Positions 1-64,000 are shown, counted from the first letter of the stretch. The stretch is DNA of 64,000 nt from Eledone cirrhosa (GCA_964016885.1 OZ024741.1:367722001-367786000); one strand, 5' to 3'. Notes: generated by a model not told the origin, from the letters alone. Made by a program: numbers and translations.

Positions 1-204
1 ACCAAAATGGGTGGGAGATCTCCCCGCCGGACGGGGAGGGTTGACAGGTCTAGTGCGCTGAAAGTTGAGCAAACGTAATATTATTGTTGTTGTTCAGCCG
101 TAGGGCAACACTGACCCATCAGATCTATAATCAAATTCACTCCAGTCGAAATCGTCCAGTCTTTTTTTAAGGATAACGTATACTATGCCTGCATTATTTA
201 ATGT

Positions 205-530
205 ATCCGTTTGGTAGAGCGTCGGACGACATGTTTTGTAGCATTGAGTTACGGCCCTTTGCGTTCTAATTTCAAATCCCGCCGAGGTTTGTTTTGCCTT
301 TCATCCTTACGGGGCCGATAAAATAAAGTACCAGTAACGCACTAGGGCCGATTTAATCGACTTTACCCTCTCCTTAAAATTGTACAGATACTTTATTTTA
401 TCGACCTCGTAAGAATGAAAGGCAAAGCTAACCTCAACAGGATTTGAACTCAGAACGTAAAGGGCCGTAACTCTATGCCGCAAAGTATGGTGTCCTACGT
501 TCTTCCGATACTGCAATCCACCGCCCTAAC
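205..530. mobile_element. Two tRNA-derived SINE copies, tail-to-tail (about 205-375 +, about 388-530 -)
   Basis: B-box-like TTCAAATCCCGCC followed by the body TTTGCCTTTCATCCTTACGGGG(T/C)CGATAAAATAAAGTACCAGT on both strands. The same family recurs at about 11320+, 15243-, 16870+, 17295+, 19990-, 21590-, 22075-, 22533+, 25365- and 59310-. Confidence 0.75.
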
Positions 531-709
531 ACTGCCTAAATAATGGTATTGAATCTGGAAATCTGTATATAGACATTTGGTAGTCTTGTTCAAATAGAAG
601 AAAAGGCTACCATACAAGCTCACTGCGTTCGTATGTTTGGTCGCCATCGCAGAGTTGTCTGTGTTGATCTAAGTTTCAATTATCATGATAAAAAATCTAA
701 ATAAAGTAG

Positions 710-1004
710 TTACACACACATACATACATACATACACATACATACATACATACATACATACACATACATACATACACACACATATACACATACACACACA
801 TACACACACACATTCATACACACATATATACATGCACACACACATATATACACACACACATACATACACACATACACACACACATACATACATACATACA
901 TACATACATACATACATACATACACACATACATACATACATACATACATACATACATACATACATACATACATACATACATACATACATACATACATACA
1001 TACA
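710..1004. repeat. (TACA)n/(CA)n microsatellite
   Basis: Seen directly; explains the MYVC/TYIH ORFs. Confidence 0.97.
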
Positions 1005-1612
1005 TGGTGGCTGCCAACTCGTTTTCGAGTACGGCCACTACTTTATATCCATGTAGGAGAACCCCTACCGATGCGCTGAACGAGTGTGACTTTTTAGTCC
1101 AGCCAGCGACTTGAAAACTCTGGTACAAACACTACACTTGTGACCATTATTGACACATAGTGCAGGGGCCATGGTACCATGTGACGACAAGTGCAGAGAG
1201 ATCTCCAGATATAAAGCAATGCCTGTGCCGTGAAGCTTTTATAGTGAGCAAAGGCACTGCACAAAGCCAGTCCCACTCTCTTAACCAAGATGATATTTAC
1301 CAAAAAGAAGAACAAGTCAACATCATTGGATACCATCAGGGTTGCAGGTGTTATATCAGAGTTTTCCTTCTCCTAGAATTCTGCCTTGACAAAGGCTAAG
1401 GGGTCATCTCTCCCGGTCATTTTGGATGGCCATTGACTCTTAAGAGCGCTTTTGCCCTTTGACAGGTTTTGTTTTTAGTCCTGCAGGATGTCCAAAGTCA
1501 CCCTCCTCACCAAGAAACCTTGGTGGAGTTCCCAGTTTAGTCGCCAATGGCCCGACCATGAGACAGGTTGTACTGGGATACATGTTACCAGTAGCACCAA
1601 CTGGTGACCTGA
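1005..1612 (-). mobile_element. ~608-bp non-autonomous RTE-derived retroelement, copy 1
   Basis: Near-identical copies at 12868, 13553 and 56841. Carries an RTE-type 5'UTR motif (CTAGGAGAAGGAAAACTCTG), a C2H2 remnant (CSVCTRVFKSLAGL) and a 3' stem-loop plus (TATG)n tail resembling the RTE end at 18199. Confidence 0.75.
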
Positions 1613-1701
1613 CATACATACATACATACATACATACATACATACATACATACATACATACATACATACATACATACATACATACATACATACATACATA
1701 C

Positions 1702-2900
1702 ATCCTTGAAACGTAATCAGGGAGGTAGAGGCCTAACATCGGTCCAGACAGCATTTGAATGTGGCATCATATCCCTCCGACAACATTTACGAACCTCGAA
1801 GCGCAGGAGCCCATCTATCGAGCAAGTCTATCTGCATGAAACAGATAAGATCGTGAGAGTTGGGAAGGAAATCCTCGAGAGATATTCCCTGTGTGATAAT
1901 AAAAAACTCACACCCAAGGAAGTCACTCAGTAGTATCGCAGTGAATCCATGGATGAAAAACTGCATGCTTATCAGCAAAAAATCATGCATGGATATGTTG
2001 CCAGGAAGCTCCAGAGTGAGAGTAATATAGATAAGGAAAGTAGTCTATCTTGGACCAACAACCGCTATATTGGTTCCCACTTTGAAGGATACGCTTTTGC
2101 AATCCAAGAACAGGAAATTAACTCGAAATACCTGATTCACAAAAGAGATAGGGATGCAGGCAAAACACCTAGATGTGATAACAAGTGCAAACTCTGCAGA
2201 ACTAACATCGAAGATATCACCCATGTCATCAGCAGCTGTCCAAAGATGTCATCGCATTACTATCTACCTATGAGGCATGATGTGGTGGCCAAAACACTGT
2301 ACAATGCAATCCGTAAAAAAGATAGCCCCGATAATAAACACATTAAAAGCTACAGCAGTGTGGAAGACATCCATGTATATAATATGAAAGAGTACTGGTG
2401 GAATGTTCCAGTAAAAACCCCAATAAAATGCAGGCATAACAGACCAGATATTATGATATGGGACAGGGAGAAGAAAGCATGCACAGTAGTGGAAATTAGC
2501 TGCCCAGCAGATGCCAATATAATATTGGGGCACTTGGGGTATGTTAGTAACTGCCTCAATACAAATCTTGAGAAGCTAGGCTTCACAGGAACAGAAAGAA
2601 CACAACTAGTTAGGCAATTTCAAGTACAATCCATTAATGGAACAGTAAAAATATGTAAACCATTCCAAAAATGTTGCATCTAATAACTGCATATACACAT
2701 GTACAGATACAAAGCATATACACATGCAACTCAAAACATACACATCCACACATACAATAACATCCATATCTACACATGCATGTATACATAATCTACCTAG
2801 TTGATGTTGTGTAAATTCCAATGAGAGAGTCTTGTGTCTATGTTAGAAACCGACTCTCTATTGGGAAAAATTTGTGAAATTATAAAAACAGAAGAACATT
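1702..2900 (+). mobile_element. 5'-truncated R4/Dong-like RLE-type LINE (ORFs 1706-1933 and 1949-2683)
   Basis: GGRGL motif, CCHC knuckle CKLC..EDITHVISSC, RHD and RPDI...VEISCP restriction-like endonuclease motifs. One in-frame stop, and an internal deletion removes the K..KY motif. Confidence 0.85.
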
Positions 2901-2914
2901 CATACATACATACA

Positions 2915-2960
2915 TGATGGCTGCCCCCTCGTTATCGAGTATGGCCATTACACGAGGAGA
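2915..2960 (-). mobile_element. RTE-type 3' terminus
   Basis: GATGGCTGCCCCCTCGTTATCGAGTATGGCCATT matches the RTE 3' end at 18199-18245 and adjoins a (CATA)n tail. Confidence 0.7.
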
Positions 2961-2985
2961 AAGAAAAAAAAAAAGAAAAAAAAAA

Positions 2986-3035
<50 letters not shown>

Positions 3036-3296
3036 TTTCTTTATTAACCACAAGGGTTTACATAAAGTAGACATTAAGGACAGTGCAGGACAATGCAGGA
3101 CGGTACAAATGGGCATTTCTGCGTGTAAAAAAACAAAAAACAGAGGATGTAACAAAAATAACAATGAAAATAACAATGAAAAATTCCCCAATAGGGGGGA
3201 GACTTCGGAGGGACATTTGTGGAGAAAGCCCAGTAAAAAGCCACAATGACCCTGACCACCAAGGCAAGTGCCCTCTCCCAGTTTTCCACCTTTAGT

Positions 3297-6200
3297 TTAC
3301 AGATATATACTCAGAGTCGGCCCATTCACTCGGGCCATTCTTGCTTCTCTCACCCATCTTTCAACAAAATGCTGGGAAGAGAGCACTTCCTTCTCTACTC
3401 TGATTTTCCTTTTCAAATGAAATTTGAAAAAGTCAATCAGAGCATCACCGAAGAGGTAAGTGCTCGTCTTCAGCCCTTTCAAACGTGTCCACCATACTAT
3501 CTCTTTCGCCATGGCCACCAGACAGATAAAAACTGCCTGCCCTTCCCGGCTAAAGGAGGAGGCCGGGGCAATCCTCACGATAGACTCAGATGATAGCTGG
3601 ATCCGTCCTAAACGCGACAGCAGGTGTTCGACATAAATCCACAAGTCAGCAATTTTCGGACACTGGACGAGTGCGTGCAGGACGGTTTCGTCGCCCTGCG
3701 CGCATCTCGGACATGCCCGGCTGACGGCACCTCCATGCCTGTAGAGTTTATCCCGAACTGGCAAGGCTCCTCGGTAGCACTGCCAGGCCAGAGATTTCTG
3801 GAAGTTGTCCATAGGCCCTGGCCCGAAAGTTCTTCCGAAGAGATTGGCTAGTTGATTTTCGTCGACGCCTAGAGTTTCCCCAAGTACGTCGTCGCTCTTC
3901 CCCTCCACTAATCCTCTATAGAACGCCGAGGTGGAGTTTCCACCGATCACATTGCCCGATTGGTCGAGGGCTGTGAGCGCCTGAAGACATTCCAGTCTCC
4001 AGGCGCTCCCTCTCGGTCTTCGCTTGACCCAGGACTGCAGCTCCGTCAAGGAAACGAGCTGGGGAAAAACGCGTCTAGCAAACGGCGACCACACCTGATC
4101 ACCGTCGAGGAAGAGGTGGAGATGTCGTAGCCTGAGCGCGTGCCTGCGCATCATCAGCCACGGCATGCCCAGCCCTCCACGTAGCGGGTGTTGACAACAG
4201 ATGGACCGCCTGACCATCGGAGCACGTCCCTTCCACAAAAAGCGAAAGAGCAAACGCTCCAGCGCAGTCAGGCGAGGCTTAGGACAAGGTACGGCGGTTA
4301 GGCGGTAGCAGATGACAGACGCGATGTACGCGTTAGCCACCTCCGCTCGACCTTTCAGGGATAGCTTCCTCTCCGCCCATTTCTGGGTGAGAGAAGCCAC
4401 CCTGCTCGTCACCTCGTCCCAGTTTTTGTCCGTCTGGAGGTCCGGACCGAACCAGACCCCTAGCAATTTAACCGGTCCGTCCGTCCAGCGCCCGACGACG
4501 CTGTTGGACGGCATGGATCTGCCTCTCCAGGTGCCGAGCTGCAGGCCCACTGACTTTTCCTGGTTGATCATTGCTCCTGTCACCGCTTCGTATTCTCTTA
4601 GTGTAGTGCCGATCGCCTCGATGTGTTTGGCGTTCGACACCACTACGGTGACATCGTCCGCATATGCTGACACGGATCTTCCGCATCCTAGTTCGCGCGG
4701 GACTCCCCTCAACGTCTCCAGTTTGTGCAGTAATGGCTCGAGAGTCAATACGTACAAGAGGGACGAGAGGGGACATCCTTGGCGGACCGAGCGCATGATG
4801 TTGAACGGTTCCGACAGGTGACCGTTCACTCTCACTACAGAGCAGATGTCGCTGTGCATGGCAGCGATCCAGCCTCTGAAGACGGGCCCAAAGCCAGCCG
4901 CCCTCAGGACTGCCGCTAGGTAACGATGGTCGACCCTATCGAAAGCTTTCGACTGATCTAAATTGATCAAGGACCCACCCGTGCCAGGTTCCCTAGCTAC
5001 CCTCTCTACGATGTATCGCATGAGGTGGAGGTTGTCGTGGATGGATCTGTCGGGAATAGCGCATGTCTGCGCCTCTCCCACCAGACCACCAACGACAAGC
5101 GCCAACCTCTTTGCTAGCACCTTGGCCAAAATCTTGAACTCTGTGTTTAGCAGAGTTATGGGCCGGAAATTATCTATGTTATCCCCCTTGTTCGGATCCT
5201 TTCTCAGCAGTGCCACCGCTCCTCGGCTCACAGAACTGGGAATTCTCCCGTTCTGTTGCCAGTTGCAGTAGACGTCCGCCAAGAGGCCTCCGAACAAGTC
5301 TGGCATCTGTACGTAAAGTTCATAGGGCAGACCATCCAAACCAGGCGATTTACCCCTTGTGCAGCCAGTCATTGCCTCCCGTACTTCAGCGGCTGTTATC
5401 GGCTTTTCGCAACACTTCGCCTCAGTGGCCGAGAGCCGCGGCAGTCCGTCGAGGTAGACACTAAAGTCCATCCCTCTACCCGGCCCCCCGCTGCCCCCGA
5501 ACAGCTGAGCGAAGTGTCGCTGAAAAGCTTCACACATTTGCCCGGGATCGAGTAGCATGCGCCCGTCGTGGTCCACCAAAGACCGGATCGTGGCTTTGTT
5601 GCCACGACGCGCCTCCGCCACTCGGGCCCATTGAACGGCTTTCGTCCCCTCGTGTCTGAGAGCACGCACCCTAGCTCTGACAACGCAGCCTTCGTGCTTT
5701 GCATTGAAGAATTGGTCAAGGGCCAATTTCGCCGCAAGCACGTCGGTCGCAATGCCTTTGCTAAGCGCCTCGTCTAATTTTCTAACTAGTTCTCCCTCTG
5801 CTCTATTTTTCTCTATTGCTAAAGCCTTACTAAACCTAATCGATTCTATTCTAATCGCTCTTTTCAGAGCAAACCACCACTTGTTGTTGACGATGGCCCC
5901 CGTCAACGCCCGCTTAACTAGTTCGCTAATCCGGTCTCTGTAGGCCTTGCGCGCTGGTAAGGACGCGTTTAGCTTCCAGTAGCCGGGTCCTCGTCTCTGA
6001 AGCCTATCTAAGTCAAGCACACAGATCACGAATTTGTGGTCCGTGTAGCTGACTATCTTGAATTGTGGACAGCCTATGCTAGACCTATCTATTTCCCTAC
6101 AAAATACTCTATCTAGATATGATCTGGATGACCCTATGCGGTTTGTCCAAGTCCACATTGGCACATTCGGGAAATCCAATCGGTACCTGTCAGACAGTTC

Positions 6201-6716
6201 AAAACGCCTGAGCAGGTTGGTGAGGCTCTTGCACCCTCCACCCCTATCCGCTAATCCCACACAGTCCCAGCGTGCATCTAAGATCCCGTTCCAGTCGCCC
6301 ACTAACACTAAAGAGCGGGACGTTCCAAGAAAGGTCTCCAGACGCCTGAAGAAATCAGGCCGCCCTGCTCCTGTCGGGGCATAGAGGGCCACTAGCCTGA
6401 AAGCTTGCCCGTCTCCGCTGGTCACGTCCAGCACCACCAGCTTACCCTCTGGGTCCAGGAAGATGGCCCGTATGGCGAGATACAAACCTCTCCGAAAAAG
6501 CACAGCAACTCCTCCACCCGATCCAGGACGGCTGGGAGATTCGTACACATCTTAGCCGCCGAAGATCGGTGCGAAGGCCCGTGCTTCGGAGATTCTGGTC
6601 TCGTTGATGGCCACTACATCTATGTTTAGTGACCTGAGGTCGTTGAGCAGGTGACCCTGCTTCCATGACGACCCCAAGCCACGCGCATTTATGCTGCCTA
6701 TTCTGAGTGAGGTCAT
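3297..6716 (-). pseudogene. Tx1 ORF2 (AP endonuclease + reverse transcriptase + C-terminal Zn knuckle) with one nonsense codon
   Basis: Starts MTSLRIGSINARGL at 6716 and has a single TAA at 6552-6554. Motifs: GDWN, SYLDRVF, TDH, KSPGLDGLP, LDQSKAFDRV, RQGCPLS, YADD, CPRC..ETVLHALVQC. Confidence 0.92.
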
Positions 6717-6751
6717 GTTTAAAATAGAGTGGAAAAGATGGGAAAGACCAC

Positions 6752-8842
6752 TTACCGTACTTTTGGTAGAGGAGGGATGGTTTTTCCATCCCTTTTCACT
6801 TGATCGTCTGGTGAAGGGACCGTTGAATCGTCCCTTCGGCTGGTCGTCGGCTCTTCTAAGAGAATGTCTGAGTATACTCTTCGATTGATGGTTCCTCCTA
6901 GGTCCCTGAAATCACCAACTGCGTTGGGGAATTTCGTTTTAATGTTTGTGTATTGTTTCTGTGCTATTTTTAGCAGTCTTATGTTAGTTGGCGTTTTGAT
7001 TGGTGCTGGTATTATGTAGTCCTGTTGTGAAATGTCTGTGAGTTCAATTATGTAAGTCATTAGTTTCTTGTTGTGTGTATTTATTGCCGTGCATTTGTTT
7101 TTCTGGGGGTGGGGTGTGGTTCTGCTATTTTCTTGTCGTTGTTGCTGGGTGTGTGTGTTTTGTTGTTGTGTTTGCGATGTTGGTGGTGGTGGTGTTAAAG
7201 GTGTTGTTGGCGGTGGGGTTGTTGCCGGTGGTGATGGTGGTGCTAGTGTGGGTGGTGATGGTGTTGGTGTTGTTGCTGCTGTGGGTCTCTTTGCAGTAGA
7301 CTTTACCCTTTTCTCATTTCTTTCCTCCCTTTTCAAAGGCGACGATGCGCTGCTTCTGCGTTTGTGCCTTCTTACGACCTTTTACCATCCCTCTCCCACC
7401 TCACACTCCATGTCTGATTCTGTGAGGTCGGGGAGGGGTACCAGCTCCACTCTTTCACTTGTTGTTGTTGGTGATGTTTGCACTGGAGTCTCTGTTGCAG
7501 CTGCATTTGGTATTGCTGTTGTTGTTGTTAATATTTCCACTGCTGCTGCTGTTTTTGATTTCCGTGGAGTGGGTATGGGTGCCACGGACCTATCGTTCCT
7601 GGTTGCCGCTTGTCCTGTTGCTGGTAGCCGTGGAGCCGGATTCGGAAGGAGGGGGGTTTTCTCCTTTCTCAGGGTCTTCTCGTTGCAGAAGGCCCTGGGG
7701 TGAGTCTTCGATCCACAGCGAAAGCATTTCGGGCGTTTGCCCTCAACACTTATGGGCAGTTGAGTGCCGTTATCGAAGTCTATCACATCCGGGATAGCTT
7801 CGATGCACTCCTGGTTGGTTTGGATTAGCATCTCAATGGAGGAGCCGACCCAATCTTCTCTTACTTTTTTCTGTACTTGCAGTACAGTTGTTTTGTCCTC
7901 GATTCCGACGAGGACAGACGCGGCCAGCCAAGAAGGGGTCATTCCGGGGGGGACGTGGGTCAGTTTGACCCTCACAATTTTTTGCCCGCAGTAGGAGGGC
8001 ACCAACACCATTTCCTCGCTCCTTAGGGTCACTACTGATTGGGCCTTTGCCTCCTGGGGTGTGGCAAAAAGTACGTCTACGGTGGCATATTTTTTGCCTC
8101 GGGTGATGTGCGTTTTCCGCTGCCACACAGACCCCAAGGCTTTTTGTATTTGGGCCTCTGTGGCTCTTTCCACCCTACGGGATTTTGTACTTACTGTACG
8201 GTACGTGACCGTACAGTGCTCTTGGGTTTCGAAAAATTTTTCCGCTGCCTTGCAGATTGCTCGGTGTCCGTTCTTTGTCACCATCTTCTTCGCTTCCTCT
8301 AATTCCTCATTTGTTATGAGGATTGTTTTCAAGTTTTTCGCAATACCTGCAAATGAGATTGGTTTTTCTCTGCTGTTGTTGTTGTCGTCAGAGCTGCTGG
8401 TACTTTTGTTGTTGCTGCAGGTACTACGACTACTGCCTCCGCCGCTGTTGCTGTGGTTGTTGTTGGTGTTGCTGCTGCTAATGCTGTTGTTGTTTATGCT
8501 GCTGGTGATGCTGTTGCGGCTGCTACTGTTGTTTTCATTGTCACTGTTGCTGTTGTTATTACGGCTGCTACTGCTATTATTCCTGACGTCAGACGAATGA
8601 ACTGGGTTTTCGTATTTCCCGCACACCTGTTTCGTCGCTGTCGTCGTCGTCGTGGAGAAACCTTGCACGCTTTGCACGAGACTTTTCTTTTCTTTCGTCA
8701 CTTGCGAAAGAGAAGGGAGGGATAGAGACACATTTAAAGAAGGGAGGGAGAGAGACAATCTTCTCTCTGCTGTAGTGATGATTGAGGAAGAAGAAGACGG
8801 AATGAGTGGGAGTGACGTATGAAATTTCTTTTTCGTAGCCAT
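6752..8842 (-). pseudogene. Tx1 ORF1 (gag-like, CCHC knuckle) with one in-frame stop
   Basis: ORFs 7382-8842 and 6752-7336 share one frame, separated by W*KVVRRHKRR. CFRCGSKTHPRAFC knuckle; low-complexity N/S and P/T tracts. Confidence 0.8.
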
Positions 8843-9100
8843 GTTGTTTTTTGTTTAAAATGAAATGTTGGGTACAAAACCCCAATAACTGGTTATTTAA
8901 CCCCGAAGGGCCAAATAACGGACAGAAAGACCCCTCTCACGAGGAGGAGGGTGTCTTTATCAACAATTTGGTTCAAGTTTTAAACAATTTACAATTGTTT
9001 TAACGGTTAAAAATTACTATACCTTACAGAGCCGAGCCTCCGTCAACCATGGCATTCAATAATAATAATAATAATAATAATAGTACACTATTAATAATTA

Positions 9101-10737
9101 CTGTCCCCTCTGTTTTTTGTCCTTGCCCTGATGCCCTTGACCATTATGCTGCGAAAAGTGAGAGCAGGATACAAGTTGGGAAAGGGAGAGCTTACCATCA
9201 ATCACCTCCTCTTCATGGACGATCTTAAGCTCTTCGGGAAAAGTGAGAAGGAGTTGGATGTGCTTGTTGACACTGTCCGTATTTTCAGCAGTGATATATG
9301 TATGCAGTTTGGTATTAGTAAATGTGGAGTCATTGTGATGAGGAGGGGTAGGTTGAGCAGAAGTAACGGGATCCAGATACCAACAGGTGAGATGATAAAG
9401 GAAATTGACTCTGAGGAAGGATACAAGTATTTGGGCGTGCTGGAGGCTGATGGCATAAAGAACAAAAAAATGAAGGAATTGTTAAGAACTGAATACATTC
9501 GGAGAGTAAGGAGCGTATTGAAGTCACATCTGAACAGCAGAAATGCCATAAGCGCAGTAAATTCTCGAGCTGTGTCTATTATTAGGTACAGTGCGGGAAT
9601 TCTGAGATGGAATGTTGCTGAACAAAAAGAAATGGATAGGAAGACTAGGAAGCTATTGACTATTTACAACATATTCCACAAGAGGAGTGATGTCGATAGA
9701 CTCTACCTAAGGAGATCTGAGGGTGGAAGAGGTCTTATCAGCATAGAGGACTGTGTTCAGATGGAGAAAAACAACCTATACAAATACGTGACTGATAGTA
9801 AGGAGCCAATGCTCAGAACTGTACTGAAGGAGGGGACAGTAGGCCAGGGGATGTCCAAGGAGGAAATAACATCAAGGAGGAAGAGCAGCCTTAAGGGAAA
9901 ATCCCTTCATAGTACCTTCTTTGAGAAAACTGAATTTAGAGATCCACAGACATGGAACTGGTTGAGAAGAGGAGACCTCAAAAAGGCTACAGAAGGAATG
10001 CTAATGGCTGCGCAGGAGCAGGCCCTCAAAACGAAGTGGTTGAAGCACCATATTTACAAGGAGGAGGCTAGCCCACTGTGCAGGATCTGTGGAGAGAGAG
10101 AGGAGACTGTGGCTCACATTGTGTCCGAGTGTAAACACCTAGCCCAGACCAACTATAAGGGCTGGAGACACGATGTGATGGGCAGGGTGATCCACTGGCA
10201 CCTGTGCAAAGTAAACAATTTACCACATTCTGAGAAATGGTATGAGCATAGGCCAGAGGCGGTGATGGAGAACAATCAGGTGAAGGTGCTGTGGGATTTT
10301 AGGATACAGACGGACAAAAAACTGGAACACAATAGACCTGACCTGGTGGTTGTGGACAAAGAAAAAAGATCGTGTCTGATTGTGGATGTGGCCTGCCCGT
10401 TCGACACGAGAGTGCAAGAGAAGGAGAGGGAGAAAATTAACCGATACCAGGACCTAAAGTGGGAGGTGAAAAGGATTTGGAACTGCCATGAAGTCAAAGT
10501 GATCCCGATTGTCATAGGCGCACTGGGGACTATCTCCAAAAGTTTCCAGGGATGGTTAAAGAAAATCGGCCCCTTCACGCTTTTTGGAACGCTTCAAAAG
10601 GCATGCTTGCTTGGAACAGCAAGAACCCTCCGATACGTCCTGAATATCTGAGGCTGCAGGTAGTGGCTTGATATTCATTCCAACGGACTTTCCAGTTAAC
10701 CAACATCAATGACTGAGATTCAAGGAATAACAACAAC
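9101..10737 (+). mobile_element. 5'-truncated R4/Dong-clade LINE (open ORF 9131-10651) with 28-bp TSD
   Basis: HLLFMDDLKLF, GGRGL, CRIC..ETVAHIVSEC, RHD, RPD..DVACPFD..KINRYQDL. AATAATAATAGTACACTATTAATAATTA occurs at 9073-9100 and 10738-10765. Confidence 0.93.
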
Positions 10738-10774
10738 AATAATAATAGTACACTATTAATAATTATTAATGCAC

Positions 10775-11040
10775 TCGTGCAATGCCTGTGCGTGACGAAT
10801 ATTTTTAAAGTGAGGAAAGACTGTGCACTGAGCCAATCCCACTCTCTGAGCGACAGTAGCTATAACCCGAAAAGAAGAAAAGATCAACATCATCGGTAAC
10901 TACTGAGCCGCAGGTTTTATGTCGGAGTTAACCCAGTTTCCTGAGATGCCTTCTCCTAGAAGAATGCCCTGACAAGGGCTAGGGGTTCTTCACTCCCAGT
11001 GGTTTAACTGCGCGATCGGGCATCCAGCCCGATTATTTCT
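10775..11040 (-). mobile_element. 5' part of an RTE-derived element related to the 608-bp family
   Basis: Colinear similarity to 1217-1415 (GCAATGCCTGTGC...CCCACTCTCT...AAAAGAAGAA...CCTTCTCCTAGAA...GACAAGGGCTAGGGG). Confidence 0.65.
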
Positions 11041-11169
11041 ATGTCCCCGCGCAAAATAAAAATCACTTATTGACACTTATACGTACGACACACACACGCG
11101 CATACATATGCGCGCACACAGCAACACTCATACATACAAACAAACACACACACGCTACTCTACTCACTT

Positions 11170-11217
<48 letters not shown>

Positions 11218-11804
11218 CCGTCATTACTGATACAAGATTACAAGATTATGTCAACTGTTGACTTTCAAGAGTTTGTATAGTTGAAGCCGATCGTACTACA
11301 GTCCAGTATTATTATAATTGCTTTACAGCATAGAGTCACGGCCCTCCATGCTCTGAGCTCAAATCCCGCCGAGGTCAACCTTGCCTTTCATCCCCACGGA
11401 GTCAACAAAAGAGAGTACCAGTGATGCGCTGGGCCAGTCGCTGGATCCGTGCCAAAAGCAGAAAAATTATTATTAAAGTTGTTTTCTTAAGGCCCGGTCG
11501 CTGGTGATGGTGATGGCGGCGGCGGTAGTGGTGGTGGTGGTGGCAGTTGATGTTGTTGTTGTGTTGTGTGCGTGTGTGTGTGTGTTTTGTTATTTTGAGT
11601 TTTTTTGTTTGTTTTTTTTCCTTTTTTTCCCTTCCCTTTCTTTTTTTTATCTTTTGATGCCGCTGTTGTTGTTGTTGTTGTTGTAAATGTTCATTTCAGT
11701 TCATTCTGAAGCTGTTGTTGCTGTAAACATTAGTGCCGGTGTTGTTGTTGTAGATGTTGGGGTTGAAATCTGGTCGTTTGACTGAGTGATGTATATACAC
11801 ACAT

Positions 11805-11840
<36 letters not shown>

Positions 11841-11842
<2 letters not shown>

Positions 11843-12467
11843 ACTAGAAATTGATTAACATATAAATATACATGAATAATCACAGGAGATAATTTTAGCC
11901 CGCGTGTAACCACGCATAGCTAGTATAGGTAATATTTACCTTTAAGTATGATTAACCTTCCTTGTATATATCCCATTAAAGAAATATATTTCACCAATTA
12001 ATCAGATGGTAAGTCATGGAAAGTGGACATTATTGGATCGTCAACAAGGAAAGTGTAACAATAGCTATCCATCCTTACAGGACAAGCCAAAATCTTCAAC
12101 TAGCTGTCACCACGTGTTGCGTCTACACAAGATAGCGGTTTCGTTTCAGTGGCGTGAATAGGTATTTGACAACTAGAAATAGCAGCCAAATTTTCTTCAA
12201 CAGAATTAGCTCTACAGTTAAGGAGCAGTATATATCTATATCCAAATTTAAGATAAATTAAATGAATTTAATCTAAATCGAAATTGTGGGTGTCATGTCA
12301 TAAATATGCGCCATAAATCCTGGAAATTAAGCTCTAAGATAATTCTGAGCATTCAATAATAACTAGAAATTGATTAACATATAAATATACATGAATAATC
12401 ACAGGAGATAATTTTAGCCCGCGTGTAACCACGCATAGCTAGTATAGGTAATATTTACCTTTAAGTA

Positions 12468-12470
<3 letters not shown>
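11841..12470 (+). repeat. ~110-bp direct repeat (11841-11950, 12360-12470) containing a Helitron-like 3' end
   Basis: The two copies match; each has a GCGTG-taac-CACGC hairpin followed by CTAG|T. Confidence 0.55.
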
Positions 12471-12547
<77 letters not shown>

Positions 12548-12834
12548 TCAACAGAGAGTAGAGAGTTTGACAACAGGTCGATGACTTTAGTCTAGATAGG
12601 GTAATGACATGTGATGGTGGGGAGAGAGTGTAGACGTTATTGTGGTGGTGGGGGACAGTGAGATGCATCTAGTTCATTTGACCGTTTTCTTCTCTTTGCA
12701 AAATTTGAATTTTAGCCATGTTATATTGAGATGTAAGTAAATGTAAAATGTCACGACAGAAGTTTGTGGAAGTTACACAAATATTTTAGTATATTTTAGC
12801 AGAGCAATCCTTATTTATATTTTACATTTTACAA

Positions 12835-12865
<31 letters not shown>

Positions 12866-12867
12866 CA

Positions 12868-14160
12868 TGGTGGCTGCCAACTCGTTTTCGAGTACGGCCA
12901 CTACTTTATATCCATGTAGGAGAACCCCTACCGATGCGCTGAACGAATGTGACTTTTTAGTCCAGCCAGCAACTTGAAAACTCTGGTACAAAGACTACAC
13001 TTGTGACCATTATTGACACATAGTGCAGGGCCCATGGTACCATGTGATGACAAGTGCAGAGAGATCTCCAGATATAAAGCAATGCCTGTGCTGTGAAGCT
13101 TTTATAGTGAGCAAAGGCACTGCACAAAGCCAGTCCCACTCTCTTAACCAAGATGATATTTACCAAAAAGAAGAACAATTCAACATCATTGGATACCATC
13201 AGGGTTGCAGGTGTTATATCAGAGTTTTCCTTCTCCTAGAATTCTGCCTTGACAAAGGCTAAGGGGTCATCTCTCCCAGTGATTTTGGATGGCCATTGAC
13301 TCTTAAGAGCTCCTTTGCCCTTTGACAGGTTTTGTTTTTAGTCCTGCAGGATGTCCAAAGTCACCCTCCTCACCAAGAAACCTTGGTGGGGTTGCCAGTT
13401 TAGTCGCCAACGACCCGACCATGAGACAGGTTGTACTGGGATACATGTTACCAGTAGCACCAAGTGGTGACCTGACATAATACATACATACATACATACA
13501 TACATACATACATACATACATACATACATACATACATACATACATACATACATGGTGGCTGCCAACTCGTTTTCGAGTACGGCCACTACTTTATATCCAT
13601 GTAGGAGAACCCCTACCGATGCGCTGAACGAGTGTGACTTTTTAGTCCAGACAGCGACTTGAAAACTCTGGTACAAACACTACACTTGTGACAATTATTG
13701 ACACATAGTGCTGGGCCCATGGTACCATGTGACGACAAGTGCAGAGAGATCTCCAAATATAAAGCAATGCCTGTGCCGTGAAGCTTTTATAGTGAGCAAA
13801 GGCACTGCACAAAGCCAGTCCCACTCTCTTAACCAAGATGATATTTACCAAAAAGAAGAACAAGTCAACATCATTGGATACCATCAGAGTTGCAGGTGTT
13901 ATATCAGAGTTTTCCTTCTCCTAGAATTCTGCCTTGACAAAGGCTAAGGGGTCATCTCTCCCGGTGATTTTGGATGGCCATTGACTCTTAATAGCTCTTT
14001 TTCCCTTTGACAGGTTTTGTTTTTAGTCCTGCGGGATGTCCAAAGTCACCCTCCTCACCAAGAAACCTTAGTGGGGTTGCCAGTTTAGTCGCCAACGACC
14101 CGACCATGAGACAGGTTGTACTGGGATACATGTTACCAGTAGCACCAACTGGTGACCTGA
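12868..14160 (-). mobile_element. Head-to-tail dimer of the 608-bp RTE-derived element (12868-13475, 13553-14160)
   Basis: Two near-identical copies separated and flanked by (TACA)n. Confidence 0.85.
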
Positions 14161-14190
14161 CATACATACATACATACATACATACATACA

Positions 14191-14221
<31 letters not shown>

Positions 14222-14299
14222 CTGGAACCTTCAACATTTGTAAAACATTCTTACGATTCAAAGTTTTAAGAAGCCATATCAATCTCAGAGTTACTTTGT

Positions 14300-15200
14300 A
14301 ACCTTGTATTGTAGACTATTACATTAAAGGATAAGAGATGTCCTAATTTTGTAGACTATAACATTGAAAGATGTCCTAATATTGTAGACTATAACATTGA
14401 AAGATGTCAGATGTCCTAGTATTGTAGATTATAAAATTAAAAGATGCGAGATATCCTAATATTGTAGACTAGAACAGTAAAAGATATGAGTTGTCCTAAT
14501 ATTGTAGACTATAACATTGAAAGATCTCCTAATATTGTAGACTATAACATTGAAAGATCTCCTAATATTGTAGACTATAACATTGAAAGATGTCCTAATA
14601 TTGTAGACTATAACATTGAAAGATCTCCTAATATTGTAGACTATAACATTGAAAGATCTCCTAATATTGTAGACTATAACATTGAAAGATGTCCTAATAT
14701 TGTAGACTATAACATTGAAAGATGTCCTAATATTGTAGACTATAACATTGAAAGATGTCCTAATATTGTAGACTATAACATTGAAAGATCTCCTAATATT
14801 GTAGACTATAACATTGAAAGATCTCCTAATATTGTAGACTATAACATTGAAAGATGTCCTAATATTGTAGACTATAACATTGAAAGATCTCCTAATATTG
14901 TAGACTATAACATTGAAAGATCTCCTAATATTGTAGACTATAACATTGAAAGATCTCCTAATATTGTAGACTATAACATTGAAAGATGTCCTAATATTGT
15001 AGACTATAACATTGAAAGATCTCCTAATATTGTAGACTATAACAGTAAAAGATGTGAGATGTCCTAATATTGTAGACTAAGACATTGAAAGATATGCGAT
15101 GTCCTAATATTGTAGACTATAACATTAAAAGATATGCGATGTCCTAATATTGTAGACTATAACATTAAAAGATATGCGATGTCCTACTTTTGTAGACCAT
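14300..15200. repeat. 33-bp minisatellite CCTAATATTGTAGACTATAACATTGAAAGAT(G/C)T
   Basis: About 17 homogeneous core units, flanked by degenerate and 40-bp variant units. Gives the 11-aa-periodic ORF 14486-15067. Confidence 0.95.
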
Positions 15201-15593
15201 TTGTAATATCAAAAGAAAGCTACTAAGGAAATGACATATAATTGTTTCTACTTTTGGCACCAGGCCAGCAATTATCCCAGTGCATTACTGGTACTTTATT
15301 TTATCGACCTCGTAAGGATGAAAGGCAAAGTTAACCTTGGCGGGATTTGAACTCAGATCATAAAGGGAGGTAACTCTATGCTTCAAAGCATGGCGCCCGA
15401 CCCTCTACCGATACTGCCAATATGACATATAATGTGTGCAATTAAGAACAATCAATGATTAAATAATTACATAATTTATATGCATTGACCAATTAACAAA
15501 TTGAGAGTATGTGGTGTTTGGTTATTGCCTGTCTTCATTGGAATTATTGCAACACACGCCACTCACTAATGAGTCACTCAAACACACGGATAT

Positions 15594-15671
<78 letters not shown>

Positions 15672-15762
15672 CGTGTGCGTACATATATACATATACACAC
15701 ACATATATTGAATTGAATTGAATTAGTAACATCACCTGAGTCACTCAAACAAACGGACATCA

Positions 15763-15805
<43 letters not shown>

Positions 15806-15991
15806 GTGTGTGTGTACATGTATATTATCAAATATACAATACGTATATTCATATATATATGTGTGTGTGTGTGTATAATAAATATATATATATATATGAA
15901 TATATGTATGTATGTATGAATGTAAATATACATATACGTATATATTGGGTTTTTTTTAAACGATATTTTATATAAATATATATATATATAT

Positions 15992-16190
15992 AACAAAGAA
16001 GATGTGGTAAGATACCAGGTGGACTATAACGCACCAGAGTACTCGATACTTAGGGTAGTGGAGTCGGTAAAGGGAAAAGGGTCAGGGCCCCGACGACTCA
16101 GCTCCGGCCGTTTCGACAGCTAGATCCGAACTAAGCCACCAGTCTGCTTTCGGAGGTCACCCGTCTGGGTCCTGACTCTTTTCCTATATT
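15992..16190 (-). repeat. Dispersed repeat, probable PLE terminal repeat with decayed hammerhead (also about 47417-47540 and 55523-55680)
   Basis: Shared TGTGGTAAGG.ACCAG.TGGA..ATAA..CACCAGAGTACTC.ATACTTAGGGTAG, plus a GAAA-CGG...(G/T)CG-T(C/T) half-hammerhead. Confidence 0.45.
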
Positions 16191-17496
16191 TCTTATTTGC
16201 TAAACCTTGATTATATATGTTCTGGCTCGTTAATTTATTAACTAGCCATTGAACCACATTGGCATATGGTTGGACAATACATGTGTCCCTGGACGCTTTT
16301 TGCGTGTAGGGATATACACTTTTTTATTATTATTATTCTCCTCTTGGTCGAGATAAAATTTGGTCGTTTTGACTGCTGCTATTTATAGTGGTAGTAGACT
16401 GACCTCCCTGCCTCTGCTTATACCTTTACACACGGCACTGGACAGAATTGCTTCCACATCATTCATTCTCATCTCGGGTACAATTTTGAATAGCGCCAGT
16501 TCGTAATTTGAACTCGGGGATTTTATATTCTCCGAGTGAAAAGAACCTTCTGACGAGAGTTTATCTTTAACATGGAAGGCCGCAAGGAGTGTCCATTTAT
16601 TTTTGAGACTCGAAACCGATTCGGTAAAGGTAACCATAGTGAGTACAGTGAATTTTTTGAAATTTATTTTGAAACTTTTTCTTATTTGCTAAACCTTGAT
16701 TGTATATGCCCCCCCCCCTTTCACCCGTTCTTTCTTTTCTGCGACACCAGAGCTCTTGCCATCCCCTCTCCTTCCCGTTCTTTTTCTTCTTTCTTTCTCT
16801 CTTTTTTCTCTATATTTGCCTTTTCTTTCTTTCCTTTTGTTTCCTTTTTTTTGTTATTGCCGCCATTATAGTTGTCATTTGGCAGTATCGAGAGAGGGTT
16901 GGACACCATGCTTTGCAGCATAGAGTTACGGCCTTTTACGGTCTGAGTTCAAATCCCGCCGAGGGTAACTTTGCTTTTCATCCTTACGGCGTCGATAAAA
17001 TAAAGCACCAGTAATTCACTGGGGTCGATTTAATCGACTTTCCTCCCCCCAAATTGCTGGTCTTGTGCCTATAGTAGAAATCATTATTGTTACTGTAAAT
17101 AACATCATGTTTATACAGCTTTTATCATAGAAACTTCGCCTTATTTTTTTCACTATAGTAAATAGTCTAATAATAGCACCACCAATAGGCCCCTAGAACA
17201 GAAAAAAAATTAGTATTTTCGCGTCTGGAACCGAACTTCGCATCTTCTGCTAATGCCCATTTTTACGTTCTAAGGGCCTATACGCTCTGTTATTATTGGT
17301 GAATTGGCAGTATCGGTAGAGGGTTGGACGCCATGTTTTCTAGCATAGTTACGTCCCTTTACAGTCTGAGTTCAAATCCCGCCGAGGTTAACTTTGCCTT
17401 TCATCCTTACGGGGTCGATAAAATAAAGTACCAGTAATGCACTGGGTAATTTGCTGGCCTTGTGCCTAAAGTAGAAACAATTATTATACTGTTTAA

Positions 17497-17843
17497 TGGA
17501 GGCACATGGCTTAGTGGTTAGAGCATTGAGCTTGCAATCGAAAGGTTGTGAGTTCAATTCTCAGACCGGGTGATGTGTTGTTTCCTTGAGCAAGACACTT
17601 TATTTCACATTGCTCCAGTTTACTCAGCTGTAGAAATGAGATGATAGGGACTGGGGTCCATATCATTCCACTGCAAAGTGGTCGTGGAGGTGCCACGGCA
17701 AAAAAGCACCCAGCACTCGCTGTAAATGAGGTTGGTGTTAGGAAGGGCATCCAGCTGTAGAAATCAAGCCAGAATCAGTTCCCGTCCCACCCTTGCAAGC
17801 AGGGAAAGGGGGACGTAAAATGAAATGATGATGATGATGATGA
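17497..17843 (+). mobile_element. tRNA/CORE-like SINE with RTE-derived 3' tail (second copy 57427-57750 on -)
   Basis: A-box TGGCTTAGTGG, B-box GAGTTCAATTC, CCTTGAGCAAGACACTT core. The tail AGGAAGGGCATCCAGCTGTAGAAATC...GGACGTAAAA(TGA)n is shared with the RTE at 47621-47900. Related heads occur at about 20315, 40176 and 55110. Confidence 0.75.
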
Positions 17844-18198
17844 TTTTCTGTAGTAAAAAAAAATTACGAAGTTATCGACCGGCAGGAGACCCATGAGTAG
17901 ACCCCGAGCAGGATGGTTGGATAACATCCATGAGCTCGGCTTGTCCAGCCGGATAAATTGAAGACGATTGCTTCTAGCAGGACCTGCTGAAAGGCATGCT
18001 TGAGGACTCTGGCCCCACGAGCCTCACAAGAATAAGTGGGAAAAGAAGAAGACATACATACATACATACATACATACATACATACATACGTACGTACATA
18101 CATACATACATACATACATACGTACGTACGTACATACATACATACATACATACATACATACATACATACATACATACATACATACATACATACATACA

Positions 18199-18286
18199 TG
18201 ATGGCTGCCCCCTCGTTATCGAGTATGGCCATTGCACGAGGAGAAAAAAAAATTAATAAATAAATTTAAAAAAAAAATAAAATTAA

Positions 18287-18324
<38 letters not shown>

Positions 18325-18374
18325 CACATACATATATACACACATATATATACACACACATATACATTAATAAC

Positions 18375-18406
<32 letters not shown>

Positions 18407-19268
18407 CAATAATAATAACGACAACAACAATAATGATATACATATACATATATATATACACATACACGCACACACATAAACATATTTATACACACACACA
18501 CACACGATAGCAACTAACAGCGCTGCGATCGAATGTGGCTTTTTAGCCCAGCCAATGATCTAAAATGTCTTGCACAGAGTCGGCAACCAAAACATTCACT
18601 GGTAATAGTCGGCTGTGGTTGGAGTTCGTGTACTTTTGCATGTCGCTTGAGCCCTCCTGCTGGTTTACATTCTCTACCACATGTTTGGCAAGCATGATGA
18701 GTAGCATCTCCAACAGCAGCCTGGTAGTCAACCACTGGTCTTACTTTATGACTGCGAAGATGACTTTCGAGTCCAGCTTTGCTTAGGCAGAGTCTCGCAC
18801 AGACGCTGCATGTCAGCACCATAGGAGGACCCTCGCCGTCTGGAAGTGCAACAGCAATGCCCTTCCTCACATCCCGCTTTACTTTCTCGTATGTGATTCG
18901 AGATGCCTCAAAGGCAACTTTTCCCTCATATACAGTCTTTCTCCATTTATTACGATCAGCAGCAATATTCTCCCATGTATCAGCAGAGATGTTAGCGTCT
19001 TTCAGAGAGGCTTTCAAGGAATCCTTATACTTCTTTTTTGGTTTATGTGGCGGTCGTTTTCCTTTAACCAACTCTCCATAAAAGAGTTGTTTTGGTATTC
19101 TAGAATCCTTCATCCTGGCAAGGTGACCACTCCAACGGAGTCGTTGCTTAAGCATAAGAGCTTCTATACTGTCACACATAGAGCTTTCCAAAATCTCGAC
19201 ATCACTGATGTGGTCCCTCCAGTGAACGCCATGGATCCGTCTGAGACACATCTGATGGAAACGCTCCT
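18199..19268 (-). mobile_element. RTE LINE 3' fragment with C2H2 zinc fingers (ORF 18514-19251)
   Basis: CLRRI..VHWRD, RLRWSGHLARMKDSRIPKQLFYGEL and three C2H2-type motifs. Flanked on both sides by (TACA)n. Confidence 0.88.
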
Positions 19269-19348
19269 ACATACATACATACATACATACATACATACAT
19301 ACATACATACATACATACATACATACATACATGTATGCATGCATGCAT

Positions 19349-19670
19349 GATGGCTGCAAACTCTGCTAAGAGTATTGCAATCGCTTGTCAGATTTAGATG
19401 TGTGACGCTTGGATATGGCTTTTCAAGCCTGCTAGAGACTTGCACTCTTTCGCACATTGACGACAACTATGGGTCTCCCTAGCCTCAGGTCTTGCATCAG
19501 GTAGCCTGTGAACCTTCACAATACCGTGGAGATCATAGTTCATTGGTTCTCTTTGAACATGGCTGCGACTGTGGCTCCTGAGACCATATTTGCTCAAGCA
19601 AATCTTTCTATACTCAGGGCACTTCAATTCTATCTCCCAGTCAGCCACTATCAAACCAGCTTCTTTTCAA
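19349..19670 (-). mobile_element. Second RTE C-terminal zinc-finger fragment
   Basis: CLSKYGLRSHSRSH and CRQCAKECKSLAGLKSHIQASH are homologous to the 18514 ORF; similar 3' tail. Confidence 0.7.
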
Positions 19671-21826
19671 TGAGTCCTTTACACACACACACACACACAC
19701 CTACATACACACCTACATACACACACACATGATGTGTGCATGTATGTTTATGTAAGTATATTTCTATGCATATCTGAATGTGTGTGTGGGTGTGTGTTTG
19801 TGTCTATTTGTATGGATGGTCTGTATGGTCCCATAACTCCTGGTAGAATTGTAGGGGCGCCGTGTTGACATACGGCGTTTTGGGGCTATTTTAAGCTTGG
19901 CGGAGCCCATCCCTCTCCGGGACTGAGTACAGCAGATTTCTTCCAAGGAAAGACAGAAAATGAGAAAGAGATATAAAGGAATCCTCTCCAGTATTAGACT
20001 GGTACTTTTTTTTATCGGCCTCGAAAAGATGAAAGGCAAAGTTGACCTCGGCGGGATTTTGAACTCAGAGAGTAGAGAGCCGGGACGAATACCATAAAGC
20101 ATTCTATCTGATGCTCTAACGACTCTGCCAATTCGCCGCCTGTGGCTGTTTGTAATGATATAAAAAAAAAGATGAAATTTTATTTCCTACATGTTTCACA
20201 CGCTCTCATGTCTTTTGTGTGGTTTGGGGAGATAAAGCTATTATTTCTACCAGTTTGATTGACTACGTAGGGTCTGTTATTTAACTATTTATTTATTCAT
20301 TCATTTATCTTAATGGATAGAGCGTCGGTTCACAATCGTGAGGTTGTGAGTTCGATTCCCGGACCGGGCGATGTGTTGTGTTCTTGAGCAAGACACTTTA
20401 TTTCACGTTGTTCTCATTCATTCAGCTGTAGAAATGAGTTGCGACGTCATTGGTTCCATGCTGTGTCGGCCTTTACCTTTCCCTTGGACAACATCGGTGG
20501 CGTGGAGAGCGAAAACTGCTGATCTTCTACAAAAACACCTTGCCCGGTCTTGTGCTTCAGAAGGGAAACTTTCTAGGTGCAAATCCCATAGCCATTCATG
20601 ACCGAAGGGAGTGTTTGCCCTTTTTTGTATTATAAAAATGGTTGGGGAAGGTGAGTGACTTTATTTAAGTTATTTCACTATTTGCTATAAAAGGTTTAAA
20701 AATGTAATCCCGAGAGATATTTTATGCAAGCCTAAACGAAAGCGTACTAAGTATAAATTGACTGTGACATTAATACAGCGTGATTTACAATAAAAGCATG
20801 TAGGGAAGCATGTACAATAATAATAAACATACATAAATCTCACTGAATTTTAAGCTATGGTCGTGTCACGTTTATTATATATAAATATATTGTATATGCT
20901 TCCATATACGTTTTTATTTTGAATCACATTGTATTTGTGCTACTGCTAATTCATACTAGCCCATTGAGCTTGCACTATATACAAACCAGTCTGTAATATC
21001 TATAAATCTATTGTTTACGAAATTCTGTGCATAAGCAGCATTAGCTTTCTTGTCTCAGTACTGAATGAATAAACGTCACTGATGATGGATTAATTAATGA
21101 TCCTGAAATACTATAGTATTTAACGTTCTCACTCGGTTACTGAACTAACTGTGACATGATCACAATTTCAAATACCCACACTGAGATTTGTGTATATGCA
21201 TTATACATAAACAAATTGCATATGCTTCCATATAGCCCTCTATAACGCTAGTTAGTCGTTGAAGTTGCGCAGGGTTCATTCAGCTTTTGACAGACAGGTA
21301 AATGCTTATTCATTAATAGAAAATAACTATGACTGATGCAGCAGGTATCACTGGCTGTTCTCTGCGACAATGCTATCGCCATCTTGTCCGCGATATACTG
21401 CCTAGCCAAGGGTGTACAGTTTTAGTACCTCACTTCTCCTTCCCTTCTTTCATTATATATTTTCTTTCTTCTTATTTATCTCTCTTCTTATTTATTATTT
21501 TAAATCCTTTTTTTTTTTATATTTTCATTATTGTATACTTGTGTTAACTAATAACTCTCTTTAAGCATAAATTGAAAATAACAATAATAATTGTTTTTAC
21601 TTAAGGCACAAGGCCAGCAATTTGAAAATGAAGGGAAAGTCGATTAAATCTATCCCAGTGCGTTACTGGTACTTTGTGTTATCGACCCCGTAAGGATGAA
21701 AGGAAAAGTTAACCTCAGCGGGATTTGAAATCAGAATGCAAAGGGCAGTAACTCCATACTGCGAAGCATGTTGTCCGACGTTCTACTGGTGCTGGAATTG
21801 CCAAATACTCTTCCATGCATCACCTG

Positions 21827-22003
21827 CAGACGTGCCAACCTCTAAAAACCCAAAACGGTGAGTACCATGAAAAAAAGTGCCCCAAAACGAGGAGAAATGA
21901 AACAAAATTGGGGAGATTTTACATAATGAAAACTATACCCATTTTCAGAAGAGAAAAGTGGGTGGGAGATCTCCCGGTCGAACGGGAAAAGTTGACAGGT
22001 CTA
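21827..22003. mobile_element. hAT-type MITE
   Basis: Imperfect TIRs CAGACGTGCCAAC / GTTGACAGGTCTA and an 8-bp TSD ATCACCTG/ATTACCTG. The same right end is at 1-52. Confidence 0.65.
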
Positions 22004-23939
22004 ATTACCTGGTTCACGGGTCGTACTGCTTTACATGTTACCAGTAGCATTCACGTGTCCTGAAACAAAAATGCTTTCCAATTTATGCACAAGTCCAGCA
22101 ATTTTCATGGGAGGAAAAGGTCGATTACCACAGACTGGTTCTGTATTTTTTCAATCCCAGAAGAAAAGTAAATTTTATCTCAACAACATTTGAACTCAGA
22201 ACGTAAAGAGCCGGAACATTTTGTCTGATACTCTGATGATTCTGCCAAGCCACCATCATTTGTTTCTAATTTATGCGCAGGTCCAGCAATCAGCAATGGA
22301 GGGAAAAGTTGATTAAATCGACCCTAATACTAAATTGGAAGGATGAAAGATAAAATTGACTTCGGTGGGATTTGAATTCAGAATGTAAAGGTCCGGAAAT
22401 ATATTCCGATGTTTTATCTAGTTATAATGTTATAGTTATAATTCATACTCTATACTAGGGGTGTGCAACATATTTCATTGGTCGGCCACTTTTGAACATT
22501 GGAACAACTATTAGGGCCATTAATATTTATTAGAGCGGTGGATTGGCAATATCGGTAGAGGGTCGGACGCCATGCTTTGACGCATAGAGTAACGGCCGGC
22601 CCTTGCCATTCTGAGCTCAAATCCCGCCGAGGTTAACTTTGCCTTTCATCCTTACGGGGCGATAAAATAAAGTACCAGTAATATACTGGGATAATTGCTG
22701 GCCTTGTGCCAAAAGTAGAAACAATATTATAACAATATGACCCTCCCCAAATATAACAATATTTGTTTCAACACACGATATCAGATCGAAAACCTTGCAA
22801 AACAAATATATATATATATATCCATGTAGTGTAACGTGAGGTTACTGTAGGTTCACACAGGTGAGCATTTGATGTTAAGGTTCACGTCAGCAGAGGCCCT
22901 ACGAGCTTCTGATTCCAGAATCTGGCCAGGTCGATACAGATCGAACCTTGAGCTGATCAATAGCAAAACGTGCAATCAATAAACGTAATGAAGGCTTAAC
23001 AAATCGACCTTGTATTATTGTATGTATAGGTGGAGGGGTGTAATACCTATAAAAAGGAAGTTTCTTTGTTTGTACCTTGACTGCTAATAACACCAAATAA
23101 AATTGGTAATAATTAAGGTTTTTCATGTGTTTTCAATTAATCGGATTTTTCCAGCCTTGGAGATTTCTTCAGTGAAAATATTCTTTTCTAGTTTTATATA
23201 TATATTTTTTTTTTTTCGATTGATCGAAAATAGTATACCAATAATGCACTGGGTAATTGCTGGCATTGTGCCAAAAGTAGAAACAATTAATATTTATTAA
23301 GCACTATTCCAAATAGTCACCACAACTTCTTTCCATAACATGGATCTGGGAAATTATAACACATAACCCTATCAGTGAGGCCCTTTAGTATAGGTCAACT
23401 AACAGACAATTGTATTACGGTTACGAAAATAATTCTAAATAAGCCTACAAGGTAAATATTAAAAGCTGACAGGTCTGGCGGGCCGGATTCTGCCCCGAGC
23501 CGCCTGTTGCACGTCCCTGCTCTACACTATAGTCTATAGCAAAAACACACTTCGAAATAAACTTTCTATATATATGTGTGTGTGTGTGTGTGAAAAAGAG
23601 AGAGAGTGATGGGGGGGGGGGACTATGTATATGGGTGGGACCATACAGGCACAAGAACATATGTTCAGGGGAAATAACTACATATTTTGACATTATTTTT
23701 ATCTCCCTTGGTTATTAATCTTAATATTCTTCGATTGTTTCTTTTAAATACAATTAAGCTATAGAACTATCCCTTGATTCTTTCTCATCTCCTAAATATC
23801 CTTTAAGGGAGTTTCGATATAAAAATTGCGTTTTGATTGGCGTTTTTCTCCTTTCGTCATATTCAGACAGCGAGTCTCTGTATGCATTCACTTCATGCAG
23901 AGCACTCCACTCAAGCATTTTCGCCTTTACCGTTTGTTG

Positions 23940-23977
<38 letters not shown>

Positions 23978-24104
23978 AACACATATATATATACATATAT
24001 ATATGTGTGCGTGTGTGTGTTTGTGTGTGCGCACATGCCACAAACAGCCTCTTTTTTAAAGCCATGTTAGTAGAATGAGCCGCTCATTCTTGCTCTTGTC
24101 TTGG

Positions 24105-24175
24105 TATGTAAACAGAACTGAGACACTAATATTTCTGGGTATTACCCTTCATCAGTGTAGTTCACTGTTCACCTG
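24105..24175 (-). ncRNA. Type I hammerhead ribozyme motif in a PLE-like terminal repeat
   Basis: Minus strand reads GAACTACA-CTGATGA-aGGGTaatACCCa-GAAA-tattagtg-TC-TCAGTTC; homologous to 43203-43252. Confidence 0.6.
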
Positions 24176-24326
24176 CCAACTGTCAGAGCTAGTGAAAATA
24201 TATCATATTTTCTAAAATATACAGTGACCTATCGGCCTGCTTTGCATATTAGCAGAGGCTGTTTGCACACACCCACACACACATATATATATATATGCAA
24301 ACATATATCTATATGCAAACACACAC

Positions 24327-24387
<61 letters not shown>

Positions 24388-24482
24388 TGTCTGTGTCTGT
24401 GTGTGTTCAAACAGCCTCTGCTGATATGCAAATCAGACCGATCCATCACTGTATATTTTAGAAAATATGATAGACTTGATAT

Positions 24483-24769
24483 GATGGGGCTGAAAAAGCA
24501 GACGAGAAGGCGCCCAAACAATTAGCAGTTGCCAGTCCGGTTGGCCGCCTTCTCGTCTGCTTTTTCAGCCCCATGGATTGTGTCTATTATATTCTTTTGT
24601 TAAATTTCGATTACCTGATGTCACCGGATTCATACTGAACCCGGTCATTGAAATGTTCATAGTATAATAAACCTTTAAGGAATTACACCAGTCCAGCCTC
24701 CTGTTATTTTATTATATATATATATATGTTCATAGTATAATATATATATAGTATAATATATATATAGTA

Positions 24770-24816
<47 letters not shown>

Positions 24817-24875
24817 AAATAACAGGAGGCTGGACTGGTGTAATTCCTTAAAGGTTTATTATACTATGAACATAT
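24483..24875. repeat. Paired inverted repeats (29-bp hairpin 24483-24575; ~60-bp arms 24653-24715 and 24810-24875), probable PLE terminal fragments
   Basis: ATGGGGCTGAAAAAGCAGACGAGAAGGCG and its exact reverse complement. A decayed hammerhead-like core (CTGATGt...GAAA) lies at 24615-24655, followed by AATAAA. Confidence 0.6.
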
Positions 24876-25571
24876 ATATATATATATATAAATCTTGGCT
24901 CGTGGGCAGAAATATATCGAGGATGGTGGTACACTGCTCATCCTTATTCGCCCTCATGAACGTAGAGAGTCGCAGGAAAAGTGAAATGAAGTGAAGAATT
25001 CTTACACTTCTTAATCCAACACTCACTCCGTTTTTTGTATTTGTTCTCACTCATGATCCTAGTAATATTATCTTATTCTAATATTTACTCTGTCGCTTCT
25101 CCACGTGTCCTTAAATTCATCTGTTCAAAACAAGTGGGCTGCTTCTGCTGCTACTTTTATTTCTTCTTCTGCTTCCTCTTCTTCTTCTTTCTGAGAGGGT
25201 TGTGGAGCCGTGTCCTCAAACATTCCTTCCACCGAGTCCTATCAGAAGTAACCGTCACCAATTGATCTTGCTGGATTCTCCCCATGCGTGACCAGCCAAG
25301 CTCATGAGTGTCAAAGCTACCAGAGTAATTTCCCTTGCTTAAATCTTTTATATCTATTGTATAATAATTTCTACTATAGGCACAAGGTCAGCAATTTGGG
25401 GGGAGGGAAAAGTCGATTATATCGACCCCAGTACATTACTGGTGCTTTATTTTATCGACTCCCTAAGGATGAAAGACAAAGCTAACCTCGGCGGGATTTG
25501 AATTCAGAACGTAAAGCGGCATAACTCTATGCTGCAAAATATGGTGTCTGACGCTCTGCCGATATTGTCAA

Positions 25572-26347
25572 TCCACTAATACTTATAAAAATGGAGTTTA
25601 TACGTTGACCGCAATAACAGTAAATAAAATTGATAATAAGAAATTGAAGTTTTCCGTGTCTGATGCTCGCAATCGACTTTTTCTCTGATAACGAATGGAT
25701 GTGCGGGGCGGAGGTACTCGGGGATTTCTTTAGTAAGAATTTTTTTTCTTTTCTAGGTTTTTTGTTTTTTTGTTTTCGACCAATCTGACATCCGAGTTCT
25801 TTTTCCGAAATTGGAGGCAGAGAGAGAGGGCGACCCTCGGAGTTACAGATAAACAAACCGCTCAGCCTTTTTAATTTATAGAAAAGCATCCGCTGGGGAA
25901 CACGAAATTGTTTTTCTTTTTCCTTGTTTTTTTTCGTGTGTTTTCAACTGCTTGCAATCGCCTTTTTTTCCGAAAAAGGAATGGCGCGGCTGGGCTATAA
26001 AGTATGTGTGGAAATACGTCAACAATGGTTCTGATGTTGCCATGTTTTTGCTACAACGAAATATGGCCGATGAAGTGTCCAACGTCCAACACATACGATA
26101 TATCAGCAGTAACGAAGCATTCTGGCGAATTTTTGGACTCCCAATTCAGGTCCATTACTCACAAGTGCAAAAACTTGACGTCCATTTGGAAAATGGACAA
26201 CGAGTGTATTTTACAGCCCCTGATGCAGCCCAAAAATCCATATTGCCAAGAAAGACAACTTTGCAAGCATTTTTTTTTTTAACTTTGTAGAACTAACAGC
26301 TTTGCACGAACTCTACAATACGGTCAACAAATACCAACCTACTACTA

Positions 26348-26348
<1 letters not shown>
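25572..26348 (+). mobile_element. Internally deleted Helitron with Rep/Helicase remnant (ORF 25952-26290)
   Basis: IKYVWKYVNNGSD..DEV..RYISSNEAFWRIFG..LDVHLENGQRVYFT is a RepHel block. The 3' end is CTAG|T at 26345-26349; the 5' boundary is uncertain. Confidence 0.8.
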
Positions 26349-26423
<75 letters not shown>

Positions 26424-26539
26424 TATATATATATATATATATACACTATATATATATATATATATACACTATATATATATATATATATACACTATATATA
26501 TATATATATATATACACTATATATATATATATATATATA

Positions 26540-26573
<34 letters not shown>

Positions 26574-26622
26574 TATATATATATATATATATATACACTA
26601 TATATATATATATATATATATA

Positions 26623-26656
<34 letters not shown>

Positions 26657-26702
26657 TATATATATATATATATATATATATACACTATATATATATATAT
26701 AT
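26349..26702. repeat. Compound (TA)n microsatellite with periodic CAC interruptions
   Basis: Seen directly. Confidence 0.95.
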
Positions 26703-26789
26703 ACCATTCCTTTTCGGAAAAAAGGCGATTGCAAGCATGTTGGAGATCACATTATATATATATATGGAGATCACATATATATATATATA

Positions 26790-27972
26790 TATTTGTTTTG
26801 CAAGCTTTTTTATATGAAATCGTGTGTTGAAAAAAATATTGTTATACTTGGGGAGGGTCATATTGTTATAATATTGCCAGAAATAACAATAAAACATACT
26901 CACTGTTTGGATAAATTAACTATGGAGATATAAAAGATACAGAGGCAAAAACCAATCCAAACCAAACATTGAGTGTGTTTTATTATTTCTGGCAATATTA
27001 TAACAATATGACCCTCCCCAAATATAACAATATATATATATTGTTATATTGTTGTATTTGGGGAGGGTCATATTGTTATAATATTGCCAGAAATAATAAC
27101 AGAACACACTCACTGTTTGGTTTGGGTTGGTTTACGCTTCTATATATTTTATATCTCCATAGTTAATTTATCTGGTAATCAATGTTTATCATTGATTGAC
27201 CAACGGGTAAAAATACAGATATAAACATATATATATATAGTCTATCAAAATTCTTTCGTTACACCTCTGTGACATCATCAGTGGTACTGTTATGTTTCCT
27301 CCCGATGTATTGTAATGCCTGCGCCATTTTTATTTTATTTCTTTATTTATTCTGGTCTCTGTCTGCACACACGTTTGCATGTGTTTCCTGTTTGATGTGT
27401 GTGTTCGTGTTTGAGTGTATGTGTATTCTATCTTTGTTCACTAGTATGTGTTTATATGTGTTTGTTGTTATTGTACTTGTGTATATATTTATTTATTTAT
27501 TTATATTTCCCTTAGGTCAGTATTGTTTGTTTGGGTATGGTTTTTGTTGTTATTCCATTCATTGTTTCTGTTCAATTCTGGTTTTCTTAGTTCTATCTCA
27601 GTTGCTTCTCTGATTTGCCTACCTATTGGGTCATTTCTATGCTTAGATATTATTTTAATTTCTATGTTGTCTATATTACCGTCATGTCTTTGTCTGGTGT
27701 GTTCATATAGTACTAATATTCTGATCGCAGACTTGATAAGAGTGATGAAGAATGTGTCCCGCATGTGCGACCCAGAAATAATAATAAAACACACTCACTG
27801 TTTGGATAAATTAACTATGGAGATATAAAATATACAGAAGCAAAAACCAACCCAAACCAAACAGTGAGTGTTCTGTTGTTATTTCTGAAAATATTATGAC
27901 AATATGACCCTCCCTAAATATAACAATATTTGTTTCAACACACGATTTCATATCAAAAACCTTGCAAAACAA

Positions 27973-27975
<3 letters not shown>
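26790..27975. repeat. Nested inverted-repeat family (26790-27175, 27772-27975; fragment at 22725-22805)
   Basis: Module GGGGAGGGTCATATTGTTATAATATTGCCAGAAATAA...ACTCACTGTTTGG repeated in alternating orientation. Confidence 0.8.
27245..27715 (-). mobile_element. Penelope-like element 3' fragment (GIY-YIG C-terminus, 3'UTR and hammerhead-like core)
   Basis: EH...H...IEIKII..HRNDPIGRQIREATEIELRKPELNRNNEW fits a PLE GIY-YIG end. CTGATGA-tgtcacagaggtgtaac-GAAA lies at about 27254-27281 on -. Confidence 0.65.
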
Positions 27976-28033
<58 letters not shown>

Positions 28034-28117
28034 AAAGTTTTATTTAAAATTGTTGGGTCACAACGAGTAAATATTTTATAAATGATATAAAAGCACTCAA
28101 CAGATTTTGGAGTATTT

Positions 28118-31044
28118 TACGATATTAAACAAATGGAAACTACATTTATAAAACCATATTTATTTCATTATATATATATTTCAGGGATATCACATTAAAA
28201 ATATGGTATGCCCTCTTCAGACAAAATACAATATATAAACAGTTTTATAAATAAATTTGACATACCTTAAAACTTTACAACTTCCATTTAAAAAGTTGTT
28301 ATGGTAGTGAAAATGTTAAGGACAGCTAGAAAGAAAGACGGAGAGAAAAAAAAAAGGAAAGAAAGTGTATAGTGCTAAGGACAGTTAGAGAGGAAGGTGA
28401 AGAAGATGAAGAAATGTATGTAAAGAAAAAAACAACAGAGCGAAATAGAGAGAGATATGGGAGAGAGAAACACTGAGGAGGTGAAAAATGAATAACGTAC
28501 AAATGAGAGATTTAGGAGGGAAGGGAGTACTGTAATCATTTATTTATTTATTTAGTTATAGTGTTAAGGATACGGAGAGAAATAAAAATAAAAATAAATA
28601 AAGAGAGGTAGAAAGAGATATAGGTGGTGGGAGAAAAGAGGTAGATCGAGTAATATCTATTATACGAGGTGGGTGAGATACAGGAGGCAGAGTTAAAACA
28701 GCCGATACATAAGTCCCGTCAAGTGTAGAGGGAGGAGGAGAAGAGATATATTCAGAAATAAAGATGATAGCTTTAAAATATTATGTTTCATCAGTCTATC
28801 AATTCTTATGAATTATAATGTAAACATCAATATTCATGAACGAGACACATATCAACAATGTGTGAAAAAAATAATGACCATATGTCTAGTTTAAAAACTC
28901 CTAGGTTTATAATCAAAATCTGAGATAAAACTTCAAAAAAAAAAAAAAAAAAAAAAAAAATACCGAAACACATAAGTACACATGTATTTTCATGAAAAAA
29001 GAAAAAGAAAAAAGAGATAGAAAAAGAGAAGGTCATCTCAAATTCAAGTTGACACTACAGACACACATGTGAGTCTACGTGATCAGCTCTGTAAATCTCT
29101 ATTTCACATGAAAATCTTCATTGCACCACAAAAGATTCTACCATACATACATCTACATACATATATATATACATAAAATATACATTATTAATAATAATAT
29201 TCTTGCCCTCTCTTACACGACCATCGTTCAAGCATAGAATAGAACAGATATCAATATATTAAAAACGCCAAGAGTATTTCACTCCCCAGAATATCTAGGG
29301 CCGCAAGAAAACACAGCGCGCCCCGCACACCAATCACAGAAATCAACCCCTCCAACCCACCCGACAATACATTGCCAAGTTCACCAGAAGCAATCAGAAT
29401 CAAAAGCAAACGAAACCAAAATTATTCAACAAAACTTATTTAGCAGAAATCATTAAAAAAAAAAACAAAAAAAAAAAAAAAACTTTAGGATACCCGGTTG
29501 CTCCACAGATGCTCCCACGTTCATTATAGAAGTCTATCTAGCTTGAAAATTTTATTCAACAGACCGGGAGCATCACCACCCTAAGGTAGTTCAACCACAT
29601 CATCAACTATATACTCACGAAGAAGGCCTAAAAAATTGAAGGAATCGAAAGACCTATCGCCAAGTTTCATAAATAACTAAAAATCTTAAGTAAACATACC
29701 ACATTTCAAATCTATACCCATACCCAAAAGTTGAGTTCAATCCATGTCCGCAGCAACCGAATAAATTGGTCCGTAAACCAAGGGAACTCCTAGATTTTAG
29801 CACAAAGAATATCTCCTTCGCGCAGAGGCCACACGTCCCAGAAGAGGAATCAAAAGGAATCCCTCATGAGACCACATTCCAAACCATCGAACATCCAACG
29901 CCATCACGCCCAAGCCGCCAGAGCAAGCCCGATAGCGACGTTGAAGACCCCCCGTCTGGATCCGTGAAAGAACTCCCGTGACTACTATAGCGAAGCCCAA
30001 ACTCTGTCGAGGTGGAACCAACATAATCAAAAGAATCCAAGTCAGTTCTAACATTACAGTTGTATACCATACCTTCAACTAAGCAATTGTTATTTAACGG
30101 GCATTTAGATCTATCTCTACAGTTACAGTTGTCTACTTGAATATTGTTTAGGCTATTATCGGCACCCTGGCTAGGCCCCAGATTCCCACCATTTATTCTA
30201 TCAACATTCTGTGCCAAATTTCTGGTGGACGAGCAGGTTAATTCCACAGTATCTCCATTGAAAATTGAGTGATACTCATGTGTTCTAGGGAAGCATTTGT
30301 CAAGAGCATTAAAAAATAGTTTAGCGATGTGGGTTTTAATGTTTAGTGAAAAAGGGGGGGGGGGGGGCAAACCAAATTATATTTCTAGTTCTATTTCTTT
30401 TCTGGTTTTTTGGAATTATTGTAATTCTTTCTATTATAGTTGTTAAAGTTGTTACCGTAATTAAAATTGTTGTTATTTTGGTTAGTTTGTCTATTATTAT
30501 CGATGTACATAATTTTATCACTATATCCTGCTCTAGCTAACGCTTCATTGTAATACTGGGCTTTTTGGTCGAAAATATTTTTATTAGATGAGATTCTAGA
30601 GATACGTTTTTGAACAGAGTTCACTATAGTATTTTTAACAGATCTGGGGTGGTTTGAGTTAAAGTTGACATAATTCAAGTTTTCATTTAACTTGTGAAAT
30701 GGATAGTGAAGATATGTGTTGCGATTTAATGTTACATCTAGGAAATTGACTATTCTCTGGTTATTCTCAATTTCTATTTTTAGATTAAGGTAATTAAAAA
30801 ATTGTATAATTTGTTTTCTTTTTCTATTTAGTTCAGAGTTATTATTTTCAATAAGTAAAAGCATGTCATCTCGATATAATCCTCCGGTAACACCGGGTAT
30901 TTTCCTATGCAGCGAATTAATTATAAATAGGCCCACAAGGTCTGTTACCTGAGCCATAGTAATGATCCCATAGTAATGTCGAAATTGTTATCTCTATCTG
31001 CCCTAGTCCATAGTTGGTTATTAAATTCTATCAATGTTTTCCTT
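28118..31044 (-). mobile_element. Penelope-like element, 5'-truncated (RT 30391-31044; Cys linker + GIY-YIG about 29740-30370), frameshifted
   Basis: FDITMGS, GLYRDD, VNFLDVTL, YVNFNSNHP, IIWF.PPFS, CNC....CPL, VY...YVGST and CGLC..E motifs. Confidence 0.9.
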
Positions 31045-31164
31045 CAAACTAACCAAAATAACAACAATTTTAATTACGGTAACAACTTTAACAACTATAA
31101 TAGAAAGAATTACAATAATTCCAAAAAACCAGAAAAGAAATAGAACTAGAAATATAATTTGGTT

Positions 31165-31195
<31 letters not shown>

Positions 31196-32519
31196 TTTTC
31201 ACTAAACATTAAAACCCACATCGCTAAACTATTTTTTAATGCTCTTGACAAATGCTTCCCTAGAACACATGAGTATCACTCAATTTTCAATGGAGATACT
31301 GTGGAATTAACCTGCTCGTCCACCAGAAATTTGGCACAGAATGTTGATAGAATAAATGGTGGGAATCTGGGGCCTAGCCAGGGTGCCGATAATAGCCTAA
31401 ACAATATTCAAGTAGACAACTGTAACTGTAGAGATAGATCTAAATGCCCGTTAAATAACAATTGCTTAGTTGAAGGTATGGTATACAACTGTAATGTTAG
31501 AACTGACTTGGATTCTTTTGATTATGTTGGTTCCACCTCGACAGAGTTTGGGCTTCGCTATAGTAGTCACGGGAGTTCTTTCACGGATCCAGACGGGGGG
31601 TCTTCAACGTCGCTATCGGGCTTGCTCTGGCGGCTTGGGCGTGATGGCGTTGGATGTTCGATGGTTTGGAATGTGGTCTCATGAGGGATTCCTTTTGATT
31701 CCTCTTCTGGGACGTGTGGCCTCTGCGCGAAGGAGATATTCTTTGTGCTAAAATCTAGGAGTTCCCTTGGTTTACGGACCAATTTATTCGGTTGCTGCGG
31801 ACATGGATTGAACTCAACTTTTGGGTATGGGTATAGATTTGAAATGTGGTATGTTTACTTAAGATTTTTAGTTATTTATGAAACTTGGCGATAGGTCTTT
31901 CGATTCCTTCAATTTTTTAGGCCTTCTTCGTGAGTATATCTCACCCCTCCCCTATCTCTCCCACCTCGTATAATAGATATTACTCGATCTACCTCTTTTC
32001 TCCCACCACCTATATCTCTTTCTACCTCTCTTTATTTATTTTTATTTTTATTTCTCTCCGTATCCTTAACACTATAACTAAATAAATAAATAAATGATTA
32101 CAGTACCCCCTTCCCTCCTAAATCTCTCATTTGTACGTTATTCATTTTTCACCTCCTCAGTGTTCCTCTCTCCCATATCTCTCTCTCTCTATTTCGCTGT
32201 TGTTTTTTTCTTTACATACATTTCTTCATCTTCTTCACCTTCCTCTCTAACTGTCCTTAGCACTATACACTTTCTTTCCTTTTTTTTTTTTTTTCCTCCG
32301 TCTTTCTTTCTAGCTGTCCTTAACATTTTCACTACCATAACAACTTTTTAAATGGAAGTTGTAAAGTTTTAAGGTATGTCAAATTTATTTATAAAACTGT
32401 TTATATATTGTATTTTGTCTGAAGAGGGCATACCATATTTTTAATGTGATATCCCTGAAATATATATAATGAAATAAATATGGTTTTATAAATGTAGTTT
32501 CCATTTGTTTAATATCGTA
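31045..32519 (+). mobile_element. Inverted duplicate of the PLE 3' portion (inverted pseudo-LTR)
   Basis: 31045-31938 is the reverse complement of 29608-30489, and about 31960-32519 is the reverse complement of 28118-28678. The translated GIY-YIG ORFs are identical. Confidence 0.92.
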
Positions 32520-32536
32520 TATATATATATATATAT

Positions 32537-32606
<70 letters not shown>

Positions 32607-32701
32607 TTTCATTTTACGTCCGCTTTTTCCCTGCTAGCAAGGGTGGGACGGGAACTGATTCTGGCTTGATTTCTACAGCTGGATGCCCTTCCTAACACCA
32701 A

Positions 32702-32731
<30 letters not shown>

Positions 32732-32735
<4 letters not shown>

Positions 32736-35700
32736 ATGTATTCTTGTGGTTCGTGCTGGGATAATAAACAACTCACTGAAGGCGTTGGCATGATTCTACG
32801 TGTTTATTTACTTGGCATGTTTTTAGCGGATTGATACATACTGTGCATATCCGCCTTAGACACAGTTCCTACTGTTTGCTAGATGCGCTTAACAAAATAG
32901 TACTAATAGTGGGGATGTATTCATTGTTATGTATATCTATGCATACACATAGGTATGAACGTGTAACATCCCTTCTTCTTGAAAAAAAAAAGGATCTTTT
33001 GGCAATGAAAAAAGAAAAATAGAAGTAATCTCCCTTACACTAATGGATTGTCAGCGCAAGGGTGGCAATCCTGCAGCAGAAACCATGAGATTATTCTGCC
33101 CACACACGTGGTTTTCTGCTTCCTAATCTAGCAGAAATAGTTTTTTTTTTTTTTTTATCTTTTAACGGTATCGAATCGGTGGTAAAATGTTCGGTCTCCA
33201 TCTAGTGGATCTTGTGCTCTGCACTGGTGTCTGAGGTGTGTTGTTGGGCTGCTGATAGGTGGTTGGTGCCCGTTGGGGTGATGATTCTGTGGAAGCACGG
33301 ATTCTGTGTGTGTCGTCATCTGCTGTGGGTGTTGCGCATGTTATCCTCGATAGCTTTGGTGTTGGGCGGATGTGGGCCCTGTTACGTCTCAGCTGCCTAC
33401 CAGATTCAGTTTCTATAATATATGATCTTGGAGTTTCGGCTCTACTGACAACTTGTGCTGGGATCCATGTTTTGGTTATAGGATCTTGAGTATGCACATG
33501 CTGTCCTCCAAGTATCTCAGGTAAGTATTGTGCATGTTTGTTGTAATATTTCTGTGCTTGTTCTTGAGTGGCTGCTAGCTTTGCCCTTGTCTCTTCCTGG
33601 TCAATAGGCGGTTGGATCTTAGTTGGCAGGGTGGTTTTGTATTTCCTGCCATTCAGCATTTCTGCTGGGGATTTCATGTCAGTCCTCAGTGGTGTCGCTC
33701 GTAGGAACAGAAGTGCCAGGTGTGGGTCTTCCTTAGTTTCTCGGCATTTGACTAATGTTCTCTTGACTGTCTGCACCTATCTTTCTATGGGGTAGTGTGG
33801 AGATGAGGTTATGATGTTGAACCCATACTCATCGGCTAGCTTTTTGAATTCCTGAGATGTGAACTGGGTTCCATTGTCACATATGATCTGCTCTGGTATT
33901 CCTTGCTCTGCTAGGAGTCCTCGAGCCACTGTAGTTATTGTTTTAGCCCTCAGGTCTTTCACTTTTCTCACAAATGGGAATTTGGAGTAGTAGCAGACCA
34001 TAATCAAGTACCATTCTTGGTTCTCTGTGAACAGATCTACTCCAATAGTTTGCCATGGCCTTCTTGGAATGTCACTGGATATCATTTCCTCCTTTTGTTG
34101 TGAGTTTCTGTACTTTTGACAGATGTGGCATGTAGAAACCATCTTTTCTATGTCTTTGTACATGCCTATCCAATATACAGCTGACTTGGCTCGGAGTTTG
34201 CATTTTTCCATTCCCAGATGTCCTTGGTGGATCTTGACAAGAATCTCTTTTTGCATTGATTTGGGCATAATTATTCGGGATCCAGCCATCAGGATTCCAT
34301 TCTCCACTGATATGTCATCATGGATGGCCCAATATTCACGAATGAGGGGCTGCACCTGATGTCTCTTCTCTGGCCACCCCTGAATCACCATCTGAGTAAG
34401 AAGCTGGAGTTCTTCATCTTTGCTGGTCTCCTCTTTGATTTGTTCCAGCTTTGTGTTTGTCACATTTACAATGTGGTGGACCTTTACACTTAGTCCTTCC
34501 ATTTCCTGTTTATCATGTGAGGATAGTCTGGAAAGAGCATCCGCCAATATCAGGTCCTTTCCTGGCTTGTACCTGATATTGTAGTCATATTTTTGGAGCC
34601 TCAACAGTAACCTTTGCAGTCTGGCTGGTGCTTTTGTGAGTTTTTTTTTGTATATTTGTTCTAGCGGGCGATGGTCTGACTCAATATTGAAATATCTGCC
34701 ATACAGGTATGTGTGAAACTTTCACAGCCATATACTACTGCCAGGAGTTCCCTTTCAATGTTTGCATACCTTGTCTCTGTGGGTGAGAGAGCTTTCGAGG
34801 CATATGCAATAGGTTTACCTTCTTGTATCAATGCTGCACCAACTCCTCTCATAGAAGCATCAACTTGGAGTGTTACTGGTTTGCATCTATCATAGTACTG
34901 CAGAGTTGTCTCCTTACTGATGAGCTTTTTGATTGCATTGAAATCCTGTGTGTGCGATGCACACCAATCAAACTCTATGTCATCTTTCATTAGCTCTCGG
35001 AGGTTTGCAGTGTGATCGGCCAGCTTAGGTATGAAGGCTCCCATATAGTGGATGAGTCCCAGGAAGCTTCCGAGTTCCTTCTTATCTTTGGGTTCTCTGA
35101 TGTCACTGATGGCTTCCACTTTAGCGGGGTCTGGTTTCACTCCCTTTGCAGAGTATATCATTCCAAAAAATTTGCACTCTTTTGCTTTGATCACACACTT
35201 GTCTACATTGAGTTTGATACCTGCTTGTCGGGTTTTCTCCATAGCTTCATGTAAATTGAAGTCATGTGTGATCTCATCCTTGCCATGCACTTGGATATCG
35301 TCTGCTATCCCAATTGCTCCCTTGCAGCCTTGGTAGGCCTCATCTATTTGGCGCTGGAAAACATCTTGGCTCACCTTCAATCCAAATGGGAGGCGGTTGA
35401 ATCGGTATCTGCCAAATGGTGTGTTGAAGGTAGTTAGCATCGATGATTCTTTGTCTATCTTTACATTCCAGTACCCATTACTGACATCCAGTTTGCTGAA
35501 TATCTTGGATCCAGCTAATGATGGTGTGATTTCTTCAAGGGTTGGAATTGGGTAGTAATCTCGTTTTAATGCCATGTTCAGATCTCTTGGGTCGAGGCAT
35601 ATTCATAAGGTACCATTGGCTTTTTCTTTGATTACAATTGAATTCACCCAGTCAGTTGGTCGTGTCACTTTGGTGATTATTTCCTTTTTCTCCATTCTGT

Positions 35701-37548
35701 CTAACTCTGCTTTCAGCTTCTCTTTTAATTCCAGCGGAACGCGGCGAGGTGGGTGAACAATTGGTTTGGCATTGGGGTCGACTGTTATATGGTATCGACA
35801 ATTCTCAAAACACCCGACTGTATCGTCAAAGCATTCTGGGTACATGCTTATCAGTTCTTCTTTATTTGTGATTGGTGGTCGGTCTTCGATAGGCATATCT
35901 CTGTCAATCCTGCTTGGAGCTGCCTTCACTTCCCCGTTGATTGACACAATATTAAGCCTTTGACAGGTATTAAGTCAAAGAATTGCAGGTCCTTCTGTTC
36001 TTGTGACATAAAAAGAACACTTGATTATTTTTCCTTTGTGTCCCTGTAATGGTTGTTTTGCCCAGTTGTGGAATCCTGGTACCTCCGTATGCAGTGAGGA
36101 TTACAACACTTGGTGTGAGGATTCCTTCCTTGACTTTATCCTCTTGTGTCATGTGTTCTGGGAACATCTTTTTGTAGAGGTTGACAGGCAAGATATCACT
36201 CTGGGCTCCAGTGTCAATCTTTAGCTTTAAGTCAATGTTTATTCGTTTCTTGCCTGACGTCTTTTGGATTTGTATTGTTGTGTATGCTTCATTTTTTTCT
36301 GGTTGTCATTTCCCATCTCATGTACATTTATTGTGCCGACTGCCAAGAATTCCTCCCCTGAGGTGTTTTCTTCCTGTTGTTGGGCATGTATGTCTCTTTG
36401 TCTTCTCTTTCCGCTCCTCTTTGGAAACTGGGGCTTGTATTTGTGAGATTTCGTTAGTCTACACATTTTTCCCCAGTGGTTGGGCTTTCCACATGCTTTG
36501 CAGTGTGTACCGAATGCAGGACATTTCGTCCGGTCATTGAACTCATGCTCTGTACCGCAGTACTGGCATGTTCTCTGTTTGTGGGTATGTTTCGTTCTAT
36601 GTCTGGATGCAATATCTACACTGCTGCCTATTGTGTTTGTTTGTAAAGTAAGTTAGGCCATTTGTTTGGTAGTGGCTTCGAATGCTCTTGCAGTGTCTAC
36701 TGCTTCCATCAACTGGAGAGCGTCCTTACCTATGAGGGATTTCTGGACTTCTTTGTGAGCACACCCCCATATGAGTTGATCAACAATCCTTTCGTCCTTG
36801 TCTTTGAATCTGCATTTCTCGGCAACATTCTTTAGTCTGGACAGGAAGTTGTCAATTGTTTCTTGTGGGTCTTGTGTCAGGCCTTGGAATTCGTACCTAT
36901 GAATTCTATGGTTTGATCTGGGCTCTAGGTGCCTTTCAAATTTCTCTAAAAGTGTGTCTGGATGATTGCAATCCGATTCTGACATGTCCCAACTAATGAA
37001 TAGGTCTAGGCTCTTCTCTCCCGTCCATAAAAGGATGTAGCTTACCCTTTCATCGGCAGTTGTACCTTTCAGGAAGCTTCTGAAAGCAAATTGAGTTTTC
37101 TGATTGAATTTCTTGAATGCTTCCGCGATATCATCGGCGTCCCAGTTCATGGTCGGATGTAGATTCATCTGTACGGCGACGGTGGCCGCCATTTTGGATT
37201 CTCGTGTGTGTGTACGAAGACGAAGTGATATTCAGTTTGTTAAATTTCAGGTTTGTTGTGTTCCTGTTTTGTTGTAAAGGCACGGTTTTCGATTAAGTAT
37301 TTATCGCTGCCACCATGTTATGTATTCTTGTGGTTCGTGCTGGGATAATAAACAACTCACTGAAGGCGTTGGCATGATTCTACGTGTTTATTTACTTGGC
37401 ATGTTTTTAGCGGATTGATACATACTGTGCGTATCCGCCTTAGACACAGTTCCTACTGGTTACTAGATGCGCTTAACAAAATAGTACTAATAGTGGGGAT
37501 GTATTCATTGTTATGTATATCTATGCATACACATAGGTATGAACGTGT

Positions 37549-37552
<4 letters not shown>
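32732..37552 (-). mobile_element. Ty3/Gypsy LTR retrotransposon (Mag-like), both LTRs present, coding region disrupted
   Basis: 237-bp TG...CA LTRs at 32732-32968 and 37316-37552. PBS TGGTGGCAGCG (tRNA-Leu-like), PPT AAGAAGAAGGGA. gag 36653-37192, protease IDTGA about 36210, RT/RNaseH (RLPFGL, IADD, VDAS) 34661-35575, integrase HHCC and core 33162-34604. Inserted in (TA)n. Confidence 0.95.
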
Positions 37553-37581
<29 letters not shown>

Positions 37582-37585
<4 letters not shown>

Positions 37586-39430
37586 CTGCTACAAGGGTAA
37601 AGGAGATGCCCTAGATAGGGGTAACTATAGAGGCATTAAATTAATCGACCAGGTCATGAAGGTCACAGAAAAAGTAATACCGCAACTAATCAGAGAACAA
37701 ATTGATCTAGATGAAATGCAGTTCGGGTTTGGGTCAGGTAAAAGTACCCCAGACGCTCTTTTCATTGTACAACTACAGAAGTACCTAGCTAAAAGTAAAC
37801 CCCTATACTTAGCTTTTGTTGACTTGGAGAAAGCCTTTGACAGAGTCCACCGCTCCATTATCTGGTGGGCTCTTAGAAAACTAGGTGTTGATGAATGGCT
37901 TGTGAGGGCTATACAAGCCATGTATAAAGAAACAGTCAGCAAGGTTAGAATTAACAACGAATATAGTGAAGAGTTTAGCATAAAAGTTGGTGTTCATCGG
38001 GGCTCCGTTCTTAGCCCCCTACTATTTATTATTGCCCTTCAGGCTATAACAGAGGAGTTCAAGACTGGCTGCCCATGGGAACTCCTATATGCAGATGATC
38101 TAACGCTCATAGCTGAATCAATGGCTGAACTAGAGAAGAAATTCCAAACATGGAAGCATGGCCTAGAATCAAAAGGCCTTAAAGTTAACTTGTCTAAGAC
38201 TAAAGTTCTAGTTTGTAGGAAGGAAAATAGGGCACCGGTCCCATCTGGGAAATGGCCATGCTCAGTGTGTAGGAAAGGAGTAGGGAGAAACTCCCTTTTA
38301 TGTCCCAAATGCAAAGTATGGGTGCATAAAAGATGGATGTAGTGGGATCACAGGTAAGCTAACTAAGAATATAGATTTTATATGTGGCCGGTGCTCTGGT
38401 GCAATAAGTAGCAGCAAGTGCCCAGAGAATACTAGCTCATTCCATTGCACATATGGTTCTATAGAAATAGTGGACACCTTCCTTTACCTGGGTGACAAAA
38501 TCAGCAGTGGGGGAGGGTGCTCTGAAAGTATAGTAGCTAGAGTCAGAACGGTATGGCAAAAGTTCAGAGAGCTTATACCACTATTGGCCGCTAAAGGGTT
38601 CTCTCTAAAAATGAAAGGCAGGCTGTATGATGCCTGCATACGAACAGCAATGTTACATGGCAGTGAGACCTGGGCATTGTGTGCAGAGGATATACGCAGA
38701 CTGGAAAGAAACGAAGCTTGCATGCTCCGCTGGATGTGTAATAGTAATATACGTGAACGACAAAGCATAAACGAACTAAGGGAGAAATTAGGAATAAGAG
38801 GGATCAGATGTTGTTTACTCGAGAGAAGACTACGTTGGTACGGTTACGTGATGCGCATGAAAGACGACAGCTGTATAAAAAAGTGCAGGGCGATAAAAAT
38901 AGATGGTAGCCACGGAGTAGGCAGATCCAGAAAAACCTGGGACGACTTGATAAATTCCGACCTCACACACTTACACCTCTCCAAGACAATGTCAGTGGAC
39001 CAAGATCTTTGGCGCTACACAGTTATACAGAAGACCCGCCTTGCCTAAGTACAAAGCGAAACCTACAGTCAGTAGGTACCTCTAACAAAATACACCCCCG
39101 TCCCACTACCTCAACCCCATCCACACCACCCCCTTAAATGTGAAGTTATGTTCGTACCACAACATCCAGTCTGAAACAAATGAGGTCGTGTAGGTGTCAC
39201 GACAAAAAACACACAGTCCACGCTGTAATGTGGCCATGTAGGTAACACGGTAAACACCTCCCAGTTCACACTGTAAATGTGGTTGGTGTCAGGAAGGGCA
39301 TCCAGCCGTAGAAAACCCGCCAGACAGTCCTATACGAGCAGGACAACCAATCATGCCTCAAGTGGGAAAAACTCCTGTCCAAACCCATGCAAGCGTGGAA
39401 GATGGACGCTAAACGATGATGATGATGATA
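37582..39430 (+). mobile_element. 5'-truncated RTE LINE (ORFs 37656-38342 and 38470-39048)
   Basis: FVDLEKAFDRV, LLYADD, WPCSVCRKGVGRNS, RRLRWYG; frameshifts; (GAT)n tail. Confidence 0.92.
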
Positions 39431-39875
39431 TATATATATATATATATTTAATACAATAACAGAGATAGTTTAAAGCTAAACTCTGACTGGTAACCATCTC
39501 ACTCAACAAACATTAGGTTATATTAAAATATAAACCCAATTTAAGTGTTTGGGGTGCTAACAATATGTATAATGTGGAAAAACCAGTTGTATTATTTTAT
39601 GAGATATAATTAAAGTTAAAGTATATCTCTCTTTCCAAACAATTGTTTCATTATAAGTTTTCTACAAGTTTGGGAGAATGTTTCCAGTTTATGTAGAAGC
39701 CTAATATATATTCATGTAAGAATATATTTAGGTGGGCACTTATAAATCATCAGTGGAAGCCCATTAAACATTGATATAAGAAAACAGTTTCTTACCGCTG
39801 TAAAAAATCATGTCCGTAAAGTTGCTCTCTCTCGCCTCGAATGACCGCCAAATTTGAAATTCCAGGAGTTTTTGA

Positions 39876-39967
<92 letters not shown>

Positions 39968-39971
39968 ATAT

Positions 39972-40003
<32 letters not shown>

Positions 40004-40030
40004 ATATTATATATATATATATTATATATA

Positions 40031-40138
<108 letters not shown>

Positions 40139-40140
40139 AT

Positions 40141-40173
<33 letters not shown>

Positions 40174-40439
40174 AGTGGAGGCATGTGGTAAGGGTGTTGG
40201 ATATACGATCATAATGCTGTGGGTTCAATTTCCAGGTTGCGTGTTGTTTTTGAGCAAAACACTTCATTTTAAGTTGCTCCAGTATACTCAGCTGAAAATG
40301 AGTACCAGCAATAGCTAGGGGTTTAACCCTACAATGGACTGGTGTCCTGTACAGGGCAAGTTTTGTACTCTCAATCGCTTCACAGCATGAAACCGGGATA
40401 AGCACCGGCCAAATGAGCCTTCTGGCTTAAGACAGACTT

Positions 40440-41090
40440 TAGATCGAAATGCAATTCTCGCTAAATTTATATTTGTATTAATCTCCCAAGTCAAGCGATT
40501 AACCAGTTAATTTTCTTTGGCTTTTTAGTTAACTCTATTGACTGATTAATCGCTTAAGTTTATTTTAAAAACAACTCGGTCGAGAGCTAAATTCGTTTTG
40601 TGCTGTTTTTGCAAATGTTTGCAATAACTACACATGCTGAATTCACTGGCCAAAATAGGGGTTTCCTCCCCTTAGGACCTCACATGTGCTTTCATAACCT
40701 GTGAGATTCTGGCGCACGAAGAGCAAAATGCCTGTTGAGAAAGCAATGCCTTGTTCGATCATTATACCAAAAGCTTATTTTTTATAAGCAGACAGTATTA
40801 TTGATTTAGGTGTTGCAGAAACCCAAATATCGGAGTATTCCATCTTCCCCGAGGGTCCGGGTAACTATTTCAATCATATCTTATTTTGTTTGACCCATTT
40901 AGCTTGTTTGCTTTTTTGGCTAAGGTAGTTAATGGCTTCTTAACCATTGTCTCAGTTTGTATGAACATTTTAACTTATGTTTATAGCTCTGGTATCTTCA
41001 TATCCATGGAGCACTTGTCTGCACAATACAGAAGTTGCTTTTCACCAATTTCTACCCGCGAAATGGGATTCTCGCTAAATTTATATTTCA
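40440..41090 (-). repeat. Degenerate repeat, possibly PLE-derived (similar to 55690-55885)
   Basis: Visible similarity between 40870-41085 and 55690-55885. The KINWFN..W..N.NINLA remnant only weakly resembles the PLE linker. Confidence 0.3.
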
Positions 41091-41509
41091 TCATCATCAT
41101 CATCATCACCGTTTTACGTCCGTTCTTCCACGCTAGCATGGGTTGGACGGAAAAAGAGCCATCTCGCGAATATATATATATATATATAAAATGTAATCTG
41201 AGTTTTTTTAATATTAATAATAACATTCAATTTGTTTGCAATTATGCAAACAAGCCTCAATTTTATAGCCATGTCAGTAGAATGAACTCTTCATTTTTGC
41301 TCTATAAGTATGAATTTTCATAAGACTTTCGTAGTGGTTTCTGTGGCCTAGCGGTAGGTACAAGAGATGGTGGAGATCCTGGCATTGGATTCAATCCTGG
41401 CCAAGAGGCACATATAAGCTTTTTCAGTTTTTATTTTACATCCCATATATGTATATATATATACATATATATGTATATACACATGAATGACTCATTATAT
41501 ATATATATA

Positions 41510-42776
41510 CAGAGTGGGGCATAATTCCTGTTACAAAGTTTAAACCAATTTAAAAATACATTATGTTGCTAATATAACTAATATATTTGTATCAAATCCA
41601 TGCACTATAACCATATTAACTATTTTTCAGAACATTACGCCATTAACAATTTGCAATGTCCATAGAATTGAAAAGAAAGTTCATAATAGAGAAGCATGAA
41701 AAAGGCCTGACTCCACCCGAGATATTTAAACTGGGGAAAACTCTTAAGATCAATAGAATGTTGATCAAAAGGACAATCGATCGATTTAAGGAAACTTCAT
41801 CGACCAAAGACAGACCTCGATCCGGACGCCCTCGCACCTCAAGAACACCAAATCTCGTTAAAAGTGTGAGGGAAAAAATAAGGTGTAATCCAAGAAGGTC
41901 CATGAGAAAAATGGTAGAAGAAGCAGGAACATCGCCGAGAACTATACGGAGGATATGTCGAGATGATCTGGGGATGTCACCCTATAAGTTCCAAAAGAAG
42001 CAACTTCTTTCTGCAGCCACAATTGAAAAGAGGCTCTCCAGAAGTAAACTGTTATTGAACCGTATCAAGGATGGCACGCTGCAAAACATCCTCTTTACAG
42101 ATGAGAAGTTATTCACTGTGCAGCAGTCTCACAATCATCAAAATGATGGAGTACTTGCAAAAAGTCTCAAATCAATTCCTTCAAGTGTAGGAAAAGTATT
42201 CAGAACACAGAAACGAGCATCAGTGATGGTTTGGGCAGCCATTTCTGAAAGAGGGAAGTCTCCTCTGATTTTTGTGCCTCAAGGAGTTAAAATTAACAAA
42301 GAACTTTACATAAAGGATATTTTGGAAAGAGCATTGATGTCATGGTGCACATCTGTTTATGGCGATGACATTTGTACTCTCCAACAAGATGGTGTAGAGA
42401 CCATTGTCCTGCATGGATCAGTAAGGAAGAGTGGCCTCCCACATCACCAGATCTCAACCCTCTCGATTTTTTTTTTATGGTCAATTCTTGAGAGTGAATC
42501 CTGCTCTACTCCTAGCCAAAATATTGAAACTCTAAAATCAAAACTGAATAAAGTATGGGGGAAAATACCCATGGAAACTGTTCGTACAGCCATCGAAGAC
42601 TTTCCTAGAAGACTTCGAGCGGTAGTGAGAGCTAGAGGAAAGCATTTCGAACAAATTTTTGTGCAGTTGTTTAATAGTATATTACTTACTATCTGTTGAA
42701 GTCAGATCTTGAAATAAATGTTTATTTCAAGAACTATTTGCATTTTATTTTGTAACAGTTTTTATGCCCCACCCTG
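41510..42776 (+). mobile_element. Tc1/mariner (maT/DD37D-like) transposon, defective (ORF 41656-42699)
   Basis: ~28-bp TIRs CAG(A/G)GTGGGGCATAA...CTGTTACAAA with TA flanks. GRPRT, LFTDEKLF and QQDG are in frame; WPPTSPDLNPLDF is out of frame after a small deletion. Confidence 0.93.
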
Positions 42777-42784
42777 TATATACA

Positions 42785-43430
42785 ACAACTATTTTCAAAA
42801 GTACACAGTGACTGATCGGCCTAATTTGCATATTAGCAAACTGGCTGATCAGTCAGATCTGCATATTAGCAGATCCACTGATCAGCCAGATTTGCATATC
42901 AGCAGACTGGCCAGTCAGTTTCTTGTATACGAGTGATAAATGGCCGGCTTTGCCAAATTAAAAAAAAAAAGAAAATTTTCGCTCAACATGGCTGAATACA
43001 AAAAGTTTTTGAATATTAATAATAACATTCCATTCGTTTGCAATTATGCAAACATGCCTCAATTTTATAGCCATGTCAATAGAATGAACCCTTGACTGAT
43101 CAGCCAGTCTGCTAATATGCAAATCAGGCCGATCAGTAACTGTGTATTTTTGAAAATAGCATATATTTTTCCCTAGCTCTGATAGTTTGGCAGGTGAAAA
43201 GTGAACTGTACTGATGAAGGGTGATATCCAGAAACATTAGTGTCTGCAGTTCTGTTCACATGCCAACACAAGAACAAGAATGAAGGGTTCATTCTACTGA
43301 CATGACTATAAAATTGAGGCTTGTTTGCATAATTGCAAACAAATCGAATGTTATTAATATTCGAAAAACTCAGATTACATTTTTTGTATTCAGCTATGTA
43401 GAGCGAAAATTTTCTTTTTTTTTATAATTA
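42785..43430. repeat. PLE-like terminal repeat unit (43093-43425) preceded by inverted copies of both its ends
   Basis: 42790-42852 is inverted versus 43093-43158, and 42962-43090 is inverted versus 43285-43425. The same family occurs at 24040-24470 and 41187-41295. Confidence 0.7.
43203..43252 (+). ncRNA. Type I hammerhead ribozyme
   Basis: Stem I GAACTGTA/TGCAGTTC, CTGATGA (43211-43217), stem II GGGT-gat-ATCC, GAAA (43231-43234), short stem III and a GTC cleavage triplet ending at 43244. Confidence 0.72.
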
Positions 43431-43851
43431 AATGGAATAGAATGAAACGAAATTTCATTTCTCACTCTTAGTACGGCACTTACTTAAATGTAAGTATGTA
43501 TGTATACGTACATACATATATGTATACAGACGTACAGTAGTATGTATATATATATACATACATGCACACATATATATATATGCACGTATCGGTTTACCGA
43601 ACATTTATTATAATGCTCGGTTTATTTGTTTGTAAACAAACAAACAGCCCAAATTACGCCGTACAGTGTTTAGGCAACCACGTCACCTTTTTGTTCAACA
43701 CTGACACAGGAACGATGTACTAGTTTCAAACTTATTAGCTATCGTCAGCATCGTATACCTTCCTGCCAGATGGTTGAACGTCTGAAAGTATATACTTTGC
43801 TTATGCATATTAACGGCTGAGCAGCCTAATTTGCATATCGAGTGAGTTCAG

Positions 43852-43894
<43 letters not shown>

Positions 43895-43898
<4 letters not shown>

Positions 43899-44985
43899 CA
43901 AGAAAACAGAATCCAGATCTCCTCAGGGAAATGGACTTGCTCAGTATGTAGGAAAGGTGTAGGTAGGAACTCCATCCCTCTGCGCCAAATGCAAACAATG
44001 GGTTCACAAGAGATGTAGTGGGATCTCAGGAAGCTTAGCTAAGATTAGAGGCTTTACATGCAGCAGCTGCACTGGGATAACAAGCAGCAAATGGCTGCAG
44101 GAAACAAGCACCACCAAACTCTGGGAAGGCTCTGTAGAAACAGTAGACAGCTTTTGCTACCTAGGAGACCGAATTAGCAGTGGAGGTGGGTGTTTGGAAA
44201 GTACAGTAGCCAGGGTTAGAATGGGATGGAAGAAGTTCAGGGAGCTACTGCCACTGCTAGTTGCAAAAGGCTTTTCCTTCAAAATGAAAGGCAGACTGTA
44301 TGATGCGTGCATACCAACAGCAATGTTACATGGTAGTGAGACCTGGGCGTTGTGTGGAGAAGACTTGTGTGGATTAGAAAGAAACGAAGGTTGCATGCTC
44401 CAATGGATGTCTAATAGTAATATACGCGAACGGCAAAGCATAAACGAATTGAGAGAGAAGACTGAGCATAAGAGGAGTCAAATGTAGTGTGCAGCAGAGG
44501 TTGTGTTGATATGGACATGTGATGCATATGAAGGATGACAGCTGCATAAAAAGGTGCAGAGCACAAGAAGTCGATGGAAGCTGTGGAGTGGGGAGACCCA
44601 AGAAGACCTGGGATGAGGTGATAAAAGCCAACCTTACTCAATTGCACGTCTCAAAGGCGATGACGCAGGACCGTGACCTCTGGCATCACGCAATAATACA
44701 GAAGACCCGACTTCCCATGGGTACAAGCCGAAGCTAAAGCATATTGACAATATGCCCCACCCCTCCTACTGCAAAGTGGTTGTGGAGGTGCCACGGCAAA
44801 AAAGCACCCAGCACTCACTGTAAATGAGGTTGATATTAGGAAGGGCATCCAGCTGTAGAAATCACGCCAAATTCAGTTCCCGTATGAGCAAGACAAGGTC
44901 AGCTGACCGGCCACTGCCCACAACAGGACAACCCGTCTAACCCATGCTAGCGTGGAAGAATGGACGTAAAACGGTGATGATGATA
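43895..44985 (+). mobile_element. Degenerate 3' fragment of the same RTE family as 47925-51044
   Basis: ARVRMGWKKFRELLPLL..MLHGSETW; same 3'UTR and (GAT)n tail. Confidence 0.9.
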
Positions 44986-45019
44986 TACTCGCATATATAT
45001 ATATACATAATCATTTATA

Positions 45020-45290
45020 TCTATATACTACAAAAAATCTGTGATTGTGTGTGTAATTTAATACATCCAAAACGGCGCATAATGGGTAAATACTTGAAAG
45101 GAAGTTTACCCTAAAATGGTGCAGGTTCCTGAGATACGGTAACTTCATAAATAGAGAGAGGAAGAGATATTGGTTGTGAGAGAGTAGATTGAAAGAGAGA
45201 CATAGAGAGAGAGAGAAAGAAAATGGAAGAGAGAGAGAGAGAGCTAGTGGTGTTGTTAAATAAAATTATAACAAGTGACTTCAAAGGATC
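45020..45290 (+). mobile_element. Non-autonomous Helitron 5' end (second copy from 59459)
   Basis: A|TCTATATA(C/T)TA..AAAA.TCTGTGATTG...GGCGCATAATGGG.AAATACTT.GAAAGGAAGTT.ACCCT occurs in both copies. A candidate 3' hairpin plus CTAG|T lies at 51672-51702. Confidence 0.55.
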
Positions 45291-45298
45291 GAATACAG

Positions 45299-46985
45299 CA
45301 CAGGTTCTCAACCCATTTAGGCCAAATGCTCCTTTTGTCCCTTGAAATCACGAAACGCCCCCCTACCCTATCTTTTCATTTTTCAATATACTACTGATTT
45401 TGATATCAGTAGATTACTAAAAAATTGATTAACAATATTCGAAAGATACCATTGCAGGCAGCTGAGAGTATAAATACATAAATGTTCTTTTTTATGAATA
45501 AGGACCAGTTGAATTTGTTATATTCCCACCAGGCGATACCAGCTATTTTGACATTTATACAAGAGCAACTCTGTCTATCCCACGAGTGCTCTTATCTGGA
45601 AGAAAGTGGCAATTATATCATTTAAAGCTTTCCAATGTTCCCTTTAATGAAACGGACAGGATAAATGTTGATATCTAACTTGATGTCCCCTCTGCTTTGT
45701 GAGCTTAGAGACCACGGAAGAGGGTTTTCATGACCACACTGGAGGGTATATTTATTAATAAATCGTAAAATATATACAACAAATGAGTAATTGAATTGTA
45801 GTAGATGGTTTCCAGTCCAGTCAGACTGCAACTACAAATAAAAAAATTGTTAGTTTGCTTCGTAACAATAGCATATCCAAGTTTTCGGATAAATCAACTT
45901 ACTTTAATTTTGACTCATTTCAATGGGACCCTTGAGCTTCATGGAGTCTAGCTAACTCTTTGACGTGAGGCTCAATTTTCCTAAGATGTAGCCAGAGACC
46001 TCCACATGTAATTATATTGTAGCGGTTGTGAGCCTTACTGTGCAGTCTGGAAACGGCACCAAACCTCCTCTCGACTAAGTATGAGCTTGGAAAAGGCAGA
46101 GCAAATCTCTTAGCCTCTGCATGTAGGTGTGGAAATCAACGCTGAATTTCCTCTTGCATTCCAAAAAGGGGTTCACCTATTTGGGGAAATCTAATTTTGA
46201 TCATGTCATCTGCTTGATGTTCAATGAATTCTTCCTGAAATTTAACGTCCAAATCGTCGACGTTAGCTATGAAGGGATCTGCTATCCACATTGGGATGTC
46301 CATCAGCAAAAAGTCGATAAACCATTCTCTCATGTTGTCGTGTAGCGCACGGAGGTGAGTGGTATAAATTTGGAGTTGGTCATCGCTTACAATGTTTTGA
46401 ACATTGGCGACACTAGGAAAATTATAGAATTCCCGTCAACAAAGATTCCTTTCGATGACATTCAATTTGGCCAGGAATGTTTTCAGAGCATTCCTTGCTT
46501 TAAGCAAGATGATCTTCTTCCTCTGCAAAGCCAAAATGACACTATTGCATTTATCGAAGATGTTGGTGAGGTAGGCACAGTCTTGCCTCACATCGAGGGT
46601 TTTCTTGTACAGTTCTGTGTTGCGTCCTCACAGAAACTCAATGATAGAGTCGAAGAGTTCAAAGAAGTGAGTAAAGCACTTGCCCTTTAAAAACCATCTC
46701 ACTTCAGTATGAAGGAGCAACTTGACGAATTCTTCGTCATTATCTTGGCACAGTTGCCGGAAAATTCGTTCATTGAGGGAATTCCGTTTGATAAAATTTA
46801 TGACATCAATGGCCACCTGCAAGGACTTGCTCAGCGGCTTGCTGAGTTTCTTCGCAGCCAAGTGTTGTCGATGAATGACACAATGAACAGCAAATACAGA
46901 TAGATTTTCTCTCTTCAGAAGAGTGACGAAGCCCTTATGTTGGCCAACCATTGCTCTTGCGTCGTCCGTAGCACATGATACAATG
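45299..46985 (-). mobile_element. hAT (Buster/ZBED8-SCAND3-like) transposon remnant
   Basis: ATDD-RAMVGQHKG, HCVIHRQHL, LLLHTEVRW and FPSSYLVER motifs; terminus CACAGGTTCTCAACC. Confidence 0.85.
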
Positions 46986-47142
46986 TGTGTTGTATGTAGT
47001 CCTAGATGTATGTATTACCTGCTTATGTATTGCATGTGGTCCTAGATGTGTGTGCTACCTCCTTATGTGTTGCATGTGGTCCTAGATGTGTGTATTACTT
47101 GTTTATGTGTTGTATGTGATCCTAGATGTGTGTGCTACCCGC
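46986..47142. repeat. 40-bp tandem repeat, four copies
   Basis: CCTAGATGT at 47001, 47041, 47081 and 47121. Confidence 0.85.
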
Positions 47143-47378
47143 TTTTTCTTTTCTTTTTTTTATTTGTAATATTATTTATACAATAGGGAATAAAATAGAT
47201 CTACATAGTGTTAACTCGTTACGGTTGAGTCAATAATTTCAGACATGAAATACATTGCTATCGGTGAATGAAACATTAGATTCTAACTGGCTGTGCTCAA
47301 AGTGTCCTTGACCCAGTTGACTGTGTTTTTTTCATTTTTAGGATCTCAGACCAGTGTATATAGGTCACAGACACCCAC

Positions 47379-47411
<33 letters not shown>

Positions 47412-47620
47412 CATATAACAAAGGAAGTGTGGTAAGGAACCAGGTGGATCATAATACACCAGAGTACTCAATACTTAGGGTAGAAATGGCCGTCGAAACG
47501 GTTTGAGCTCTGCCGTCAGGGTCTTGAACAATTTCCTATACACATATATATAGATGTGTGTGTATACACACATTATATATATGTGCCTTCCAATTTCATT
47601 TTACATCATATACATGTCTG

Positions 47621-50600
47621 TCATCATCATCATCATCATCACCGTTTTACGTCCGTTCTTCCACGCTAGCATGGGTTAGACGGGTTGTCCTGTTGTGGGC
47701 AGTGTCTGGTCGGCTGACCATGCCTTGCTCATACAGGAACTGATCTGGCTTGATTTCTACAGCTGGATGCCCTTCCTAACACCAACCTCATTTACAGTGA
47801 GTGCTGGGTGCTTTTTCGTGGCGCCTACACGTCCACTTTACAGTGTGGGCTGGGTGCTTTTTTGCCGTGGCACCTCCACGACCACCTTGCGGTGGGGGGA
47901 GTGGGCGCATATTGTTTATATGCTTCAGCATGTACCCATGGGAGGTCGGGTACCCTGTATTACTGCGTGACGCCAGAAGTCACGGTCGTGTGTCATTGAC
48001 TTTGAGAGGTGTAGTTGGGTAAGGTCGGCTTTTATCACCTCATCCCAAGTCATCTTGGGTCTCCCCACTCCGCGGTTTCCATCAACTTCTAGTGCTCTGC
48101 ACCTTTTTATGCAGCTGTCATCCTTCATACGCATCACATGTCCATACCAACGTAACCGCCTCTCCTGCACGCAGCATTTGATTCCTCCTATGCTCAGTCT
48201 CTCTCTCAATTCCTTTATGCTTTGTCGTTCACGTATATTACTGTTACACATCCATTGGAGCATGCAGGCTTCGTTTCTCTCTAATCTACGTAAGTCTTCC
48301 ACCTTCAGCGCCCAGGTCTCACTACCATGCAACATCGCTGTTCGGATACACGCATCATACAGTCTGCCTTTCATTCTGAGGGAGAAGCCTTTTGCAGCTA
48401 GCAGTGGTAGTAGTTCCCTAAACTTCTTCCATCCCGTTCTTACCCTAGTTATTGTACTTTCTGAGCACCCACCTCCGTTGCTAATTCGGTCACCTAGGTA
48501 GCAGAAGCTGTCTACTGTTTCTACAGGGCCCTCCCAGAGATTGGTGGTACTTGTTTCCTGTGGCTGTTTGCTTGCTGCTTCAGCACAGCTGCTGCATGTG
48601 AATCCTACATTCTTAATTAAGCTTCCTGAGATCCCACTACATCTCTTGTGTACCCATTGTTTGCATTTGGGGCAGAGAATGGAGTTCCTACCTACACCTT
48701 TCCTACATACTGAGCAAGGCCATTTCCCTGAGGGGATCTGGGTTCTGTTTTCTCGTCTACTTATAAGGACCTTAGTCTTTGTCATGTTGACTTTGAAGCC
48801 CTTTCTCTCTAGTCCCTGCTTCCAGGTTTGAAATTTATTCTCTAGTTCTACCATAGATTCAGCTATGAGTGCGAGGTCATCAGCATACAGGAGTTCCCAT
48901 GGGCATCCGGTCTTAAACTCCTCCGTTATTGCCTGCAGGACTATGATGAACAGGAGAGGGCTAAGAACAGAGCCCTGGTGGACCCCAACCTGTACGCTAA
49001 ATTCCTCGCTATACTCATTGCTAATCCTAACTTTGCTGACTGCTCCCCTATACATGGCTTGTACCGCTTTCACAAGCCATTCATCTACTCCTAGTTTTCT
49101 AAGAGCCCACCAGATTACTGCACGTGGAACTCTGTCAAAGGCTTTCTCAAGGTCGACAAATGCCAAGTAGAGTGGCTTACTTTTAGCTAGGTACTTTTCC
49201 TGTAATTGCCTCACAAGGAAGAGGGCATCAGTGGTGCCTTTCCCTGGTACAAACCCAAATTGCATCTCGTCTATATTCACCCGGTCCCTAATCAGCTGTG
49301 CTATAACTCTTTCTGTTACTTTCATGACCTGGTCCATCAACTTTATACCTCTATAGTTTCCTCTATCTAGTGCATCGCCTTTACCTTTGTAGCAGTTGAC
49401 AATGAAGCTACTGCACCAATCTTTTGGTATGGCCCCCTCTAGTATTACCTGGTTAACGATACGTGTGGTTATAGTGTGACCTACAGACCCAGATGCCTTC
49501 AGCATCTCGGCAGCTATACCCGATGGACCGGTTGCCTTCCCTATCTTCATATCTCTGATTGCCTTACTTACTACGCTGCCGCTGACTTGTACTGCTGGTC
49601 CCTCTATAGGGTCTACGTGGGGTAGGGTCTCTTCTTCCCATGCATTCTCCTCATTTAGTAATCTATCATAATGACTCTTCCATGCATCTTTCTTCTCAGC
49701 ACTTGTGAGGGCAAGCTCACCTTTATCATTCCGGATACACTTCTCTCCAATGACATCACAACTATCTCTGACACACTGCCTCGCAATCTTGAATACCTCC
49801 TGTTTCTGGTCCTCACGTTGTAAAACATGCTTGAATTTTCTATCCTCTGCTTCCCTCCTAGCTAAGTATACTTGTCGCCTAGCTTCCCTCTTGGTCTCTA
49901 TGTAATGTACCCTGCTCCCCCCGTTCTTCCATTCTTTCCATGCCTGTCTCTTGGCCTTGACTGCTTCATCTACCTTATTGTTCCACCACCAAGTCACTCT
50001 CCTCCTTCTTGAGGTCTTACTCCAGCCACAAACCTCATCCGTCGCCTCTAGTAAGTTATTTTTTAGTAACTCCCAGTTCTCTTCTACGTTAAATGTCTCT
50101 ATCTGTTCTTCTTTACTGTCGTAGGCGTTGAGTAAAATATCTTTAAATCTGTTACTGGTTGAAGGGACTTTCAGCTTCCAGATCTTTCTTCTCCAGGTTG
50201 GCCTCTGTTTCAGGGCTCGTCTAGTTCTGACCGTGAGGTCGCTGACAACTAAGCTATGTTGGGATGTACATTCCTCACTAGGGAAGGCTTTTGTGTTTAC
50301 GACCGTCCATCTGTCACGTCCTCTGATGAGGATAAAATCTAACTGACTAGAGTGCTCCCCTGATCTATAGGTGATCAGGTGGTTGTCGGGTTTTTTAAAG
50401 TTTGTGTTACATATCGACATGTCATTGGCGTCGCAGAATTCTAGAAGTCTGAATCCTTCCTCATTCCTTGTGCCAACTCCATGGCCTCCATGTACTCTAT
50501 TGAAGCCGTCGCAGTGTTTACCTACGTGTCCGTTAAAATCTCCTGCAATGATTAGGAAGTCCTTGTCGTCTGTTAGAGCAGTAGTGTGTATTAGGGACTC

Positions 50601-51400
50601 GTAAAACCTATCCTTAAGTTCGTCTGGCAGCCCCGATTGGGGTGCGTAAGCTGATATTATTGTGGTAATTGTCTTATTCAGGACTAGTCTGAGTTTAATG
50701 ATTCTTGCATTTACCCTGTACACTGAGATTACTTTATCTACCCACTTGTCAGCTAGTAGTATACCTACACCACCCATCCCATCGTCATTTCCCACCCAGA
50801 AAAATTTGTAGCACTGGCTTTTTCCTACAAGGACTCTAGCAGACCCTCCTCTCCATCTAGTCTCTTGCACACAGCATACATCAACTTCCTTTCGCTCTAG
50901 CATTTCTACGATTTCTCCTGCTCTTCCTTTCATTGAGCCTACATTGATGGTACCAACTCGGAGTTTTGGGCATTTGTCGACACTCGTAGGGGAGGGTCTC
51001 TGGGTTGGCGCTTCACGTGGGTGCTTGGTAGCTCGCAGATTCATATTTCATCTATTGATTCAGAGTTGCTCAAATGTATTCTCAGCTCATCCATCCATAA
51101 CGGTGGGAAAATTGAGGGCTAGAAGAACAGTGGTGGTGGGGTAATGGCAGGGTGTGTTGGGATGCGCCAGAGGAGGAGAGAGTTAGTTAGGCAGGTAGTA
51201 GCAGCAGCAGTGGAAATGGCATGCTAGGTTTGATTGGTCGAATAGACTATGGTGGTGTGTGTGGGGGTGGAGGGGAGGGAACTTGTGAGGTAGGAAGTGA
51301 GGGTCGCATGGTAAATAACTGAGAGAGATACAATAGAATTAGAATACCGCATGGTAAATATCCAAGTTAATACTACATCAGTAAAATTAACAATAATAAC
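47621..51400 (-). mobile_element. Near full-length RTE LINE
   Basis: Intact ORF, 3'UTR and (GAT)n tail at 47621-47640. The 5' boundary is approximate. Confidence 0.9.
47925..51044 (-). CDS. RTE LINE ORF, 1039 aa: AP endonuclease + reverse transcriptase + PHD-like Cys cluster
   Basis: INVGSM, CVQETRW, AYAPQ, GDFNGHVG, LDFIL, FVDLEKAFDRV, HQGSVLSPLLF, YADD, CSVC..C.KC..WVHKRC..CSSC; no stops. Confidence 0.93.
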   Translation of the reverse strand: MNLRATKHPREAPTQRPSPTSVDKCPKLRVGTINVGSMKGRAGEIVEMLERKEVDVCCVQETRWRGGSARVLVGKSQCYKFFWVGNDDGMGGVGILLADKWVDKVISVYRVNARIIKLRLVLNKTITTIISAYAPQSGLPDELKDRFYESLIHTTALTDDKDFLIIAGDFNGHVGKHCDGFNRVHGGHGVGTRNEEGFRLLEFCDANDMSICNTNFKKPDNHLITYRSGEHSSQLDFILIRGRDRWTVVNTKAFPSEECTSQHSLVVSDLTVRTRRALKQRPTWRRKIWKLKVPSTSNRFKDILLNAYDSKEEQIETFNVEENWELLKNNLLEATDEVCGWSKTSRRRRVTWWWNNKVDEAVKAKRQAWKEWKNGGSRVHYIETKREARRQVYLARREAEDRKFKHVLQREDQKQEVFKIARQCVRDSCDVIGEKCIRNDKGELALTSAEKKDAWKSHYDRLLNEENAWEEETLPHVDPIEGPAVQVSGSVVSKAIRDMKIGKATGPSGIAAEMLKASGSVGHTITTRIVNQVILEGAIPKDWCSSFIVNCYKGKGDALDRGNYRGIKLMDQVMKVTERVIAQLIRDRVNIDEMQFGFVPGKGTTDALFLVRQLQEKYLAKSKPLYLAFVDLEKAFDRVPRAVIWWALRKLGVDEWLVKAVQAMYRGAVSKVRISNEYSEEFSVQVGVHQGSVLSPLLFIIVLQAITEEFKTGCPWELLYADDLALIAESMVELENKFQTWKQGLERKGFKVNMTKTKVLISRRENRTQIPSGKWPCSVCRKGVGRNSILCPKCKQWVHKRCSGISGSLIKNVGFTCSSCAEAASKQPQETSTTNLWEGPVETVDSFCYLGDRISNGGGCSESTITRVRTGWKKFRELLPLLAAKGFSLRMKGRLYDACIRTAMLHGSETWALKVEDLRRLERNEACMLQWMCNSNIRERQSIKELRERLSIGGIKCCVQERRLRWYGHVMRMKDDSCIKRCRALEVDGNRGVGRPKMTWDEVIKADLTQLHLSKSMTHDRDFWRHAVIQGTRPPMGTC

Positions 51401-51703
51401 GTCATGAAAACTACTAAGAAAAATCCTCGAAAATTTATCGCTAATACAGCAGGGAACATCATTAATCATTAATATTAACAACAATATGTAGGCTAAAATA
51501 CCTTCGTTCGTAGATTAGTAAGGATGGATGGCTAGAAAAATTGGAATCAACTCTAGTGATACATTTTAGAATCAACATTTTGGAATCAACTCTAGTGATA
51601 CATTTTAGCAGAGAAGAATGGGTGTATTTTAATGTGTATATTTTAATTATCTAAAAATTATTTTTAAGTGAACGTGACTCAGTGCATCACGGGTCGTCTA
51701 GTA

Positions 51704-51740
<37 letters not shown>

Positions 51741-51808
51741 CCATGTAACATTTAGTTCTGCGTTTGTTTTTTGTTTTCTTTTTTTTTTGTTATTTCAAAT
51801 AATATATA

Positions 51809-51849
<41 letters not shown>

Positions 51850-51850
51850 T

Positions 51851-51882
<32 letters not shown>

Positions 51883-51896
51883 TATATATATATATT

Positions 51897-51927
<31 letters not shown>

Positions 51928-51958
51928 TTATATATATATATATATATTTATATATATT

Positions 51959-51989
<31 letters not shown>

Positions 51990-52000
51990 TTATATATATA

Positions 52001-52055
<55 letters not shown>

Positions 52056-52066
52056 ATTTATATATT

Positions 52067-52097
<31 letters not shown>

Positions 52098-52228
52098 ATT
52101 AGTATGTACACGTACATACATATATGTATACAGACATACAGTAGTATGTATATATATATACATACATGCACACATATATATATGTACGTATGGATTCACT
52201 GAACATTTATTATAATACTCGGTGTGTT

Positions 52229-52330
<102 letters not shown>

Positions 52331-53217
52331 CAGGGTGCGGACGATATTTGTTTGCAAGATTACTGTCTAGGAAAAAATAACACAGTACTTTTATTTTTTA
52401 AGATTTATTTATCAAACTTGGGTCAGTTTGTCTTCATGACTTGTTCTTTCGATCTCACTCGATAAACCCGCCATTGGCTTTGATGACGGCCTCGAGGCGG
52501 CCTCGGAACCGGCTACAGGCCTTCGTCATTGTCCCCCGACTTAGGCTCCTAAAGGCACTTGTGATCCTGGCCTTCAGATCGTCTTTCGTATTGCAGCTAA
52601 ATCTGTTGGTGTCTCGTTCCACTGCGCCCTATACAAAGAAGTCAAGGGGGTTGCAGTCAGGTGAGCTGGGAGGCGAGATGTCAGGTGAAGTGTGGTCAAC
52701 GAAGTTCTCTGACAGCCAGGCTTGGGTCTTTCGGCTGGTATAGCAGGGCGCTGAGTCTTGCTGCGACAGATACGGCCTACCTGCAGCTACCTGGTCGATC
52801 CAGGGCTTTACTACCTCGCTCAGAACGCGGATGTAGCCATCGGTGTTCAGCTTGAAGCCCTCGGGGAAGAAGTGAGGTGGCGTGACGTCACCTTGACTGC
52901 TGACGACACCTAAGACCAATGTTGTCGCTGGAAACTTTGTCTGCATGACTCTGGGCACGTCTTTGGATGAGACAGCAAGCCACCTGTTGTTCTGGGAGTT
53001 GATCTTCTGGTCTTATTTGTCCTCCCGGCGCGGATTCCAAGAAGAACTCCGTGTCTCTTCCACAAATTTGGAGGTTCAAAATTATTCATAATCAATTATT
53101 CTGAAAATAAATAATGGAAATATAGTCACTGTTTTTATGAAGACGAGTGACAATGGAAGTAAAAAAAATTTGAATAAAACTAGCAGTTGAAAATTGCGAA
53201 CAAATATCGTCCGCACC

Positions 53218-53220
<3 letters not shown>
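52331..53220 (-). mobile_element. Internally deleted DD37D (maT) transposon
   Basis: Perfect 22-bp TIR CAGGGTGCGGACGATATTTGTT in (TA)n. In QQDSAP...SPDCNPLDF there are 37 residues between the two catalytic D's. Confidence 0.92.
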
Positions 53221-53304
<84 letters not shown>

Positions 53305-53497
53305 GATATACATATAGATATATAGATATAGATATATATATATAGATATATATATATCAAAAGATATTGAGTTAAAAACTCACAATAGTCCCTTATAATT
53401 AAAATACATCAAGAGAAAAAAAATTTTCCGACCCTTATAATATAATATAATAAAGAGAGACAAATACAGATATATATCTGTATTTGTCTCTCTTTAT

Positions 53498-53565
<68 letters not shown>

Positions 53566-53930
53566 CATAATAGATTCTTTTCAAACGAGAAAACAGACAA
53601 ATATAGGTGAAGAAAGAATTATTCAGCTCAAAATATGAGATTAATCTCAATAAACTATTCAGAAGGCTAAATACAATTCAGTTTGAGTTGTATGAACTCC
53701 TTGATTGAAGATGTTTAAATAACAATATTAACTCATAGAGCAAATATTACAATAATATACATAAGACCAAAATGGTTAATTATATTAGATTTTAATAAAT
53801 TATTGTTGATGTTTTTGATTATATAGACTTGTGATCAAAGATATTCCTGCCATGACCATTCTGCCATTTTAGGAGTATATGATACAATGTACCTCTCTCA
53901 GCAGTGGGGTCAATGGCTCAGCCTAACATA

Positions 53931-54841
53931 CAAGGTGGTATCTAAATGCTTCCAGACTAGTTCTGTAGCATGCCAACAGATGGCAACACATGGTTGCATG
54001 TGCAGTGAGAGCTAGCAGTGACCATCATGCGCCAGTGTGATGAGTGACATTGTTGTGTTCACTTCACAAGTAGTAAAATTTGTGTTTTTGTGATCACGTA
54101 TAAGCTGTAGCCTGCGATTTTGTCATGAACAGGAAGTTGGAACAAAGAGTCAACATAAAATTTTGCATTCAACTTAGGAAGTCTGCTACAGAGACATTGA
54201 GCATGCTTTGATAAGCTTACAACGATAAGCAATGGGTCGTACACAATGTTTCGAGTGGCACAGGTGCTTCAAAAGTGGAAGAACATCCTGGTAGATGACA
54301 AATGATCTAGAAGACCTGCCAGGAGCGTCAGCCCTGGAAATTAATCAGCTTGTGTGTGAGGATCGCTAGAGGACAATCAATGATATTACTAATATTTTGA
54401 GGAATATGATGGAGAACATTCGGTGAATGTGACCGGATCTGTGGAGCGCGAAGTATTGGATTCTTCATGATGACACATCACCCTGTCACCGAGCTCTCCT
54501 CACTCATGAGTTTCTCACCAAAAACAACATTGTATCACTTCTTCGCCTGCCCTATTTGATAGATATAGCAACTGTGGACTTCCATCTCTTCTCCAAGCTG
54601 AAAATGCAGCTCAAAGTTCGCCGGTTTAACACCAATGCCAAAATCCAGAGTGAATTGCTGAAGGTCCTCGACTCGCTTATGGAAAACAACTTCCATGCCA
54701 AATTCCAAAAGTGACAGAAATGCTGGGGCTAGTGTATTGTTGCGCAAGGTGACTATTTCAAAGAAGATGATGTTTAAACTCAGGTAAATATACTAGTTTT
54801 TATAAACATAACTAGTCCAAGAATTTTGTATTACCACCTCG
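53931..54841 (+). mobile_element. Degenerate mariner (probably DD34D) element
   Basis: TA flanks and imperfect TIRs C(A/G)AGGTGGTA...GACTAGT. Remnants LEQRVNIKFC..KSATET, WILHDD..PCH and DIATVDFHLFSKLK. Confidence 0.8.
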
Positions 54842-54917
54842 TATATTTGTATGCAAGCATGTGTGTGTGAGTATATTTATATATACACACACACAAATAA
54901 ACACACACACACACATG

Positions 54918-55013
<96 letters not shown>

Positions 55014-55888
55014 CAGTCGATCGACTTTCGTCTAATCAGACCGAGGAAACAATGTTTCCGTTGGTCTTTCCAATTGCTAATACTATCTATCGGTCGCAAC
55101 TCCAGGTAGAAAGTGTCTTGCTCAAGAACATAACGCATCGTGCGGTCCAGGAATCAAACTCACAACCTCACAAGCATGTTGTATCCTTGAGCAAGGCACT
55201 TTATTTCATGATGCTCCAGTTCACTCAGCTGGCAAAAAATTAGTTTTTCCTGTAATTTTTACCTGAGAACTAAGTTAAGGGTATGTATGTTTGTGGAATG
55301 CTAAGCCACCTGCTCATTAATTTCCTGAGTGGGCTGTTCTGTTGATTGTATCAAGTGGAACACTTTTCGTCATAACCAATGGAGTGTTAGTTACATACAT
55401 ATAATGTGTGTGTGTGTGTGTGCATGTGTATATGTGAGTCTATATGCATAAATACACTCACACACACATGCTTACATATGAAATTACAGACACCCACAAA
55501 CTCACATATGTGTATATATATATAACAAAGGAGTTGTGGTAAGGATCCAGATGGACCATAACGCACCAGAGTACTCAATACTTAGGGTAGTAGAGTGGGT
55601 AATAGGAAAATGTATGACCCCAACGGCAGAGCTCAAGCCGTTTCGATGGCTATTTCTGGACTGAAATAGCCGTCGAAACAATCACAGATATTTTTTATTT
55701 GTTTGACCCGAATTACGTTTTTTTTTGGCTATGCGGATGATTGTTTAACCATCGTCTCAGTGTGTTCGGCCTTTAACGTTTGTTATAGCTCTGGTTCATC
55801 TGAATCATTGAGCACTTGCCACACATCTCGGAGGTTGTTTTTTGTTATTTCGTGGGCCGAAATGTGATTCTCGATAATTTATATTTAT

Positions 55889-56818
55889 ATGTCAGTTAAC
55901 TCTTCCTCACGCTTCCACTCACTCACTCACTGTTTCTCCTCTTCTCACTTCACCCCGTTCGCGACAAAATCATTTTCTCTCTTTCTCACATTTGAATTCG
56001 CTCCTGAAAGGTCTTTTTTCTAAGCGCTCATATATTCACCTAGCTTATGCTAACAGAATAACTATGAAGCTTGTTCCCTTCCTTCTACGGTTAGCTATCC
56101 TCTTTGTTGTTATCTTGTTTCACTCGCTTTACGCGTTTTAATTGTCCTAATAACTTAATTTAGTTATTATTGCACCGACGTGAGGTATATGATTTTTAAT
56201 GCAATGAAATATCTATGATCGTCGGCAAATCACTGATGAGGGACTTATTTTATTACATGTTATCCATGTGCAACCAGCAGTATTCTTCTCCCCATTTTTT
56301 CACATATATTTACCCAAACTGCGATTCTGTTTTTTTCTCTCTCTCTCTCTTACTGCTCCCTCGCTCTCTCTGTTTCTCCTACTTTCTTTCGCCCCCTCTG
56401 TCATGTCAGTTAACTCTTCCTCACACTTCCACTCACTCACTCACTGTTTCTCCTCTTCTCACTTCACCCCGTTCGCGACAAAATCATTTTCTCTCTTTCT
56501 CACATTTGAATTCGCTCCTGAAAGGTCTTTTTTCTAAGCGCTCATATATTCACCTAGCTTATGCTAACAGAATAACTATGAAGCTTGTTCCCTTCCTTCT
56601 ACGGTTAGCTATCCTCTTTGTTGGTATCTTGTTTCACTCGCTTTACGCGTTTTAATTGTCCTAATAACTTAATTTAGTTATTATTGCACCGACGTGAGGT
56701 ATATGATTTTTAATGCAATGAAATATCTATGATCGTCGGCAAATCACTGATGAGGGACTTATTTTATTACATGTTATCCATGTGCAACCAGCAGTATTCT
56801 TCTACCCATTTTTTCATA
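55889..56818. repeat. Recent tandem duplication, period 514 bp
   Basis: 55889-56305 is almost identical to 56403-56818. Confidence 0.9.
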
Positions 56819-56840
56819 TATATATATATATATATATACA

Positions 56841-57371
56841 TGGTGGCTGCCAACTCGTTTTCGTGTACAGCCACTACTTTATATCCATGTAGGAGAACCC
56901 CTACCGATGCGCTGAACGAGTGTGACATTAGTCCAGCCAGCGACTTGAAAACTCTGGTACAAACACTACATTTATGACAATTATTGACACATACTGCTGG
57001 GCCCATGGTACCATGTGACGACAAGTGCAGAGAGATCTCCAGATATAAAGCAATGCCTGTGCCGTGAAGCTTTTATAGTGAGCAAAGGCAGTGCACAAAG
57101 TTGCAGGTGTTATATCAGAGTTTTCCTTCTCCTAGAATTCTGCCTTGACAAAGGCTAAGGGGTCATCTCTCCCGGTGATTTTGGATGGCCATTGACTCTT
57201 AAGAGCTCCTTTGCCATTTGACAGGTTTTGTTTTTAGTCCTGCAGGATGTCCAAAGTCACCCTCCTCACCAAGAAACCTTGGTGGGGTTGCCAGTTTAGT
57301 CGCCAACAACCCGACCATGAGACAGGTTGTACTGGGATATATGTTACCAGTAGCACCAACTGGTGACCTGA
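56841..57371 (-). mobile_element. 608-bp RTE-derived element, copy 4 (internal ~75-bp deletion)
   Basis: Same termini as the other copies; deletion junction GCACAAAG|TTGCAGG. Confidence 0.85.
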
Positions 57372-57845
57372 CATAAAATATACATATATATATATATATA
57401 TACACACATACATACATATATATATATCATCATCATCATTTCATTTTACGTTCGCTTTTTCCCTGCTTGCAAGGGTGGGACGGGAACTGATGCTGGCTTG
57501 ATTTCTACAGCTGGATGCCCTTCCTAACACCAACCTCATTTACAGTGAGTGCTGGGTGCTTTTTTGCCGTGGCACCTCCACGACCACTTTGCAGTGGAAT
57601 GATAGGGACCCCAGTCTCTATCATCTCATTTCTACAGCTGAGTAAACTGGAGCAATGTGAAAGGAAACAACACATCACCCAGTCTGAGAATTGAACTCAC
57701 AACCTTTCGATTGCAAGGCCAATGCTCTAACCACTAAGCCATGTGCCTCCATATATATGTATATATATATATTTATATATATATATATATGTGTGTGTAC
57801 ATATATATATGTATATACATATATATATATGTATATACATATATG

Positions 57846-57895
<50 letters not shown>

Positions 57896-58129
57896 TGTAT
57901 GTGTATATATATATATGTGTGTGTGTGTATACATATATGTATATATATATTTGTGTGTATGTTTGTATTTGTGTGTGTTTACTTTATGTTTAGTAGATAT
58001 TTTTTGTTTTTTCTTCTTGTGTTGTTATTTAATCTGTTCTGATTGATTTTTCTTCTCAATACAGAGTTAATCTCTTCTGTCATGACAGGACAGGAAGATA
58101 ACGTAGCAGACCCACCAACTGTTGCACTC

Positions 58130-58855
58130 AGCTACCAACAGCTGCACTCGCTCACCAAGAGATAGACTCACCAACTAACAGCTGCACTCCCTCACCAACA
58201 CCTCATCTATCAATAGCCATACTCACCAACTAACAGTCACACTCACCAACCAACAGCCACACTCACCAACCAACAGTATTACCAACCAACAGTATTACCA
58301 ACCAACAGTCACACTCACCAACTAACAGCCACACTCACTAACCAACAGTCACACTGAGCAACCAACAGTCACACTCACCAGCCAACAGTCACACTCACCA
58401 ACCAACAGTCACACTCACCAACTAACTGTCACACTGATCAACCAACAGCCACACTCACCAACCAACAGTCACACTCACCAACTAACAGCCACACTCACCA
58501 ACCAACAGTATTACCAACCAACAGTCACACTCACCAACCAACAGTCACACTCACCAACCAACAGTCACACTCACCAGCCAACAGTCACACTTACCAGCCA
58601 ACAGTCACACTTACCAACCAATAGCCACACTCATCAACCAACAATCACACTCACCAGCTAACAGCCACACTCACCAACCAACAGTCTCACTCACCAACCA
58701 ACAGCCACACTCACCAACCATCAATTACACTCACCAGCTAACAGCTACACTCACCAACCAACAGCTACATTCATAAACCATCAGTCACACTCACTAAACA
58801 AAACCACATTTACCAACCAACAACTACACTCACTAACCAACAGCTGCACTCACCT
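58130..58855. repeat. 20-bp minisatellite CACACTCACCAACCAACAG(T/C)
   Basis: About 30 imperfect units. Confidence 0.9.
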
Positions 58856-59684
58856 GAACCATTATACAAAATATTTGCTTTAAAATGCTTATATTTATCT
58901 AAAACTTTTCATCATAATTTATTGTAACAACTTTTATCAAGTTATCTTCCAAATACCAGCTTGAAAATAGTTTCTAGTTTATGCACAAGGCCAGCTATTT
59001 GAGAGGCAAGGAAAGTTGATTATATCAACTCTAGTACTTTGCTGGTACGAAAGAGAGACGCTACAACAGAAGTGAGGTAAAAAGAAAAAGAATCTATGGC
59101 GAAAGAGAAACAAAAAAGATGTAGTCTGTAGGAAAGCAAGTTGTGAGACCTGTGAATGGAATGTATGGAGAAGCATGGTTGGATTAGAGAGATAAAAAAA
59201 GGCCACATATTTGATGAATACAAATGAAAATAAAAATAGACCTACTCCTTATGAGACAAAGAGTGAATTAAAAGGGCTAAGAAGTTGCAGGGATGGCAAC
59301 AGGGGAATCAAAAGGATGAAAGGCAAATCCAACTTAGGTGGGATTTGAACTCAGAATGTAAAAAGTCATAACTAAATACTGCTAAGCATTTTGACTGATG
59401 CTCTACCAGTACTGCCAATCAATTTCCCTCACATCAACTTAATAATGAGAAAGTTAGATCTATATATTACTAAAATTCTGTGATTGCTTGCTTGCTTGCT
59501 TGTCTGTAATGTAATACAGCCCAAAGGGCGCATAATGGGAAAATACTTTGAAAGGAAGTTGACCCTGAAATGGAAATACAAATGGAATAAAACAAGTTTC
59601 ACGTAAATCGAAGCACGGGTTCCCGAGATATGGGGTTTTTCAGGGTACCTTCATAAACAGAGAGGGAGAGAGAGTAAGATAATT

Positions 59685-62600
59685 TTCTTTTTATTTGCCA
59701 CCAGGGCATCAAAAAGTGGGACAAGTACAATGGAGGGAGTTTACATGAAAAGGCGTCCTCAATAAGGAGGAGGCAATAACAAAGTATAAAAATAAAATAA
59801 AATATAACAAAATAAATTTTATGACAAAATCCTCAATAGGGAGGAGGCGCCTTGAGGGGTCGCACACACCCCCGAAAAAAAGTGTGCAACCCTTCTCCTC
59901 AGGAGCACAGAGAGGGGGTGCTCCCTTGATCTTTCATCTTCCTCACCTATAGTCTGATGTAGAGTGAAGGCCCATTCACACGGGCCATTCTCGCCACTTT
60001 CATCCATCTTTCATAAAAACGGCTGGGGTGCAGCACTTCTCTCTCCATCCTGATCCTTCTTCCGAAGTGATATTGGAAGAAACGGACCAGTTGTTGGCCA
60101 GAGAGAAAGGTGTCTGACCTCAGTCCTTTCAGACGCGTCCACCATACAACCTCTTTCGCCATGGCTATTACGCACAGAAACACCGCCTCTCCTTCGTTTT
60201 TGAAGAGGGGAGGCGGCTTGATCGTTACAATAGACTCGGTGGTCAACCGGATTGGTCCCACCCTTGACAGCAGTTGTTCGACATAGCCCCACAGATCGGC
60301 AATGCCCGAGCAGTGTACCAATGCGTGTGCAATGGTTTCTTCGTCGCACACGCATCTGGGACAGATCTTTTTCGAGGGGTCCCTACCCGGGCGCCCGTGT
60401 CTGTAGAGCGTTTCTCGAACGGGCAGAGCCCCTCGGTAGCACTGCCAGGCCAGGGACCTCTGGAAGTTATCCATGGGTCCCGGGCTGAATGTCCTACCGA
60501 ACAGGTTGGCCAGTTCATCTTCCTCCATGCCTAGGGCTTCTCCGAGGGCGTCGTCGCACCTGCTAACCACCAGCCCTCTATAGAATGACGAGGTGGATTC
60601 TCCACTGACAGCCGGGTCCGCCTACCAGAGAGCCGTGAGCGCCTGGGCACACTCGGTGTGCCAGGCGCCCAGTTTTCTCGGTCTTTGCTTGACCCAGGAT
60701 TGCAGCTCGGTGAGTGAGACGAGTCTGGGAAAGTCTCGCCTCACAAACGGGGCCCACGCCGGTTGACCGGTGAGGAATACCTGGAGGTGCCATAGCCTTA
60801 ATGCGTGTTTACGTATCATTAGCCACAGCATCCCCAGCCCTCCTTTCGAAGGGTGTTGACAGCAGATGGATCTCCTCACCATAGGAGCCTGCTTCTTCCA
60901 AAGGAATTGGAAGAGTGCGCGCTCCATTTTGGCGAGCGTTTCCCTTGGGCAAGGCACCACAGTCAGGCGGTAGTAGATGACAGACGCTATATAAGTGTTC
61001 GCAACCTCCGCCCAACCTTTCAGGGACAGTTTGCACTCGGCCCACTTCTGGGTGAGTGCAAACACTCTGTTCGTTACCCCACCCCAGTTCTTCTCCACCT
61101 GGAGGTCTGGTCCGAACCAGACCCCGAGCAACTTCACCGGGCCCTCCGTCCAGCGCCCTACGACGCCATCGGAGGGCATCGATATGCCCCTCCACATGCC
61201 GAGTTGCAGACCGATCGACTTGTCCCGGTTCAGTTAGCCCCTGTAAACCTTTCGTACTCCTCCAGTAAGGTGCCGATGCTCCCGATTTCCGAGGCCGTCG
61301 ACACCATTACTGTTACGTCATCGGCGTAGGCCGACACTGCTTTCCGCAATCTCGGTTCCAACAGGATGCCCTGCAACAACTTCAACTTCCGCAGCAGTGG
61401 CTCTAGAGTCATTACATACAGAAGGGAGGAGAGAGGGCACCCTTGTCGGATGGACCGCGCGATTTCGAACGGCTCCAAGAGGTAGCCGTTCACCTTGACC
61501 CTAGAGCAGATGTGGCTGCTGTGCATGGCATTGATCCAGCCCCTGAAAACGGGTCCGAAGCCTGCCACCGCTAGCACTGCATCCAGCTAACCATGGTCGA
61601 CCCTATCGAATGCCTTAGATTGATCCAAGTTGATCAGGGCCCCACCAAAGCCAGGTTCGTTCCCAACCCTCTCTATGATATATCGCATGAGGTGGGGGTT
61701 GTCGTGGATGGACCTGGATGGGATAGCACATGTCTGCGCATCTCCCACCAGGTTGCCCACGACAAGCGCCAACCTCTTTGCTAGCACCTTGGCCAAAATC
61801 TGTAACTCTGTATTTGGCAGAGTTATGGGCCTGAAATTATTTATATCGTCCCTCTTGTTCTCATCCTTCCTCACTCGCGTGACTACGCCCTTGGTTACAG
61901 CACAGGGAATTCGCCAGTTGCAGTAGACCGCCTCGAGGAGATCGGGGAACAAGTCCGGCATAGCTAGATATAGTTTGTATGGAAGACCATCGAGACCCGG
62001 GGATTTGCGTTTGCCGCATTGGCTCAGCACATCCTCTATCTCAGTGGCTGAAATCGGCTCCTCGCAGGACTTCGCCTCCCTGTCCGAGAGACGCGGCAGG
62101 CCGTCGAGGTATGGACCGAAGTCCACATCCCCAACCGGCTCCCTGCCCCTTCCGAACAATCTGGCAAAGTGCTTTTGAAAAGCCTCGCACATCTGCTTAG
62201 GTTCAAGGATCACCCGTCCATCCTGGTCTCGCAAAGACCGGATAGTGGATCTAATCCCTCTTTTGGCTTCTGTCACGCGGGCCCAGCTAACAGCTTTGGT
62301 CCCCTCGTTTCCCAGAGCACGTATTTTGCTTCGGACGATGCAGCCTTCGTGTTTCGTATCGAAGAACTGGCCCAGGGCCGTTCTCTATGCTAGCACTCTG
62401 GCCACGTCGCCGCTTCTAATTGCTTCTTCTACACTATCTACCAACTCCCTTTCCTTCCTATTTCTATTTGAGGCTAACTCCTTACTAAATTCTATAGAGG
62501 CTACTCTAATCTCTCTTTTGAGAGATCCCTACCACCTGCTGTTGACGATGGCGCCCGTCAACCGCTCCTTAACTAAAGTGCTAATCCAGTCCCTGTAAGC

Positions 62601-64000
62601 CTTACTTGCCGGTAAGGACAAGTTGAGCTTCCAGTAACCGGGTCCCTGTCTATGCGTTCTGTCAAGGTTGACCATGCAGCTCACTAACTTGTGGTCTGAA
62701 TAGCCAACCATACGCATTTTTGGACAACTTAAAAAGTCCTTATCCTTATTTCTAACTAAGAACCTATCTAAGTACGACCTAGATGATCCGCTGCGGTTTG
62801 CCCAAGTCCAGGTTGGCGCAGTCGGAAAATCTAGTCGATATCTATCGGCCAGGTCAAATCGACCGATTAACCCTTTGAGGCTATTACACCCCTCTCTATC
62901 GGGACAGGCCCCTACGTAGTCCCAGCGTGCATCTAGGATACCATTCCAGTCCCCCACTAATAGCAAGGAGCGGGATGTCCCCAGAAAAGTCTCCAGACGA
63001 TGGAAGAGGTCCGGCCGCATTGACCCGAAAGGGCCGTAGACGGCTACCAACCTAAACGCTCCGCCTTCACCACAGCCAAGGTCCAGAACCACTAGTCGAC
63101 CCTCCGGGTCTAAATGTACCGTCTGTGTTGCGAGACCCAGATGTTTTTGCAGCAGAAAGACAACCTCACCCCCACCTCCGGGCTGACAGAGAGATGCGTG
63201 CATCTCAAAGTCATCAAAGGTGGGGGCCAGCTGTCGCACGTAGCTGATCCGGGCCTCGCAAATAACCATCACATCTATACATTGTGACCTGAGGTCATTT
63301 AGAAGCATTGCTTGCTTCCAAGTTGAGCCCAGGCCACGCGCATTTAGACAGCCTACTCTTAGCATAGCCATGTTGGTGGTGAAGAGAAAAGGCACTTACC
63401 TCTCTGTGTCCCGGGTATCGGGCTGCACAATTTCCATGAAGGTGGGGGATGGGTTGTTGGGTGGGGTGGTGGTTTGTGGAAGTGTAGGGGCATCGGTGTG
63501 TTGTGTGGTTGGGGTGTTTGGAGTTGTGTGGGTGTTTGGGGAGGGAGTGGGGTAGTTTTTTAGGAGGATGTGGTTAATGGGCCCGACGCAGGGGGGGGGA
63601 CACATCCTCTTTAAAGTTGTTTTTTAGTGTTTTATATGTGTCCTCTGGGGCCTTAATCATTTTGAGGTGGGGGAAATCCCCTGCCTGGGTGAAGTTAAGC
63701 CCTTGGGTTTTTATCAAATTGTTGTTGTACACAATGTTTAACAGTTTTTTATTTTTTGTGTTTATGTATGTGTATGCATGTTTTTGTTTTTGTGTGGTGT
63801 TTTTTGTTTGCTGTTGTTGTGTGCTCTTTTGTGTTGGTGTCAGTGTTATGTTTTGGGGAGGGGTTGTTTTCATTTGTGTGTCTGAGGTGTGTTTTCTTTT
63901 TTTTTTTTGATTGTGTGGAAGTGCTCCTCCTCGTCTGACGACGAATGAGGGTCATCTTCCGCGTTGGAGGGGAGGGGTAGATTTTCTGGTTGTGTTTGCG
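59685..64000 (-). mobile_element. Second, older Tx1/L1-clade LINE; runs off the window end
   Basis: Frameshifted ORF2 pieces (62529-63371, 61587-62276, 61230-61577, 60622-61197, 59947-60570) are homologous to 3297-6716. The ORF1 C-terminus is at 63396-64000. Confidence 0.92.

Follow-up and report, generated by a model that had tools for sequence, protein, structure and literature searches.

Clustered sense-strand A-to-G changes in genomic copies of a Penelope-like element of Eledone cirrhosa suggest retrotransposition of ADAR-edited RNA

To our knowledge, A-to-I RNA editing has so far been treated as non-heritable. The closest described systems are exogenous retroviruses, in which A-to-I changes on the template RNA become A>G changes in DNA by reverse transcription: the accessible text of PMC8586724 cites ADAR-linked A-to-G hyper-editing in RAV-1, avian leukosis virus and HTLV-2/STLV-3. 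Vertebrate LTR retrotransposons "DNA-edited" by APOBEC also carry strand-biased, clustered deaminase hypermutation in their genomic copies, in the form of G>A changes via C-to-U on the cDNA; in the accessible parts of these reports, a screen confined to LTR elements found no such editing in 19 invertebrates (PMC4866542, PMC2873906). Finally, ADAR hyper-editing of repeat-derived dsRNA is described in transcriptomes, where edited RNA is set against unedited DNA (PMC4365171, accessible part). A literature search, with subscription journals mostly outside its reach, returned no report of ADAR edits fixed in genomic copies of non-LTR or Penelope elements. The locus of Eledone cirrhosa analysed here resembles the retroviral case in its likely route, the APOBEC case in strand bias and clustering, and the transcriptome case in substitution, clustering and neighbour motif. 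In contrast to these systems, the changes are A>G with an ADAR motif, lie in the DNA itself, and affect a non-viral, invertebrate Penelope-like element at no fewer than 19 independent loci fixed in the host assembly. Here A-to-I editing appears to have mutated an animal genome repeatedly, and the assembly alone suffices to read this.

The window, that is, the whole stretch of 64,000 nucleotides analysed, corresponds to C2:367722001-367786000 (GCA_964016885.1 OZ024741.1) of the 3.0 Gb E. cirrhosa genome. It contains a Penelope-like insertion at 27973-32520, a single event made of a minus-strand, 5'-truncated main arm and an inverted arm, lying between two (TA)n runs (27979..28031 at the left edge and 32520..32603 at the right edge) that are the likely target; the extent originally predicted, 29250..31938, was too small. 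The main arm (27973..31044) begins at position 927 of an intact copy of 3871 nt, L096, and carries the C-terminal half of the RT, a CxCx5C linker, a GIY-YIG endonuclease and a long 3'UTR/pLTR. The inverted arm, on the plus strand, has a proximal part (31045..31939) that copies 30489-29609 and a distal part (31946..32520) that copies 28687-28118 past an internal jump of ~920 nt. Leaving A>G changes aside, the window copy diverged from its nearest copies by only ~0.7% (19/2854 sites), indicating that the insertion is young. At 30950-30965, next to a GATC, a 10-nt word is repeated nearly in tandem as a result of three private changes within 6 nt, probably by a local template slip of the RT.

The family has at least 1732 genome matches to one 24-nt motif and comprises two main subfamilies. 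L096 has a single open frame of 749 residues, with an RT containing YRDD followed by a C-terminal GIY-YIG endonuclease (IIY...YVG...R...H...E...N), and we found 37 homologues of a length similar to that of its protein. Since the L096 protein had no match in Pfam or PDB, its assignment is motif-based, and on these motifs we would class the window element as Penelope-like with Hydra-clade features. As in the Hydra-clade PLEs of PMC8557442 (accessible part), we observed a CxCx5C linker (CNCRDRYKC, residues 608-616, with the first two cysteines and C616 conserved in homologues), DKT and not DKG (SDKTNN at residue 125), an RW motif (RIRWR at residue 43), and an endonuclease that, judged by eye, has no CCHH and bears CxxC and CxH around the conserved E and N (CDLCAEE, NLFSCCRH). 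Also alike were the (TA)n targets, seen at both edges of the window insertion and in family matches that stop at the same TA run, and the inverted 5'-truncated arm; a putative hammerhead-like motif may be a further likeness. Unlike those elements, the present one is ~3.9 kb long as against "generally <3 kb", and has RWR, not RWK, its homologues having RWK or RWR; editing goes unmentioned in the accessible text. The pseudo-LTR arrangement was apparent from the inverted arms in the window, 46 head-to-head junctions in sampled copies and 5' truncation, and partial tandems were present in L086, L090 and L093.

A minimal hammerhead-like core was predicted in both subfamilies by pattern match and fold. 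In the window, one lies at 28179..28220 (minus strand; CUGAAGA, long stem II, GAAA, palindromic UAUAUA, with one edit in loop II) and a second at 32419-32460 (plus strand), in the distal part of the inverted arm. The architecture resembles that in PMC4209133 (accessible part), cleavage is predicted, and an Rfam scan of the window returned no hammerhead match. The predicted cut, at ~3713, adjoins the starts (element positions ~3704-3714) of the upstream partial tandems L090:4297-4434 and L093:7013-7157, which suggests that the 5' end of the element RNA may be ribozyme-made. The L086 tandem begins at 3051 and reads through the predicted cut.

The original prediction was that a hyper-edited transcript of this element had been retrotransposed. 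In a first comparison, between window 28000-31044 and the majority base of 28 other genomic copies, sense-strand A>G accounted for 158 of 197 substitutions (T>C 6, C>T 13, G>A 3), and the RT part 30300-31044 had a single A>G. Against the seven nearest copies, over 2854 sites of the main arm, we counted 152 A>G, 3 T>C, 2 G>A, 4 C>T and 10 transversions. The edits were concentrated in a hyper-edited tract (28825..30277, minus strand), where 146/472 A were changed, as compared with 0/300 in the unedited RT part upstream (30278..31044, minus strand, with a poly-C run at ~30355-30367) and 6/223 in the sparsely edited 3' part (28059..28824, minus strand; 28059, 28193, 28326, 28471, 28537 and 28688). 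A sites preceded by G were changed at 3/69, against 142/398 for the others (p=1e-8; A 69/175, T 55/160, C 18/63), and the window copy taken alone showed no 3' G preference (15/46, p=0.87). APOBEC-type clusters of sense-strand G>A were not encountered, with 3 G>A against 158 A>G. The large sense-strand A>G excess, its clustering, its depletion after a 5' G and the absence of the G-rich changes from sister copies had all been predicted, and the hyper-editing feature is real and far beyond chance. The G-rich translations likewise sit where they had been reported, and do so twice, in the minus-strand main arm (30489-29609) and in the plus-strand inverted arm (31045-31939), into which the reported stretch 31547-31573 falls. 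Two details fared less well. The ancestral peptides that had been proposed by changing G back to A were partly wrong, the intact L096 reading FNRHTIKLTYSS, FKLRYNNHKNSF, DPNKKSST, LSGLLWQLKHDNVGYSMVW and CDLCAEE, and the G-richness described for the 3'UTR held overall but was patchy (16/41 at 29500-29599, 0/19 at 29400-29499 and 15/24 at 29300-29399).

We then turned to the rest of the genome. A hot-spot pattern with G at two or more of five sites gave 21 matches, corresponding to 19 loci (17 matches with a stricter version), and all 19 were A>G-dominated in the element sense: A>G numbered 33-252 against 0-21 T>C at 14 loci, and 25-133 against 0-6 at the remaining five. The T>C changes of L091 (11) and L094 (21) looked scattered, and we did not read them as editing of an antisense strand. 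With a mirror T>C pattern, less sensitive because its sites were not picked from known hot spots, there were 0 matches, and none of 75 other loci (a few of them overlapping) had an arm dominated by either A>G or T>C. Thus, with 21 edited against 1732 unedited motif matches, the edited fraction of ~1% is a lower bound. A hot-spot pattern for the RT region, whose sensitivity is limited since it missed L131, a copy edited there, gave two matches, L088 (by construction) and L128 (not hyper-edited). Pairwise edit overlap among the 19 loci was at most 0.51, and no second-generation copy was found. L003 and the window had 75 edit sites in common and 55 and 54 private ones; L003 lacks the window's subfamily markers and belongs to another subfamily, yet has hot spots in common with the window. 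The edit events at the 19 loci are therefore independent, and about 1% or more of the family copies arose by such editing, each separately.

Pooling 14 loci, we obtained edit rates of 0.258, 0.257, 0.148 and 0.081 after a 5' T, A, C and G, respectively (G 83/1021, p=3e-35), and of 0.310 (238/767), 0.243, 0.189 and 0.176 before a 3' G, A, C and T. This finer order agrees with the preferences of ADARs. The ADAR motif, with G depleted upstream and enriched downstream of the site (accessible part of PMC4365171), was present on its 5' side in both the window and the pooled data, and on its 3' side in the pooled data only. A possibility that does without any RNA deaminase was that the element RT had put C opposite A in bursts, in an error-prone state or under dNTP imbalance. 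Independent copies with A>G on the sense strand only would follow from this as well, and the RT is visibly slippery, as seen from the change in poly-C length and the template jumps. However, bursts of misincorporation predict neither the two-sided neighbour motif nor the fixed-position boundary described below, and polymerases deal poorly with an A:C mispair as substrate; we consider this explanation very improbable.

Repeats are hard to assemble, and edited RNA reads or sequencing errors could have been imposed on the genome sequence during assembly or polishing. The edited stretches were found with 0 differences, at depth 3-12, in Logan contigs from three runs of one sample, X1-X3, whose kind is not on record. 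Genomic RAD-seq X4, from sample S2 of another study, provided five raw reads matching at 98% or better, four of them at 99% or better. These span ~29634-29768 on both strands, and because that interval contains 16 edits, an unedited copy could not pass the read filter. This support consisted of one fragment plus one read in one of three runs; X5 and X6, from a reduced-representation library, had no read in the edit-rich part and were uninformative. S2 is possibly the same animal, and its reads favour inheritance, short of proof, and speak against an assembly artefact. Each of the 19 loci also has its own edit set, and an artefact of this kind seems to us close to inconceivable.

Edits were on the sense strand throughout, inverted arms included, and were common to the main and inverted arms in the window, L085, L090 and L091. 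The window arms were identical over 881 aligned bases: 31045-31939 had zero substitutions relative to 30489-29609, with all edits in common, and the sole difference was a poly-C run 14 C longer in the inverted arm. In the distal part, the edits at 32096, 32162, 32313 and 32446 were also common to both arms. Both arms thus come from one edited molecule, the template of the inverted arm being that edited RNA or the cDNA copied from it. Copying from an antisense arm of the transcript is ruled out by these common sense-strand edits; the data fit either a fold-back on the cDNA or double priming from both target strands. In vitro, a Poseidon protein is able to cleave both strands of the target and to extend them (accessible part of PMC11167929). 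The edits act as barcodes for a poorly understood mechanism, since they mark sense RNA as the template and the two arms of an inverted insertion as one molecule. Identity over 881 bases could also come from GC-biased conversion between arms, and one may invoke neutral decay, that is, ordinary DNA change after insertion. Such change should produce T>C and A>G in equal numbers and is already contradicted by the strand asymmetry (152 A>G against 3 T>C); moreover, edits continue past the part that is duplicated, into 29608-28825, and are present in copies with inverted arms that miss the tract. We give it virtually no credence.

The upstream end of the tract was similar in most of the informative copies; it is the only informative end, because all copies were chosen by edits near 1970. 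Thirteen edited copies extend upstream of position 1600. In eight of them, from both subfamilies, the tract starts at 1623, 1630, 1657, 1657, 1667, 1681, 1690 or 1691, a 70-nt zone directly past the poly-C run at 1604-1614; other starts were 1733, 1855 and 1962, and two exceptional copies started at 1186 and 1197. In 17 copies, the two exceptions being left out, 4/920 A were changed at 1400-1599 versus 358/1358 at 1660-1899. The zone was noticed after the fact; among copies found later, L129 (1681) fits, L132 (1733) is near and L131 is a misfit. With such a starting point, editing leaves out the RT and falls on the endonuclease.

Inverted-arm copies are common, so a hairpin or antisense RNA was available in principle as pairing partner. 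The element RNA has no long internal inverted repeat, and a hairpin parent with a preferred junction as cause of the boundary is unsupported, unless there were few source loci, given that 0/46 inverted-arm junctions fell between positions 1488 and 1805. The private A>T marker of the window copy, used to look for its parent, matched the window's own two arms only. As for an antisense polyadenylation signal, ATTAAA is found at 1654-1659 in the minor subfamily only; the major subfamily differs there yet has the same boundary, and such hexamers are common. Our best guess for the partner is an antisense RNA stopping near the corresponding G run. Six copies (L083, L084, L085, L087, L091 and L130) are truncated at 1692-1880 and edited right to their 5' end, which may reflect RNA cleavage or RT arrest in an inosine-rich duplex.

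Alternatively, a first reverse transcription could have stalled near poly-C and left an RNA:cDNA hybrid whose RNA strand was edited by ADAR, the edited RNA being recopied afterward. This accounts for the common boundary without antisense RNA, it agrees with the lean of edited copies to truncation beyond 1600 (6/19 against 4/44 other copies, not significant at p=0.054), and extension of both target strands by the Poseidon protein (PMC11167929, accessible part) lends it some plausibility. On this account, an unedited first copy and T>C from an edited DNA strand would be anticipated. However, with identical edits in the two arms, there is no surviving first copy free of edits, no T>C of this origin is seen, and the 5' ends of unedited copies do not pile up at 1600-1700 (0/44). 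Perfect hybrids are, in addition, poor ADAR substrates. We judge editing within such a hybrid to be very unlikely.

Collectively, the data are best explained by retrotransposition of a template RNA that had been edited by ADAR, an explanation in which we have high confidence, ADAR being deduced as the enzyme. This supports the original reading, and every test proposed with it fell out as predicted, including recurrence across the genome (19 loci) and presence in independent short-read data (Logan contigs and raw RAD-seq). Sense RNA would first pair with antisense RNA over the endonuclease region and the 3'UTR; the common start zone past the poly-C run suggests a partner with an end set by the element. 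ADAR, to go by the motif, would then deaminate ~31% of the paired adenosines. The element RT, probably supplied by another transcript or made before editing, would read inosine as G during target-primed insertion into (TA)n, and the inverted arm, whose edits are those of the main arm, would arise from that edited RNA or from its cDNA. If ADAR did edit the element RNA before copying, normally temporary RNA edits would become inherited mutations. The genome encodes an ADAR2 that is 95% identical to that of Octopus vulgaris. Matches to the adenosine-deaminase domain were located at C6:13.64 Mb, C1:146.45 Mb, C25:17.35 Mb and C1:320.73 Mb; the first is ADAR2 and lies in a single open frame of 700 codons, apparently intron-poor.

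Conserved nonsynonymous sites were edited at 92/272, other nonsynonymous sites at 666/2058 and synonymous sites at 211/750, so damaging edits have not been selected against. It is likely that a different RNA supplied the mobilising protein, or that this protein predated the editing. Four full-length edited copies were altered at E712G (L086), N724D (L090), Y642C and H735R (L093), and Y629C and N724G (L094), residues to which GIY-YIG motifs would assign a catalytic role. These edits suggest that an RNA can be mobilised without encoding a working endonuclease. The tract of the window copy (28825..30277, minus strand) contains N724G, K651G and Y572C, together with a stop codon changed from TAG to TGG at 29700. 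That copy has lost its first ~300 codons and has, inside the tract, a premature TGA at 29866 (minus strand) due to A>T, which is not an edit; it is therefore dead regardless of editing. The weaker part of the original reading, ADAR-based inactivation of the endonuclease, thus finds no help in the window copy, but is favoured by the full-length edited copies, 4/4 of which lost at least one conserved endonuclease residue with the RT nearly unedited.

More tentatively, and with doubt outweighing belief, we propose that antisense RNA made by the element and ending at the poly-G/C run aims germline ADAR at the endonuclease half of the element's own transcript. At least 1% of new insertions would therefore be single-molecule records of germline RNA editing, the full-length ones RT-intact and endonuclease-crippled; RNA editing would in this way repeatedly become inherited mutation, and might also brake transposition in a self-limiting manner. 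Apart from this proposal, the edited copies read as a record of ADAR activity, site preference and dsRNA extent in DNA-transmitting cells. A screen for A>G clusters in non-LTR and Penelope families across genomes could test these readings.

Incidentally, short hairpin repeats lie beside (TA)n runs at 26775-27120 and 27772-27990, with arms (26775-26896 and 27869-27990) that are 91% complementary and a palindrome near 26949-27133; they probably form a MITE-like element, and their Rfam miRNA matches were below cut-off. On the other side, the minus strand of 33162-36305 presumably harbours a Ty3/Gypsy-type LTR retrotransposon, to judge from motifs resembling protease, RT, RNase H and integrase in open frames that are split over several frames.
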